A DNA stretch of 36,110 nt from the IMG/VR virus record IMGVR_UViG_2681812966_000001, positions 1 through 36,110 of that record. One strand, written 5' to 3'. Positions 1 through 36,110 of the stretch are shown here, in pieces (within the stretch, counting starts at the first letter, position 1; each line of letters starts with the position of its first letter). Origin of the DNA: a virus. The notes under the pieces were generated by a model. That model had not been told where the DNA came from. It saw only the letters and a program-made list of their open reading frames with translations, and made no database searches. Made by a program: the position numbers and the translations under genes.

Positions 1-1095
1 TTATAATTTTAATCCAACATAAAATACACTACCAAGAACAACATCACTAGATTGGTTAGTTACAAATCCCCAATACCTATTCCCATTAAGTAATTCAATA
101 TTGAACGAGTATACACTACTTGGTGGAGAATGTATCCAAATACTTGGTAATTGTATATCACTACCAAATGGGTTTGTAAATAATTTAGATGGAATATTAC
201 TCTCTGTTAGGGTTGTATTTCGTGGAGCAGTGTAATTTATTAATTGAAGAAGATACCATGTTACACTACCATTTTTAATTTCTATAATTCTCCCTTTCAA
301 TGAACCAGCAAGGTACAATGGCGTTACAGTAGAATTAATATTATCAAGTTTGGTCTTATAATTATTATTAAAATCATTAGTGGATAAACCTTTACCATTA
401 ACTTTATCCACCTTACCACTAATACGACTATCCAATACTTTACCCATATTAGCACTCAAAGGACGACTAACCTCATTAGAACTCAAATTATTAACAATAC
501 TACTAATATTAACCTTACCATTCAACTGTTCCTGCAAACCAGTAACATCACTTATACCTACTTCTGCACCATAACGCTCAACTTGCTTGTTTTTCATCAC
601 AATCTCAAAACTATTAAGAACACTACCACCAGGCATATGCACAACAAAGAGCACTTGTTCCAATTCTCTTAAATGAGGATTACTATTACTTATAACCCCT
701 TTACTAATACTTGCTTGTATAAGCTGATTATCAGCAGTATACAAGTCAACAGTAATGTTTCCTTCTCCTTCCCAATCAACACTATAAATACTACCAAAAC
801 TATTAAAATTAGGATAAAAAAGGAAACCAAAACTAGTATTACCAGTTGCCTCTAATACAGAATTACCTTCACTATCATTTGTGATAGTAATATCATTCAT
901 CAGTTCATCTAAGGTTATGATTGCAACTCCTGCTTTACGAGGACTTAAAGTATTAACCCAAGCGCTGTTATTAAACATTTCAGGTAATCTTATAGGTACT
1001 GTGAAATCAAAAACATTACTCAATAATAATGCATCATTCAAGTTCTCTGCAAAAGGTTTATCATCATGGGTGAAATAATCATCATAATCTGTCAT
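1..1095 (-). CDS. Tail fibre / receptor-binding protein
   Basis: Fibre-shaft motifs ISDVTGLQEQLNGK, IVNNLSSNEVSRPLSANMGKVL and KVDKVNGKGLSTNDF; last gene of baseplate module; beta-rich C-terminal ~100 aa. Confidence 0.72.
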   Translation of the reverse strand: MTDYDDYFTHDDKPFAENLNDALLLSNVFDFTVPIRLPEMFNNSAWVNTLSPRKAGVAIITLDELMNDITITNDSEGNSVLEATGNTSFGFLFYPNFNSFGSIYSVDWEGEGNITVDLYTADNQLIQASISKGVISNSNPHLRELEQVLFVVHMPGGSVLNSFEIVMKNKQVERYGAEVGISDVTGLQEQLNGKVNISSIVNNLSSNEVSRPLSANMGKVLDSRISGKVDKVNGKGLSTNDFNNNYKTKLDNINSTVTPLYLAGSLKGRIIEIKNGSVTWYLLQLINYTAPRNTTLTESNIPSKLFTNPFGSDIQLPSIWIHSPPSSVYSFNIELLNGNRYWGFVTNQSSDVVLGSVFYVGLKL

Positions 1096-1177
1096 TATTT
1101 AATCATCTCCAATAAAATATATTCATATTTATTCCTAATATTTTCTCTTAATTTCCAATATTCTTCCATTTTGTTTC

Positions 1178-1393
1178 TTAGGCATCAAAGCCAGTATAAT
1201 CAAGCAAATCATAATTAACAAGGTCAAAAACCATACTAAAATCACTACCACTCACCATAACCCCCGTACCATCCCAACACAAAGTAGCAGTCCTTAACAA
1301 ACCATCCAAATCATACTTCTCAATAATACTATCATCCAAGTTATTAGCAACAGCATGATACAAACTATTATAATCAATACTCTCCGTACTCAT
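1178..1393 (-). CDS. Small acidic hypothetical protein (baseplate region)
   Basis: 71 aa; ATGA overlap with stop of upstream gene; GGAG RBS. Confidence 0.6.
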   Translation of the reverse strand: MSTESIDYNSLYHAVANNLDDSIIEKYDLDGLLRTATLCWDGTGVMVSGSDFSMVFDLVNYDLLDYTGFDA

Positions 1394-2550
1394 AAGTCAT
1401 ACTCCTTCAAACGAATATTACCTTTAACACTAATAAAAGTTTCAAGGAAAGATAAAAACCCAGAATCCCAATTATTAAAAGGCACATTAATCACAGTTTC
1501 AGTTTCTTCAACAGTACTAAGAAGACCTTGAAAAACCTCCGTATCACCATCAGTTGCATGATTAGTAACAAAATGCTTACCAGTATCAGTACCATTCTTA
1601 CCAATATTACTACTAACACTCTCAGCAGGAACATAATGATTATGATCCACCACTTGCAAGTAATGTGTTTCATTAGAGATGAACACTTTATAATTATCAA
1701 ATTGGAAGCATTTATTAAAATTAATCAAGATGTCTTCTAAGGTTATAAGTCGACAATTTTTCAAATATAGGTAGATTCGGTATTCCGTATCAGTTAGATA
1801 ATTAACAGCATCTTCACTAAGGTCTTGAATTATAAGGTTCTTATAATAAAAATAAGGAGTAGTAGTAAATAAAGAGAATGCGAAAGTAAATTCGGAACCA
1901 TCTATGATAATACTACCCTTCTCAACATTATTTACATATACAGTTAAAGTATCACCTATCTTTTTGATAGTGACATGGTCTCCATCTATTAAAGTAAGAA
2001 CTATACTATTAGGTGGAGGGTTTTGAGGATACACCATAATACGATACACCTTATTATTCTCATTAATTATACGAAATTCTTGTCTATTCCTCCAATCTCC
2101 TTGAAAATAATCTAAATCAACTTGAAAATCACTTGTAAAAGTATCTCCAACTTTAAGAATATTGGAACCCTCACTTCCTCCTGCCAACTTCGTTTTATTC
2201 TCCATTACAGTTTTAATCACATTACCTACCAATTGGGTGTAATTGGTATTATAATCAGAAAGTACACCCTTATCCTCAAATAAGGAATAAACATGATTCG
2301 CATGATGTATTTTAGGTCTAGGTAAGTTATAAGAAACTCCCCAATACAAGTCCAATTTTTTACTATCGCATGATAGGACATTTAAATCATTCAGGAATTG
2401 GTTGCAGAATTCACTCATAAGGTCAAAACCCTCACCCAATACTTTATACATAAAGAAACCAACACTAGTTTCAGGATTCATGAAATTGTTCTTATCATCA
2501 TACTCATCAACTATCATATCACCATAAAATGAATTATTATCATAACTCAT
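1390..2550 (-). CDS. Baseplate wedge protein (P2 gpI/Mu gp48-like) with inserted beta-sandwich domain
   Basis: Follows baseplate J; LDLYWGVSYNLPRP and LTDTEYRIYLYLK match the two halves of the gpI-like signature, separated by ~170 aa. Confidence 0.65.
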   Translation of the reverse strand: MSYDNNSFYGDMIVDEYDDKNNFMNPETSVGFFMYKVLGEGFDLMSEFCNQFLNDLNVLSCDSKKLDLYWGVSYNLPRPKIHHANHVYSLFEDKGVLSDYNTNYTQLVGNVIKTVMENKTKLAGGSEGSNILKVGDTFTSDFQVDLDYFQGDWRNRQEFRIINENNKVYRIMVYPQNPPPNSIVLTLIDGDHVTIKKIGDTLTVYVNNVEKGSIIIDGSEFTFAFSLFTTTPYFYYKNLIIQDLSEDAVNYLTDTEYRIYLYLKNCRLITLEDILINFNKCFQFDNYKVFISNETHYLQVVDHNHYVPAESVSSNIGKNGTDTGKHFVTNHATDGDTEVFQGLLSTVEETETVINVPFNNWDSGFLSFLETFISVKGNIRLKEYDL

Positions 2551-2557
2551 AAGTAAC

Positions 2558-3859
2558 TTATCCTCCTTCCTCTAGTTCAACATCTAAGTTAAATTTCATT
2601 AACTTAACACGCTCATTAATATTGGTTAAGTCAATATTGTACAACTCATTATCACCTACATTAACAGTTTCAACAAGTTCCCTATACTTATCAGTATTAC
2701 TATTATATTCAACAATACGGCAATTATAAACACCAATAACCTCGTTTTCAATAACACTAGCAAGACTATTAGGATTAAACTCATTACCAATCAATGCATC
2801 ATTATTGAACTGTTCGATTTTTCCGATAACTTCATCCTTAACCATACCAATAGTATAATTAGTTTCAAGGATTAATGCAAAATAAACAACAGTCTGGCTA
2901 GTAGCACTCAATACAGGTACCTTATGACAAAGGATGTAATCAAGAGATATTCCAGCAGGATTATACTCATTCATACTCCATAAATCCACAAGGTCAGCTC
3001 TAGCCTTCAACATAACACCTGTGCTGGAGGATTCAATAAGATTATCCTCATTATATTGATTAATATCTAATCTTGTAACAATATCCTCCCAATTATTAGG
3101 ATTGAATATTATCTTAATATCCCTGTCTAAACTAGTTACTCCTTTCTCAACACAAACATCATGAACACTATCTAAAGTTAATGAAACATTTTCAAACCAA
3201 CCCAAAGTGCCCGCTGGAACACTATAAGGAGATAATAATATTCTTGCTCTGTAATCATCATCATCCTCAATATCAGCTCCACCAGTAAAATCACTAATGT
3301 TAGTTACACTTAACAAATTAGCTAAATCATTCATGATTAACTTAATACTACCACTTACCACATTTGTGTAAGCTCCTTCCTGCTCACAAATCACACCACA
3401 GGTAACGCTATCATTCCCATCTTCTAATATAATATTCTCCCCATTGTTATCAACAAGGAAACTAATAGCATCATCAGTACTCACCACCAAACCATCAGGG
3501 ATAACAATAACATCACTACCCCATTGATTAAGTCTTGTGAAAGTAACTTCACCAACACTAGGAGAAGATCCATAACGATGAACTCCCATAGGGTCACCGT
3601 AATTATCTAAGAACTCACCCTCCATCATGTGAATCATACTCATCCGATAATTTAGATCTATTAATTCCCTATGTTCTAATACTAGACTAGCCATCAAATC
3701 AGTTATATGGTAGGCTTCTGAGCCTATTGTGAAATCTGTTATCTTTGTTAAACCATCCAAGTTTGCTTGTATGTACTTGTTTATTATTTCATCCCTTATA
3801 TCTGATTTAATGATTATGTCACCATCAAAAGTTATGAATTCTGTATCTTCTTCAACCAT
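2558..3859 (-). CDS. Baseplate J-like wedge protein
   Basis: EGEFLDNYG, SVGEVTF, VICEQEGAYTNV and FTGGADIEDDDDYRARI are typical baseplate J motifs. Confidence 0.92.
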   Translation of the reverse strand: MVEEDTEFITFDGDIIIKSDIRDEIINKYIQANLDGLTKITDFTIGSEAYHITDLMASLVLEHRELIDLNYRMSMIHMMEGEFLDNYGDPMGVHRYGSSPSVGEVTFTRLNQWGSDVIVIPDGLVVSTDDAISFLVDNNGENIILEDGNDSVTCGVICEQEGAYTNVVSGSIKLIMNDLANLLSVTNISDFTGGADIEDDDDYRARILLSPYSVPAGTLGWFENVSLTLDSVHDVCVEKGVTSLDRDIKIIFNPNNWEDIVTRLDINQYNEDNLIESSSTGVMLKARADLVDLWSMNEYNPAGISLDYILCHKVPVLSATSQTVVYFALILETNYTIGMVKDEVIGKIEQFNNDALIGNEFNPNSLASVIENEVIGVYNCRIVEYNSNTDKYRELVETVNVGDNELYNIDLTNINERVKLMKFNLDVELEEGG

Positions 3860-3911
3860 AAAATATTAACTCTCCATCAAAAAATATTTAATTTTTAATT
3901 TTTAATTTTTT

Positions 3912-4292
3912 TTATATTATTTCAAAACTCATGGTTTCTTCAGTACCATTTACAAATAGTACTTCAAGTATAACATTAATTGTCTTTGTAACTGTAACAA
4001 GAACATCTAAACGATTAATGCCTGCTACTCTTTCATTTTCTAGTAAAGCATTAGTTAAATACACTTTTAAAGCATCTAGGTTAAGTTCTTCTATATCTTC
4101 TCCTAATGATTCATATATTTCTGAACCGTATTCGGTGTCAATGCTAGGATAAAATCCCTTTTCAGTTAGTATTTGATTTATTATGCTTTGTATTGCATTA
4201 TCAATTCCACATACGAGGAGTATGTCTCCTGTTTCACTTACTTGTCCAGTGCTACTGTAATCGCAACCGAATATCTTATCATCAGCTTCCAT
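3912..4292 (-). CDS. Baseplate wedge subunit, gp25/gpW-like
   Basis: NAIQSIINQILTEKGFYP..EYGSEI and NALLENERVAGI pattern; position directly before baseplate J. Confidence 0.82.
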   Translation of the reverse strand: MEADDKIFGCDYSSTGQVSETGDILLVCGIDNAIQSIINQILTEKGFYPSIDTEYGSEIYESLGEDIEELNLDALKVYLTNALLENERVAGINRLDVLVTVTKTINVILEVLFVNGTEETMSFEII

Positions 4293-4411
4293 AATTTTTT
4301 TATCCTCCAGAATAATTAAAATGTTAGTTAATTAAAATGATGTTTAAACTTTTATAGGGTAAAATAATAAAATGATATATATTAAAGTTTAAATAATATT
4401 GATAAAATTTT

Positions 4412-5539
4412 TCATTTAACCTTCTCAACACTCTTCCAATCAGGAGTCTTACTAGTAGCAGAAGAACAATCATAATACTTACTACCCTTATAATTCCACA
4501 TATGACCAGTAGTTGAACCATCAGTTTTAGTATAAGTACCACGCTTAATACCCATCTTTTTACCCGCTCCTTCGCATAGTTTTGCAAATAACCATGCAAA
4601 ATCAACACAATTAGCACGCTTACTATCCCAGCACTTCTTAGCAGACTTAGCACCAAACTTCATCTTATCTTCAGACTTAACAATATGGTTAGCATATTTC
4701 TTATATTTCCAACCACCAGTACCTCCACCAGTGCCAACACGCAACCATTTGTAGATTTTATCAATAGTACCAAGTTTCTGTCCTTTCAGTTTAATTTTCT
4801 TACCAATCGCAGAATTATCTTTCAAACCAATATTAACGTTCACAATTTCACATTTAGCATTCAAAGGATTATCACTACTAGTTGCTATGATTTGACCTTT
4901 TTTATTCTTGAATAAATAAGAACCTTCATATTTATTGTCTAAGTGGTTTTTGCCTTCTACAAGTTCAATAGTATAAGTCTGATTATCAATATCCTCCTTA
5001 ATACCTTCAATATACAAGTCCTTCTTACTTGTTTCCTTAAAACCTTTAAGATTAACATTAACCAAATCACCAACATTAACATCCTTAATGATAGGTATTT
5101 TCAAAGTGCCTTTATAAACAGATTTAGTATTCAAACCTTTCTTAGCCTTTGTTAGTGCTTCAGCTTTACTAAGACTACAATACTGACTTTTGGTTTGACT
5201 ATCAGCAACCTTAGTAGCACCATTAGCCTTAACAGTAGCAGGTGTCAACTTCTTACGAACCTTCTTAGCCTTATCTTGCCCAGAAACTCCGCAAAAATCT
5301 GCTCCGCATTTCTCACAAGTAATTTCTCCTTCTTTAACTTTTTTGGGATTAAATTTAAATTTCCCTTTACAAAAAGGACAAGAATTCTTCCAAGATTTCT
5401 TTGTTAGCTTGTAATCATAACCCTTTTTAGAAGGATAACACCATACAGTAATAGTTTTTTTATCATCACCAAAAACAGCTCTTACACCTTTCAAAACCAA
5501 AATAAACCACTCCTTTTTTTTAGAATGGTAGAGTTTCAT
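4412..5539 (-). CDS. Basic tail/baseplate protein: Zn-finger + hub-like barrel + C-terminal transglutaminase-fold Cys peptidase (pseudomurein endoisopeptidase-like)
   Basis: CPFC..CEKC..C Zn motif; RANCVDFA / GHMWNY / YYDCS Cys-His-Asp triad. Start at 5539 (MKLYH) preferred over 5617 to reduce overlap with upstream gene. Confidence 0.7.
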   Translation of the reverse strand: MKLYHSKKKEWFILVLKGVRAVFGDDKKTITVWCYPSKKGYDYKLTKKSWKNSCPFCKGKFKFNPKKVKEGEITCEKCGADFCGVSGQDKAKKVRKKLTPATVKANGATKVADSQTKSQYCSLSKAEALTKAKKGLNTKSVYKGTLKIPIIKDVNVGDLVNVNLKGFKETSKKDLYIEGIKEDIDNQTYTIELVEGKNHLDNKYEGSYLFKNKKGQIIATSSDNPLNAKCEIVNVNIGLKDNSAIGKKIKLKGQKLGTIDKIYKWLRVGTGGGTGGWKYKKYANHIVKSEDKMKFGAKSAKKCWDSKRANCVDFAWLFAKLCEGAGKKMGIKRGTYTKTDGSTTGHMWNYKGSKYYDCSSATSKTPDWKSVEKVK

Positions 5540-6686
5540 AACGTTTCTTAGTTCCACCAAAACCATTCCAATGCCCATTCCAATATTTACTGCTTGATTT
5601 AGTACCGGTGTCAACAACTATCCATTTATTCTTGACATAATACTCTCCATAAATATGCCCACCTTTTCCATTCTTAGCATGACAATATCTAGCCTTAATT
5701 CCTATAGAACGAGCCATTGCGATGAGCAAATGAGCATTATCACAACAATTACCTTTACGTTTACTAAGAGTACCTTCAGCCTTATATTTAGTATTAGCAT
5801 AACTAGAATAACCAATATTCTTATTACACCACTCATATAATAATTTCAAATTCTGATACTGACTATTACCTTTCTTAGCAATACTCAACGCCTGATTAAC
5901 AACCTTACTATTGATATTGTATTTTTGTATCATGGCATCATTCTTCAAACTAACATCTAATTTACTAGATGAGTTTGAACCAGTATCACTAGTACTTTCA
6001 CATTCTTCACTATCCGAAACATAACCCCACTTAGCAATCAAATCCTTACTACTACTTGCACTAGCTACAACTTTACCATCAAAAGTTATATGAAATTTTG
6101 TAATAATGTCACTACTATCATAGGATTCTTCATAGTCAAGTACATTAGTGAAACTATAACCAACTTGCTGCTTAGGAATGTAATTAAATAGTAGTGTTCC
6201 GTTAGCATCAACTTTTGCCCTTACTTCATAACCAGCTTGATGTTCCAACCAACACAATTGTTGGGCAATATCCCAGATACTAGTATTCTCCCATTTAACA
6301 TTACTATGAATAACACTAGTCTTTTTAATTCCACTTGTACTGAAATTGTTCCTACTAAGTTTCAGTACTTTTTTAAGTATTTGACTGCTTGTAAGGTTTT
6401 TGAAACTGCAAGTTACTTTATCATGATACAAACGCAGATAACTGATTACTTCATAAGTGTAATCATCACCAACGCTCTTTTTAATATTATAAATCTGACC
6501 TCCAAAATCCAGAGTGTTTGATTTATACCTTATACGGTCAGCCTCTGCTAGTTTAACAGGACTTCTGAAACTCATTGTAGAAGCTTCAGTTCTTTTCCAA
6601 TCAATACTTGCATCATGAAAAGGTAGCTCGGTGAATGTTGCTGAACCTCGATTGGTACTATGACTATAATACAATTTACCAATCAT
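5520..6686 (-). CDS. Baseplate hub-like protein with C-terminal transglutaminase-like Cys peptidase domain
   Basis: N-terminal gpD/XkdQ-like pattern (FGGQIYNI, YEVISYLRLY, SIWDIAQQL); KRKGNCCDNAHLLIAMARSIGIKARY / GHIYGEY / WIVVDTG is a classic transglutaminase-like triad. Confidence 0.82.
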   Translation of the reverse strand: MIGKLYYSHSTNRGSATFTELPFHDASIDWKRTEASTMSFRSPVKLAEADRIRYKSNTLDFGGQIYNIKKSVGDDYTYEVISYLRLYHDKVTCSFKNLTSSQILKKVLKLSRNNFSTSGIKKTSVIHSNVKWENTSIWDIAQQLCWLEHQAGYEVRAKVDANGTLLFNYIPKQQVGYSFTNVLDYEESYDSSDIITKFHITFDGKVVASASSSKDLIAKWGYVSDSEECESTSDTGSNSSSKLDVSLKNDAMIQKYNINSKVVNQALSIAKKGNSQYQNLKLLYEWCNKNIGYSSYANTKYKAEGTLSKRKGNCCDNAHLLIAMARSIGIKARYCHAKNGKGGHIYGEYYVKNKWIVVDTGTKSSSKYWNGHWNGFGGTKKRYETLPF

Positions 6687-6692
6687 AGTTTA

Positions 6693-7502
6693 TCACCTTA
6701 TTAAAGAACCAGTCACGCCTGTTGCAGGAGTTTTTAATCTACCTCCAACTCCAGAAACCTTTTGACTAAGGGTAGGGTACTTATATTTTTTTTGGAAATA
6801 GGTACGAGTAGCCTTATCCCACTTACCAGTAACCTTTAACTTAAACTTTTTCTGCAAACTTTTAACAGCTTGTGCAGTGTAAATCTGATATAAACCATCA
6901 ACCTTGTAATTTTTATAGTAGCCTTTACTTTGCAAGAACTTTTGCAAACTTTTAACACATTTCTTACCTTTATGTCCTTTACTCATCGTTGGGCAAGTTT
7001 TAAGTAAGTATTTAACATTGCTATTCAAATTATAAGCTCCACTTTGCTTAGTAGTTGTTTTCTTACTCTTCTTACTACTAGACACAGCCTTACCCCAAAC
7101 TCTGAAAGTTTTCCTGGTAACATTAAACTTGATCACTTCGGTAAACTCCCAATCGATAATATAATTATGTTGAGTATCTTCGGTGTAATCAAAACCTGTA
7201 CAGATATAATTACCATTTATCTTTGATTTACTTGGACTTGTTAAAACTTTAGATTTTTTGTTAAAAGTTTCAGCTAAATATTTGTAATCATTTATCCTGT
7301 GTCCTCGGCAATGTGGAGATTGTTCATCGTGTTTTACAATATTTTTAAAACTAATAACTCTTCCATTACTACTAATATGATTAGTTGTTGAACCATTAGC
7401 ACCCACATAAGGACTAGTATTAAATTCTTGAGTTTTTTTAACACTTATATCATCAATAATATTATTAATATTGATTCCAGCAAAAACAATATGCCCAGCC
7501 AT
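6693..7502 (-). CDS. Tail tube initiator (gpU-like) with C-terminal peptidoglycan-binding-like domain
   Basis: Directly after TMP; MSKGHKGKKCVKSLQKFL..VDGLY..YTAQAVKSLQKKFKLKVTGKWD matches the PG_binding_1 consensus (L..G..G..V..LQ..L..DG.FG..T..AV..FQ....L..TG..D). Confidence 0.72.
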   Translation of the reverse strand: MAGHIVFAGININNIIDDISVKKTQEFNTSPYVGANGSTTNHISSNGRVISFKNIVKHDEQSPHCRGHRINDYKYLAETFNKKSKVLTSPSKSKINGNYICTGFDYTEDTQHNYIIDWEFTEVIKFNVTRKTFRVWGKAVSSSKKSKKTTTKQSGAYNLNSNVKYLLKTCPTMSKGHKGKKCVKSLQKFLQSKGYYKNYKVDGLYQIYTAQAVKSLQKKFKLKVTGKWDKATRTYFQKKYKYPTLSQKVSGVGGRLKTPATGVTGSLIR

Positions 7503-7507
7503 AACTA

Positions 7508-9931
7508 TTATACTCCTCTTATAAGGTTCTGCTTCTTAACATAATTAGACATAGTATCAACAATATACTTACTAGCATCTTCCTCAATAATACCATTAAA
7601 ATTATTATTAAAAGTAATATTCTTTGAACTAGTACTAGTCTTAGCTATTGATGTTAAACTACTATTCAAAGTACCACTACTATTAAAGCCTTCATACCCC
7701 ACACTATTAGTACTTGTGAAACCTTCATATTCAACACCAAGCAAACCACCACTAATAGTATGCAAACCACTACTAATTTTACTCAAAGTTCCATTAATAC
7801 TAACCCAAGCATCAGTAAAAGGCTTAGTCAAAATATTAGTTATACCAGATACAGCATTCTGAACCTTAGTAGGTAATTGAGTTAATTGTTTGATAATATT
7901 GTCTACAAATCCTTTAGCAGCATTAGTTGCTTGAACTTTAAAACCAATTGCAAAGTTAATTATAAAGCTAATAATATTATTAAAAATATTTTTCATCATT
8001 GATACAAAAATCTGCCAAATATCCCCTAACAACTCTGTAAGACTTTTCTGCCCACTTAAAAATAATTGGAATACTGTAATAAGTTCATCAATAGCTAAAC
8101 CTACTGACATGAAGATTTCTATAACATTATCCCAAGCAGGAATAAATGATGTTGGGATGAAGCTACCAATTTGGTCTAACCAACCAAATAAAGAATCCCA
8201 TGCGGAATTCAACATATCAGAGATAAGTTGTAAGAAACCACTCGCAAAATTTTTCAATCCATCAATAATATTATTAAAAATATTTTCCATCATTGAAGAA
8301 TAAATCTCCCAAACATTAACAAGCAAATCAGTAATACTCATCTGCCCATTAAGGAATGATTGAAAAACACTAAGAAGTTCATCAATAGCTAAACCTACTG
8401 ACATGAAGATTTCTATAACATTATCCCAAGCAGGAATAAAAGCAGTAGGAAGAAAACCCCCAATCTGAGTTAACCAACCAAACAATACATCCAAAGAAGA
8501 ATTTAACATATCAGACATTGTTTGTAATAAACCCATTGCTCCTTGACCTTGAGTAATAGCCTCCCATGTACTAAAAATTGTAGTAATCCAACCTTGGAAC
8601 ATACTGATTAAACCATCAATACTTTTCCGTACAGTTTCATTATTATTATACAAATACCATAAGATACCAATAAGTACAAGTATTGCTCCAGCAACAAGAA
8701 CAATAGGTAATAATAACGCCATCTCAGCACCAGCCAATGTGATAGTTGGTCCTATTGTCATTAGCTTTGCTAACATATTACCTTCCTCAGCAGCAGTTTG
8801 TAAAGTCTTAGCACCAGTCAAAACTTGTGTAACTCCAGCAGCTATTGATTCCGCATTACGAACAGTATCAATGGCTCCTTTAACACCACTGAAAACTCCT
8901 CTTACTGTTTCAACACTACCACGCAGAGCATCATAACCCATCTGTGCCTGATTAAGAGCTGATAAACCTCCAACCACGGATGAACCTATTCCTCCGCCAA
9001 CAAGAATTGCAGTTGATAACCATCCTTTAGTAGAAGCATCTAACTCGTTGAAACCATTTAATACGTTTTTAACCTGAGGTAGTACATAAGCACCGATATT
9101 TTTCCCAGCCCTTGAGAAACTTTTACCTAAAAGTGCTTCCATACCAGTTGCAGTATCCATAAGCTCATCAGTAGAACCAGTAACCGCATTAACAGCATCA
9201 AGGTAACCGTCAAGGTCATCCTCTTTACCAGACCACAACTTTGTCCTCATCAAAGCCTCTTCAGTAATCCCGTACTGGTCCAAAGAAGCATAAGCTCCTT
9301 TAATACCTTTACTTAGGTCGAACATTGCTTGTTCTGCTTTTGCCTCTGAACCAGTCATAGCATAAACATACTGACCAAAGCTAGCAACCTTAGTTGAAGC
9401 AGTATCTATTTCTGTTGCAGTAGCACCAGTCGCAGATTTAATACCATTCAACGCAGGAATTAATGATTGCATACTAATAAGACTGTTATCAGTAGTAGTA
9501 TTAATAGTATCATACAAAGTTTCACTACTAGTTTTCAAATCACTCATATTTTTAAGGAGAACTTTGTTAGTTTCAGCTTTTGCAGAAGTTCCATAAACAA
9601 CATCCCAGATACTTTTACCAGCAAGTCCACTTACAACACCTGTTATAGCACTACCCATACCACTAGTATTTGAAGCAATACTATTTTTCAGGTTTTCTAA
9701 TTCTTTCTGTGCTTTTTTAATCTCGGAATCATCAACATCAACATCAATAGGGACTTTATCGCCTTTCATGTCATCGATTTCTTTCTTAACTGTTTCTACA
9801 TGAGCAGAATCAACGTCTGTGTCAACATTAATGACCTCTCCAGTTTCTATTTCTTTTAATATTTTTTGTACTTTTTCAAGGTCTCCACTGTCAACATCAA
9901 TATTAACATCTAAATCAATACGTTTAGCCAT
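7508..9931 (-). CDS. Tail tape measure protein
   Basis: 807 aa, Ala/Gly/Ile-rich helical; TMP core (LIPALNGIKSATG, AMFDLSKGIKG); W/F-periodic repeats; position after tail chaperone. Confidence 0.92.
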   Translation of the reverse strand: MAKRIDLDVNIDVDSGDLEKVQKILKEIETGEVINVDTDVDSAHVETVKKEIDDMKGDKVPIDVDVDDSEIKKAQKELENLKNSIASNTSGMGSAITGVVSGLAGKSIWDVVYGTSAKAETNKVLLKNMSDLKTSSETLYDTINTTTDNSLISMQSLIPALNGIKSATGATATEIDTASTKVASFGQYVYAMTGSEAKAEQAMFDLSKGIKGAYASLDQYGITEEALMRTKLWSGKEDDLDGYLDAVNAVTGSTDELMDTATGMEALLGKSFSRAGKNIGAYVLPQVKNVLNGFNELDASTKGWLSTAILVGGGIGSSVVGGLSALNQAQMGYDALRGSVETVRGVFSGVKGAIDTVRNAESIAAGVTQVLTGAKTLQTAAEEGNMLAKLMTIGPTITLAGAEMALLLPIVLVAGAILVLIGILWYLYNNNETVRKSIDGLISMFQGWITTIFSTWEAITQGQGAMGLLQTMSDMLNSSLDVLFGWLTQIGGFLPTAFIPAWDNVIEIFMSVGLAIDELLSVFQSFLNGQMSITDLLVNVWEIYSSMMENIFNNIIDGLKNFASGFLQLISDMLNSAWDSLFGWLDQIGSFIPTSFIPAWDNVIEIFMSVGLAIDELITVFQLFLSGQKSLTELLGDIWQIFVSMMKNIFNNIISFIINFAIGFKVQATNAAKGFVDNIIKQLTQLPTKVQNAVSGITNILTKPFTDAWVSINGTLSKISSGLHTISGGLLGVEYEGFTSTNSVGYEGFNSSGTLNSSLTSIAKTSTSSKNITFNNNFNGIIEEDASKYIVDTMSNYVKKQNLIRGV
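7972..8514. repeat. Internal tandem duplication in TMP, period 294 bp (98 aa)
   Basis: 66 bp identical at 8081-8146 and 8375-8440; protein repeat DMLNS..FIPAWDNVIEIFMSVGLAIDEL..NIFNNII occurs twice. Confidence 0.95.
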
Positions 9932-10162
9932 GTCTTATTAATCCTCCTCTTGTTTTTTTTCTCATTTTTTTTATATTATGATAATATTCTCAATTTTATA
10001 AATTATTGAAAATATGAAAAATTAGCTTTATTTCTTATATATTAAATTAATTAAAAAAGTAAAATTTTTAGTACCTTGTTTATTTTAATTAAAAGTTCAA
10101 TTAATTAAAAAAGGTTTTCAATAAGCATCTTATAATTTAATTAACAGGAACTTTTAATATTT

Positions 10163-10354
10163 TTAATAAACTACAAGAGGCTTATTCTTACTTCTCCACT
10201 TACGAATCTCCAAATCAATAATCTTAAAAGCCAACACTTGAAAAGGGCTAAAATTATTATACTCAGATAATGAAACATTGAAGAACCCACGGTCAACAAG
10301 ACGAGTAATATAACCCAGTTCCCCATCTTCATAATCCAAGAAGCCCTCTAACCT
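10163..10354 (-). CDS. -1 frame extension of tail assembly chaperone (gpT-like, 63 aa), absent from ORF track
   Basis: Open -1 frame RLEGFLDYEDGELGYITRLVDRGFFNVSLSEYNNFSPFQVLAFKIIDLEIRKWRSKNKPLVVY*, starting at an A7 run; in-frame TAA immediately upstream, no ATG. Confidence 0.8.
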   Translation of the reverse strand, partial: RLEGFLDYEDGELGYITRLVDRGFFNVSLSEYNNFSPFQVLAFKIIDLEIRKWRSKNKPLVVY

Positions 10355-10731
10355 TTTTTTAACTTAGCTAACTGATTATCATCCAAACTAATCCCTGAAA
10401 CTTCAATACACTTCATAGAAAGTGCAAATGCCAAACCACCAGTAAACAACTTATTTATCTGCTCCCTTGTGAATGGTTTATTATCATGCTTATTAATCAC
10501 ACACTCCTTAATCATCAAAGTATGAAACTCAGCAGTTTCAAGTGCCTTAGTATTTCTACTGATATTTACAAAATGGTTCTGACTAATAGGTCTAATTCTT
10601 ACATGGAGTATAGCGTCCTTATATTCAACATCCACATCTTCATAGTATTCATTGTTAAGTATTTTTTGTTCTGTTTCAGCTATTAAATCTTCCAAATCCA
10701 TTTCTTTTTTCTTATTAGTAATAATAATCAC
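10348..10731 (-). CDS. Tail assembly chaperone (gpG-like)
   Basis: Between tube and TMP; VRIRPISQ..KPFTREQINKL pattern; ends at slippery sequence. Exact start uncertain. Confidence 0.8.
   Translation of the reverse strand: MIIITNKKKEMDLEDLIAETEQKILNNEYYEDVDVEYKDAILHVRIRPISQNHFVNISRNTKALETAEFHTLMIKECVINKHDNKPFTREQINKLFTGGLAFALSMKCIEVSGISLDDNQLAKLKKG
10354..10360 (-). promoter_or_regulatory. -1 ribosomal frameshift slippery site A AAA AAA
   Basis: Minus strand reads AAG TTA AAA AAA GGT TAG; X XXY YYZ heptamer just before the stop. Confidence 0.75.
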
Positions 10732-10814
10732 CTTTACTCAATCATTCAAAAAAAAAAATATTATTTATATTTTTTTTAGTGAAAAAAAATAAAGAATCTA
10801 AAAAAAAAGTTTTT

Positions 10815-11228
10815 CTAGACCCTCTGTGAACTACGATTTAAAACATTAACAGTACATTCTATCTTCTTACTAATACCATCAGTAGGACTCCACTCTTCCT
10901 CATCACTGGTAATAGTAACATGACTTCCTGTAATAACCCTTCTATAAGGATCACCATTCGCAGTATAACTTGTTCCTGTACAAGTAATAACTTTAATATT
11001 ATTACTATCTAATTTATTTTCTAGTAAAAGTGATTCATCTATATCTGTAGGCCAGTAAAGGTTTTCAATACTAATACTACCTCCAGTATTATTCGCTCCA
11101 ATAGTTACATCACCATTGAAAGTTGTTTTATTACTAGATTCCTTGTTTTTCTTACTTGAAACCTTAGTACCATACAAGATTAATACACCATCAAGGTTAA
11201 TTTCAACGTCAAAAATTTCTGCTCCCAT
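10815..11228 (-). CDS. Tail tube protein
   Basis: 137 aa, beta-rich, directly after sheath; start MGAEIFD at 11228 avoids overlap with sheath. Confidence 0.72.
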   Translation of the reverse strand: MGAEIFDVEINLDGVLILYGTKVSSKKNKESSNKTTFNGDVTIGANNTGGSISIENLYWPTDIDESLLLENKLDSNNIKVITCTGTSYTANGDPYRRVITGSHVTITSDEEEWSPTDGISKKIECTVNVLNRSSQRV

Positions 11229-11232
11229 CTTT

Positions 11233-12414
11233 TTAAGCCTCCTCAGTATAAGCTGTAATTTTGAAATTAGCATTTAATTTAATAACTCTAACGATTTCAG
11301 GAATATATATTTCCAGTTCTGTTTGAACAGTTTCAGCATCAATAGTAACTAGGTTGTAAATCATATCAGTGATATAATTATTTTTTATTGCAGTATTCTT
11401 CTCATACTCAAATAATCCTCTGATATAATCATGTGTTATTTTAACATTATCATCACCTAGAACATTTACAAGAGTTAATCTTTTAATCATATAATTAAAA
11501 ACTCTCTCGACTTTCATATCATACCCCATGGGAGTAATATTAGACAAGCATTGTATGGTTGATAATCTCCTATTACGATACTTTGTAGTGTGTAATCCGT
11601 TTTGTAATAAAGTGTCCCAGTTGATTGTTTCAGTTGTAGGGTATAAATCTTTACTGTTTTCTCCAATTAGTCCTTCATAAATTTTTGCTGTTTCTGACTT
11701 GTTTACTGCTCTTCCTGCTGTAAAAGCAGAATGCCAGCACCCAGATTGAGCCATGTTCAAACTAGCAGGTTCACCACTCAACCTAACAGGAGTAGTAACT
11801 GCCTTATAAATTCCTTTATCACTGAATAAGTTTTGGAATGCTTCAAGAATACTATTAGTACAATTACTAATATCAAAACCACTAATCACTCCGAACGGTT
11901 TCTGATTTAAAAATTGATTATTCACAAAACTCTTAATAGTTTGAAGAACAGGATTAAGGATGTAATTCCCTCCCTCTTCTACAGCAAGATTAATTGTTTC
12001 TGCAAAAGTTAATATATCAAAATCCTCTTCAGCTAAAAGCTGGAAAGCAGTACCAATGTCCTCATTAGTGGATGATTCTACAAGACTCTCTTTACCATAA
12101 TTAGTATTCACTAATACTACACTTTCAGCCCCATTTGCTTGTGGAGTACTATTGAAAATGTATTCAAGGCAGTAGAAACTAGTAAAAGTTTCAGGCACTA
12201 CTGTTTTACCTGCATTCTCAACACTATTATCATTAGGTAATTTATATTCTCCGAGTACTGCTTTTTGTGCTTCATCTAAACTAGTGAACAAGTCTAATTT
12301 AAAAGTATTACTTGGGAATGCTCCAACAAGTGCAACTTTACCAGCATTACCATAACCCGGACTAGTTATTGATTGTGTTTTATAAACTTCAACACGTGGT
12401 TCTATATTTACCAT
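11233..12414 (-). CDS. Tail sheath protein (compact)
   Basis: N-terminal PRVEV..GKVALVGAFP and C-terminal KVERVFNYMIKRL..ELEIYIPEIVRVIKL resemble sheath termini; position before tube. Confidence 0.78.
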   Translation of the reverse strand: MVNIEPRVEVYKTQSITSPGYGNAGKVALVGAFPSNTFKLDLFTSLDEAQKAVLGEYKLPNDNSVENAGKTVVPETFTSFYCLEYIFNSTPQANGAESVVLVNTNYGKESLVESSTNEDIGTAFQLLAEEDFDILTFAETINLAVEEGGNYILNPVLQTIKSFVNNQFLNQKPFGVISGFDISNCTNSILEAFQNLFSDKGIYKAVTTPVRLSGEPASLNMAQSGCWHSAFTAGRAVNKSETAKIYEGLIGENSKDLYPTTETINWDTLLQNGLHTTKYRNRRLSTIQCLSNITPMGYDMKVERVFNYMIKRLTLVNVLGDDNVKITHDYIRGLFEYEKNTAIKNNYITDMIYNLVTIDAETVQTELEIYIPEIVRVIKLNANFKITAYTEEA

Positions 12415-12417
12415 TTT

Positions 12418-12621
12418 TTAAAATCCTCCATAATGTTTATATACTTTCTCAAATTCTTTTTCATCATTAATCTCAACACTATTTTCATAAATATACTTTT
12501 TAAATCCTTCAACGAGGTAAGGGTTTACTTTTTCTTTTATATGTTTTTGGAGGTTGAAATCATGATTTACTTCTTTTTTGGATTCTTTTTTCTTTTTGGT
12601 CATAAAAAAATCATTCCTCAC
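12418..12621 (-). CDS. Small hypothetical protein in neck/tail operon
   Basis: Fills the gap between neck gene and sheath on the coding strand; start could be 12603. Confidence 0.6.
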   Translation of the reverse strand: MRNDFFMTKKKKESKKEVNHDFNLQKHIKEKVNPYLVEGFKKYIYENSVEINDEKEFEKVYKHYGGF

Positions 12622-12634
12622 TCTCTCTCATTTT

Positions 12635-13177
12635 CTAATTTTTTTTCTCTTTTAAATATAAATCCTCAGCAACAACATGAACATCAGCATCAATTAATAA
12701 TTTATTCACTAATTCAACATTAGCATCATGATCCTCATAACTTTCAAGAGTCTTCAACTCAACAAGCAAATGTCCCCTGTTAAAGAGGAAGTTACTATTA
12801 TATTCGGGGCTGATATTTTTGAATGATGGTCTTGCTCGGAGTATGTGTCTGTTTTCAGGAGATAATAATAATCTCCGGATTTCTTTCATCACTGTTTTAA
12901 TAATGAATTTAGTGTCACTATACTCTGTTTGTTTAACCTCTTTATTATCAACCTTCTTGGTTACTATAACTATTTCTACAAGGTCTTTTCCTTCTATATG
13001 ATGAAATCCTTTACTAGTGTCCTCGTAACTTACACAAGCAACAAAAATATTATTACTATTCTGTGCTAATCTTTTGTTAGGGTAACTTATTTTAAAATTA
13101 CTGAGTAAAGAATTACCATCTTTTTTTGCATCTAATAATATTTGTAATATTTTCTCATCTGTCTGTAACATTAGCAA
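12635..13177 (-). CDS. Putative tail terminator/completion protein
   Basis: Synteny (between gp10-like gene and sheath) and size; no decisive motif. Confidence 0.5.
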   Translation of the reverse strand: MLMLQTDEKILQILLDAKKDGNSLLSNFKISYPNKRLAQNSNNIFVACVSYEDTSKGFHHIEGKDLVEIVIVTKKVDNKEVKQTEYSDTKFIIKTVMKEIRRLLLSPENRHILRARPSFKNISPEYNSNFLFNRGHLLVELKTLESYEDHDANVELVNKLLIDADVHVVAEDLYLKEKKN

Positions 13178-13685
13178 TATTCCTCCATATTATATCTTCA
13201 GCTTCACCTAGTACTTGTTGGTATGCTAGTTCAACGAATGGTTTAGGAGATGTAGGACTGGAATATTTACTGAAAATTTCTACACCACTCAGGGTATAAT
13301 AATGTAAAAATTTCTTAGTAACTGGTACAACTGCTCCTCTACCTTTTTCAATAGTGAGAGGATAAAAATGTTCAATACTTGTTCCAACAAGATAACTTCT
13401 ATCACCAGTCTCCTCAACATTTATACTATTAAGTAAAGCTCCACGGGCAATACTACCATTTAAACCAATGGTTAATTCTTGTAATGATTTAGTACGTTCT
13501 GCTAATTCTTTTGCTCCTTTACTACTACCATCCTCAATACCTTTTTTAAGGTCGGTGAATATTTCAGTAGCAGGAGCAAAAACTTCAGACAAATCACTAC
13601 TATTAATTAAATCAATTAATTGGTCTAAGTCACTAGTATCAACATTTACATTAATCTCTGTATCTAGTTCAGGCCATGCTCCCAT
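13155..13685 (-). CDS. HK97 gp10-like neck/tail completion protein
   Basis: RGALLNSI, YPLTIEKGRG and SPKPFVELAY match gp10-like TG.L..SI / E.G / PRPFL.PA motifs. Confidence 0.75.
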   Translation of the reverse strand: MGAWPELDTEINVNVDTSDLDQLIDLINSSDLSEVFAPATEIFTDLKKGIEDGSSKGAKELAERTKSLQELTIGLNGSIARGALLNSINVEETGDRSYLVGTSIEHFYPLTIEKGRGAVVPVTKKFLHYYTLSGVEIFSKYSSPTSPKPFVELAYQQVLGEAEDIIWRNIANVTDR

Positions 13686-13726
13686 AAGAAAAAATCCTCC
13701 CTTTTATCCCTTATCTTTTCATTTTT

Positions 13727-14140
13727 TTACCATGTACTAAATTGGATATTTTTAAAAGGATTTAATAATTGCTTAGCACTAATAATCAAACTATCACCAT
13801 AACCAATAGTAACTGACTCATCAATATTATCATTAATCCTTATATCATATTTCCTCCAGATTAAACCACTACACCATAAAGATACGGCTTCTTGGAATTG
13901 TTGATTCATACGAGTAATAGTCTCACCATTCTCATATATTTCTTCGGTTGGATAATCAATAAGGTAACAATACCCTAAACTTTCTAGTAATGCTTGGTGA
14001 TAAAAAAGTTCTAATTCCTCAATGGTTATGGCATTATCATAATCCATATCCTCAAGTAAAGGGTCATCATGGTTGGTTACTATGATGTAGCCTTGCAATC
14101 TGTTAATAATATTCTTTTGTTCTTGTTCTGTAAGACTCAT
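13727..14140 (-). CDS. Putative head-tail adaptor
   Basis: Helical 137-aa protein immediately after MCP; synteny. Confidence 0.6.
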   Translation of the reverse strand: MSLTEQEQKNIINRLQGYIIVTNHDDPLLEDMDYDNAITIEELELFYHQALLESLGYCYLIDYPTEEIYENGETITRMNQQFQEAVSLWCSGLIWRKYDIRINDNIDESVTIGYGDSLIISAKQLLNPFKNIQFSTW

Positions 14141-14234
14141 AGAAAAAAATAACCTCCTCCAAAAAAAACAATAATCTAAAATATGAAGAAAAAAGAAAAA
14201 TAATGAGATGGTTAAAAAATTATTAAATAATTTT

Positions 14235-15368
14235 TTATGGAGTTACATTAACAACAATAGGCTCATTATCCTTCTTAAACACAGTATTAGCTTCAGTAGC
14301 AGTAGGAGCGAAAGGAATAGCAAGAGTGTCTTGGTCCCAATGGATTTTCACATCCCCTTTAACACGACCAGCAACTTTCCAACCCCAAACATCAATGTCA
14401 TACTGGTTGGCAGTTTCAATATGCTTCATCATACCAAACACGGTATTAGCAGGTCTACCAATAAAACCATATTTCATATCAGTAGTATTAGTCCCATTAC
14501 CTTTATATTCACCATTAGTGAATTTCATAGTATCATAACCATTACGGGTTTGTCTAAGAATATTATCAGATTTTATCTCAACACCCATAATAGTAGTCAT
14601 TTTACCCTTCTGAATTACAAGGTCTCCAAGATCACTATTTCTATCACGAGCAATAGCACCCATCAATCTACTGTAAATTGTTGGTGGTAAAACCATTGTA
14701 GCATTATTAAGGTCCCCATCCTGGTCGATGTAAGTGTAAACTGCATTAAGGATACCATCAATCAAGGTTTCATGAGTGATAAGTTTAGCTAAACCTTCAG
14801 TATCCGTATTAGTATCACTTGCTATTTCCTTACACTGAGCAAGTAAACCATTACTTAATCCATAACCAGTTCCTTCACCACTTACAGTTGACACTGATTG
14901 ATCCGCATAAACACCCCATAATTCAAAAGCAGGACCCATTGCCTCACCAAGTCTTCCAAGATACTTATCAAGGAATCCTTCTTTTTCAATGTTTTCTTCA
15001 AGGAAATTATCACCAATAATAGTTTTACATTGTAATGGTACAGCTCTAAGTTTTTGCCTGTTCCTTTTTGGTACAGTTTCATTAGCAGTAAGATTAGTTG
15101 ACTCACCTAACACTCCACCACTAATGGTTCTCTGTGCGTCAAGTTCTACCTTAATTTCAAGGTCATCTATATCATGTTCTAACGCAGTCATTGGGAAAAC
15201 GGTGGACTGTTCAAGGAGTACTGGTGTGTCTACAAGTCTCATGAAGAAATCATCATAGGTTGGTTCTGCCCAACCCGGATTTAATACTCCGCTCCCAGTG
15301 AATGGTGCGTCACTAAATTTCATTAATACGTTTTCTCTGTTTCTAAATTGTTCTGCAATAGTTGGCAT
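14235..15368 (-). CDS. Major capsid protein (HK97 fold)
   Basis: GSGVLNP, IIGDNFLEEN, LGEAMGPAFE..GVYAD, MVLPPTIY, TIMGVEIKSD and FIGRPAN follow the HK97 MCP pattern. Confidence 0.9.
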   Translation of the reverse strand: MPTIAEQFRNRENVLMKFSDAPFTGSGVLNPGWAEPTYDDFFMRLVDTPVLLEQSTVFPMTALEHDIDDLEIKVELDAQRTISGGVLGESTNLTANETVPKRNRQKLRAVPLQCKTIIGDNFLEENIEKEGFLDKYLGRLGEAMGPAFELWGVYADQSVSTVSGEGTGYGLSNGLLAQCKEIASDTNTDTEGLAKLITHETLIDGILNAVYTYIDQDGDLNNATMVLPPTIYSRLMGAIARDRNSDLGDLVIQKGKMTTIMGVEIKSDNILRQTRNGYDTMKFTNGEYKGNGTNTTDMKYGFIGRPANTVFGMMKHIETANQYDIDVWGWKVAGRVKGDVKIHWDQDTLAIPFAPTATEANTVFKKDNEPIVVNVTP

Positions 15369-15407
15369 ATTAATCCAAATCCTCTTAATATTATCATATC
15401 ATTTTTT

Positions 15408-16442
15408 TTATAAGTATTTCTTGTTTCTTCCAAACTCATCCCTTGTTTCGCTATCAAGGAATGTTTTATTAGGTTTAACATGATGTTCTTGTTTCATTTC
15501 ATCTATTTTTTGACTTGATTTTTTTAACTTAAATTGTTTACCATGATTTTTTGAACCTTTTTCAAGTTCTTTATCATCTACTTCTCCTGCTTCTTTGTCT
15601 TCAGGAGTTGCTTCTTTCTGAAGCCCCTCCTCTTGTTTTGCATTATCTTCTTTATTTGCAAATTCAGATAAAGCAGTAATTACAGCTTCAGCAACTAATG
15701 ATGGTAAAGTTTCAAGTAATTCTTTATTACTAATATCATCATCAGCCACAGGCTCTTCCTTGTTAAGTTCAACATCATCCACTTCTTCTTTATTATCATC
15801 ACTATCAGTAGGGTCAGATTCTTTATTTAATCTAAAAAGTTTCTGAATCTTCTCTAATGAACTGATAGAAATCTTTTCATCATCTAATTTATTATCTTCT
15901 GTCATAATATCACCAGCAATATCATCAACTAGCAAACTACTTTTGTTTAAGAATTGATTATAATCCAAGACCTCCCAAAGGAAACCGTTAGATGGTTTTT
16001 TAACAAAACTGATAAAGAAAGGATTAAGCTCATCATAATCTTTTAGGTTTTTATACATTAATGATTTGTTAAGGAAGTCTTGGTTTTCATTCAATCCTTT
16101 ATCACCAATTGCTCCAAGTGAATAAGCATTTAACTTTCCTTCACTTATCATTGCCTTGATACTAGGGTTCAGTACCATATGACTGGCTACCCATGAACCA
16201 CTAGGTACAGTTTGCCCGTTTATCTGGGTTTCTGTTGTGGTTATTGTATTTTCTAATTGATGAATATTAAAAGATTTAATATAACTGTGTTGAACATCTG
16301 TTTGATGTTCTAAGTAATTTGTGAATATTTTTTTTATTCCTTCCTTGTCTGGAGCTGTATCGCCTTGGTCGTCTTTCATACCTGCAGCTATTACTACTCC
16401 TCTTACATATATTGCTTCTTGTTTTTCAGGGATTACACTCAT
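15408..16442 (-). CDS. Prohead protease (XkdF-like) with acidic scaffold-like C-terminus
   Basis: VRGVVI..DDQGD, TDVQH and GSWV..ISEGKLNAYSLG match XkdF-type proteases; D/E/K-rich tail. Confidence 0.85.
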   Translation of the reverse strand: MSVIPEKQEAIYVRGVVIAAGMKDDQGDTAPDKEGIKKIFTNYLEHQTDVQHSYIKSFNIHQLENTITTTETQINGQTVPSGSWVASHMVLNPSIKAMISEGKLNAYSLGAIGDKGLNENQDFLNKSLMYKNLKDYDELNPFFISFVKKPSNGFLWEVLDYNQFLNKSSLLVDDIAGDIMTEDNKLDDEKISISSLEKIQKLFRLNKESDPTDSDDNKEEVDDVELNKEEPVADDDISNKELLETLPSLVAEAVITALSEFANKEDNAKQEEGLQKEATPEDKEAGEVDDKELEKGSKNHGKQFKLKKSSQKIDEMKQEHHVKPNKTFLDSETRDEFGRNKKYL

Positions 16443-16488
16443 TAATATTACTCCTCAAACTTTATTCTATTTTTTTATTTTAAACAAA

Positions 16489-17361
16489 TCATGGTGGGTT
16501 GTTATGATACTCAATATCACAATAACAAATACCAGCATTACTAAAACTAGCATTTGGGTCAAGAGGGTATCTCATCATATCAACTTCTCCAGTAGCATCA
16601 TTAACAATCTCAAACAAATCATCAAAGGCTACAGTTTGCCCATCATTACTTCTATGCCTAGTAGTTTTACCACTACCAGTCCAAACCCAAGTCTTCCAAG
16701 CATACTTCAACTCACCATTTTCTTGTAAAGACTTTTCATTCTCAGCCTCCTTCAACCCCACCTTACTTTGTACTTCTGATTGCCTGTACAAAGACTCAGT
16801 AAGAGGAGATATTTCATTATAACCAAAAACATGGGGTTGGATATTTATTCCACTACTACGCATATAATTAATATTCTTTATAGACTCAGTAATGATACCT
16901 TTACGACTAGCATGTTGTGGATATTTTTTTATTAATTCTTTATATTTATCCACTTTTACTTCGTACTTGGTTACTACATCATCAATAGCCTTGATATTCT
17001 TATTAATTCGTTCTAATTGAGCAGTAGTTATGCTTAATGCTTTCTTATCAGCCTGATTCCTTAATATTATCTTGTCAAGAGTATTAGTATCCACATAACG
17101 ACTATTAATTATCCTTGAATAATCCTTATATACCTGTGCACTATTTAATTGTAATAAATTGTTAGTTAGAATAGTTTGTTGTTCAAAACTTAAACCGTAT
17201 TCATCATTATGATTTAATATGTAATCATCAATGAAACTATTAACATAAACAGCTACTCTACGAGTTGCTTTCAAGTTTCTACGTTTGCTTTTTGCTTTTT
17301 TCATTAAGTAGAACTTTTTTTTAATCAAAGGTATTTCACGGTAGAACATAAAAAGATTCAA
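16489..17361 (-). CDS. Minor head protein (Mu gpF/SPP1 gp7-like)
   Basis: KTWVW..TRHRSNDGQTVAFDDLF..MRYPLDP..ICYC. Confidence 0.85.
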   Translation of the reverse strand: MNLFMFYREIPLIKKKFYLMKKAKSKRRNLKATRRVAVYVNSFIDDYILNHNDEYGLSFEQQTILTNNLLQLNSAQVYKDYSRIINSRYVDTNTLDKIILRNQADKKALSITTAQLERINKNIKAIDDVVTKYEVKVDKYKELIKKYPQHASRKGIITESIKNINYMRSSGINIQPHVFGYNEISPLTESLYRQSEVQSKVGLKEAENEKSLQENGELKYAWKTWVWTGSGKTTRHRSNDGQTVAFDDLFEIVNDATGEVDMMRYPLDPNASFSNAGICYCDIEYHNNPP

Positions 17362-17399
17362 TCCTCAAAAAAGATATAAATAGCTTTATTTATTTTTTT

Positions 17400-18779
17400 T
17401 TATAAATTTTTAAACATATCCAGTATTAGTTCAGCCTCTCCTACATCTGAACTAGTTACACCATCATTAAAACCTAAAAGGTTACCATTATAATAACGCT
17501 CATTCAATAAAGGGTTATCCATACTAATATTTTCATCAATACGTAGTTCAGGGTAAAACCCGGATATTTTCACTATTGCCTGACCAAGTGTAAGTAACCC
17601 AGTATTAAACAAGTCTTTCACAGTTGTTAGTTCGATTTGACGTTTATCACTAAAAATAGGTATTTGCATATCCACTTCCAAGTTTAGGTGGAAGAAAATA
17701 TTATTAAACTCTTGGATAATAAGTTCATTAGGGAATTGTTCATAATTCAAACTAATAGCATAAATCTGCCAGATAGTATCTGATTTATTACTATTCATAG
17801 ATTCAGTAACATCATCAATCATCAAACGTACCTTAGGGATATTATAATTACTCATTAGTACTTCATCAGCAGTTTTACTAAAATTCTCTAAGTACTGCCA
17901 GTTATCATTACTAATTTTTATAAATTCAAAGTTTAATGGGAAATCCTTGTTAGGTGTTTCAAGGTAGGAAACCATAACACCAGTACCCGTGCTTCTCATT
18001 TGCTCACGTATTTGTTGTTCAACTGTTTTACCAGTTTCACGATTAGGTCTTTGAGGAGGACCTGTAATGTTAAGCACTCCTTCAATATTATTACCATTAT
18101 CTATTTGTTGAGCATTCAATATATTCAGGTTAATCTTACCAAGTACTATGTCACTGTCAGGGTACCATGCTGGTATATCATAGAACCTGTGAGTAGTGCC
18201 TCCACCAAGCCATAAAACAATATTATACTCCTCATCAGACTCATCATAATTATCCAATAAGTTATATAATCTGAATTTCTTAATAGGTTCACCAAGATTC
18301 ATTTGAACAGCATAATACTTAGAATTATCATAACTCTCCTCCTTCTTAATCACCATAGTCTTAGCTGGGACTTGTGTCAAACCAACACAAGTTCCATCAT
18401 CATTGAAACTTAATTCACAAACACCGAAACCGTATTGGTATCTTTCAATAACAGATAAGTATAAGTTGTATTTGTTCCTTTTATCCCAAAACTTTAACAG
18501 GGTGTCTTCATGAATATTGTCTCCATTATTATTTTTGAATTGATATTCTTGGAGGATAGTGTCTTGTGCTAATATTTCAGTACAATTCTTTAACCGCCCA
18601 TTGTTCTTAAGAATATAATCAGTGATTACTTGGCTTACTGGAGGATAAATATAACCATGACTATTTTCATCCATCTTCTTACTTTTAACATTTAATTCCT
18701 TAGCTTCCTCTTTTTCAATGAAACTTTTTATCAAACTATAATTAGGATTTACTTGGTTTTGGATTTTCATAATAATCAT
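17400..18779 (-). CDS. Portal protein
   Basis: Follows TerL; YQYGFGVCE, YDIPAW, LMSNYNIPKVRL, LLTLGQA fit HK97/PBSX-like portal motifs. Confidence 0.88.
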   Translation of the reverse strand: MIIMKIQNQVNPNYSLIKSFIEKEEAKELNVKSKKMDENSHGYIYPPVSQVITDYILKNNGRLKNCTEILAQDTILQEYQFKNNNGDNIHEDTLLKFWDKRNKYNLYLSVIERYQYGFGVCELSFNDDGTCVGLTQVPAKTMVIKKEESYDNSKYYAVQMNLGEPIKKFRLYNLLDNYDESDEEYNIVLWLGGGTTHRFYDIPAWYPDSDIVLGKINLNILNAQQIDNGNNIEGVLNITGPPQRPNRETGKTVEQQIREQMRSTGTGVMVSYLETPNKDFPLNFEFIKISNDNWQYLENFSKTADEVLMSNYNIPKVRLMIDDVTESMNSNKSDTIWQIYAISLNYEQFPNELIIQEFNNIFFHLNLEVDMQIPIFSDKRQIELTTVKDLFNTGLLTLGQAIVKISGFYPELRIDENISMDNPLLNERYYNGNLLGFNDGVTSSDVGEAELILDMFKNL

Positions 18780-18915
18780 ATTCTCTATTTTTAGTTAATT
18801 ATTCAATTTTTTAATATTAGTATTGTTGGTTTGTAAAATTGATTTTTTAAATTAATAGGGTTTTAATTTTTAGTGTTCAAGTTTCACTTTTGTTTTTTAT
18901 TATTTTGTTCAAAAT

Positions 18916-20316
18916 TTATTTTGGTACAACATAAGAACTTTCTAACTCTTTAATGATAAGATAAGCATAAACAACAGCATCTAATTCATCAGGACTTTTA
19001 AGGTTTGCCATCTCCTCTGGAGAAGGACTAATATAAATAAACTGGTCAAATAACCTTTGTAAACAATCATCATCAATATCATCACTAATTAATAATTCAC
19101 CATTCTTAATAGCTCGGGCTACTGGTCTGGCACGATTAAACTTACTCTTGGAACCAGTACCGATATCATCAACAATTACACCATCAGGGAAAGTTAAATC
19201 ATATAATTCATCCTGCCAATATCTTAAACTATACAAACTATCCCCTCCAGGTTCACGTTCAAATTTAATAACATTTGTATAATAATCCTGTATTTGTTTT
19301 TCTATAAAATTATAAACTGTTTCTTCAGGATAAGCGGACTCATCACCAGTTAAACCCACTAACATTTTCTTACCATTCTCTAATAAAACCATACTAGCCG
19401 GACAGGTACGGTCCCTACCCCTACCAGCTAAGTCAATACCAATACCATTAAACATTACCTTATAATTATCAACATAACTAGGAGGAGTTAATGATTTTTC
19501 TAATTCTTTGAATGTAATTAAATCACCACTTGTAGGCTTATAATGCCAATTACCATATTTCTGGTATTGTTGGTCTACATAATCCAATTCATCTAAGGAA
19601 ACAGAATATTTATGTTTATTGATAAAGGGGTTATCCCTCCAATCCATAGCAATATAAGGAGAACTACCATCAACAAATTTACTTATAAGGTAATCTGTTG
19701 ATTCCCCCCCTGGATTTGATAGGTTAATAATACTTAATGGTATCGCACTAGTATTCCTAAGACTACGGTATTGGAATTTTAAAACTTGTACAGGTAATTC
19801 ACTAGCCTCATCATTCACTATCCTATCATAACTGGCAGATTTAAGCTTTTGCTTTTTTTTCTCATGGTCAAAGGCTTTAAAATAAATAGTATTACCATTC
19901 GGAGCAATAATCTTAGGAGAAGGGCTTAATTTATAATCACATACATAATCTTTACCTAATGTTTCCTCATCACAACACCAACTAATAAGATTCTCCCAAA
20001 TGCTATTAGTATCAAGGAGTTCAGCATAATTACGACGGGTAACGAGACAAGTATAATCATCATCATAAGGTAAATATTGAGCAGCTAACATACTACCCAC
20101 ACTAGTTTTACCCCCAAAACCCCCTGCACCACCTAAAACTTGATTAAAAGTATCACTATTATCATTAGCATATAATACTACTAATTTTTGAAGGTTATAA
20201 GGTTTAAAAGGAATATAATGGTTTTTATAAAGAGGGTCATTTGTGAATATTGTCCTATTACATAACTTCTTAACCTCATCATCAAAACATTTAAGGTTAT
20301 CTTTTGTGATTCTCAT
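18916..20316 (-). CDS. terL: Terminase large subunit
   Basis: Walker A-like GGAGGFGGKT, Walker B VNDEAS, LSNPGG, nuclease GIDLAG..D and PDELDA. Confidence 0.95.
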   Translation of the reverse strand: MRITKDNLKCFDDEVKKLCNRTIFTNDPLYKNHYIPFKPYNLQKLVVLYANDNSDTFNQVLGGAGGFGGKTSVGSMLAAQYLPYDDDYTCLVTRRNYAELLDTNSIWENLISWCCDEETLGKDYVCDYKLSPSPKIIAPNGNTIYFKAFDHEKKKQKLKSASYDRIVNDEASELPVQVLKFQYRSLRNTSAIPLSIINLSNPGGESTDYLISKFVDGSSPYIAMDWRDNPFINKHKYSVSLDELDYVDQQYQKYGNWHYKPTSGDLITFKELEKSLTPPSYVDNYKVMFNGIGIDLAGRGRDRTCPASMVLLENGKKMLVGLTGDESAYPEETVYNFIEKQIQDYYTNVIKFEREPGGDSLYSLRYWQDELYDLTFPDGVIVDDIGTGSKSKFNRARPVARAIKNGELLISDDIDDDCLQRLFDQFIYISPSPEEMANLKSPDELDAVVYAYLIIKELESSYVVPK

Positions 20317-20750
20317 TCTCTAAACTCAATATCATCTAATTCATCATCAAGTTCATCAATCTCAGAAGGCTCAACTTTATCAGTATAAGATTTTAAATCA
20401 CTGAAAGGATCAGGCTTATCAAAATTAATATTAGTATCATTACTAGTTTTCAAACGCTTCTCAATAACATAAGTATCCGGATCAGTAACCTCCAACAAAT
20501 ACTTACTAGTCCACGGATTATCACTCTCATTCAACTTATTAACATGAAACGCAACAAACTTAGCCTTAGCCCGCAACAAATCCAAATAAAACTGCCTATA
20601 CTTACCACTCTTAGCCTTCTCACCCTTCTTCTTCCAATAATAAATAGTATTACTATGAATACCTGCAAGTTCAGCAGCATACTTCAAAGGCAAACCATTC
20701 TCATAGTAAGTTAAAACTTGACTTCTAATTTCATCAGTAAATTTTACCAT
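20313..20750 (-). CDS. terS: Terminase small subunit
   Basis: N-terminal HTH (LKYAAELAGIHSNTIYYWKKKG), WTSKYLLE motif; ATGA-coupled to TerL. Confidence 0.85.
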   Translation of the reverse strand: MVKFTDEIRSQVLTYYENGLPLKYAAELAGIHSNTIYYWKKKGEKAKSGKYRQFYLDLLRAKAKFVAFHVNKLNESDNPWTSKYLLEVTDPDTYVIEKRLKTSNDTNINFDKPDPFSDLKSYTDKVEPSEIDELDDELDDIEFRE

Positions 20751-20802
20751 AATTGTGACTCCTTTCTATTTAATATAGTACACAAAAGTAGTATTATTAT
20801 TT

Positions 20803-21942
20803 TTATAGTTTGACTGCTTTTTCCCCAGTAAAACTTTCCCATCGGTTAATGATAACTTGGCAATAATAATGGTCTAGTTCCATCATGTAACAGTTACGGT
20901 TAGTTTGTTCACAAGCTATTAATGTACTTCCACTACCACCAAATAAATCAAGTATATTTTCTTTTTCATTTGAGAAATGTTTTATAAACTCTAATGGGAG
21001 TGTTATGTTTTTGCAATGTTTATGATTGAAATTATGTTCTTGAGTTTTAGATGTTTTTGGTGATTCAATTAGTGTTGTGAAGTGGTCGTTTAAGTTATTA
21101 AATGTTGTTGGTGGTTCTTTTCTGAAATGTCCTATAAAATCTACTTGTGTCATTGGAGCATTTGAATTGATTAAACGAGCTACTTTGAAGTCTACTGCGA
21201 ATAATCTTCTGAAATATTTATCATATTTTACTATGATGTGTGCTAATTTTCTTTCATTTGTCATTATAAAAATTTCTGCATTTGCTTTTGCATTTTTAAA
21301 AATGAGGGTAGAATAATTATCTTCTAAATCATATGGAGGGTCTGTGAATACGAGGTCTGCTTTAGTATTATTCATTAGTTTTTGTACATCTTCTTCTATT
21401 GTACTATCTCCACACATTAACCTGTGATTTCCAAGTGAGTATATTTCTCCATGTTTTACATTTACTTCTATTTCTTCCTTGTCTGGTATTTCGTAATCCT
21501 CTTCAACAATAATATCATCTGTTGTTTCTTCTTCGGTGTTTAGGTTTAGGTTTAGGTTTAGTTCGTTAAGTTCTAGGGTATCAAAACCTGTGAGTGTTAG
21601 GTCTAATCCTTTTAGTTTGAGCTCTTGGAAAACTTTTTCAAGTTTAGGTAAGTCAAAATCTCCACTTATTTTGTTAAGTGCAACATTCAATGCTTTTTCA
21701 CGCTCTAAACTTGGTTCATTGATGAATATAACATCAACTTCATTATAACCCATGTTTTTTAATGCATTGTATCTTTGGTTTCCTCCAACTATATGATTAT
21801 TATGTTTGTTTACTATGAGTGGGTCTACATAACCAAACTCTTTTAAACTGTTTTCTAGTTTCTCCATATCCTCAGGTGTGATATAACGAGGATTATAGTC
21901 GGGGCTTATTAGTTCAGTTATTTTAACAGTTTCAATCTTCAT
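20803..21942 (-). CDS. ParB-like domain fused to N6/N4 DNA methyltransferase
   Basis: N-terminal YNPR..SLKEFGYVDPLIVN..VGGNQR (ParB/Srx); DPPY catalytic motif; LDLFGGSGSTLIACEQ..MELD SAM-binding motif. Confidence 0.92.
   Translation of the reverse strand: MKIETVKITELISPDYNPRYITPEDMEKLENSLKEFGYVDPLIVNKHNNHIVGGNQRYNALKNMGYNEVDVIFINEPSLEREKALNVALNKISGDFDLPKLEKVFQELKLKGLDLTLTGFDTLELNELNLNLNLNTEEETTDDIIVEEDYEIPDKEEIEVNVKHGEIYSLGNHRLMCGDSTIEEDVQKLMNNTKADLVFTDPPYDLEDNYSTLIFKNAKANAEIFIMTNERKLAHIIVKYDKYFRRLFAVDFKVARLINSNAPMTQVDFIGHFRKEPPTTFNNLNDHFTTLIESPKTSKTQEHNFNHKHCKNITLPLEFIKHFSNEKENILDLFGGSGSTLIACEQTNRNCYMMELDHYYCQVIINRWESFTGEKAVKL
21538..21561. repeat. Microsatellite (GTTTAG)x4 encoding LNLNLNLN in MTase linker
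   Basis: Direct reading of sequence. Confidence 0.9.
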
Positions 21943-21974
21943 TAAAAAATCCCTTCACTTCAAAATTTTATTTA

Positions 21975-22310
21975 TTAGAATAATTTTAATTGTATTAATA
22001 TGCTTATTGCACTAATAATTATAGTAATAATTGTAAAAACCAGTGGTAGTATGTATTTTAGTGTTTTCATTGTAGCAGTTAGTTCTATTAGTTTGTTTTC
22101 TACGCAGTCTAGTTTGTAACTATCTTCTTCTCTTATCTTTAACGTGTTACTTAGTTCTGTTACTGCTACTGTTAATTGTTTAATATCTTCCTTGACTTCT
22201 TTATTATCTTGGAGTATTGAATCCATTTTCTCGTCTTTATAGCTTACTTTTTCTTCTAGTTTCACTATTCTTGCTTCGTTTTCACAAATGTTTATTAGGT
22301 TTTTTGGCAT
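21975..22310 (-). CDS. Coiled-coil protein with C-terminal transmembrane helix (holin/XhlA-like candidate)
   Basis: Heptad-rich N-terminus; hydrophobic YILPLVFTIITIIISAISILI tail. Confidence 0.55.
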   Translation of the reverse strand: MPKNLINICENEARIVKLEEKVSYKDEKMDSILQDNKEVKEDIKQLTVAVTELSNTLKIREEDSYKLDCVENKLIELTATMKTLKYILPLVFTIITIIISAISILIQLKLF

Positions 22311-22999
22311 CTATCATATCTCCATAAGAATTATGTTGTGTTTCTTTTATTATTTGTGAAAAAGCAATTAAAAAAAAAAAGTTAAAAATTATATTTTTTG
22401 GGATAAAATAACCCCCTACTAAAATTAATTTATTAAGGAGGAAAAAAATAATGATTATATTCTTATATATTATTTTAGTGACTATTTTTTTTAGATTAAA
22501 AAAATTTAGAATAAATTATTATAAATGAGAGAATAAAATTATTCAATATTCTTTTAATTATACATATTTTAGCAATTTAATGGTACTATGCGTGTTTTTA
22601 TTATAAGAATATATTTTTAATGTGTTTAATTTGTGTTTAAAAAAAATGAAAGAAAAAACCAATATACTTTTTTATTAAACTCTATTCTTTTTTTGTTTGA
22701 AAATTTGGCAGGAAAAAAAACAAAAAAATAATTTTATTTTATAATGTTCAATAAAAAAATATGCTTCATGTTTGATTTGATTTAAATAAAAAAGGTAGGA
22801 AAATACATGATTAACGGATTTAAAAAAAATATTATAAAAATATAAGAATATTAAATCAGTATCTCTCATATAATTTATTCATCTCTTTTTATATTCTATC
22901 AAAAAATTCACTTTAAATAATAATATAATATAATCATCACCAATATTCCCTTTATATTCATATAATAGGAGGTTATTTTATCCCAACAATTCAAATATT
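22311..22999. promoter_or_regulatory. Long AT-rich intergenic region; likely early-region terminator plus late-operon promoter
   Basis: About 690 bp with A/T tracts and no credible ORF, directly upstream of packaging/structural genes. Confidence 0.45.
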
Positions 23000-23194
23000 T
23001 TATTTTATCTTTGTAATGTAAATCAGCCTTTTACCATTCACAATATAACCACAAGGATACCTCATAACACTAGGTACACCTTGAAGCACAAGTCCACAAT
23101 CTTTACAGTAAGTTTCATCTTCAAGGAAGCATAAGTTAAGACTCCCACAATGTCGGCAGCTTATCGATTTGTTCCTCTTTTTTGTAGAAGTCAT
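23000..23194 (-). CDS. TFIIB-type zinc-ribbon protein
   Basis: CRHCGSLNL..ETYCKDCGLVL resembles the TFB N-terminal ribbon CPxCGS..xCxxCGLVL. Confidence 0.75.
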   Translation of the reverse strand: MTSTKKRNKSISCRHCGSLNLCFLEDETYCKDCGLVLQGVPSVMRYPCGYIVNGKRLIYITKIK

Positions 23195-23435
23195 AACTTT
23201 TACGATGCTCCTAATTTATAGTATTTGACTATTTTTCTCTATTAAGGAAAAAATATGCAATGAATTACTTCATAATATCCTTGGATAAAAGATATATTAT
23301 AAAATGGTATTTATTTTAGGTCTATTTATTATCCAAAAATTTATAGAGGAGGAAAATAAAATTATAAATAAATGTTTCCCCTCACTATATATGTTCTCAT
23401 AATTTAGAAAAATTTTTAAATATTCTACTAAATTT

Positions 23436-23768
23436 TTATGGAGTATCAGGAACCTCCTCAACAGGATAATTTTTATCATAAATATAATACAATGCAGCCC
23501 ACCTTAATAACTGACCCTCAGTATTATCACAATTACCTATCTTAGCCTCTCTATATTCTTTTTTAAATTTAATATTTAAGAAGAAAGTACTTTTATCACT
23601 AAATATGAACCATTGGACAAATTCATCAAAACTACTTAATTCTCTATGAACCAGACAAGCACGACCTCCTTTTTTTGCAAGGCATCCTATAATATTTTCA
23701 ACAGTACCAAACTTTTCAATTACTTCCTCTATTTCTTTATCTATTTCTTCCTTAGATTTCACTATCAT
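23436..23768 (-). CDS. Hypothetical protein
   Basis: 110 aa on main strand with natural composition. Confidence 0.7.
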   Translation of the reverse strand: MIVKSKEEIDKEIEEVIEKFGTVENIIGCLAKKGGRACLVHRELSSFDEFVQWFIFSDKSTFFLNIKFKKEYREAKIGNCDNTEGQLLRWAALYYIYDKNYPVEEVPDTP

Positions 23769-23784
23769 AAAAAAAACAATTATA

Positions 23785-24063
23785 TTAAATTTTCAATCTT
23801 TTCAATTCAGATCTAACACTCCAAAACTCCTTATTAAAATCCTCATTACGATGACAACTACAACTAGTCCCTTTACTACCCAACATAGTTAAAGCCTTTT
23901 TATTAACATTACCTTGCTTATGCTTGTAATAGTATCTCATACTACTTTTTGCCCAAATTTCCCTCCTCTTATTATCTTGACATTCCTTAGAACAACATAC
24001 TTGCCTATTACTTTTCTTTATGAATAGTTGCCCGCACCATTCACACTTACTTAAAACAATCAT
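23785..24063 (-). CDS. Basic Cys-motif (Zn-binding) protein
   Basis: CEWCGQLFIKKSNRQVCCSKEC; GAGGAG RBS. Confidence 0.75.
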   Translation of the reverse strand: MIVLSKCEWCGQLFIKKSNRQVCCSKECQDNKRREIWAKSSMRYYYKHKQGNVNKKALTMLGSKGTSCSCHRNEDFNKEFWSVRSELKRLKI

Positions 24064-24152
24064 AAAGTTGTTATCTCCTCTATTCCATTCGGATTATCTA
24101 ATCTTGCTTTTAAAATTTTGTAAAAACTTTTTTAAAATCTTTTTAGTATTAA

Positions 24153-24209
24153 TCATTCTATATCAAACTCCAATATTACTTGTTCATCTAATTCAAATCT
24201 TTTACTCAT
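24153..24209 (-). pseudogene. 18-aa mini-ORF MSKRFELDEQVILEFDIE; truncated paralogue of 26449..26688
   Basis: GAGGTG RBS; 27 bp identical to the 5' end of 26449..26688. Confidence 0.45.
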
Positions 24210-24226
24210 TATTAACACCTCATTCA

Positions 24227-24607
24227 CTATTCATATTCCATCAGAATATATTTTTTTTTAGAATATCCTTTCAAATCAACAGTAATATCAATATACTCCT
24301 CACCATAATCAGCATCTAACTCAATATATTCCGAGTCTATTTGTGCTGCTTCTGAAAACATTTTTTTTAATTCATGACAAAAATCATCATTATTAATTAA
24401 ATTTTCACCAAAAGAACTAGTCCAAAGTTTAAAAAATAAACTAGTATAACGATAATCATCATTAGGATAAGGGAATTCTATAAGTTGTCTAATCTTCAAT
24501 GGTAATTTCCTCATTATTTTATTACGTAAAGCTTTACAATAACTCTCATATTCTTTATGAAGATGTAAACTTTGTTTTCCTAATGTTCTTGCACTCTGAC
24601 CACTCAT
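24227..24607 (-). CDS. Hypothetical protein
   Basis: ATGA-coupled to upstream gene. Confidence 0.7.
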   Translation of the reverse strand: MSGQSARTLGKQSLHLHKEYESYCKALRNKIMRKLPLKIRQLIEFPYPNDDYRYTSLFFKLWTSSFGENLINNDDFCHELKKMFSEAAQIDSEYIELDADYGEEYIDITVDLKGYSKKKYILMEYE

Positions 24608-25056
24608 TGTTTCACCTTCCTTATTTCAATATTTGGATCATATTTTTCTTTTGAATAATAAAATGCTGAACCAAGATGACCTACATTATGAGGCCTCATC
24701 TTAGAAGTTAGAAAATTAAGACACCATATAAATTCTTCATGTTCACTCCAACCACCTGTAGCCATCATTACTAATCCATTCTCTTCTTTTACAATACCAT
24801 AATCAGATAATTTATGTTTACTATATTCTACAACACCATCAAAACCATTAGCATCATAAATACTATTAATTTGCCCAATTTCATATTTATCATAAGTATC
24901 TAATCTTCTAATTTTAATTTCTTCTTGAAGTTCTAAAATTTCCTCATATAATGAATTTAATAAACCAAGCAGACTAACAGGATAATAATATGTTTTCTTC
25001 GTAAGAGTATCAAAAACACTAAGATTCACACTTTTTAAGAATCTTTTAACCATCAT
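24604..25056 (-). CDS. Hypothetical protein
   Basis: 150 aa; MATGGWSEHEE motif; tight operon packing. Confidence 0.75.
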   Translation of the reverse strand: MMVKRFLKSVNLSVFDTLTKKTYYYPVSLLGLLNSLYEEILELQEEIKIRRLDTYDKYEIGQINSIYDANGFDGVVEYSKHKLSDYGIVKEENGLVMMATGGWSEHEEFIWCLNFLTSKMRPHNVGHLGSAFYYSKEKYDPNIEIRKVKQ

Positions 25057-25248
25057 TCACCATCTCCTATTTTTAATCATCTTGTCTGATGATTGTAGTT
25101 TGCAGTAACTTTCACTAAAGCTACCACATTGGTAAGAATTAGTACAATCCTTACATCTTGCAATATCATCTACTTTTTTACGTTTATAATATTCTTTTCT
25201 TGCTTTTTTCATTTCTAAAAAATAGTCAGTTCCTTCTTTTTTATTCAT
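25057..25248 (-). CDS. Small Cys-rich protein
   Basis: CKDC..C..C; abuts both neighbours. Confidence 0.65.
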   Translation of the reverse strand: MNKKEGTDYFLEMKKARKEYYKRKKVDDIARCKDCTNSYQCGSFSESYCKLQSSDKMIKNRRW

Positions 25249-25249
25249 T

Positions 25250-25483
25250 TTATACTTCCTCCCACTTCATTATAGGTTTTTTAATTCCATGACCACAACA
25301 AACTGATGTTGCTCCTTCAATATGCCCAACACATGAGTCATATCCTTCATTTGTTGCCATTCGACCACATCTTGCACAAGGTCTTTCAACACTTGTAGAA
25401 GAATTATCATCACAATAAAGCCATTCTCCTAATTCTTCATTGTAATAAACTTTATGACCCCTATTATAACTTGTTGCGACCAT
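25250..25483 (-). CDS. Cys/His-rich hypothetical protein of a type common in phages
   Basis: RPCARCG..EGYDSCVGHI..CCGHG; start at 25483 has a GGAGGG RBS. Confidence 0.75.
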   Translation of the reverse strand: MVATSYNRGHKVYYNEELGEWLYCDDNSSTSVERPCARCGRMATNEGYDSCVGHIEGATSVCCGHGIKKPIMKWEEV

Positions 25484-25563
25484 TATAACCCTCCATGCGT
25501 TTATTATGTTTTTTAATAATCCTAGCAATTTCTTCAAAAATCAACCTTTTAAATTCTTCATAA

Positions 25564-26052
25564 TTAAATTTCCTCATAATAATCATCCATTACTTTTAGT
25601 ATCCTTTCATAGATTTCATGAATAGATTCTGATTCTATTTCCAAACATTCCCCTTCAATACGGTTTTCATCAAATAACATTAAACATAATTTTATAATAT
25701 CTAACTCTTCAAAAACAGTTTCATTTTTCTTTTCAAATATTTTAAATTCATCAACAGTTTCTTCGTATTTTGAATATAATTCATGAATACGTTCTTCAAT
25801 CTCTTTAGTCTCTAAATACTCCTCCCCAAATGCTACATCAATAGCTTTACTTAAACAATCAAAGTATTTGAATGCTATTCTTGTCTTATTTTGCCAGTAA
25901 TTCCTACTTTTTGTTAATTTTATTATCTGTTCTCTGTAGTCGTTAAGTAAATCAACAACCTCTTCAGTACCCATATATTCCCCATTATCTGCCACCTGAC
26001 AAATCTCTTCACTTTCCCCTTCTAATGAAAATCTTTTAGACATCATTATCAT
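25564..26052 (-). CDS. Hypothetical coiled-coil protein
   Basis: Acidic helical ORF; GGAGA RBS. Confidence 0.72.
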   Translation of the reverse strand: MIMMSKRFSLEGESEEICQVADNGEYMGTEEVVDLLNDYREQIIKLTKSRNYWQNKTRIAFKYFDCLSKAIDVAFGEEYLETKEIEERIHELYSKYEETVDEFKIFEKKNETVFEELDIIKLCLMLFDENRIEGECLEIESESIHEIYERILKVMDDYYEEI

Positions 26053-26233
26053 CTCCCAATAAATAGTATGCCATCCTTCTTTCTAATATTTCCAAATGCT
26101 CACTCATTTTATCAAAAAGTTTCTCATAACAATCCTCTTTAGGGAATAGAAAAATCAATCTACCTCTAATAAGCAAAGTTTCAGAATATTCTACACATAA
26201 TTGATTAAAAATTTGTCTTTCAGTTTCTCTCAT
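26036..26233 (-). CDS. Hypothetical protein
   Basis: Start MRETERQ at 26233 follows a GGTGGTGA RBS and removes most of the overlap. Confidence 0.6.
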   Translation of the reverse strand: MRETERQIFNQLCVEYSETLLIRGRLIFLFPKEDCYEKLFDKMSEHLEILERRMAYYLLGDDNDV

Positions 26234-26456
26234 CTTCACCACCAACCCATTTGATGTATTCTTTGAAATATATTCCTTCAGTATCTTCAATTAAAGATAC
26301 TATTTTTTCTGCAAATAACTTGTTAAACTCTGTATTCCCTGTATGAATAGTTACGATAGAATAATCATTTTCTCTATCTATGATAACAAATTTACTACTT
26401 CCTTGACAATAAGCTTTAAATCTTTTTATCATAGCAGTATTAATCTCTTTAGTCAT
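26220..26456 (-). CDS. Hypothetical protein
   Basis: Overlapping start/stop with neighbours. Confidence 0.65.
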   Translation of the reverse strand: MTKEINTAMIKRFKAYCQGSSKFVIIDRENDYSIVTIHTGNTEFNKLFAEKIVSLIEDTEGIYFKEYIKWVGGEDERN

Positions 26457-26688
26457 TTCTTAACCCCTTACTAAAGTCTAATCTAAATACATTTTCCATT
26501 TCCTTATTATCTGCTGCATATAATCCATCAAGACTATTAAGCTCATGCTCTAATTCATCAATCCTCCTTTCTTGAGCATTTAATAATTCAAGAATTTTAT
26601 ACAAACCAATTTCCTCACCATTATCAACAATAAACTGGCGAGTTCTACTAATACCTACTTGTTCATCTAATTCAAATCTTTTTTTCAT
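26449..26688 (-). CDS. Hypothetical coiled-coil protein
   Basis: AGGTGA RBS; LLNAQERRIDELEHEL heptads. Confidence 0.72.
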   Translation of the reverse strand: MKKRFELDEQVGISRTRQFIVDNGEEIGLYKILELLNAQERRIDELEHELNSLDGLYAADNKEMENVFRLDFSKGLRND

Positions 26689-26757
26689 AATTAATCACCT
26701 ACTTCATATAAATTTTATTAAATTTTTATAAAAAATTATAGAGGAGAAAAAATAAAA

Positions 26758-27360
26758 TTATCCTCCTCCATCTTTAAACATTTTATTTCTCTTAAACATT
26801 ACTAACAATAATAATGAAGCAATTGTTAAGAATAATACTAATAAAGGATTACCAGTTGCATAATCCTCTAACTTATTCACAACATCAGTATCATTATCAT
26901 CATCAATTACAACTATACCCTCTAATTCAGCAGTACCATCACCAACAAAATCATCAGTAATATTATCTGTCAAATCCAATGTTTCCACATCCTCCTCTAT
27001 ATCTTCCAGGTTAATAGTTTCATTATCGGACATTTGAGAACCATTAGAAATAATTTGAATTATAGTAGTATTATTTGCTTCCTGAATTATTTGTTCCTCC
27101 TCAACTACAGTAGTATTAGTATTATTTTCTTCTACAGGTGTATTTGGTTCTTCCTCAACAGGAACTACAGGAGGATTACATTTAATATTAATTTTATTCT
27201 CCTTTTTATCTTTACATTTACCTTTACCTTTAATTTTTTCTTCATTTATTTTCTTATCCAATTTAGAATCATCCTTGTCCCATTCACAAGCACCAACAGA
27301 ACCAAGAACAACACCAAGAACAAACATTGCCAAAACGACAACACATAATATTTTTTTCAT
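26758..27360 (-). CDS. Secreted, C-terminally anchored surface protein (mini adhesin-like)
   Basis: Signal peptide MKKILCVVVLAMFVLGVVLGSVGA; acidic low-complexity stalk; ATGNPLLVLFLTIASLLLLVMFKR anchor. Confidence 0.8.
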   Translation of the reverse strand: MKKILCVVVLAMFVLGVVLGSVGACEWDKDDSKLDKKINEEKIKGKGKCKDKKENKINIKCNPPVVPVEEEPNTPVEENNTNTTVVEEEQIIQEANNTTIIQIISNGSQMSDNETINLEDIEEDVETLDLTDNITDDFVGDGTAELEGIVVIDDDNDTDVVNKLEDYATGNPLLVLFLTIASLLLLVMFKRNKMFKDGGG

Positions 27361-27378
27361 ATTTTTACACCTCTTCTA

Positions 27379-27642
27379 TTATTCTATGTAGTACATTCTA
27401 CGACCAGAATTAGGAAACTCAGTAACAGACTTTATACAACTCATAAAATTATTACCATTATCCTTTCTAATATGCTCTGTAATCATCATACTTACCTCCA
27501 TATTAGTAACACCACCACGAATACCAAAATCATTACTCGTAATCCATTGACTAATTTCTTTACTACCATGCTTACCGTTATGGGTCAGCAAGAAAGCTTT
27601 AATCAAACATTTAATTTTAGCCTTATCATACTTATTAACCAT
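27379..27642 (-). CDS. Putative winged-helix DNA-binding protein
   Basis: SKEISQWI..TNMEVSMMI helices followed by a wing-like SGRRMYYI. Confidence 0.5.
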   Translation of the reverse strand: MVNKYDKAKIKCLIKAFLLTHNGKHGSKEISQWITSNDFGIRGGVTNMEVSMMITEHIRKDNGNNFMSCIKSVTEFPNSGRRMYYIE

Positions 27643-27669
27643 AATTACATATCCTATCTAATTATTCAT

Positions 27670-28011
27670 TTACTTTTTAATTAACCTGAACTTTAACTTT
27701 AAAATCGGATCATCCAAATCAAATTTCTCTTCAACACTTGCTAAAAAATGAGGCATATAAAGGAAACCCATTTCTTGAATATCCTTATTTTTCAAGTGCC
27801 CAAATGTTGTCTTGGTAACTTTTTCAACACAAAGCATATAATCTCTAAAAGGAATGCCTTCAAAATGAATATTTAAACAATCACCTTTCTTAATACTCTT
27901 AGTATCTTCGTTAAAATGAATTATTGTTTTTGTAATGTCTCCATTAATAAGCGGAAATGATTGCACTCCATCGAAGTTAATACCAACAATCCTATTATCC
28001 GTAGTATTCAT
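27670..28011 (-). CDS. ASCH/PUA-like domain protein
   Basis: IKKGDCL..LCVEKVTKTTFGHLKNKDIQEMGF resembles ASCH; start 28011 is ATGA-coupled. Confidence 0.6.
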   Translation of the reverse strand: MNTTDNRIVGINFDGVQSFPLINGDITKTIIHFNEDTKSIKKGDCLNIHFEGIPFRDYMLCVEKVTKTTFGHLKNKDIQEMGFLYMPHFLASVEEKFDLDDPILKLKFRLIKK

Positions 28012-28151
28012 GATTTGCTCTCCCATTTATCACAAACAGTTAAACCACCATCCGCTTGGAATTCATCAACTTTTTCAAGTTTGCACCTAGTGAACAAATC
28101 AAAATTATCAAAATTTTTACACTGCCCACATAAAGACTTAACAACCAACAT
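28008..28151 (-). CDS. 47-aa four-Cys microprotein (not in ORF track)
   Basis: MLVVKSLCGQCKNFDNFDLFTRCKLEKVDEFQADGGLTVCDKWESKS; TAATG and ATGA overlaps at both ends. Confidence 0.7.
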   Translation of the reverse strand: MLVVKSLCGQCKNFDNFDLFTRCKLEKVDEFQADGGLTVCDKWESKS

Positions 28152-28336
28152 TATAGTGTTCCTCCTCGTTCTAACACTTCACGATACTTTCTGTATTTAC
28201 GAGTAGCAGCCTCAACACTACCACAATCACGAATAACTTTAATTTCATCCTTGAAGTAGATACTTATGATTCTACCTGTTCTATCACAGAACAATAAATC
28301 ATCCTTGTAGTTTTCTAAGACTTTTAAAAGCTCCAT
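28151..28336 (-). CDS. Hypothetical protein
   Basis: GAGGAGG RBS; coupled downstream. Confidence 0.65.
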   Translation of the reverse strand: MELLKVLENYKDDLLFCDRTGRIISIYFKDEIKVIRDCGSVEAATRKYRKYREVLERGGTL

Positions 28337-28362
28337 AACCTATGATTCCTCCTCTTTATTCA

Positions 28363-28656
28363 TTATTTTCTAATACGAATTTCTATATTCATAATACTAT
28401 CAATTTTGATAAGATAAATTATTTCCTTTAATGTTCCACTAACTTGGGTAGTATTTTCTTTAAAGTATAAATAAGATTCAGTTAACTCAATATCACTTAT
28501 ACTTCTAGTATAGATACTATCATCATTACAAAGATTAATACATAATACAGCATTCTCCGTTTTCTGAAACAAATTTATTAAATCCATTAATTTAAATAAA
28601 AATTTTTCATCACCTTTAGCCACATCTCTAAAATTATTAACATTACTAAACATCAA
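28363..28656 (-). CDS. Hypothetical protein
   Basis: 97 aa on main strand. Confidence 0.65.
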   Translation of the reverse strand: MMFSNVNNFRDVAKGDEKFLFKLMDLINLFQKTENAVLCINLCNDDSIYTRSISDIELTESYLYFKENTTQVSGTLKEIIYLIKIDSIMNIEIRIRK

Positions 28657-28662
28657 TAATCA

Positions 28663-28860
28663 CTACTCTCTCTTTTTTTCTTCATTAAAATCTGGTAATG
28701 GGCAATACTTGATTAAATCAGTATTACTGCCACTAAGCCTTAATTTAATACATCTACTTTTTTTATTTGCATCATACTCATTGTTAATGAAAAAAGGACA
28801 TTCATAACAATCTTCCACTATAGCAACTTTCATCATAAAATAATCACCGTTACTCATCAT
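28663..28860 (-). CDS. Small Cys-rich protein
   Basis: CYECPFF..CIKL..CPL. Confidence 0.65.
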   Translation of the reverse strand: MMSNGDYFMMKVAIVEDCYECPFFINNEYDANKKSRCIKLRLSGSNTDLIKYCPLPDFNEEKKRE

Positions 28861-28923
28861 TTTTTTCCTATTTTTTTTATCTTGTATCTATAACCCAATC
28901 CTCACAATCAGTTTTCTCCTCTT

Positions 28924-29040
28924 TCAACACCATTCTCCATTATCAACTCTAATTTCAATATCAAGTTTCATACATTCTGATTCTTCAAAATCTACTACGC
29001 TTTGACTTAAAATTTTACCAATATCTTTAACTCCATTCAT
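28924..29040 (-). CDS. 38-aa hypothetical microprotein
   Basis: MNGVKDIGKILSQSVVDFEESECMKLDIEIRVDNGEWC; ATGA-coupled to HNH gene. Confidence 0.4.
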   Translation of the reverse strand: MNGVKDIGKILSQSVVDFEESECMKLDIEIRVDNGEWC

Positions 29041-29450
29041 ATTTGATTCCACCTTAAATTCCTATACTTCAAATACTGAAAAACAGGGACAGCTTGAGTA
29101 TAACCTAACTCCTCAGCAATACTACTCATAGTACGCCCCTTATTCTTCTCAGCAGACAAAAAATTTATCCCTCCTGCTTCATCAATACGACCTTTATTCC
29201 AACGTGGATGATTACAACCACGCATATGCAACCGATGATGATTACTCTTAGACAATAATATCAGATTATTAATATCATAATTCGCCTTATTATTATCAAG
29301 ATGATGCACCACAAAACCCTCTGGGATAGGTCCTCTTTCTTTCTCATAAACTAAACGATGCAAGAGCTTACCTTTATAAATTCCAGATGTGATTTGATAA
29401 TAACCATCACGTCTTTTATAAGCATTACCAAATCTTGTTTTAATTCCCAT
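29037..29450 (-). CDS. HNH endonuclease
   Basis: LHRLVY..GPIPEGFVVHHLDNNKANYDINNLILLSKSNHHRLH (HNH_3-type); possible C-terminal HTH. Start at 29450 follows an AAGGTG RBS. Confidence 0.9.
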   Translation of the reverse strand: MGIKTRFGNAYKRRDGYYQITSGIYKGKLLHRLVYEKERGPIPEGFVVHHLDNNKANYDINNLILLSKSNHHRLHMRGCNHPRWNKGRIDEAGGINFLSAEKNKGRTMSSIAEELGYTQAVPVFQYLKYRNLRWNQI

Positions 29451-29544
29451 ATATAACACCTTATAACACTGTTATATTATATCATATATATAAAAAAAAT
29501 ATTTATATATAATAATATAATAATAAATAAAAATTAAAAAAAAT

Positions 29545-29637
29545 AAAAAAAGTGAGCAAATGTAAATCTAAACTATTACATATGCTAACATATGTAACAT
29601 ATGCTAACATATGTACCACATATGACTCACTTTTTTT
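29545..29637. repeat. Five CATATG palindromes enclosed by a 12-bp inverted repeat
   Basis: CATATG at 29579, 29589, 29598, 29608, 29619; AAAAAAAGTGAG (29545-29556) / CTCACTTTTTTT (29626-29637). Confidence 0.92.
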
Positions 29638-29654
29638 TACACTTGAAATACAAC

Positions 29655-30068
29655 CTATTTGGGAACCTCCATAAAATTAACAACATTCAAACCTAATTCC
29701 CTACAATGCTCTTCAAGCTCCAAAGCAGGAACATCATTTTTTCGAGCAATATTCCTAATTTGGTTACGGCCAATGCACCCCAAGTTTTTATGCAACCTAT
29801 TCAAACTAACCATACATTCATCAAACAAATTTGCAGCTTCAAGTTTCTCTTTCTTAGCTTTACGGATTTGACAAAGTTTGTCCTTAGCAACATTTATCTG
29901 ATTATCTAAACGTTCTATCTTTTGAATTATTTTAGCTTCTTCATCTTCAATGTTCAGTACAATATCTATTTGTCTTTCAATCCAAGCACTTCTAGATCCA
30001 TTAACTATATGTGTTAATGCTTCCCACTTGTTATCATCAATTGTTATGCAGTGATTACCTTTACCCAT
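29655..30068 (-). CDS. Putative ribbon-helix-helix + coiled-coil DNA-binding protein
   Basis: HCITIDDNKWEAL..SRSAWIERQI fits an RHH pattern, followed by a coiled coil. Confidence 0.55.
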   Translation of the reverse strand: MGKGNHCITIDDNKWEALTHIVNGSRSAWIERQIDIVLNIEDEEAKIIQKIERLDNQINVAKDKLCQIRKAKKEKLEAANLFDECMVSLNRLHKNLGCIGRNQIRNIARKNDVPALELEEHCRELGLNVVNFMEVPK

Positions 30069-30309
30069 CTATAAAACACCTCCTAATTTTAAGAGCATGT
30101 TTTATGTGTTTGCAGTGATGAGTTGTATCATCTATTTTTGCACCACCAAAAACTTCTGTTTGTAATCTGTACTGAAAGTGAGGACAAGTACAATAAACAG
30201 TACCCTCTTCCTCATCTATTGTTACTAAATATTCACTATGATTCTCATCATTATAACTTAAGAAATCATTATATTCCTTACTTTGAAAAATAGGAATAGA
30301 GGTAATCAA
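30061..30309 (-). CDS. SWIM zinc-finger protein
   Basis: YLVTI..YCTCPHF..CKHI. Confidence 0.85.
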   Translation of the reverse strand: MITSIPIFQSKEYNDFLSYNDENHSEYLVTIDEEEGTVYCTCPHFQYRLQTEVFGGAKIDDTTHHCKHIKHALKIRRCFIDG

Positions 30310-30449
30310 TAAATCACCCCCTCATCATCCTCTCCTAGTTGAGGTCTGTACCCATCTGCATTTTCTTCACAACAATAACAATAAGTGATTATATTGTCCT
30401 CATCAGTTTCAAAATCTGCAGAACCACACAAAGGACAAAGGAATATCAT
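30306..30449 (-). CDS. 47-aa zinc-ribbon microprotein (not in ORF track)
   Basis: MIFLCPLCGSADFETDEDNIITYCYCCEENADG..; GGAGG RBS; stop overlaps the TTG start of the SWIM gene. Confidence 0.72.
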   Translation of the reverse strand: MIFLCPLCGSADFETDEDNIITYCYCCEENADGYRPQLGEDDEGVIY

Positions 30450-30453
30450 TATA

Positions 30454-31230
30454 CTATCCCTCCTCCTCATCTATTTTTTCAGGACAATTAGCATCAATAA
30501 ATGCTAAAATATCCTCCAAATATTCCTCAGCTATTTCACCACGCTTGACACAACCCTTAGCTTTAAGAGTCATAAGATGTCGGATTGGTTTATGCCCTCC
30601 AATTATAACCTGTTTAGCTATAGATTTAACATAGTTGTTAATAACAGGTTTTGAGTCATCTTCCTCTAATTTATCAGCAGTAGTAAAACCAGACTCAGCA
30701 ACATGAGCCTCAGCTTCAATCAAATCAACATCATTAGATTTGACTTTTTCCCCATTATGAAAATTAGGGTCCAATTCTTCAGCACTAACCTCACCAGCAC
30801 CAATAAGCTCACTAATAGCACGATTAGTCGCCCTAGTCTTTGCAGTACTACGAATAGTATGGCTAGTAGCCTCACCTTTTCCTTTTTCATGCCTACTACA
30901 ACTACCATCAGATTCAACTGTTCTACCATTCGGTAGTGTTGCACGGATACAGTAGTAAGCTTCCCTTGTTTCACCAGTCTTAGTTAATACGAATTCCTTA
31001 CCAATTATCTCCGTATTAACATTGAATGCCCGACCCAATTTAGCCCAAGCACTCTTCTTAGGAAATTTCTTAAAAATAAATCCGTCTTTTGTTTTTTGCC
31101 TATACTCCTGATAATCGGAGTCATTAAGCAATTCTTTACATAATTGTTGATATGCTTTCCATTCTGCCTTAGCAGATTCCACATCAACAACCTTATTAAT
31201 CCCTTCTTGATTTACTACTTCATTAGCCAT
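30454..31230 (-). CDS. Single-strand annealing protein (Rad52/Red-beta-like superfamily)
   Basis: KKSAWAKLGRAFNV, IRATLPNGRTVESDGSCS, STAKTRATNRAISELIGAGEVSAEEL; acidic tail. Start 31230 after AAGGTAGG. Confidence 0.6.
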   Translation of the reverse strand: MANEVVNQEGINKVVDVESAKAEWKAYQQLCKELLNDSDYQEYRQKTKDGFIFKKFPKKSAWAKLGRAFNVNTEIIGKEFVLTKTGETREAYYCIRATLPNGRTVESDGSCSRHEKGKGEATSHTIRSTAKTRATNRAISELIGAGEVSAEELDPNFHNGEKVKSNDVDLIEAEAHVAESGFTTADKLEEDDSKPVINNYVKSIAKQVIIGGHKPIRHLMTLKAKGCVKRGEIAEEYLEDILAFIDANCPEKIDEEEG

Positions 31231-31246
31231 AATTCCTACCTTCTTT

Positions 31247-31411
31247 TTATAAATATCCGTATGTAGGCCCTTTAAAAAGGAAACAAAGACCAATAAAAAT
31301 AAGCATTGAAAAGAGAATAACAGTTATAACTGATATTCTAATTATAATATCCTGTTGAAAAATAGATTCAGCAGGATTAACCCTACCCAACCTTGCAGGC
31401 TTAGGCTTCAA
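31247..31411 (-). CDS. 54-aa single-pass membrane microprotein (not in ORF track)
   Basis: TTG start after GGGAGGAG, overlapping upstream stop; IIIRISVITVILFSMLIFIGLCFLF transmembrane segment. Confidence 0.6.
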   Translation of the reverse strand: MKPKPARLGRVNPAESIFQQDIIIRISVITVILFSMLIFIGLCFLFKGPTYGYL

Positions 31412-31599
31412 GGTAACTCCTCCCTTTTCAAACCAATACTAAAGAGCATCTCCTCCTCCTCAGTACTATAATGTTCCTCTGCAAGATACACAACATAATC
31501 ATGATCGAAATCATGAAGATGTTGATCCTCATCAACATAAGGTATTTCAGGTTCATTACATAATTCCTGAAAATTTATATGTCTGATTTCTGAACTCAT
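31408..31599 (-). CDS. Small acidic hypothetical protein
   Basis: GAGGTGG RBS; ATGA coupling. Confidence 0.7.
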   Translation of the reverse strand: MSSEIRHINFQELCNEPEIPYVDEDQHLHDFDHDYVVYLAEEHYSTEEEEMLFSIGLKREELP

Positions 31600-31745
31600 G
31601 ATTCCACCTCTTCTAAATCAGAAGTGGTGTTCTGAAACCTGTTTTGCTGGGTTATTCGCCTTAGTGCAGCGAGTGCAGCTAAGGCATTTTCATAGTCCGC
31701 ATGCTCCTCATGTGTAAGGAGCACTCCATCTTTTAATTCTTTCAT
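31596..31745 (-). CDS. 49-aa first gene of leftward early operon (not in ORF track)
   Basis: MKELKDGVLLTHEEHADYENALAALAALRRITQQNRFQNTTSDLEEVES; stop overlaps next ATG. Confidence 0.65.
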   Translation of the reverse strand: MKELKDGVLLTHEEHADYENALAALAALRRITQQNRFQNTTSDLEEVES

Positions 31746-31829
31746 TTTTTTTTCACTGTCCTAGGTTTTTTATGCAGTTGCAGCTGCATTTTTTATAACC
31801 TTTTTTTTATATTATTTATTATGTTTTTT

Positions 31830-31842
31830 ATAGTATATAAAT
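31830..31842 (-). promoter_or_regulatory. TATA-box promoter of leftward early operon (ATTTATATACTAT)
   Basis: Methanogen-type TTTATATA; identical 13-mer at 36047-36059. Confidence 0.6.
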
Positions 31843-31930
31843 GTATATCTTTTTTAGTGTATACTATAATGTATAAATATATATATTATTTAATACATAT
31901 ATATAAATAAGAAAAAATAAAAAGGAAGTT

Positions 31931-32113
31931 ATGGTAATGGTAAAGTATACATCTAAAATAAGCAAAGGAAGTAGTGAAAGAGATTCTGCAAGATTAATAA
32001 TCCCGCAAGGGATTAGAAAATTATTAGAAATTGATCCTGGAGATTCTATTGATTGGATTGTGAATATTGATGATAAAGGTATTAAAGTTTCAGTGCAAAA
32101 AGCTTCAGTATAA
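31931..32113 (+). CDS. AbrB/MazE/SpoVT-type transcription regulator
   Basis: SKISK..ARLIIPQGIRKLLEIDPGDSIDW; only credible plus-strand gene, divergent from early operon. Confidence 0.9.
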   Translation: MVMVKYTSKISKGSSERDSARLIIPQGIRKLLEIDPGDSIDWIVNIDDKGIKVSVQKASV

Positions 32114-32349
32114 TTTTTATAATAGTTTATATTTTTTTTAAAAAAAGTTTTGTTCGTATTAATTAGAACTTTTGAAAATTTGTTGAAAGCTAACGCTAAA
32201 GCTGTTATTTCCTCTGAATCAAACACATTACAATTTATACCTTGTTCTAAACAATCAAAACGACTTATTAAAGTAAAGTATAAATATAAATAATAATCAT
32301 ATATATTATTGTCGCAGATACTAATATTAATCACTGTCCTAGGTGCTTA

Positions 32350-32469
32350 CTATTTTTTCATCTGTTCGACCTGGTTGATGGTTATTAATAAGTCTGTTGC
32401 AGCAGCAATTAATAACCACTTGAAACCAGTACTACCAAAAAATATAATAAACCAAAAAAAATAATTCAT
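32350..32469 (-). CDS. 39-aa hydrophobic microprotein (not in ORF track)
   Basis: MNYFFWFIIFFGSTGFKWLLIAAATDLLITINQVEQMKK. Confidence 0.35.
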   Translation of the reverse strand: MNYFFWFIIFFGSTGFKWLLIAAATDLLITINQVEQMKK

Positions 32470-32886
32470 TATATTAAATACTATTTTTGTCTTTTTAAAT
32501 ATATAAAATACATACCTTCTTTTTTACTACCATATTATCATTTTTGAAGAATATTCAAAGTATGATTCTACTAAACCTATTTTTACAATATGTATTAAAT
32601 CCTTTTTATGATAATGAGAGCATTTGAAAACTATTAAAGTCAAGTGTTTCAAGTGTAAATCGTTCACCAAAAACACCAAATTATTAAACAATTCAAACCA
32701 TGAAAATAGAAAACCCATAGGTTTTATTTTTTAATGTTCAACATTTAAGCATCCATTGTTGAACAGTCATGCAAAAAATGGGGAAATAGCAAGTTTCTAT
32801 AATATGAAAACTATATTATAAAAAAAATTGTTAAAAAAAAGAGCTAATAATGCTTTAAAAAAGAATCCAAAAACAATTAAGGTTTA

Positions 32887-32901
32887 TTAAGGAATCCTTA
32901 A
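32887..32901. terminator. Hairpin TTAAGGA-A-TCCTTAA within T/A tracts
   Basis: About 85 bp downstream of 32986 stop; imperfect outer GGTTT/AAACC arms. Confidence 0.4.
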
Positions 32902-32985
32902 AAAAACCTAAAAATATGAAAAAAGAGAAAATAATAAAAAAATAATAAAATTTTAAATAAATAATTAATTAAATAATTTTAATTA

Positions 32986-33414
32986 TTATGCTTCTACCAA
33001 TTCACCACCTTGTATCTTCAAATACTCCCCCTCTTTAACAGTAACATAAACAGTAGCACCCTTCTCAGAAGTTGCCTCATTACTAATAATACTCTCCAAC
33101 TTCATGGAAGAATCAGAAGATCTTTCAACATAACCTCCAAATTCAGAAGTTTGTGTGAACTTATATTCTCCTGCTGGTAAATCAGAACCTACTTTATAAG
33201 TTCCTTCAGTGAAAACTTTATCAGCATCACTAGTATTTGAATCATCATTACTAGTTACATCATTTGCATTATTTGTTATTGTTGAAGTATTCTTATCAGG
33301 AGAAAAACCCCCAATTAATGCACCTGCAACAATAATTCCTATACAACAAACTGCTACTATTGAAAGTACTTTTTTTGTTGTACTCCATTCTTTCCAATCA
33401 TCTATAAAACTCAA
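32986..33414 (-). CDS. Membrane-anchored extracellular protein
   Basis: DDWKEWSTTKK + TM with CCIG; GTYKVGSDLPAGEYKF beta-domain; TTG start at 33414 after GGAGG. Confidence 0.8.
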   Translation of the reverse strand: MSFIDDWKEWSTTKKVLSIVAVCCIGIIVAGALIGGFSPDKNTSTITNNANDVTSNDDSNTSDADKVFTEGTYKVGSDLPAGEYKFTQTSEFGGYVERSSDSSMKLESIISNEATSEKGATVYVTVKEGEYLKIQGGELVEA

Positions 33415-33415
33415 C

Positions 33416-33615
33416 TTAAAAACCTCCAAATTTAAGATATATGAAGTATTTTAAGGCTTTTATTAATATTCCTAACCCTAAACCTCCAAATAAACCAGTA
33501 AGGAATCTTAACCAATTATTACTTAACCTACACCCATATAATTGTGTTAATCCATCAACAAATGCAGGAATAATAATATTGGTTTCCTATGACAAAAAAG
33601 GTTTAAAATATTCAT
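33416..33615 (-). pseudogene. DUF2085-type membrane protein remnant with internal deletion and frameshift
   Basis: MNILNLFCHRKP joined out of frame to IIIPAFVDGLTQLYGCRLSNNWLRFLTGLFGGLGLG..; the central CARC-containing part typical of DUF2085 is missing. Confidence 0.75.
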
Positions 33616-33683
33616 ATCATAAACACCTTAAAAAAACATACTTCTATTTAATAATTATTATATTATGTTAATAATATAATTTA

Positions 33684-34214
33684 TTATTTATTTATTCTCT
33701 CCCTATATGCTTTCATAACCTCTCTAAATTTCTCTGACTTGTTTTCTCCAGGAACATTTTCTAAATGCTCCATCATAGATAATGAAGTCTTAATATTCAA
33801 TTTCTCGGTTTTGAATGTATAATCCTCTATCTTATCATGATATAGAATGAAAATATAATCAAATAATTCCTTCATAACCTCCTTCTCAGAAAGCCCTGAA
33901 TGATTCAATTCTGACAATGCATCCATGCATTTATCAAATATTTCCTCCTCCTTATAGTAAACTTCAGTACTACAAGAATAACCCATTCCTCCGAATATAC
34001 TACTACACATATAACCAAAACTTAATTGTTCGGAATGGGTTAAACCATGTTCATACCCATATTTCTGAGCATAAACATTCCACAAACTAGAAACATCCTC
34101 ATTATAATAAGGTATTCCTCTTTCTTTTGCATATTCTTCTAATTCTTCATAATTTATTGAAGAATCAATATTTTCTAATTCCTTGTTTTTAAAAAACATA
34201 ATATTAACCACCAA
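33684..34214 (-). CDS. Acidic hypothetical protein with possible C-terminal RHH DNA-binding motif
   Basis: KLNIKTSLSMMEHLENVPGENKSEKFREVMKAY resembles RHH. Confidence 0.7.
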   Translation of the reverse strand: MVVNIMFFKNKELENIDSSINYEELEEYAKERGIPYYNEDVSSLWNVYAQKYGYEHGLTHSEQLSFGYMCSSIFGGMGYSCSTEVYYKEEEIFDKCMDALSELNHSGLSEKEVMKELFDYIFILYHDKIEDYTFKTEKLNIKTSLSMMEHLENVPGENKSEKFREVMKAYRERINK

Positions 34215-34218
34215 AAAA

Positions 34219-34252
34219 AATAAGAAAGGATCTAATTAGATCCTTTCTTATT
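34219..34252. terminator. Perfect 34-bp palindrome (terminator hairpin or operator)
   Basis: AATAAGAAAGGATCTAA/TTAGATCCTTTCTTATT, followed on the minus strand by a T run. Confidence 0.6.
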
Positions 34253-34264
34253 AAAATTTTAAAA

Positions 34265-35056
34265 TCATCTCCTTTTTATATCCTCAATAATCATTTCATT
34301 TAGCTCTTTTTCACAAATATTGTTTATCTCTTCAAGAGAGTAACATTCAAGAATTTGCTCATAATTATTTGCAGCATCCCTGATGTATGATTCATCACAG
34401 TTTTTCATAAGCTCCTGTTTTATGAGGTCCTGATAATTAGTGTAAACCTCTTTGTCTATTATCTTTTGTCTTACAAATATTTTCTCTGCATCTTCAAGCA
34501 TTTCTTTTATAACTGGTTCTTTCTGTTCAAAGTCATAGTTTTCATCAAACCAATCATAATCAACTTCTCGGATAATAACGTTTTCACCATATTTGCAAAT
34601 ATAATTTCCTTCCCCACTCCAGGTTGCATCAATATCTTCTGCTAGTTCATCTAGCAAATCATTATCAAGGACAGTATCTGCAAACTTGAATGTGAGTTTT
34701 GCATTAAGCAATACATTATCTTCTGAATATTTTTTGACTTCATCAATGTTCATTTCTAATTGTGTTCCTCCATTGATAAGGAGAGTATAACTCTCCCTAT
34801 CAATAGTAATGGATTCTTCTGCAAAATTTGTTAAAAATTTAACAAATTCGTAATCTTCCATAAAAGCTATTTCCAATTTCTCAATATCTTCTTCCTGCCC
34901 CTCAAAGTAAGCACTATCTAAATGGCTTTGAGGTTGATTCATATCATCATAGAATTTTATACCATTATCATCATCATATAATTCATCCACGTAAGCATAG
35001 CCAGCAAAACTAGCTGTACCATACATACATTCAAATTCAATGATATCAGGACTCAT
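34265..35056 (-). CDS. Highly acidic hypothetical protein; candidate anti-defence factor
   Basis: 263 aa D/E-rich; ATGA-coupled to the AcrIII-1 fusion gene. Confidence 0.8.
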   Translation of the reverse strand: MSPDIIEFECMYGTASFAGYAYVDELYDDDNGIKFYDDMNQPQSHLDSAYFEGQEEDIEKLEIAFMEDYEFVKFLTNFAEESITIDRESYTLLINGGTQLEMNIDEVKKYSEDNVLLNAKLTFKFADTVLDNDLLDELAEDIDATWSGEGNYICKYGENVIIREVDYDWFDENYDFEQKEPVIKEMLEDAEKIFVRQKIIDKEVYTNYQDLIKQELMKNCDESYIRDAANNYEQILECYSLEEINNICEKELNEMIIEDIKRR

Positions 35057-35976
35057 AAAGAAGCCCCCTTTCCTTCCTTAACCTCCACTTTTAATGGAAC
35101 TAAAGTAGCTCCATCTGGGAGTACAGTAGCTCCCTCTTCAAGTCTAGGCCCAGTGTACTGTGCGATATACACAGTATCACCTGGTTTGACATGAATAGTA
35201 ATCCTATTCATGTCTAATCCTACCATATGAGCCACGTCAGCGTGGCCCATAAAATTAACGAAGTCCTTATTTTCAAGGACTTCGTCAAACTCTTCCCAAG
35301 AAATTTGCTGAGAAGAGATGTCCACATTCGGGTTATCTAAGAACCCGAATGTGAATACATTGCCTACATAAACTGTAGGCTCTGTTGATGATGAGTCATC
35401 GTCTGACTCATCAACTTCTAAAGAGAGTTTTTCCTCTCTCACGATAAAATCAGTGAGAGAGATTAACTCTCTTTCCCTGTTGAGATGTATATCATACATC
35501 TCAGCGAGTTTAAAAAACTCGCTTCCAACAGCTTCCTTAACTCTTAAGACCTTAAGGAAACAGTTTAAAATATTTTCTTCTGTTACTCTATCCTTCAAAA
35601 AGGAATAGTAACAGAAGAAAATATCACTATTATAGCACATTTCTGTACTATAATAGCAAATTTCTTTTCTGATATCCGGCTTCACCCCTTCGATGAAGTC
35701 GTCTTCACAGAGTTCTGTAAAGAACTCTGATTCGTCTTCAACTTTTGCAAGTTGAAGAAGATCATAGTGTTCACAATGGTGAACACATTCCTCAAGTGCA
35801 TAGTTAATAAACCATGCACGAGGATTTTTGATTTCTCCTCCTTTATCGAAAGAGAAATCAAATCCCTCAAATTCAACGTCAAATACGGTGTGGACGTAAC
35901 CGTCCACATCGTCTTCTTTACCGAAGAAGCTGTCTCCAGCTTCTTCAATAATTTTATGATTTTTGATATTTAACAT
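35053..35976 (-). CDS. acrIII-1: Fusion protein: unknown acidic N-terminal domain + AcrIII-1 (DUF1874/STIV B116) cA4 ring nuclease
   Basis: aa 201-300: VYVGNVF..F, ISWEEF, NFMGH, NRITI, GDTVYIAQ, RLEEG occur in the same order as the SIRV1 gp29 motifs (VYLANAFS, SIGH, NRVEI, RLEEG); His245 codon at 35242-35244. Confidence 0.85.
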   Translation of the reverse strand: MLNIKNHKIIEEAGDSFFGKEDDVDGYVHTVFDVEFEGFDFSFDKGGEIKNPRAWFINYALEECVHHCEHYDLLQLAKVEDESEFFTELCEDDFIEGVKPDIRKEICYYSTEMCYNSDIFFCYYSFLKDRVTEENILNCFLKVLRVKEAVGSEFFKLAEMYDIHLNRERELISLTDFIVREEKLSLEVDESDDDSSSTEPTVYVGNVFTFGFLDNPNVDISSQQISWEEFDEVLENKDFVNFMGHADVAHMVGLDMNRITIHVKPGDTVYIAQYTGPRLEEGATVLPDGATLVPLKVEVKEGKGASL

Positions 35977-36046
35977 CCTTTATCACCTTTATCAGATTTT
36001 AAAAAAACTATTTTTTTATCTTTTTGTAATACTATATTTAGTGTTA

Positions 36047-36059
36047 ATAGTATATAAAT
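36047..36059 (-). promoter_or_regulatory. TATA-box promoter of the AcrIII-1 operon
   Basis: ATTTATATACTAT about 70 bp upstream of the start codon; identical to 31830-31842. Confidence 0.6.
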
Positions 36060-36110
36060 ATTTCGGTTTTCATTGAAAAAAAGTGTAGAAAGAAAAAGAA
36101 AAAAATACAT

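Follow-up and report, generated by a model that had tools for sequence, protein, structure and literature searches.

A region near one end of a tailed provirus, whose host is of a Methanobrevibacter-like methanogen type, is tentatively read here as one instance of a modular cassette of early genes that tailed viruses of the Methanobrevibacter type carry, with AcrIII-1 cargo and an Aca-like gene, C, at its end. The window that we analyzed is the whole 36,110-nucleotide stretch of IMG/VR record IMGVR_UViG_2681812966_000001. Within it, the cassette runs from a conserved promoter through exchangeable cargo genes, which in this provirus are the minus-strand genes A and B, to the conserved gene C, which comes last (Table 1). 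As judged from sequence comparisons, the architecture of the A-B-C cassette is acr-aca-like, and because its cargo includes an intact anti-CRISPR ring nuclease, the cassette is likely a counter-defence operon. The original prediction had guessed at this arrangement, and we found that promoter, variable upstream genes and terminal C indeed travel together across related viruses, with a cargo swap in the related locus L070. The downstream neighbors of the cassette are small membrane proteins.

Table 1. Features of the cassette and its surroundings, in positions of the window
Feature	Position	Strand	Remarks
Promoter core, ~42 nt	36025..36067	-	BRE-like ACCGAAA, TATA box and conserved ~25-nt segment
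TATA box, TTTATATA	36051-36058	-	Within the promoter core
Conserved ~25-nt segment, from TATA box to expected transcription start		-	Ends in ...AAATATAGTATTAC; candidate operator
Predicted 5' UTR	35977..36024	-	Shine-Dalgarno GGTGAT at 35982-35987; read from sequence
Gene A	35053-35976	-	307 aa; orphan N-domain plus AcrIII-1 domain
Gene A, N-terminal orphan domain	35422..35976	-	~185-195 aa, without homologues; leads into an acidic Ser-rich linker
Gene A, C-terminal AcrIII-1 (DUF1874) ring-nuclease domain	35077..35379	-	Residues ~200-300
Gene B	34265..35056	-	263 aa; pI 4.05; 25% D+E; start overlaps the stop of A
Hairpin with T-run	34213..34252	-	Perfect 15-bp stem, 4-nt loop, T8; 3' end of the A-B cargo
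Gene C	33684..34199	-	171 aa; start ATG 34199; Shine-Dalgarno GGTGG at 34208-34212
Gene C, strand-helix-helix tail	33693-33812	-	Residues ~130-169, behind a five-helix N-domain
DUF2085 membrane-protein gene remnant	33430..33683	-	Downstream of the cassette; ~140-nt internal deletion relative to L070

The AcrIII-1 fusion that had been proposed for gene A was borne out by profile searches. Residues 202-285 of A matched PF08960 (STIV_B116-like/AcrIII-1) with an E value of 6.3e-7 and 29.9 bits, above the cut-off of 26, the Pfam alignment itself covering residues 204-283, and the C-terminal domain also matched phrog_5063 (1.1e-11) and SIRV1 gp29 (2x4i, E value of 8.5e-5). In SIRV1 gp29, H47 is an absolutely conserved catalytic histidine, and the mobile loop 82-94 buries cA4 (bioRxiv 10.1101/778746). 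H245 of A aligns with this histidine, and the RLEEG loop is kept, PRLEEG being aligned with QRLEEG, so that equivalents of R85 and E88 are present. A carries a real and, from its sequence, apparently active AcrIII-1 domain. The likeness to SIRV1 gp29 (2x4i, 6scf) extends over residues ~200-300 and includes the H47, R85 and E88 equivalents, whereas in A the domain lies behind an orphan domain of ~195 aa and the transcript is covered in hairpins.

The N-terminal domain of A had no match in Pfam, PHROG, PDB, PADLOC or NCBIfam, and the ESM Atlas gave no lead. A similarity to the 220-aa protein of locus L009 was dismissed, as its E value of 0.013 in a tiny database was not significant. Only the C-terminal third was shared by the 8 matches of A. 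The nearest relatives of its AcrIII-1 domain have other N-domains and a Cys-rich tail and belong to another element, which lacks B and C; in host-family genomes, the open frames of stand-alone AcrIII-1 copies are 93 to 124 aa long. Among 301 Methanobacteriaceae genomes, AcrIII-1 was detected in 13, B in 6 and C in 14, the last by a profile search, and AcrIII-1 never occurred with B or C. This provirus is the only one with a C cassette that holds AcrIII-1.

Folding of the gene A transcript (35053..35976) revealed 24 local hairpins, with 69% of the bases paired. The minimum free energy (MFE) was -415 kcal/mol, compared with -229 ± 7.8 kcal/mol for dinucleotide shuffles (z score of -23.9), and the excess of structure persisted against synonymous-codon shuffles (z score of -12.1). 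Gene A contains 14.1 strong hairpins per kb and 36 other genes contain 0 to 2.5, and the tiling is unique to gene A within the window. DNA-level palindromes were rejected as the sole cause of the hairpins, since 22 G-U pairs were predicted in the sense RNA versus 3 in the antisense RNA; the corresponding MFE values were -415 and -354. Neither this tiling nor the hairpin at 34213-34252 was mentioned in the original prediction. At 37°C, type III activation is weaker when the target RNA is structured (PMC8682760), and the hairpins may shield the presumably early A transcript against recognition guided by crRNA or against single-strand RNases activated by cA.

The TATA promoter proposed ahead of the AcrIII-1 fusion is supported by a BRE/TATA match, AAATATTTATATA, at 36051-36063 on the minus strand. 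This match is weak when taken alone (2 matches versus 0.46 expected), and it is conserved in homologous operons. A 43-nt promoter consensus matched only once in the 36-kb window, with up to 10 substitutions allowed. In L005/6, L009-11, L012/13 and L014/15, the core lies ahead of the first cargo gene, as it does, in a weaker form, in L008 and L042. It is present in seven operons, once per locus but twice in L014. Mean pairwise identity among homologous operons was 0.72 in the core, 0.50 upstream and 0.37 in the 5' UTR, and the conservation of the 42-nt core extends past the BRE and TATA elements. The conserved segment at 36025-36050 is a better operator candidate than the palindrome at 34219-34252, as far as sequence conservation can indicate. 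The promoter element has no clear inverted repeat, a 7-bp inverted repeat being confined to the window, and it contains a ATATAGTA-like direct repeat, 18 bp apart. The segment could also be, wholly or partly, a plain core-promoter signal (proximal element, initiator); TATA-N10-TAGTATT-like shapes were found at other promoters too. An exact scan of IMG/VR with the promoter pattern found nothing, and a 2-mismatch scan of the 301 genomes returned 16 loose matches, versus 1 for the reversed control, none of them tied to C.

Ahead of C, we found at least 5 different cargo sets. B precedes C in the window, in L005-8, in L012/13 and in G220; proteins of 220 and 150 aa do so in L009-11, six genes of 49 to 131 aa in L014, proteins of 286 and 282 aa in L016, and a 177-aa protein in L070. 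L070 is the closest relative: its promoter matches that of the window at 82.8% identity over 145 nt, C is 87% identical and the C region 86.1%, and the 177-aa gene takes the place of A and B between flanks of 83 to 87% identity. The cassette was found at four or five different genome positions.

Gene B is coupled to A through an ATGA overlap of the stop and start codons, as had been noted. The high acidity claimed for the 263-aa protein was confirmed (pI 4.05), and as a trait shared by A, B and C it did not hold, since only B stands out. The pI values of A (4.37) and C (4.85) are ordinary, because the median for the proteins of this virus is ~4.9. Acidity was likewise discarded as a sign of nucleic-acid mimicry, acidic proteins being the norm in this virus. 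An AlphaFold2 (AF2) model of B (pLDDT 96.4, pTM 0.91) comprises an N module (residues 1-96), a beta-alpha module (98-200) and a helical bundle (202-263). With Foldseek and VIA, the model had no match in the PDB or BFVD, the best hit (Z 6.0) being limited to the last 60 residues. At E≤1e-3, 74 representative clusters make up the two-module family of B, whose modules also occur alone, split or fused. No homologue of B or C was found by tblastn against 50,697 GenBank phage records, nor did PDB sequence searches return anything for B, C or the B fusion P0039; the ESM Atlas gave nothing for B, and Pfam and PHROGs gave nothing for 68 relatives of B.

The proposal that B and the N-domain of A are anti-CRISPRs was not borne out: AcrIII-1 is missing from at least six lineages that have B-C pairs, the N-domain is an orphan, and within the cargo only the AcrIII-1 domain has an inferred activity. 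Because B usually adjoins C and has AcrIII-1 beside it only here, an anti-defence role of B is a guess. In addition, B is large for an Acr, it is fused to 500-aa unknown proteins in other elements, and its link to a C-like gene is kept in L017 and L019, which suggests that B and C are a functional pair rather than free cargo. These observations bear on a rather unlikely, though substantial, alternative, that B and C form a two-protein module devoted to something other than counter-defence, C being for example a transcription or life-cycle regulator and B its partner or modulator, and that the AcrIII-1 fusion gene came to lie between their promoter and B in this one provirus. B lies directly upstream of C in every lineage listed above that carries it (the window, L005-7, L008, L012/13 and G220), and a distant C-like 220-aa gene adjoins B or a B fusion in L017-19, where the order is changed. 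AcrIII-1 is linked to B or C nowhere else. Furthermore, C paralogues adjoin an integrase and Cdc6, and C-like domains are found fused to TPR or other domains in genome contigs where no viral genes are visible. However, most lineages carry C without B, and unrelated genes replace B behind the same promoter. The varying position of the cassette is that of accessory genes, and a clean cargo swap between close relatives is typical of accessory genes with fast turnover. We retain the modular early-gene cassette as the preferred reading.

The original prediction had C start at TTG 34214, giving a 176-aa protein; we corrected this to 171 aa from ATG 34199, as the homologues all begin with MFF. C homologues form 19 clusters with 53 to 87% identity, and C is the last gene of a co-directional cluster in every context seen. 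As for its proposed RHH-like tail, the AF2 model of C (pLDDT 85.8) has a strand (135-137) followed by two helices (140-147 and 154-169), and comparison of the C family with RHH_1 sequences by hhalign gave P values of 0.017 to 0.0027, with 0 of 150 column shuffles reaching the score. In the best RHH_1 alignment, the strand of the tail and its helix 1 fall in register. In the RHH superfamily, an N-terminal beta strand pairs within a dimer, and a Gly-containing turn joins two helices. A pattern of hydrophobic-x-hydrophobic-K-hydrophobic-S ... PG ... EKF..L is conserved in the tails of 22 diverse members. On the other side, hhalign probabilities were 3 to 11% with half of the motif aligned, helix 1 is ~4 residues short, and C had no match to Pfam RHH_1 or in the PDB. 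Support for the proposed RHH-like tail is modest. Searches with the C model in Foldseek and VIA found no match (best Z 5.1), and C peptide patterns found nothing in species-representative genomes. It is plausible that C is an Aca. A general interaction or regulatory module fits the C-like domain fusions as well as an Aca does. One of these fusions adjoins a Ppx/GppA gene.

The palindrome at 34219-34252 had been put forward as a binding site for C. We rejected it as an operator: the hairpin at 34213-34252 (centroid of -18.6 kcal/mol, z score of -4.05) sits within the segment that is swapped relative to L070, and it is absent from the relatives, whose B-C spacers of 4 to 29 nt keep the T7-8 run alone. 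It is more likely a terminator or attenuator. Together with the T8, the hairpin may make C largely independent of A-B transcription. In another reading, there is no functional unit at all, only three unrelated neighbors, with the A-B transcript ending at the hairpin and C being expressed separately. We regard this as very improbable. The terminator-like hairpin between B and C is strong, as this account would have it, and the AcrIII-1 link was seen only once, but the ~13 nt between the T-run and the start of C leave no room for a promoter, the B-C spacers in relatives span 4 to 29 nt, and the same promoter and C surround differing cargo in seven operons.

A search of PADLOC (E≤0.01) with A, B and C and with six more proteins of related loci returned no match, and neither did NCBIfam; the six are other cargo, the 532-aa partner, two C-domain fusions and a B fusion. 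The lack of matches, which a new system could show as well, weighs against the improbable case of a provirus "moron" that protects the lysogen by superinfection exclusion, as a toxin-antitoxin pair or as a new defence system, with C as regulator or antitoxin and AcrIII-1 shielding the lysogen from host type III immunity. Such a function would suit an accessory element of variable location in a provirus, with its own promoter, a terminator-like element and small membrane proteins downstream. Yet none of these proteins is basic, and none looks like a toxin. Typical RHH antitoxins (ParD, CcdA, RelB) carry the RHH motif at the N terminus, whereas the RHH-like motif of C is C-terminal.

Under the preferred reading of an early-gene cassette, the BRE/TATA promoter would be strong and would fire on infection or induction. 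As a dimer, the AcrIII-1 domain would cleave cyclic tetra-adenylate and thereby blunt type III-A CRISPR signalling of the host; of 121 Methanobacteriaceae genomes sampled, 26 had a type III-A Cas10 score above the cut-off. C would be produced in smaller amounts, by read-through of a T-run that the hairpin reinforces here; it would bind the segment between TATA box and transcription start through its RHH-like tail and, in the manner of Aca proteins, shut down the operon. B is probably either a partner of C or a further cargo gene with an accessory or counter-defence role.

The closest precedent is Aca14, an RHH-type Aca that represses the ring-nuclease (csx20) operon of Pasteurella multocida (PMC13551039). 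Both systems combine a strong promoter (predicted in our case), variable cargo with a cyclic-oligoadenylate ring nuclease and, in last position, a small conserved regulator, for which C is the candidate here; the motif of Aca14 is of the RHH type rather than HTH, as that of C may be, and the promoter has a conserved DNA element. In contrast to csx20-aca14, the present system belongs to an archaeal virus and has a BRE/TATA promoter; C, of 171 aa, has a large helical domain at its N terminus and an RHH-like motif at its C terminus, the promoter element is without a clear inverted repeat and repression by C is predicted.

In archaeal viruses, conserved early regulatory sequences mark anti-defence genes, large Acr fusions with unknown domains have been reported in Sulfolobales viruses too, and Aca8 of these viruses is a wHTH protein (PMC11065993). 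As with the Sulfolobales early sequences, conserved sequence around a strong BRE/TATA core marks accessory, mostly unannotated small genes here, although host phylum, virus type and motif differ and the motif is tied to one C-ending cassette, not to many single genes. SIRV2 acrIII-1 was reported as a middle gene (PMC11065993), whereas gene A lies behind a predicted early-type promoter. The 2024 survey listed four archaeal-virus Acrs and one putative Aca (PMC11065993), and the literature that we searched contained no description of an anti-defence locus for Methanobacteriales viruses. Methanobacteriales predominate among the methanogens of the human gut and rumen.

It is doubtful, in our view, that C and the promoter are the first Aca-like anchor in methanogen viruses, the cargo a new anti-defence reservoir and the hairpin tiling of A a new RNA-level counter-measure. 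If they were, the reservoir would take in the B family, the small L014 genes and the proteins of 177, 220 and 150 aa, and the tiling would conceal an early anti-CRISPR transcript both from recognition by type III crRNA and from single-strand RNases that cA activates. The conserved promoter and terminal gene C provide bait for guilt-by-association searches in gut-methanogen viruses, with several cargo families already known, and B represents a family with a confident predicted fold and no solved relative. Finally, the hairpin-tiled AcrIII-1 gene leads to the idea that transcript structure may be selected as protection from RNA-guided type III immunity.

The three minus-strand genes at one end of the window, A (an AcrIII-1 fusion), B and C, belong to a modular cassette in which a conserved promoter is followed by differing cargo genes and by C as the last gene, an architecture like that of acr-aca loci (anti-CRISPR proteins, Acr, with their associated regulators, Aca). 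The observation behind the original prediction, that of a candidate anti-CRISPR/anti-defence operon containing the AcrIII-1 fusion, is real, but several of its details are corrected here. The cargo consists of A and B in the window, of B alone in the related loci L005-8 and L012/13 and in one Methanobacteriaceae genome, G220, of 220- and 150-aa genes in L009-11, of six genes (49-131 aa) in L014, and of 286- and 282-aa genes in L016. Comparison with L070, the closest relative, is decisive: identity is 82.8% over 145 nt of promoter and 5'UTR, 86.1% in C and its downstream region and 82.3% in the next gene, and yet the 1774 nt of the window that hold A, B and a hairpin have as their counterpart a 585-nt stretch whose 177-aa product is unrelated. 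Across genomes, the cassette lies after integrase and Cdc6 genes, after tail/lysis genes, before packaging genes or at the early end, and C closes a co-directional cluster in every context recovered. Among precedents, Aca14 comes closest: it is a regulator of the RHH type, and the operon under its repression encodes a ring nuclease, csx20 (PMC13551039). Conserved early regulatory sequences of Sulfolobales viruses have also served to find anti-defence genes (PMC11065993).

Ahead of their first gene, C-ending operons share a core of ∼42 nt, arranged as ACCGAAA, TTTATATA, (G/C)TA(G/T)TA, a short variable stretch and then AAATATAGTATTAC. This core is present in the window, L005/6, L009-11, L012/13 and L014/15 and is weaker in L008 and L042; the 36-kb window has one copy, as does each related locus apart from L014, which has a second. 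Pairwise identity averages 0.72 within the core but only 0.50 upstream of it and 0.37 in the 5'UTR, and the C proteins of core-bearing operons are only 35-73% identical to that of the window. The conserved segment may partly be an ordinary core-promoter signal. The gap between B and C contains a hairpin of 15 perfectly paired bp and a 4-nt loop, followed by T8. This palindrome had been put forward as a binding site for C; it is unconserved in relatives and arrived with the A-B cargo, and we take it for a terminator or attenuator. A T7-8 run directly before the SD of C is kept in all relatives. Oligo-T runs in archaea should lower read-through, and this one should reduce read-through into C.

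Coordinates of features in the window and in related loci
Feature	Position	Strand	Description
ORF A	35053-35976	-	307 aa, C-terminal AcrIII-1/DUF1874 domain
C	start ATG 34199	-	171 aa; SD GGTGG ahead of ATG
Promoter core	36025-36067		
B-C palindrome	34219-34252		
DUF2085 membrane-protein gene remnant	33430-33683	-	
AbrB/MazE-type gene	31931-32113	+	60 aa; PF04014, E 8.7e-5
Early gene with structure excess	30454-31293	-	
ORF-poor region	22311-23435		∼1.1 kb without ORF ≥90 aa; GC 0.21; ahead of packaging genes
L070 cargo and C	L070:1094-2165		
TPR-C-x fusion	L032:913-2463		516 aa; C-like, then ∼160 aa
x-C fusion	L033-L037		∼372 aa; ∼185 aa first
C-x fusion	L030:1432-2544		370 aa; ∼190 aa after
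Paralogous C copy	L009:972-1484		
Tandem paralogous C copies	L039:1483-2613		
Second AcrIII-1 fusion type	L020:6001-6633; L021:6001-6669		P0002-P0007

The third ORF had been predicted to run for 176 aa from 34214. We assign C the start listed in the table, as every homologue begins with MFF and an SD precedes this ATG. Clusters of C homologues (n=19) show 53-87% identity. In the AF2 model of C (pLDDT 85.8), an N-domain of five helices precedes a strand-helix-helix at the C-terminus; as a whole, the model matches no solved structure. Pfam RHH_1 does not detect the tail, for which an RHH-like nature had been proposed. We therefore aligned RHH proteins that RHH_1 had detected in Methanobacteriaceae genomes and ran hhalign between this alignment and the C family. 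The best local alignment of the full-length family covered exactly the strand and first helix of the tail and was in register (score 16.3, P 0.017). When the columns of the tail were shuffled 150 times, no shuffle attained this score (mean 7.8, maximum 14.1). The comparison lends modest support, short of proof, to an RHH-like tail, and a role of C as autoregulator is plausible, a reading that we consider evenly poised. C-like domains also occur within longer proteins encoded on Methanobacteriaceae genome contigs showing no viral genes, so the C fold is not restricted to viruses. One of these fusion genes adjoins a Ppx/GppA gene. In L009 and L011, a paralogous copy of C lies just upstream of the integrase gene, and L039 carries two copies in tandem.

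Judged by sequence, the AcrIII-1 part of the observation is solid. A matches PF08960 (29.9 bits, cut-off 26), phrog_5063 (1.1e-11) and SIRV1 gp29 (E 8.5e-5), and its stop overlaps the start of B in ATGA, as predicted. H245 of A takes the position of H47 in the SIRV1 gp29 alignment, and the RLEEG loop is retained; loss of H47 cuts cA4 cleavage >2500-fold (10.1101/778746). No relative was found for the first ∼195 residues, and the eight homologues of A have only the last third in common, with N-domains that differ from that of A. Type III-A Cas10 scored above cut-off in 26 of 121 sampled Methanobacteriaceae genomes, so a target for AcrIII-1 in the host family is plausible. The nearest AcrIII-1 relatives (53-59% identity in the domain) reside in a different element, with PcfJ and a radical-SAM gene, from which B and C are absent. 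A second fusion type, in L020 and L021, joins a ∼95-aa N-domain, AcrIII-1 and a CxxCxxC tail; it is the third gene of a rightward operon in an element that is unlike the window provirus and has PcfJ and a radical-SAM gene.

Acidity had been ascribed to both partners of the AcrIII-1 fusion. B is, jointly with one other, the most acidic virus protein (pI 4.05, 25% D+E), but A and C are ordinary (proteome median pI, ∼4.9). A profile search of 1.84 billion representatives recovered 74 relatives of B at E≤1e-3 and delimited two modules, positions 1-96 and 98-266, which also stand alone as proteins of ∼95-110 and ∼165-172 aa, respectively. Elsewhere, the family is split over adjacent genes or fused behind uncharacterised 500-600-aa proteins. 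The AF2 model of B (68 sequences; pLDDT 96.4, pTM 0.91) had no match above noise in Foldseek against PDB and BFVD or in VIA against 48,161 chains. B matched no model in Pfam, PHROG, PADLOC or NCBIfam, and its 68 relatives showed no PHROG match and no recurring Pfam family (five isolated single-member hits). C directly follows B in the window, L005-7, L008, L012/13 and G220. In terminase and portal, L017-19 are the viruses nearest to the window; there, a 220-aa gene distantly resembling C adjoins B or a B fusion but lies upstream of it. B is a candidate Acr only, and a rather doubtful one. The main rival is that B and C form a module with a function other than anti-defence. The anti-defence reading is limited by the fact that AcrIII-1 is found with the C cassette in this provirus only. 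Of the Methanobacteriaceae genomes surveyed (n=301), 14 contain C, 6 contain B and 13 contain AcrIII-1, and the sole co-occurrence is that of B with C in G220, AcrIII-1 never being found with either.

The 36,110-bp IMG/VR provirus record has an estimated completeness of 82%, contains no integrase gene and carries nearly all its genes on the minus strand. In the direction from 36110 to 1, these are A, B and C; a membrane protein; an AbrB/MazE-like gene (plus strand); early genes; ParB-methylase; small and large terminase; portal; protease; capsid; tape measure; baseplate J; and a tail fibre gene truncated by the window edge. Weak DNA matches indicate Methanobrevibacter viruses, and a Methanobacteriaceae MAG contains a relative of the terminase. 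The DUF2085 gene is probably dead, as ∼140 nt are gone from its middle compared with the intact L070 copy (114 aa). The AbrB/MazE-type protein, the product of the sole clear plus-strand gene, resembles the "putative MazE antitoxin" of MSTV1 and small genes close to C cassettes in L009, L012 and L043, and it may be a lysogeny switch regulator. The ORF-poor region might act as an origin or pac site, or in regulation; L017-19 have a comparable gap directly after the B gene.

The mRNA of gene A folds into an almost unbroken chain of hairpins (24 hairpin loops, 69% of bases paired). Its MFE is -415 kcal/mol, versus -229 ± 7.8 in dinucleotide shuffles (z -23.9) and -248 ± 13.8 in shuffles keeping its protein and codon usage (z -12.1). 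Nearly all pairs (311/321) span ≤60 nt, and the hairpin excess is equal in the N-domain and the AcrIII-1 domain. A has 14.1 strong hairpins per kb; the 36 other window genes have 0-2.5, and the L020/L021 genes for AcrIII-1 have 1.5. Within the AcrIII-1 domain, comparison with the P0003 sequence showed that conserved codons (FTFGF; GH) pair with variable residues just after them. The stems hold 22 G-U pairs when the sense strand is folded and 3 when the antisense strand is, and folding is stronger by 61 kcal/mol for the sense strand, which points to the mRNA, and not to DNA palindromes, as the target of selection. Alternatively, the hairpins may have arisen by templated quasi-palindrome mutation. 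Milder structure excess was found in the L070 cargo (z -11.4) and C (z -8.9) and, within the window, in one early gene (z -7.5), B (-5.3) and C (-4.6), and it was absent from two late structural genes (z -1.4 and +1.1). Such an excess may be characteristic of early or cassette mRNAs among these related viruses. At 37°C, structure in the target RNA is known to weaken the activation of type III systems, by as much as two orders of magnitude (PMC8682760), so it is a testable idea that such structure would shield an early anti-CRISPR transcript from type III systems.

What the first reader, a model, noticed from the sequence alone, without database searches (positions are those of the whole stretch)
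35053..35976. AcrIII-1 ring nuclease fused to an unknown 200-aa domain in a methanogen virus
Seen: residues ~201-300 carry the DUF1874 motif series (VYVGNVF, MGH, NR, GDTVY, RLEEG) behind an acidic linker (DESDDDSSS). Residues 1-190 form an unrelated acidic, Cys/His-rich domain (EECVHHCEH). Established: AcrIII-1 proteins such as SIRV1 gp29 are ~110-aa standalone dimers that degrade cA4 via the GH histidine and so disable type III CRISPR signalling. Inference: this is a two-domain anti-defence protein whose N-domain may inhibit a second immune component or localise the nuclease. The gene looks more GC-rich than its neighbours by eye, suggesting recent acquisition.
Basis: partly seen in the sequence, partly recalled or inferred. 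Interest (0 to 1): 0.92.

Follow-up and report, generated by a model that had tools for sequence, protein, structure and literature searches.

The report
Ring-nuclease anti-CRISPR fused to orphan domain
A provirus in the rumen methanogen Methanobrevibacter olleyae encodes an enzyme of the family that destroys the type III CRISPR alarm molecule cA4, fused to a very rare domain of unknown fold that elsewhere is a separate viral gene, once right beside such an enzyme, so the domain is a candidate new partner in viral counter-defence.

Summary

C-terminal domain (aa ~202-300):
- It passes Pfam's cut-off for PF08960 (DUF1874/STIV B116).
- It folds at pLDDT 88-97 and matches SIRV1 gp29 bound to cA4 (6scf, TM 0.75-0.78).
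- It keeps the His, Arg, Gln and Asn residues that bind and cut cA4.

Host: M. olleyae YLM1 (CP014265). The gene is the first one after the provirus integrase.

N-terminal domain (aa 1-187):
- I found no family, profile or fold match for it in any library searched.
- It is a real mobile module, with six other protein clusters among billions of proteins, all standalone and on virus-like contigs.
- On one contig it lies 30 bp from a standalone DUF1874 gene 55% identical to the window's C-domain.
- That copy and the fused copy are the two earliest branches of one well-supported DUF1874 clade.

Not tested: cA4 cleavage, what the N-domain does, and whether YLM1 has a type III system. The "recent acquisition" inference is only partly supported.

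Verdict: a new architectural variant of AcrIII-1. The earlier scan holds a parallel note on a phage Csx3 fusion in other DNA.

The parts
35053..35976 (-). Whole gene, 307 codons plus TGA stop: N-domain, linker, DUF1874 domain
   Evidence: exact protein on CP014265.1
35416..35976 (-). N-terminal orphan domain, aa 1-187. Predicted as a three-stranded beta-meander (aa 2-46) followed by helices. Invariant residues in the family include H66-x-C68-x-H70, C90-E-D-D, D101, R103 and Y115-N-S-D118.
   Evidence: Family alignment A3; AF2 model pLDDT 76, pTM 0.74; no family or fold match
35767..35781 (-). H66-H67-C68-E69-H70. The HxCxH motif is invariant in all six full-length family members. Together with C90 it is a candidate His2Cys2 metal site (inference only).
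   Evidence: the truncated member P0012 lacks HxCxH and also has Y in place of C90
35374..35415 (-). Acidic Ser/Asp-rich linker, aa 188-201 (VDESDDDSSSTEP), predicted disordered
   Evidence: pLDDT below 50 across aa 154-196
35056..35373 (-). DUF1874 / AcrIII-1-type ring-nuclease domain, aa 202-307
   Evidence: PF08960 above gathering score; 2x4i and 6scf sequence hits; Foldseek 6scf E 1.6e-7, TM 0.75-0.78, rmsd 2.1-2.6
35242..35244 (-). Codon of His245, which aligns with SIRV1 gp29 His47, the general acid of cA4 cleavage
   Evidence: alignment; invariant in A1 and A5; role of H47 from 10.1101/778746
35982..35987 (-). GGTGAT Shine-Dalgarno, with 5 nt between it and the ATG
   Evidence: the same motif precedes both split genes in L007
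36051..36058 (-). TTTATATA, a candidate archaeal TATA box about 75 nt upstream of the ATG, in the 300-bp AT-rich gap after the integrase gene (inference)
34265..35056 (-). Next gene, 263 aa, pI 4.05, no known family. Its ATG overlaps the fusion gene's TGA (ATGA), so the two are probably translationally coupled.
33684..34214 (-). Third gene of the same-strand run, 176 aa, acidic, no known family

Best explanation
This is a genuine single gene of a Methanobrevibacter olleyae provirus that joins two mobile viral modules. The C-terminal module is an AcrIII-1-type ring nuclease. By homology it should dimerise, bind cyclic tetra-adenylate (cA4) at the dimer interface and cut it using His245 as general acid. 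That would switch off the cA4-activated effectors of type III CRISPR immunity. The N-terminal module is an acidic domain of about 187 aa from a very rare orphan family, possibly stabilised by a His2Cys2 metal site. It normally exists as a separate small viral gene. Because it is fused to the ring nuclease here and lies next to one on another contig, it most likely works in the same counter-defence pathway. My best guess is that it binds or blocks a host component the nuclease cannot deal with, or brings the nuclease to the signalling complex. The gene is the first one after the integrase and heads the unidirectional gene run, which fits expression at the very start of infection or induction. 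Shown here: gene integrity, family and fold membership of the C-domain, conservation of catalytic and contact residues, modularity of the N-domain, and the fused-versus-adjacent relationship. Inferred: enzymatic activity, anti-CRISPR role in this host, timing of expression, metal binding, and any function of the N-domain.
For: C-domain: PF08960 at 29.9 and 32.3 bits against a cut-off of 26. PDB 2x4i and 6scf sequence hits have GH and RLEEG aligned. The AF2 model has pLDDT 88-97 over aa 200-300. Foldseek matches 6scf (E 1.6e-7, TM 0.75-0.78), 2x4i, STIV B116 (2j85), AFV3-109 (2j6b) and Csx1-Crn2 (8y7g). N206, H245, R258, Q273 and R278 align with gp29 N8, H47, R66, Q81 and R85 and are invariant in 13 relatives. 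Viral context: provirus record, integrase immediately upstream, tailed-virus genes. N-domain as a module: an exhaustive HMMER search of 1.84 billion representatives found only P0009, P0010 and P0012. A profile search added P0013-P0015. All are standalone proteins of 130-212 aa lying in arrays of small same-strand genes, one on a contig with a phage portal. Link between the modules: on L007 a 99-aa DUF1874 gene, 55% identical to the window's C-domain (E 5e-41), ends 30 bp before the N-domain homolog P0010, and each has its own GGTGAT ribosome-binding site. In the DUF1874 tree, L007 and the window are the two earliest branches of a 13-row clade with 100/99 support. No other window gene is shared with those contigs. 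An N-terminal fusion to this fold is compatible with activity in Csx1-Crn2. Type III-A systems occur in the genus (PMC13078230).
Against: No biochemical test exists. Three of the nine gp29 cA4-contact side chains are not conserved: S49 is Asp, T50 is Val and N13 is Gly, although D-V or D-T at these positions is common in phage homologs. The helix after GH is 6 residues shorter than in most relatives. YLM1's CRISPR type and cA4 effectors could not be examined; the genome paper reports only 'two CRISPR regions'. The module link rests on one adjacency (two near-identical contigs) plus one fusion. Five other N-domain loci show no DUF1874 within the DNA held, but most of those contigs are 1-10 kb. 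The fused form is known from a single genome.
Confidence: 0.62

Rival explanations
1. Lysogeny-phase regulator rather than an infection-phase anti-CRISPR. On this reading the integrase-proximal gene is expressed from the resident provirus and acts like a cellular Crn2. It would mop up cA4 made when host type III complexes sense provirus transcripts, protecting the lysogen from self-inflicted dormancy. The N-domain would tune or restrain that activity.
For: The gene lies directly beside the integrase at the provirus edge, behind its own 300-bp AT-rich intergenic region, a typical place for lysogeny-expressed accessory genes. DUF1874 enzymes are used by cells as Crn2 regulators, and in Csx1-Crn2 the fused partner sets the activation threshold.
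Against: The gene has the same orientation as all other provirus genes and heads the early run, which fits lytic early expression equally well. It is not known whether host spacers match the provirus.
Confidence: 0.15
2. The two halves are functionally independent anti-defence modules that happen to be joined. The N-domain would be, for example, an acidic DNA-mimic or inhibitor of a non-CRISPR system such as restriction-modification. The fusion and the adjacency would then only reflect clustering of counter-defence genes in anti-defence islands.
For: The N-domain is strongly acidic (pI 4.46, 45 Asp+Glu in 190 aa). It is standalone in six clusters, five of them with no DUF1874 in the DNA held. 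The neighbouring genes are also acidic orphans. The interdomain arrangement in the full-length model is undefined (pTM 0.44) and the linker is disordered.
Against: The only two DUF1874 copies linked to this very rare family are the two earliest branches of one well-supported clade, which is more than random clustering would predict. No match to any known DNA-mimic or Acr fold rises above noise.
Confidence: 0.15
3. The DUF1874 domain here does not act on CRISPR signalling at all, either because it has another substrate or because the host has no cA4 pathway. The protein would then have some other role in nucleotide or RNA metabolism of the virus.
For: The host's type III status is unverified. 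Three cA4-contact positions differ from gp29 and one helix is shortened.
Against: The catalytic His and four principal contact residues are invariant. The fold match is best to the cA4-bound structure. All characterised members of the family cleave cA4.
Confidence: 0.05
4. The fusion is a sequencing or assembly artefact joining two adjacent genes.
For: It is seen in one genome only, which was assembled partly from 454 reads. The same two modules are separate genes on L007.
Against: There is no homopolymer run in the linker DNA. The module order is the reverse of L007, so a single lost stop codon cannot explain it. There is no stop, ribosome-binding site or ATG where a second gene would begin; the first Met in the C-part is M243. 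The genome was finished with Illumina and Sanger reads.
Confidence: 0.03

Closest known systems
AcrIII-1 (viral DUF1874 ring nuclease; SIRV1 gp29, PDB 2x4i/6scf; STIV B116 2j85; AFV3-109 2j6b; phage THSA-485A DUF1874; B. subtilis ICEBs1 YddF)
   Same: It has the same Pfam family, the same fold (TM 0.75-0.78 to 6scf), the same GH catalytic His and the Arg, Gln and Asn cA4 contacts, and it is encoded by a virus or mobile element.
   Different: Known members are standalone proteins of about 100-135 aa; 12 of the 16 related IMG/VR loci (L014-L029) encode such proteins. This one carries a 187-aa N-terminal domain and a linker. It has a 6-residue shorter helix after GH and Asp-Val in place of gp29 S49-T50. 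The host is a mesophilic methanogen, not a crenarchaeon or a bacterium.
Csx1-Crn2 fusion of Marinitoga (PDB 8y7f/8y7g; Samolygo et al. 2020; PMC11317161)
   Same: In both, a DUF1874 domain sits at the C-terminus of a larger protein, joined through its N-terminus, which shows such fusions can be active.
   Different: There the partner is a cellular CARF-HEPN effector inside a CRISPR locus, making a self-limiting defence enzyme. Here the partner has no CARF or HEPN signal and the gene is viral.
Split arrangement on metagenomic contig L007 (Logan SRR28623926): standalone DUF1874 (99 aa) followed by N-domain homolog P0010 (212 aa)
   Same: It has the same two modules, 55% and 38% identical to the window's halves, and the same GGTGAT ribosome-binding motif on low-GC DNA.
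   Different: There they are separate genes in the opposite order, DUF1874 first.
Crown group of the same DUF1874 clade (P0002-P0007, P0020-P0024; e.g. L009, on a 148-kb contig)
   Same: These are the closest C-domain relatives, 52-59% identical for most members (43-48% for P0006, P0023 and P0024), and they also carry extensions.
   Different: Their N-extension of 78-100 aa is unrelated (BLASTP E 0.38). P0002-P0005 and P0007 also carry a C-terminal Cys-rich tail; the tails of P0020-P0024 were not examined.

Membership tests
AcrIII-1 / Crn2 (Pfam PF08960, DUF1874, STIV_B116-like) | Sequence match to the family profile above the curated threshold | tested here: met
   29.9 bits (whole protein) and 32.3 bits (aa 201-307 alone) against a cut-off of 26; 31.2 bits in the six-frame search; phrog_5063 E 1e-12
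AcrIII-1 / Crn2 (Pfam PF08960, DUF1874, STIV_B116-like) | DUF1874 fold as in the solved structures | tested here: met
   AF2 pLDDT 88-97 over aa 200-300; Foldseek 6scf E 1.6e-7, prob 1.00, TM 0.75-0.78, rmsd 2.1-2.6; also 2x4i, 2j85, 2j6b, 8y7g
AcrIII-1 / Crn2 (Pfam PF08960, DUF1874, STIV_B116-like) | Absolutely conserved catalytic His (gp29 H47) in the GH motif | tested here: met
   H245 aligns with H47; invariant in A1 and A5; the role of H47 is taken from 10.1101/778746
AcrIII-1 / Crn2 (Pfam PF08960, DUF1874, STIV_B116-like) | cA4-contact side chains (gp29 N8, S11, N13, S49, T50, R66, Q81, R85) | tested here: inconclusive
   N8, R66, Q81 and R85 are identical and S11 is Thr. N13 is Gly, S49 is Asp and T50 is Val. 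D-V or D-T at positions 49-50 is common in phage relatives.
AcrIII-1 / Crn2 (Pfam PF08960, DUF1874, STIV_B116-like) | Homodimer that buries cA4 at the interface | not testable with these tools
AcrIII-1 / Crn2 (Pfam PF08960, DUF1874, STIV_B116-like) | Rapid metal-independent cleavage of cA4 to A2>P | not testable with these tools
   This needs a biochemical assay
AcrIII-1 (the anti-CRISPR sub-role, as opposed to cellular Crn2) | Encoded by a virus or mobile element, not inside a type III CRISPR locus | tested here: met
   Provirus record; integrase upstream and virus genes downstream, with no cas genes in the 21 kb of L002; structural module
AcrIII-1 (the anti-CRISPR sub-role, as opposed to cellular Crn2) | Host has a type III system with a Cas10 cyclase and cA4-activated effectors | not tested
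The genome paper says only 'two CRISPR regions'. M. intestini has III-A plus I-B.
Csx1-Crn2 self-limiting effector | CARF and HEPN domains N-terminal to the DUF1874 domain | tested here: not met
   No CARF, HEPN or Csx1 profile hit at E up to 1 for aa 1-200 or for any family member. No PDB sequence-profile hit. The model is a three-stranded beta-meander plus helices of about 190 aa. The fold searches listed no CARF or HEPN match, which on its own would be inconclusive.

The most novel reading that the evidence does not exclude
The N-domain family (window aa 1-187, P0009, P0010, P0012-P0015) may be a previously unrecognised anti-defence protein family that cooperates with AcrIII-1. It could neutralise an arm of type III immunity that cA4 degradation leaves intact, such as Cas10 itself, a non-cA4 signal, or an effector, or it could dock the nuclease onto the signalling complex. 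The window's protein would then be a natural dual-action anti-CRISPR, and the first such lead from a methanogen virus.
Probability: 0.3. Interest if true: 0.8.

Novelty: new variant of a known kind. Interest (0 to 1): 0.55.

Why it matters
In the papers I read, AcrIII-1 is described as a small standalone enzyme, and the only fusion they describe is the cellular Csx1-Crn2. Here a viral copy is fused to an orphan module. The same module sits next to a ring-nuclease gene in another virus. That fused-versus-adjacent pattern is the kind of signal that has led to new anti-defence proteins before, and it gives a concrete, cheap experiment: test the N-domain alone, the C-domain alone and the full-length protein. 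It also gives a first handle on counter-defence in viruses of Methanobrevibacter, the dominant rumen and gut methanogens, whose virus-host biology is poorly known and which are targets for methane mitigation. The limit is rarity. The N-domain family has only seven clusters in 5.8 billion proteins, so its general importance may be small.

Tried and rejected
N-domain identity. Nothing was found with any of these:
- Pfam, PHROGs and PADLOC, and each family member against Pfam.
- The family profile against PDB sequences.
- Foldseek against PDB and BFVD.
- VIA-align wide: best Z 4.7, MntR, below the tool's noise level.
- ESM Atlas by structure and by features.
- GenBank phages and IMG/VR.

Other points:
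- P0011 (928 aa, 11 matched stretches) is a low-complexity repeat protein and was rejected as a spurious hit.
- MAFFT suggested that GFDFSFD/EECV in the window resembles GYPFSFDECV in P0002-P0007. BLASTP gives E 0.38, so I rejected it. The CYNSDIFFC versus CYYNGVFxC resemblance is equally insignificant.
- Reaching the host chromosome to look for cas10, csm6 or csx1 failed, and the genome-contig scan did not return it.
- No tRNA lies near the integrase in L002, so no attachment site was defined.
- The window's two downstream acidic genes have no relatives at any N-domain locus.
Full report
**1. The observation**

The minus-strand ORF 35053..35976 is real: 307 codons, an ATG start and a TGA stop. 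A GGTGAT Shine-Dalgarno lies upstream with 5 nt between it and the ATG, and a TTTATATA element lies about 75 nt upstream in an AT-rich gap. The stop codon overlaps the ATG of the next gene (ATGA).

**2. The C-terminal domain**

- Residues ~202-285 match Pfam PF08960 (STIV_B116-like, formerly DUF1874). The score is 29.9 bits in the whole protein and 32.3 bits for aa 201-307 alone, against a gathering score of 26. They also match phrog_5063 at E 1e-12.
- A phmmer search of PDB sequences finds SIRV1 gp29 (2x4i, E 1.8e-5), its H47A-cA4 complex (6scf) and AFV3-109 (2j6b). The window's MGH aligns with gp29 G46-H47 and PRLEEG with R85-E88.
- With a 27-sequence alignment, AlphaFold2 models aa 200-300 at pLDDT 88-97.
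- Foldseek places that model on 6scf (E 1.6e-7, prob 1.00, TM 0.75-0.78 by target, rmsd 2.1-2.6 Å). Next come 2x4i, STIV B116 (2j85), AFV3-109 and Marinitoga Csx1-Crn2 (8y7g).
- The AcrIII-1 paper names H47 as general acid, R85 as the loop 'lock', and N8, S11, N13, S49, T50, R66 and Q81 as cA4 contacts (10.1101/778746).
- By the alignment the window has N206, H245, R258, Q273 and R278 at N8, H47, R66, Q81 and R85, and Thr at S11. It differs at N13 (Gly), S49 (Asp) and T50 (Val).
- In an alignment of 13 relatives, N, GH, R, Q, Y-GPRL-EG and T-LP-G are invariant. Asp-Val or Asp-Thr after GHx is common. The window, L007 and their clade have a helix 6 residues shorter after GH.

I therefore file the domain as a member of the AcrIII-1/Crn2 family with an intact catalytic centre. 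Activity and dimerisation are inferred, not shown.

**3. Where it lives**

- The window is an IMG/VR provirus record, 82% complete by CheckV.
- The exact protein is encoded on NCBI CP014265.1, a 2,201,192-bp contig. [quoted passage not shown]
- Upstream host genes are archaeal in type, for example a Kae1-Bud32 fusion and ribosomal protein S15.
- A 447-aa integrase gene ends 300 bp before the fusion gene.
- All large genes in the window lie on the same strand. They include an HNH endonuclease, a ParB-methylase, small and large terminase, an XkdF-type protease, a virion protein, baseplate J and a tail fibre.

So 'methanogen virus' is correct, and the gene heads the unidirectional gene run.

**4. 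The N-terminal domain**

- Residues 1-200 hit nothing in Pfam, PHROGs or PADLOC.
- An exhaustive phmmer search of 1.84 billion representative proteins gave four hits. P0009 (177 aa, 50% identity, E 1.8e-34), P0010 (212 aa) and P0012 (130 aa, C-terminal half only) are real. P0011, a 928-aa low-complexity repeat, I reject.
- A profile search of 5.8 billion clusters added P0013, P0014 and P0015, of 189-198 aa.
- All six are standalone proteins. The window's protein is the only fused member.
- Their alignment shows an invariant H-x-C-x-H (H66, C68, H70), C90-E-D-D, D101, R103 and Y115-N-S-D118, among others. P0012 lacks the HxCxH half and also has Tyr in place of C90. This is weak support for those four residues forming one site, and a His2Cys2 metal site is my inference.
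- With only seven sequences, AF2 gave a usable model (pLDDT 76, pTM 0.74). It has three beta-strands (aa 2-46) followed by helices, with the conserved segment aa 90-115 at low confidence.
- No library recognises the fold: Foldseek PDB has no hit at E ≤ 0.001, VIA-align wide gives a best Z of 4.7, ESM Atlas gives TM ≤ 0.32, and BFVD has nothing.
- The sequence-feature atlas, per-member Pfam scans and a PDB profile search are also empty. GenBank phages and IMG/VR hold no relative.

**5. The link between the two modules**

- The standalone N-domain genes sit in arrays of small same-strand genes of unknown function. One is on a 26.8-kb contig with a phage portal gene.
- On L007, and on a near-identical second contig, a 99-aa gene ends 30 bp before P0010. 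That gene matches PF08960 and is 55% identical to the window's C-domain (E 5e-41). Each of the two genes has its own GGTGAT ribosome-binding site.
- So the two halves of the window's protein occur elsewhere as neighbouring genes, in the reverse order.
- tblastn finds no DUF1874 in the DNA held for the other N-domain loci, but most of those contigs are short.
- No other window protein has a relative on any of these contigs. The two modules therefore travel as accessory genes between otherwise unrelated viruses.
- In a maximum-likelihood tree of 33 DUF1874 domains, a 13-row clade has 100/99 support. L007 branches first and the window second. A crown group (P0002-P0007, P0020-P0024) follows, with 100/97 support (midpoint root, so the branching order is provisional).
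- The crown group carries a different, unrelated N-extension. P0002-P0005 and P0007 also have a Cys-rich C-terminal tail.
- The only two DUF1874 copies tied to this very rare family are thus each other's near relatives. I read this as an old functional association rather than chance clustering.

**6. How unusual the architecture is**

- Of the 16 related IMG/VR loci, 12 encode standalone proteins of 107-136 aa. L014, L025 and L029 have N-extensions of 49-80 aa, and L027 is a 40-aa fragment. The standalone DUF1874 proteins at L003-L005 and L007 are 99-127 aa.
- A search restricted to longer proteins found a handful of other fused forms: a 523-aa Csx1-like protein, forms with PF01469 or PF12482, and several of 229-332 aa. 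None contains the window's N-domain.
- The literature I could read describes only the cellular Csx1-Crn2 fusion. Full-text searches found no paper pairing AcrIII-1 or DUF1874 with Methanobrevibacter viruses.

**7. Is the fusion real?**

- The linker DNA has no homopolymer run that would invite a 454 error.
- The N-domain homologs end exactly where the linker begins, and standalone DUF1874 proteins begin exactly where it ends.
- No stop, ribosome-binding site or ATG marks a second gene.
- The reversed module order relative to L007 rules out a simple read-through of two neighbours.
- I could not obtain reads, so this rests on one finished genome.

**8. GC content**

- The gene is 38.2% GC against 30.8% for the window. 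Its GC3 of 0.355 is the highest of 37 ORFs (median 0.24, sd 0.048), and both halves are elevated (0.349 and 0.376).
- N-domain relatives lie on contigs of 38-41% GC, which fits import from a GC-richer virus.
- However, DUF1874 genes in three genomes of 29-30% GC are 44-49% GC. The family seems GC-rich wherever it sits, so the inference of recent acquisition is only partly supported.

**9. Mechanism and its limits**

The best-supported reading is an early-expressed anti-type III CRISPR factor. Its C-domain would degrade cA4 as AcrIII-1 does, and its N-domain would act in the same pathway in an unknown way. Type III-A systems exist in the genus (M. intestini, PMC13078230), but YLM1's own systems could not be examined. 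Rivals are a lysogeny-phase Crn2-like tolerance factor, two functionally independent anti-defence modules, a non-CRISPR substrate, and an assembly artefact.

**10. Verdict**

This is a new architectural variant of a known anti-CRISPR, with a credible but untested lead to a new partner family.

Noticed in passing
window 33684-35056 (-): Two further acidic orphan genes follow the fusion gene on the same strand: 263 aa with pI 4.05, and 176 aa. The first is translationally coupled to the fusion gene by an ATGA overlap. Neither hits Pfam, PHROGs or PADLOC, and neither has relatives at any of the fetched loci.
   Followed up: partly
L009:7881-8630 and proteins P0002-P0007, P0020-P0024: The crown group of the same DUF1874 clade carries an unrelated N-extension of 78-100 aa. 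P0002-P0005 and P0007 also have a C-terminal Cys-rich tail (CYYNGVFxCxxCGECND). One member lies on a 148-kb, 30% GC contig with terminase, radical SAM and PcfJ genes. This is a second uncharacterised AcrIII-1 architecture.
   Followed up: partly
L018:474-773 and L018:2912-3208: One IMG/VR contig carries two DUF1874 copies about 2 kb apart.
   Followed up: no
L003:9995-10348, L004:193-573, L005:10004-10315: DUF1874 genes in two Clostridia MAGs and a Nanoarchaeia MAG are 44-49% GC on contigs of 29-30% GC. GC-richness seems to be a family trait in low-GC genomes.
   Followed up: partly
window 6693-7502 (-) and 5520-6686 (-): A bacterial-type PG_binding_1 domain (E 2.6e-13) and a transglutaminase-core domain (E 8e-20) occur in tail or baseplate-region proteins of a virus whose host has pseudomurein rather than murein.
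   Followed up: no
window 20803-21942 (-): A ParB N-terminal domain is fused to an N6/N4 DNA methylase, just upstream of the small terminase gene.
   Followed up: no
L006:7647-7907: A small SWIM zinc-finger gene lies directly upstream of the standalone N-domain homolog P0009. tblastn also aligns N-domain aa 1-25 just before the called start of P0009, so that gene may begin earlier than annotated.
   Followed up: no
L002:3835-5250: A host DHH-DHHA1 protein of 471 aa lies about 5 kb upstream of the provirus. It is probably a RecJ/GAN-type housekeeping nuclease. I mention it only because DHH nucleases can degrade cOA.
   Followed up: no
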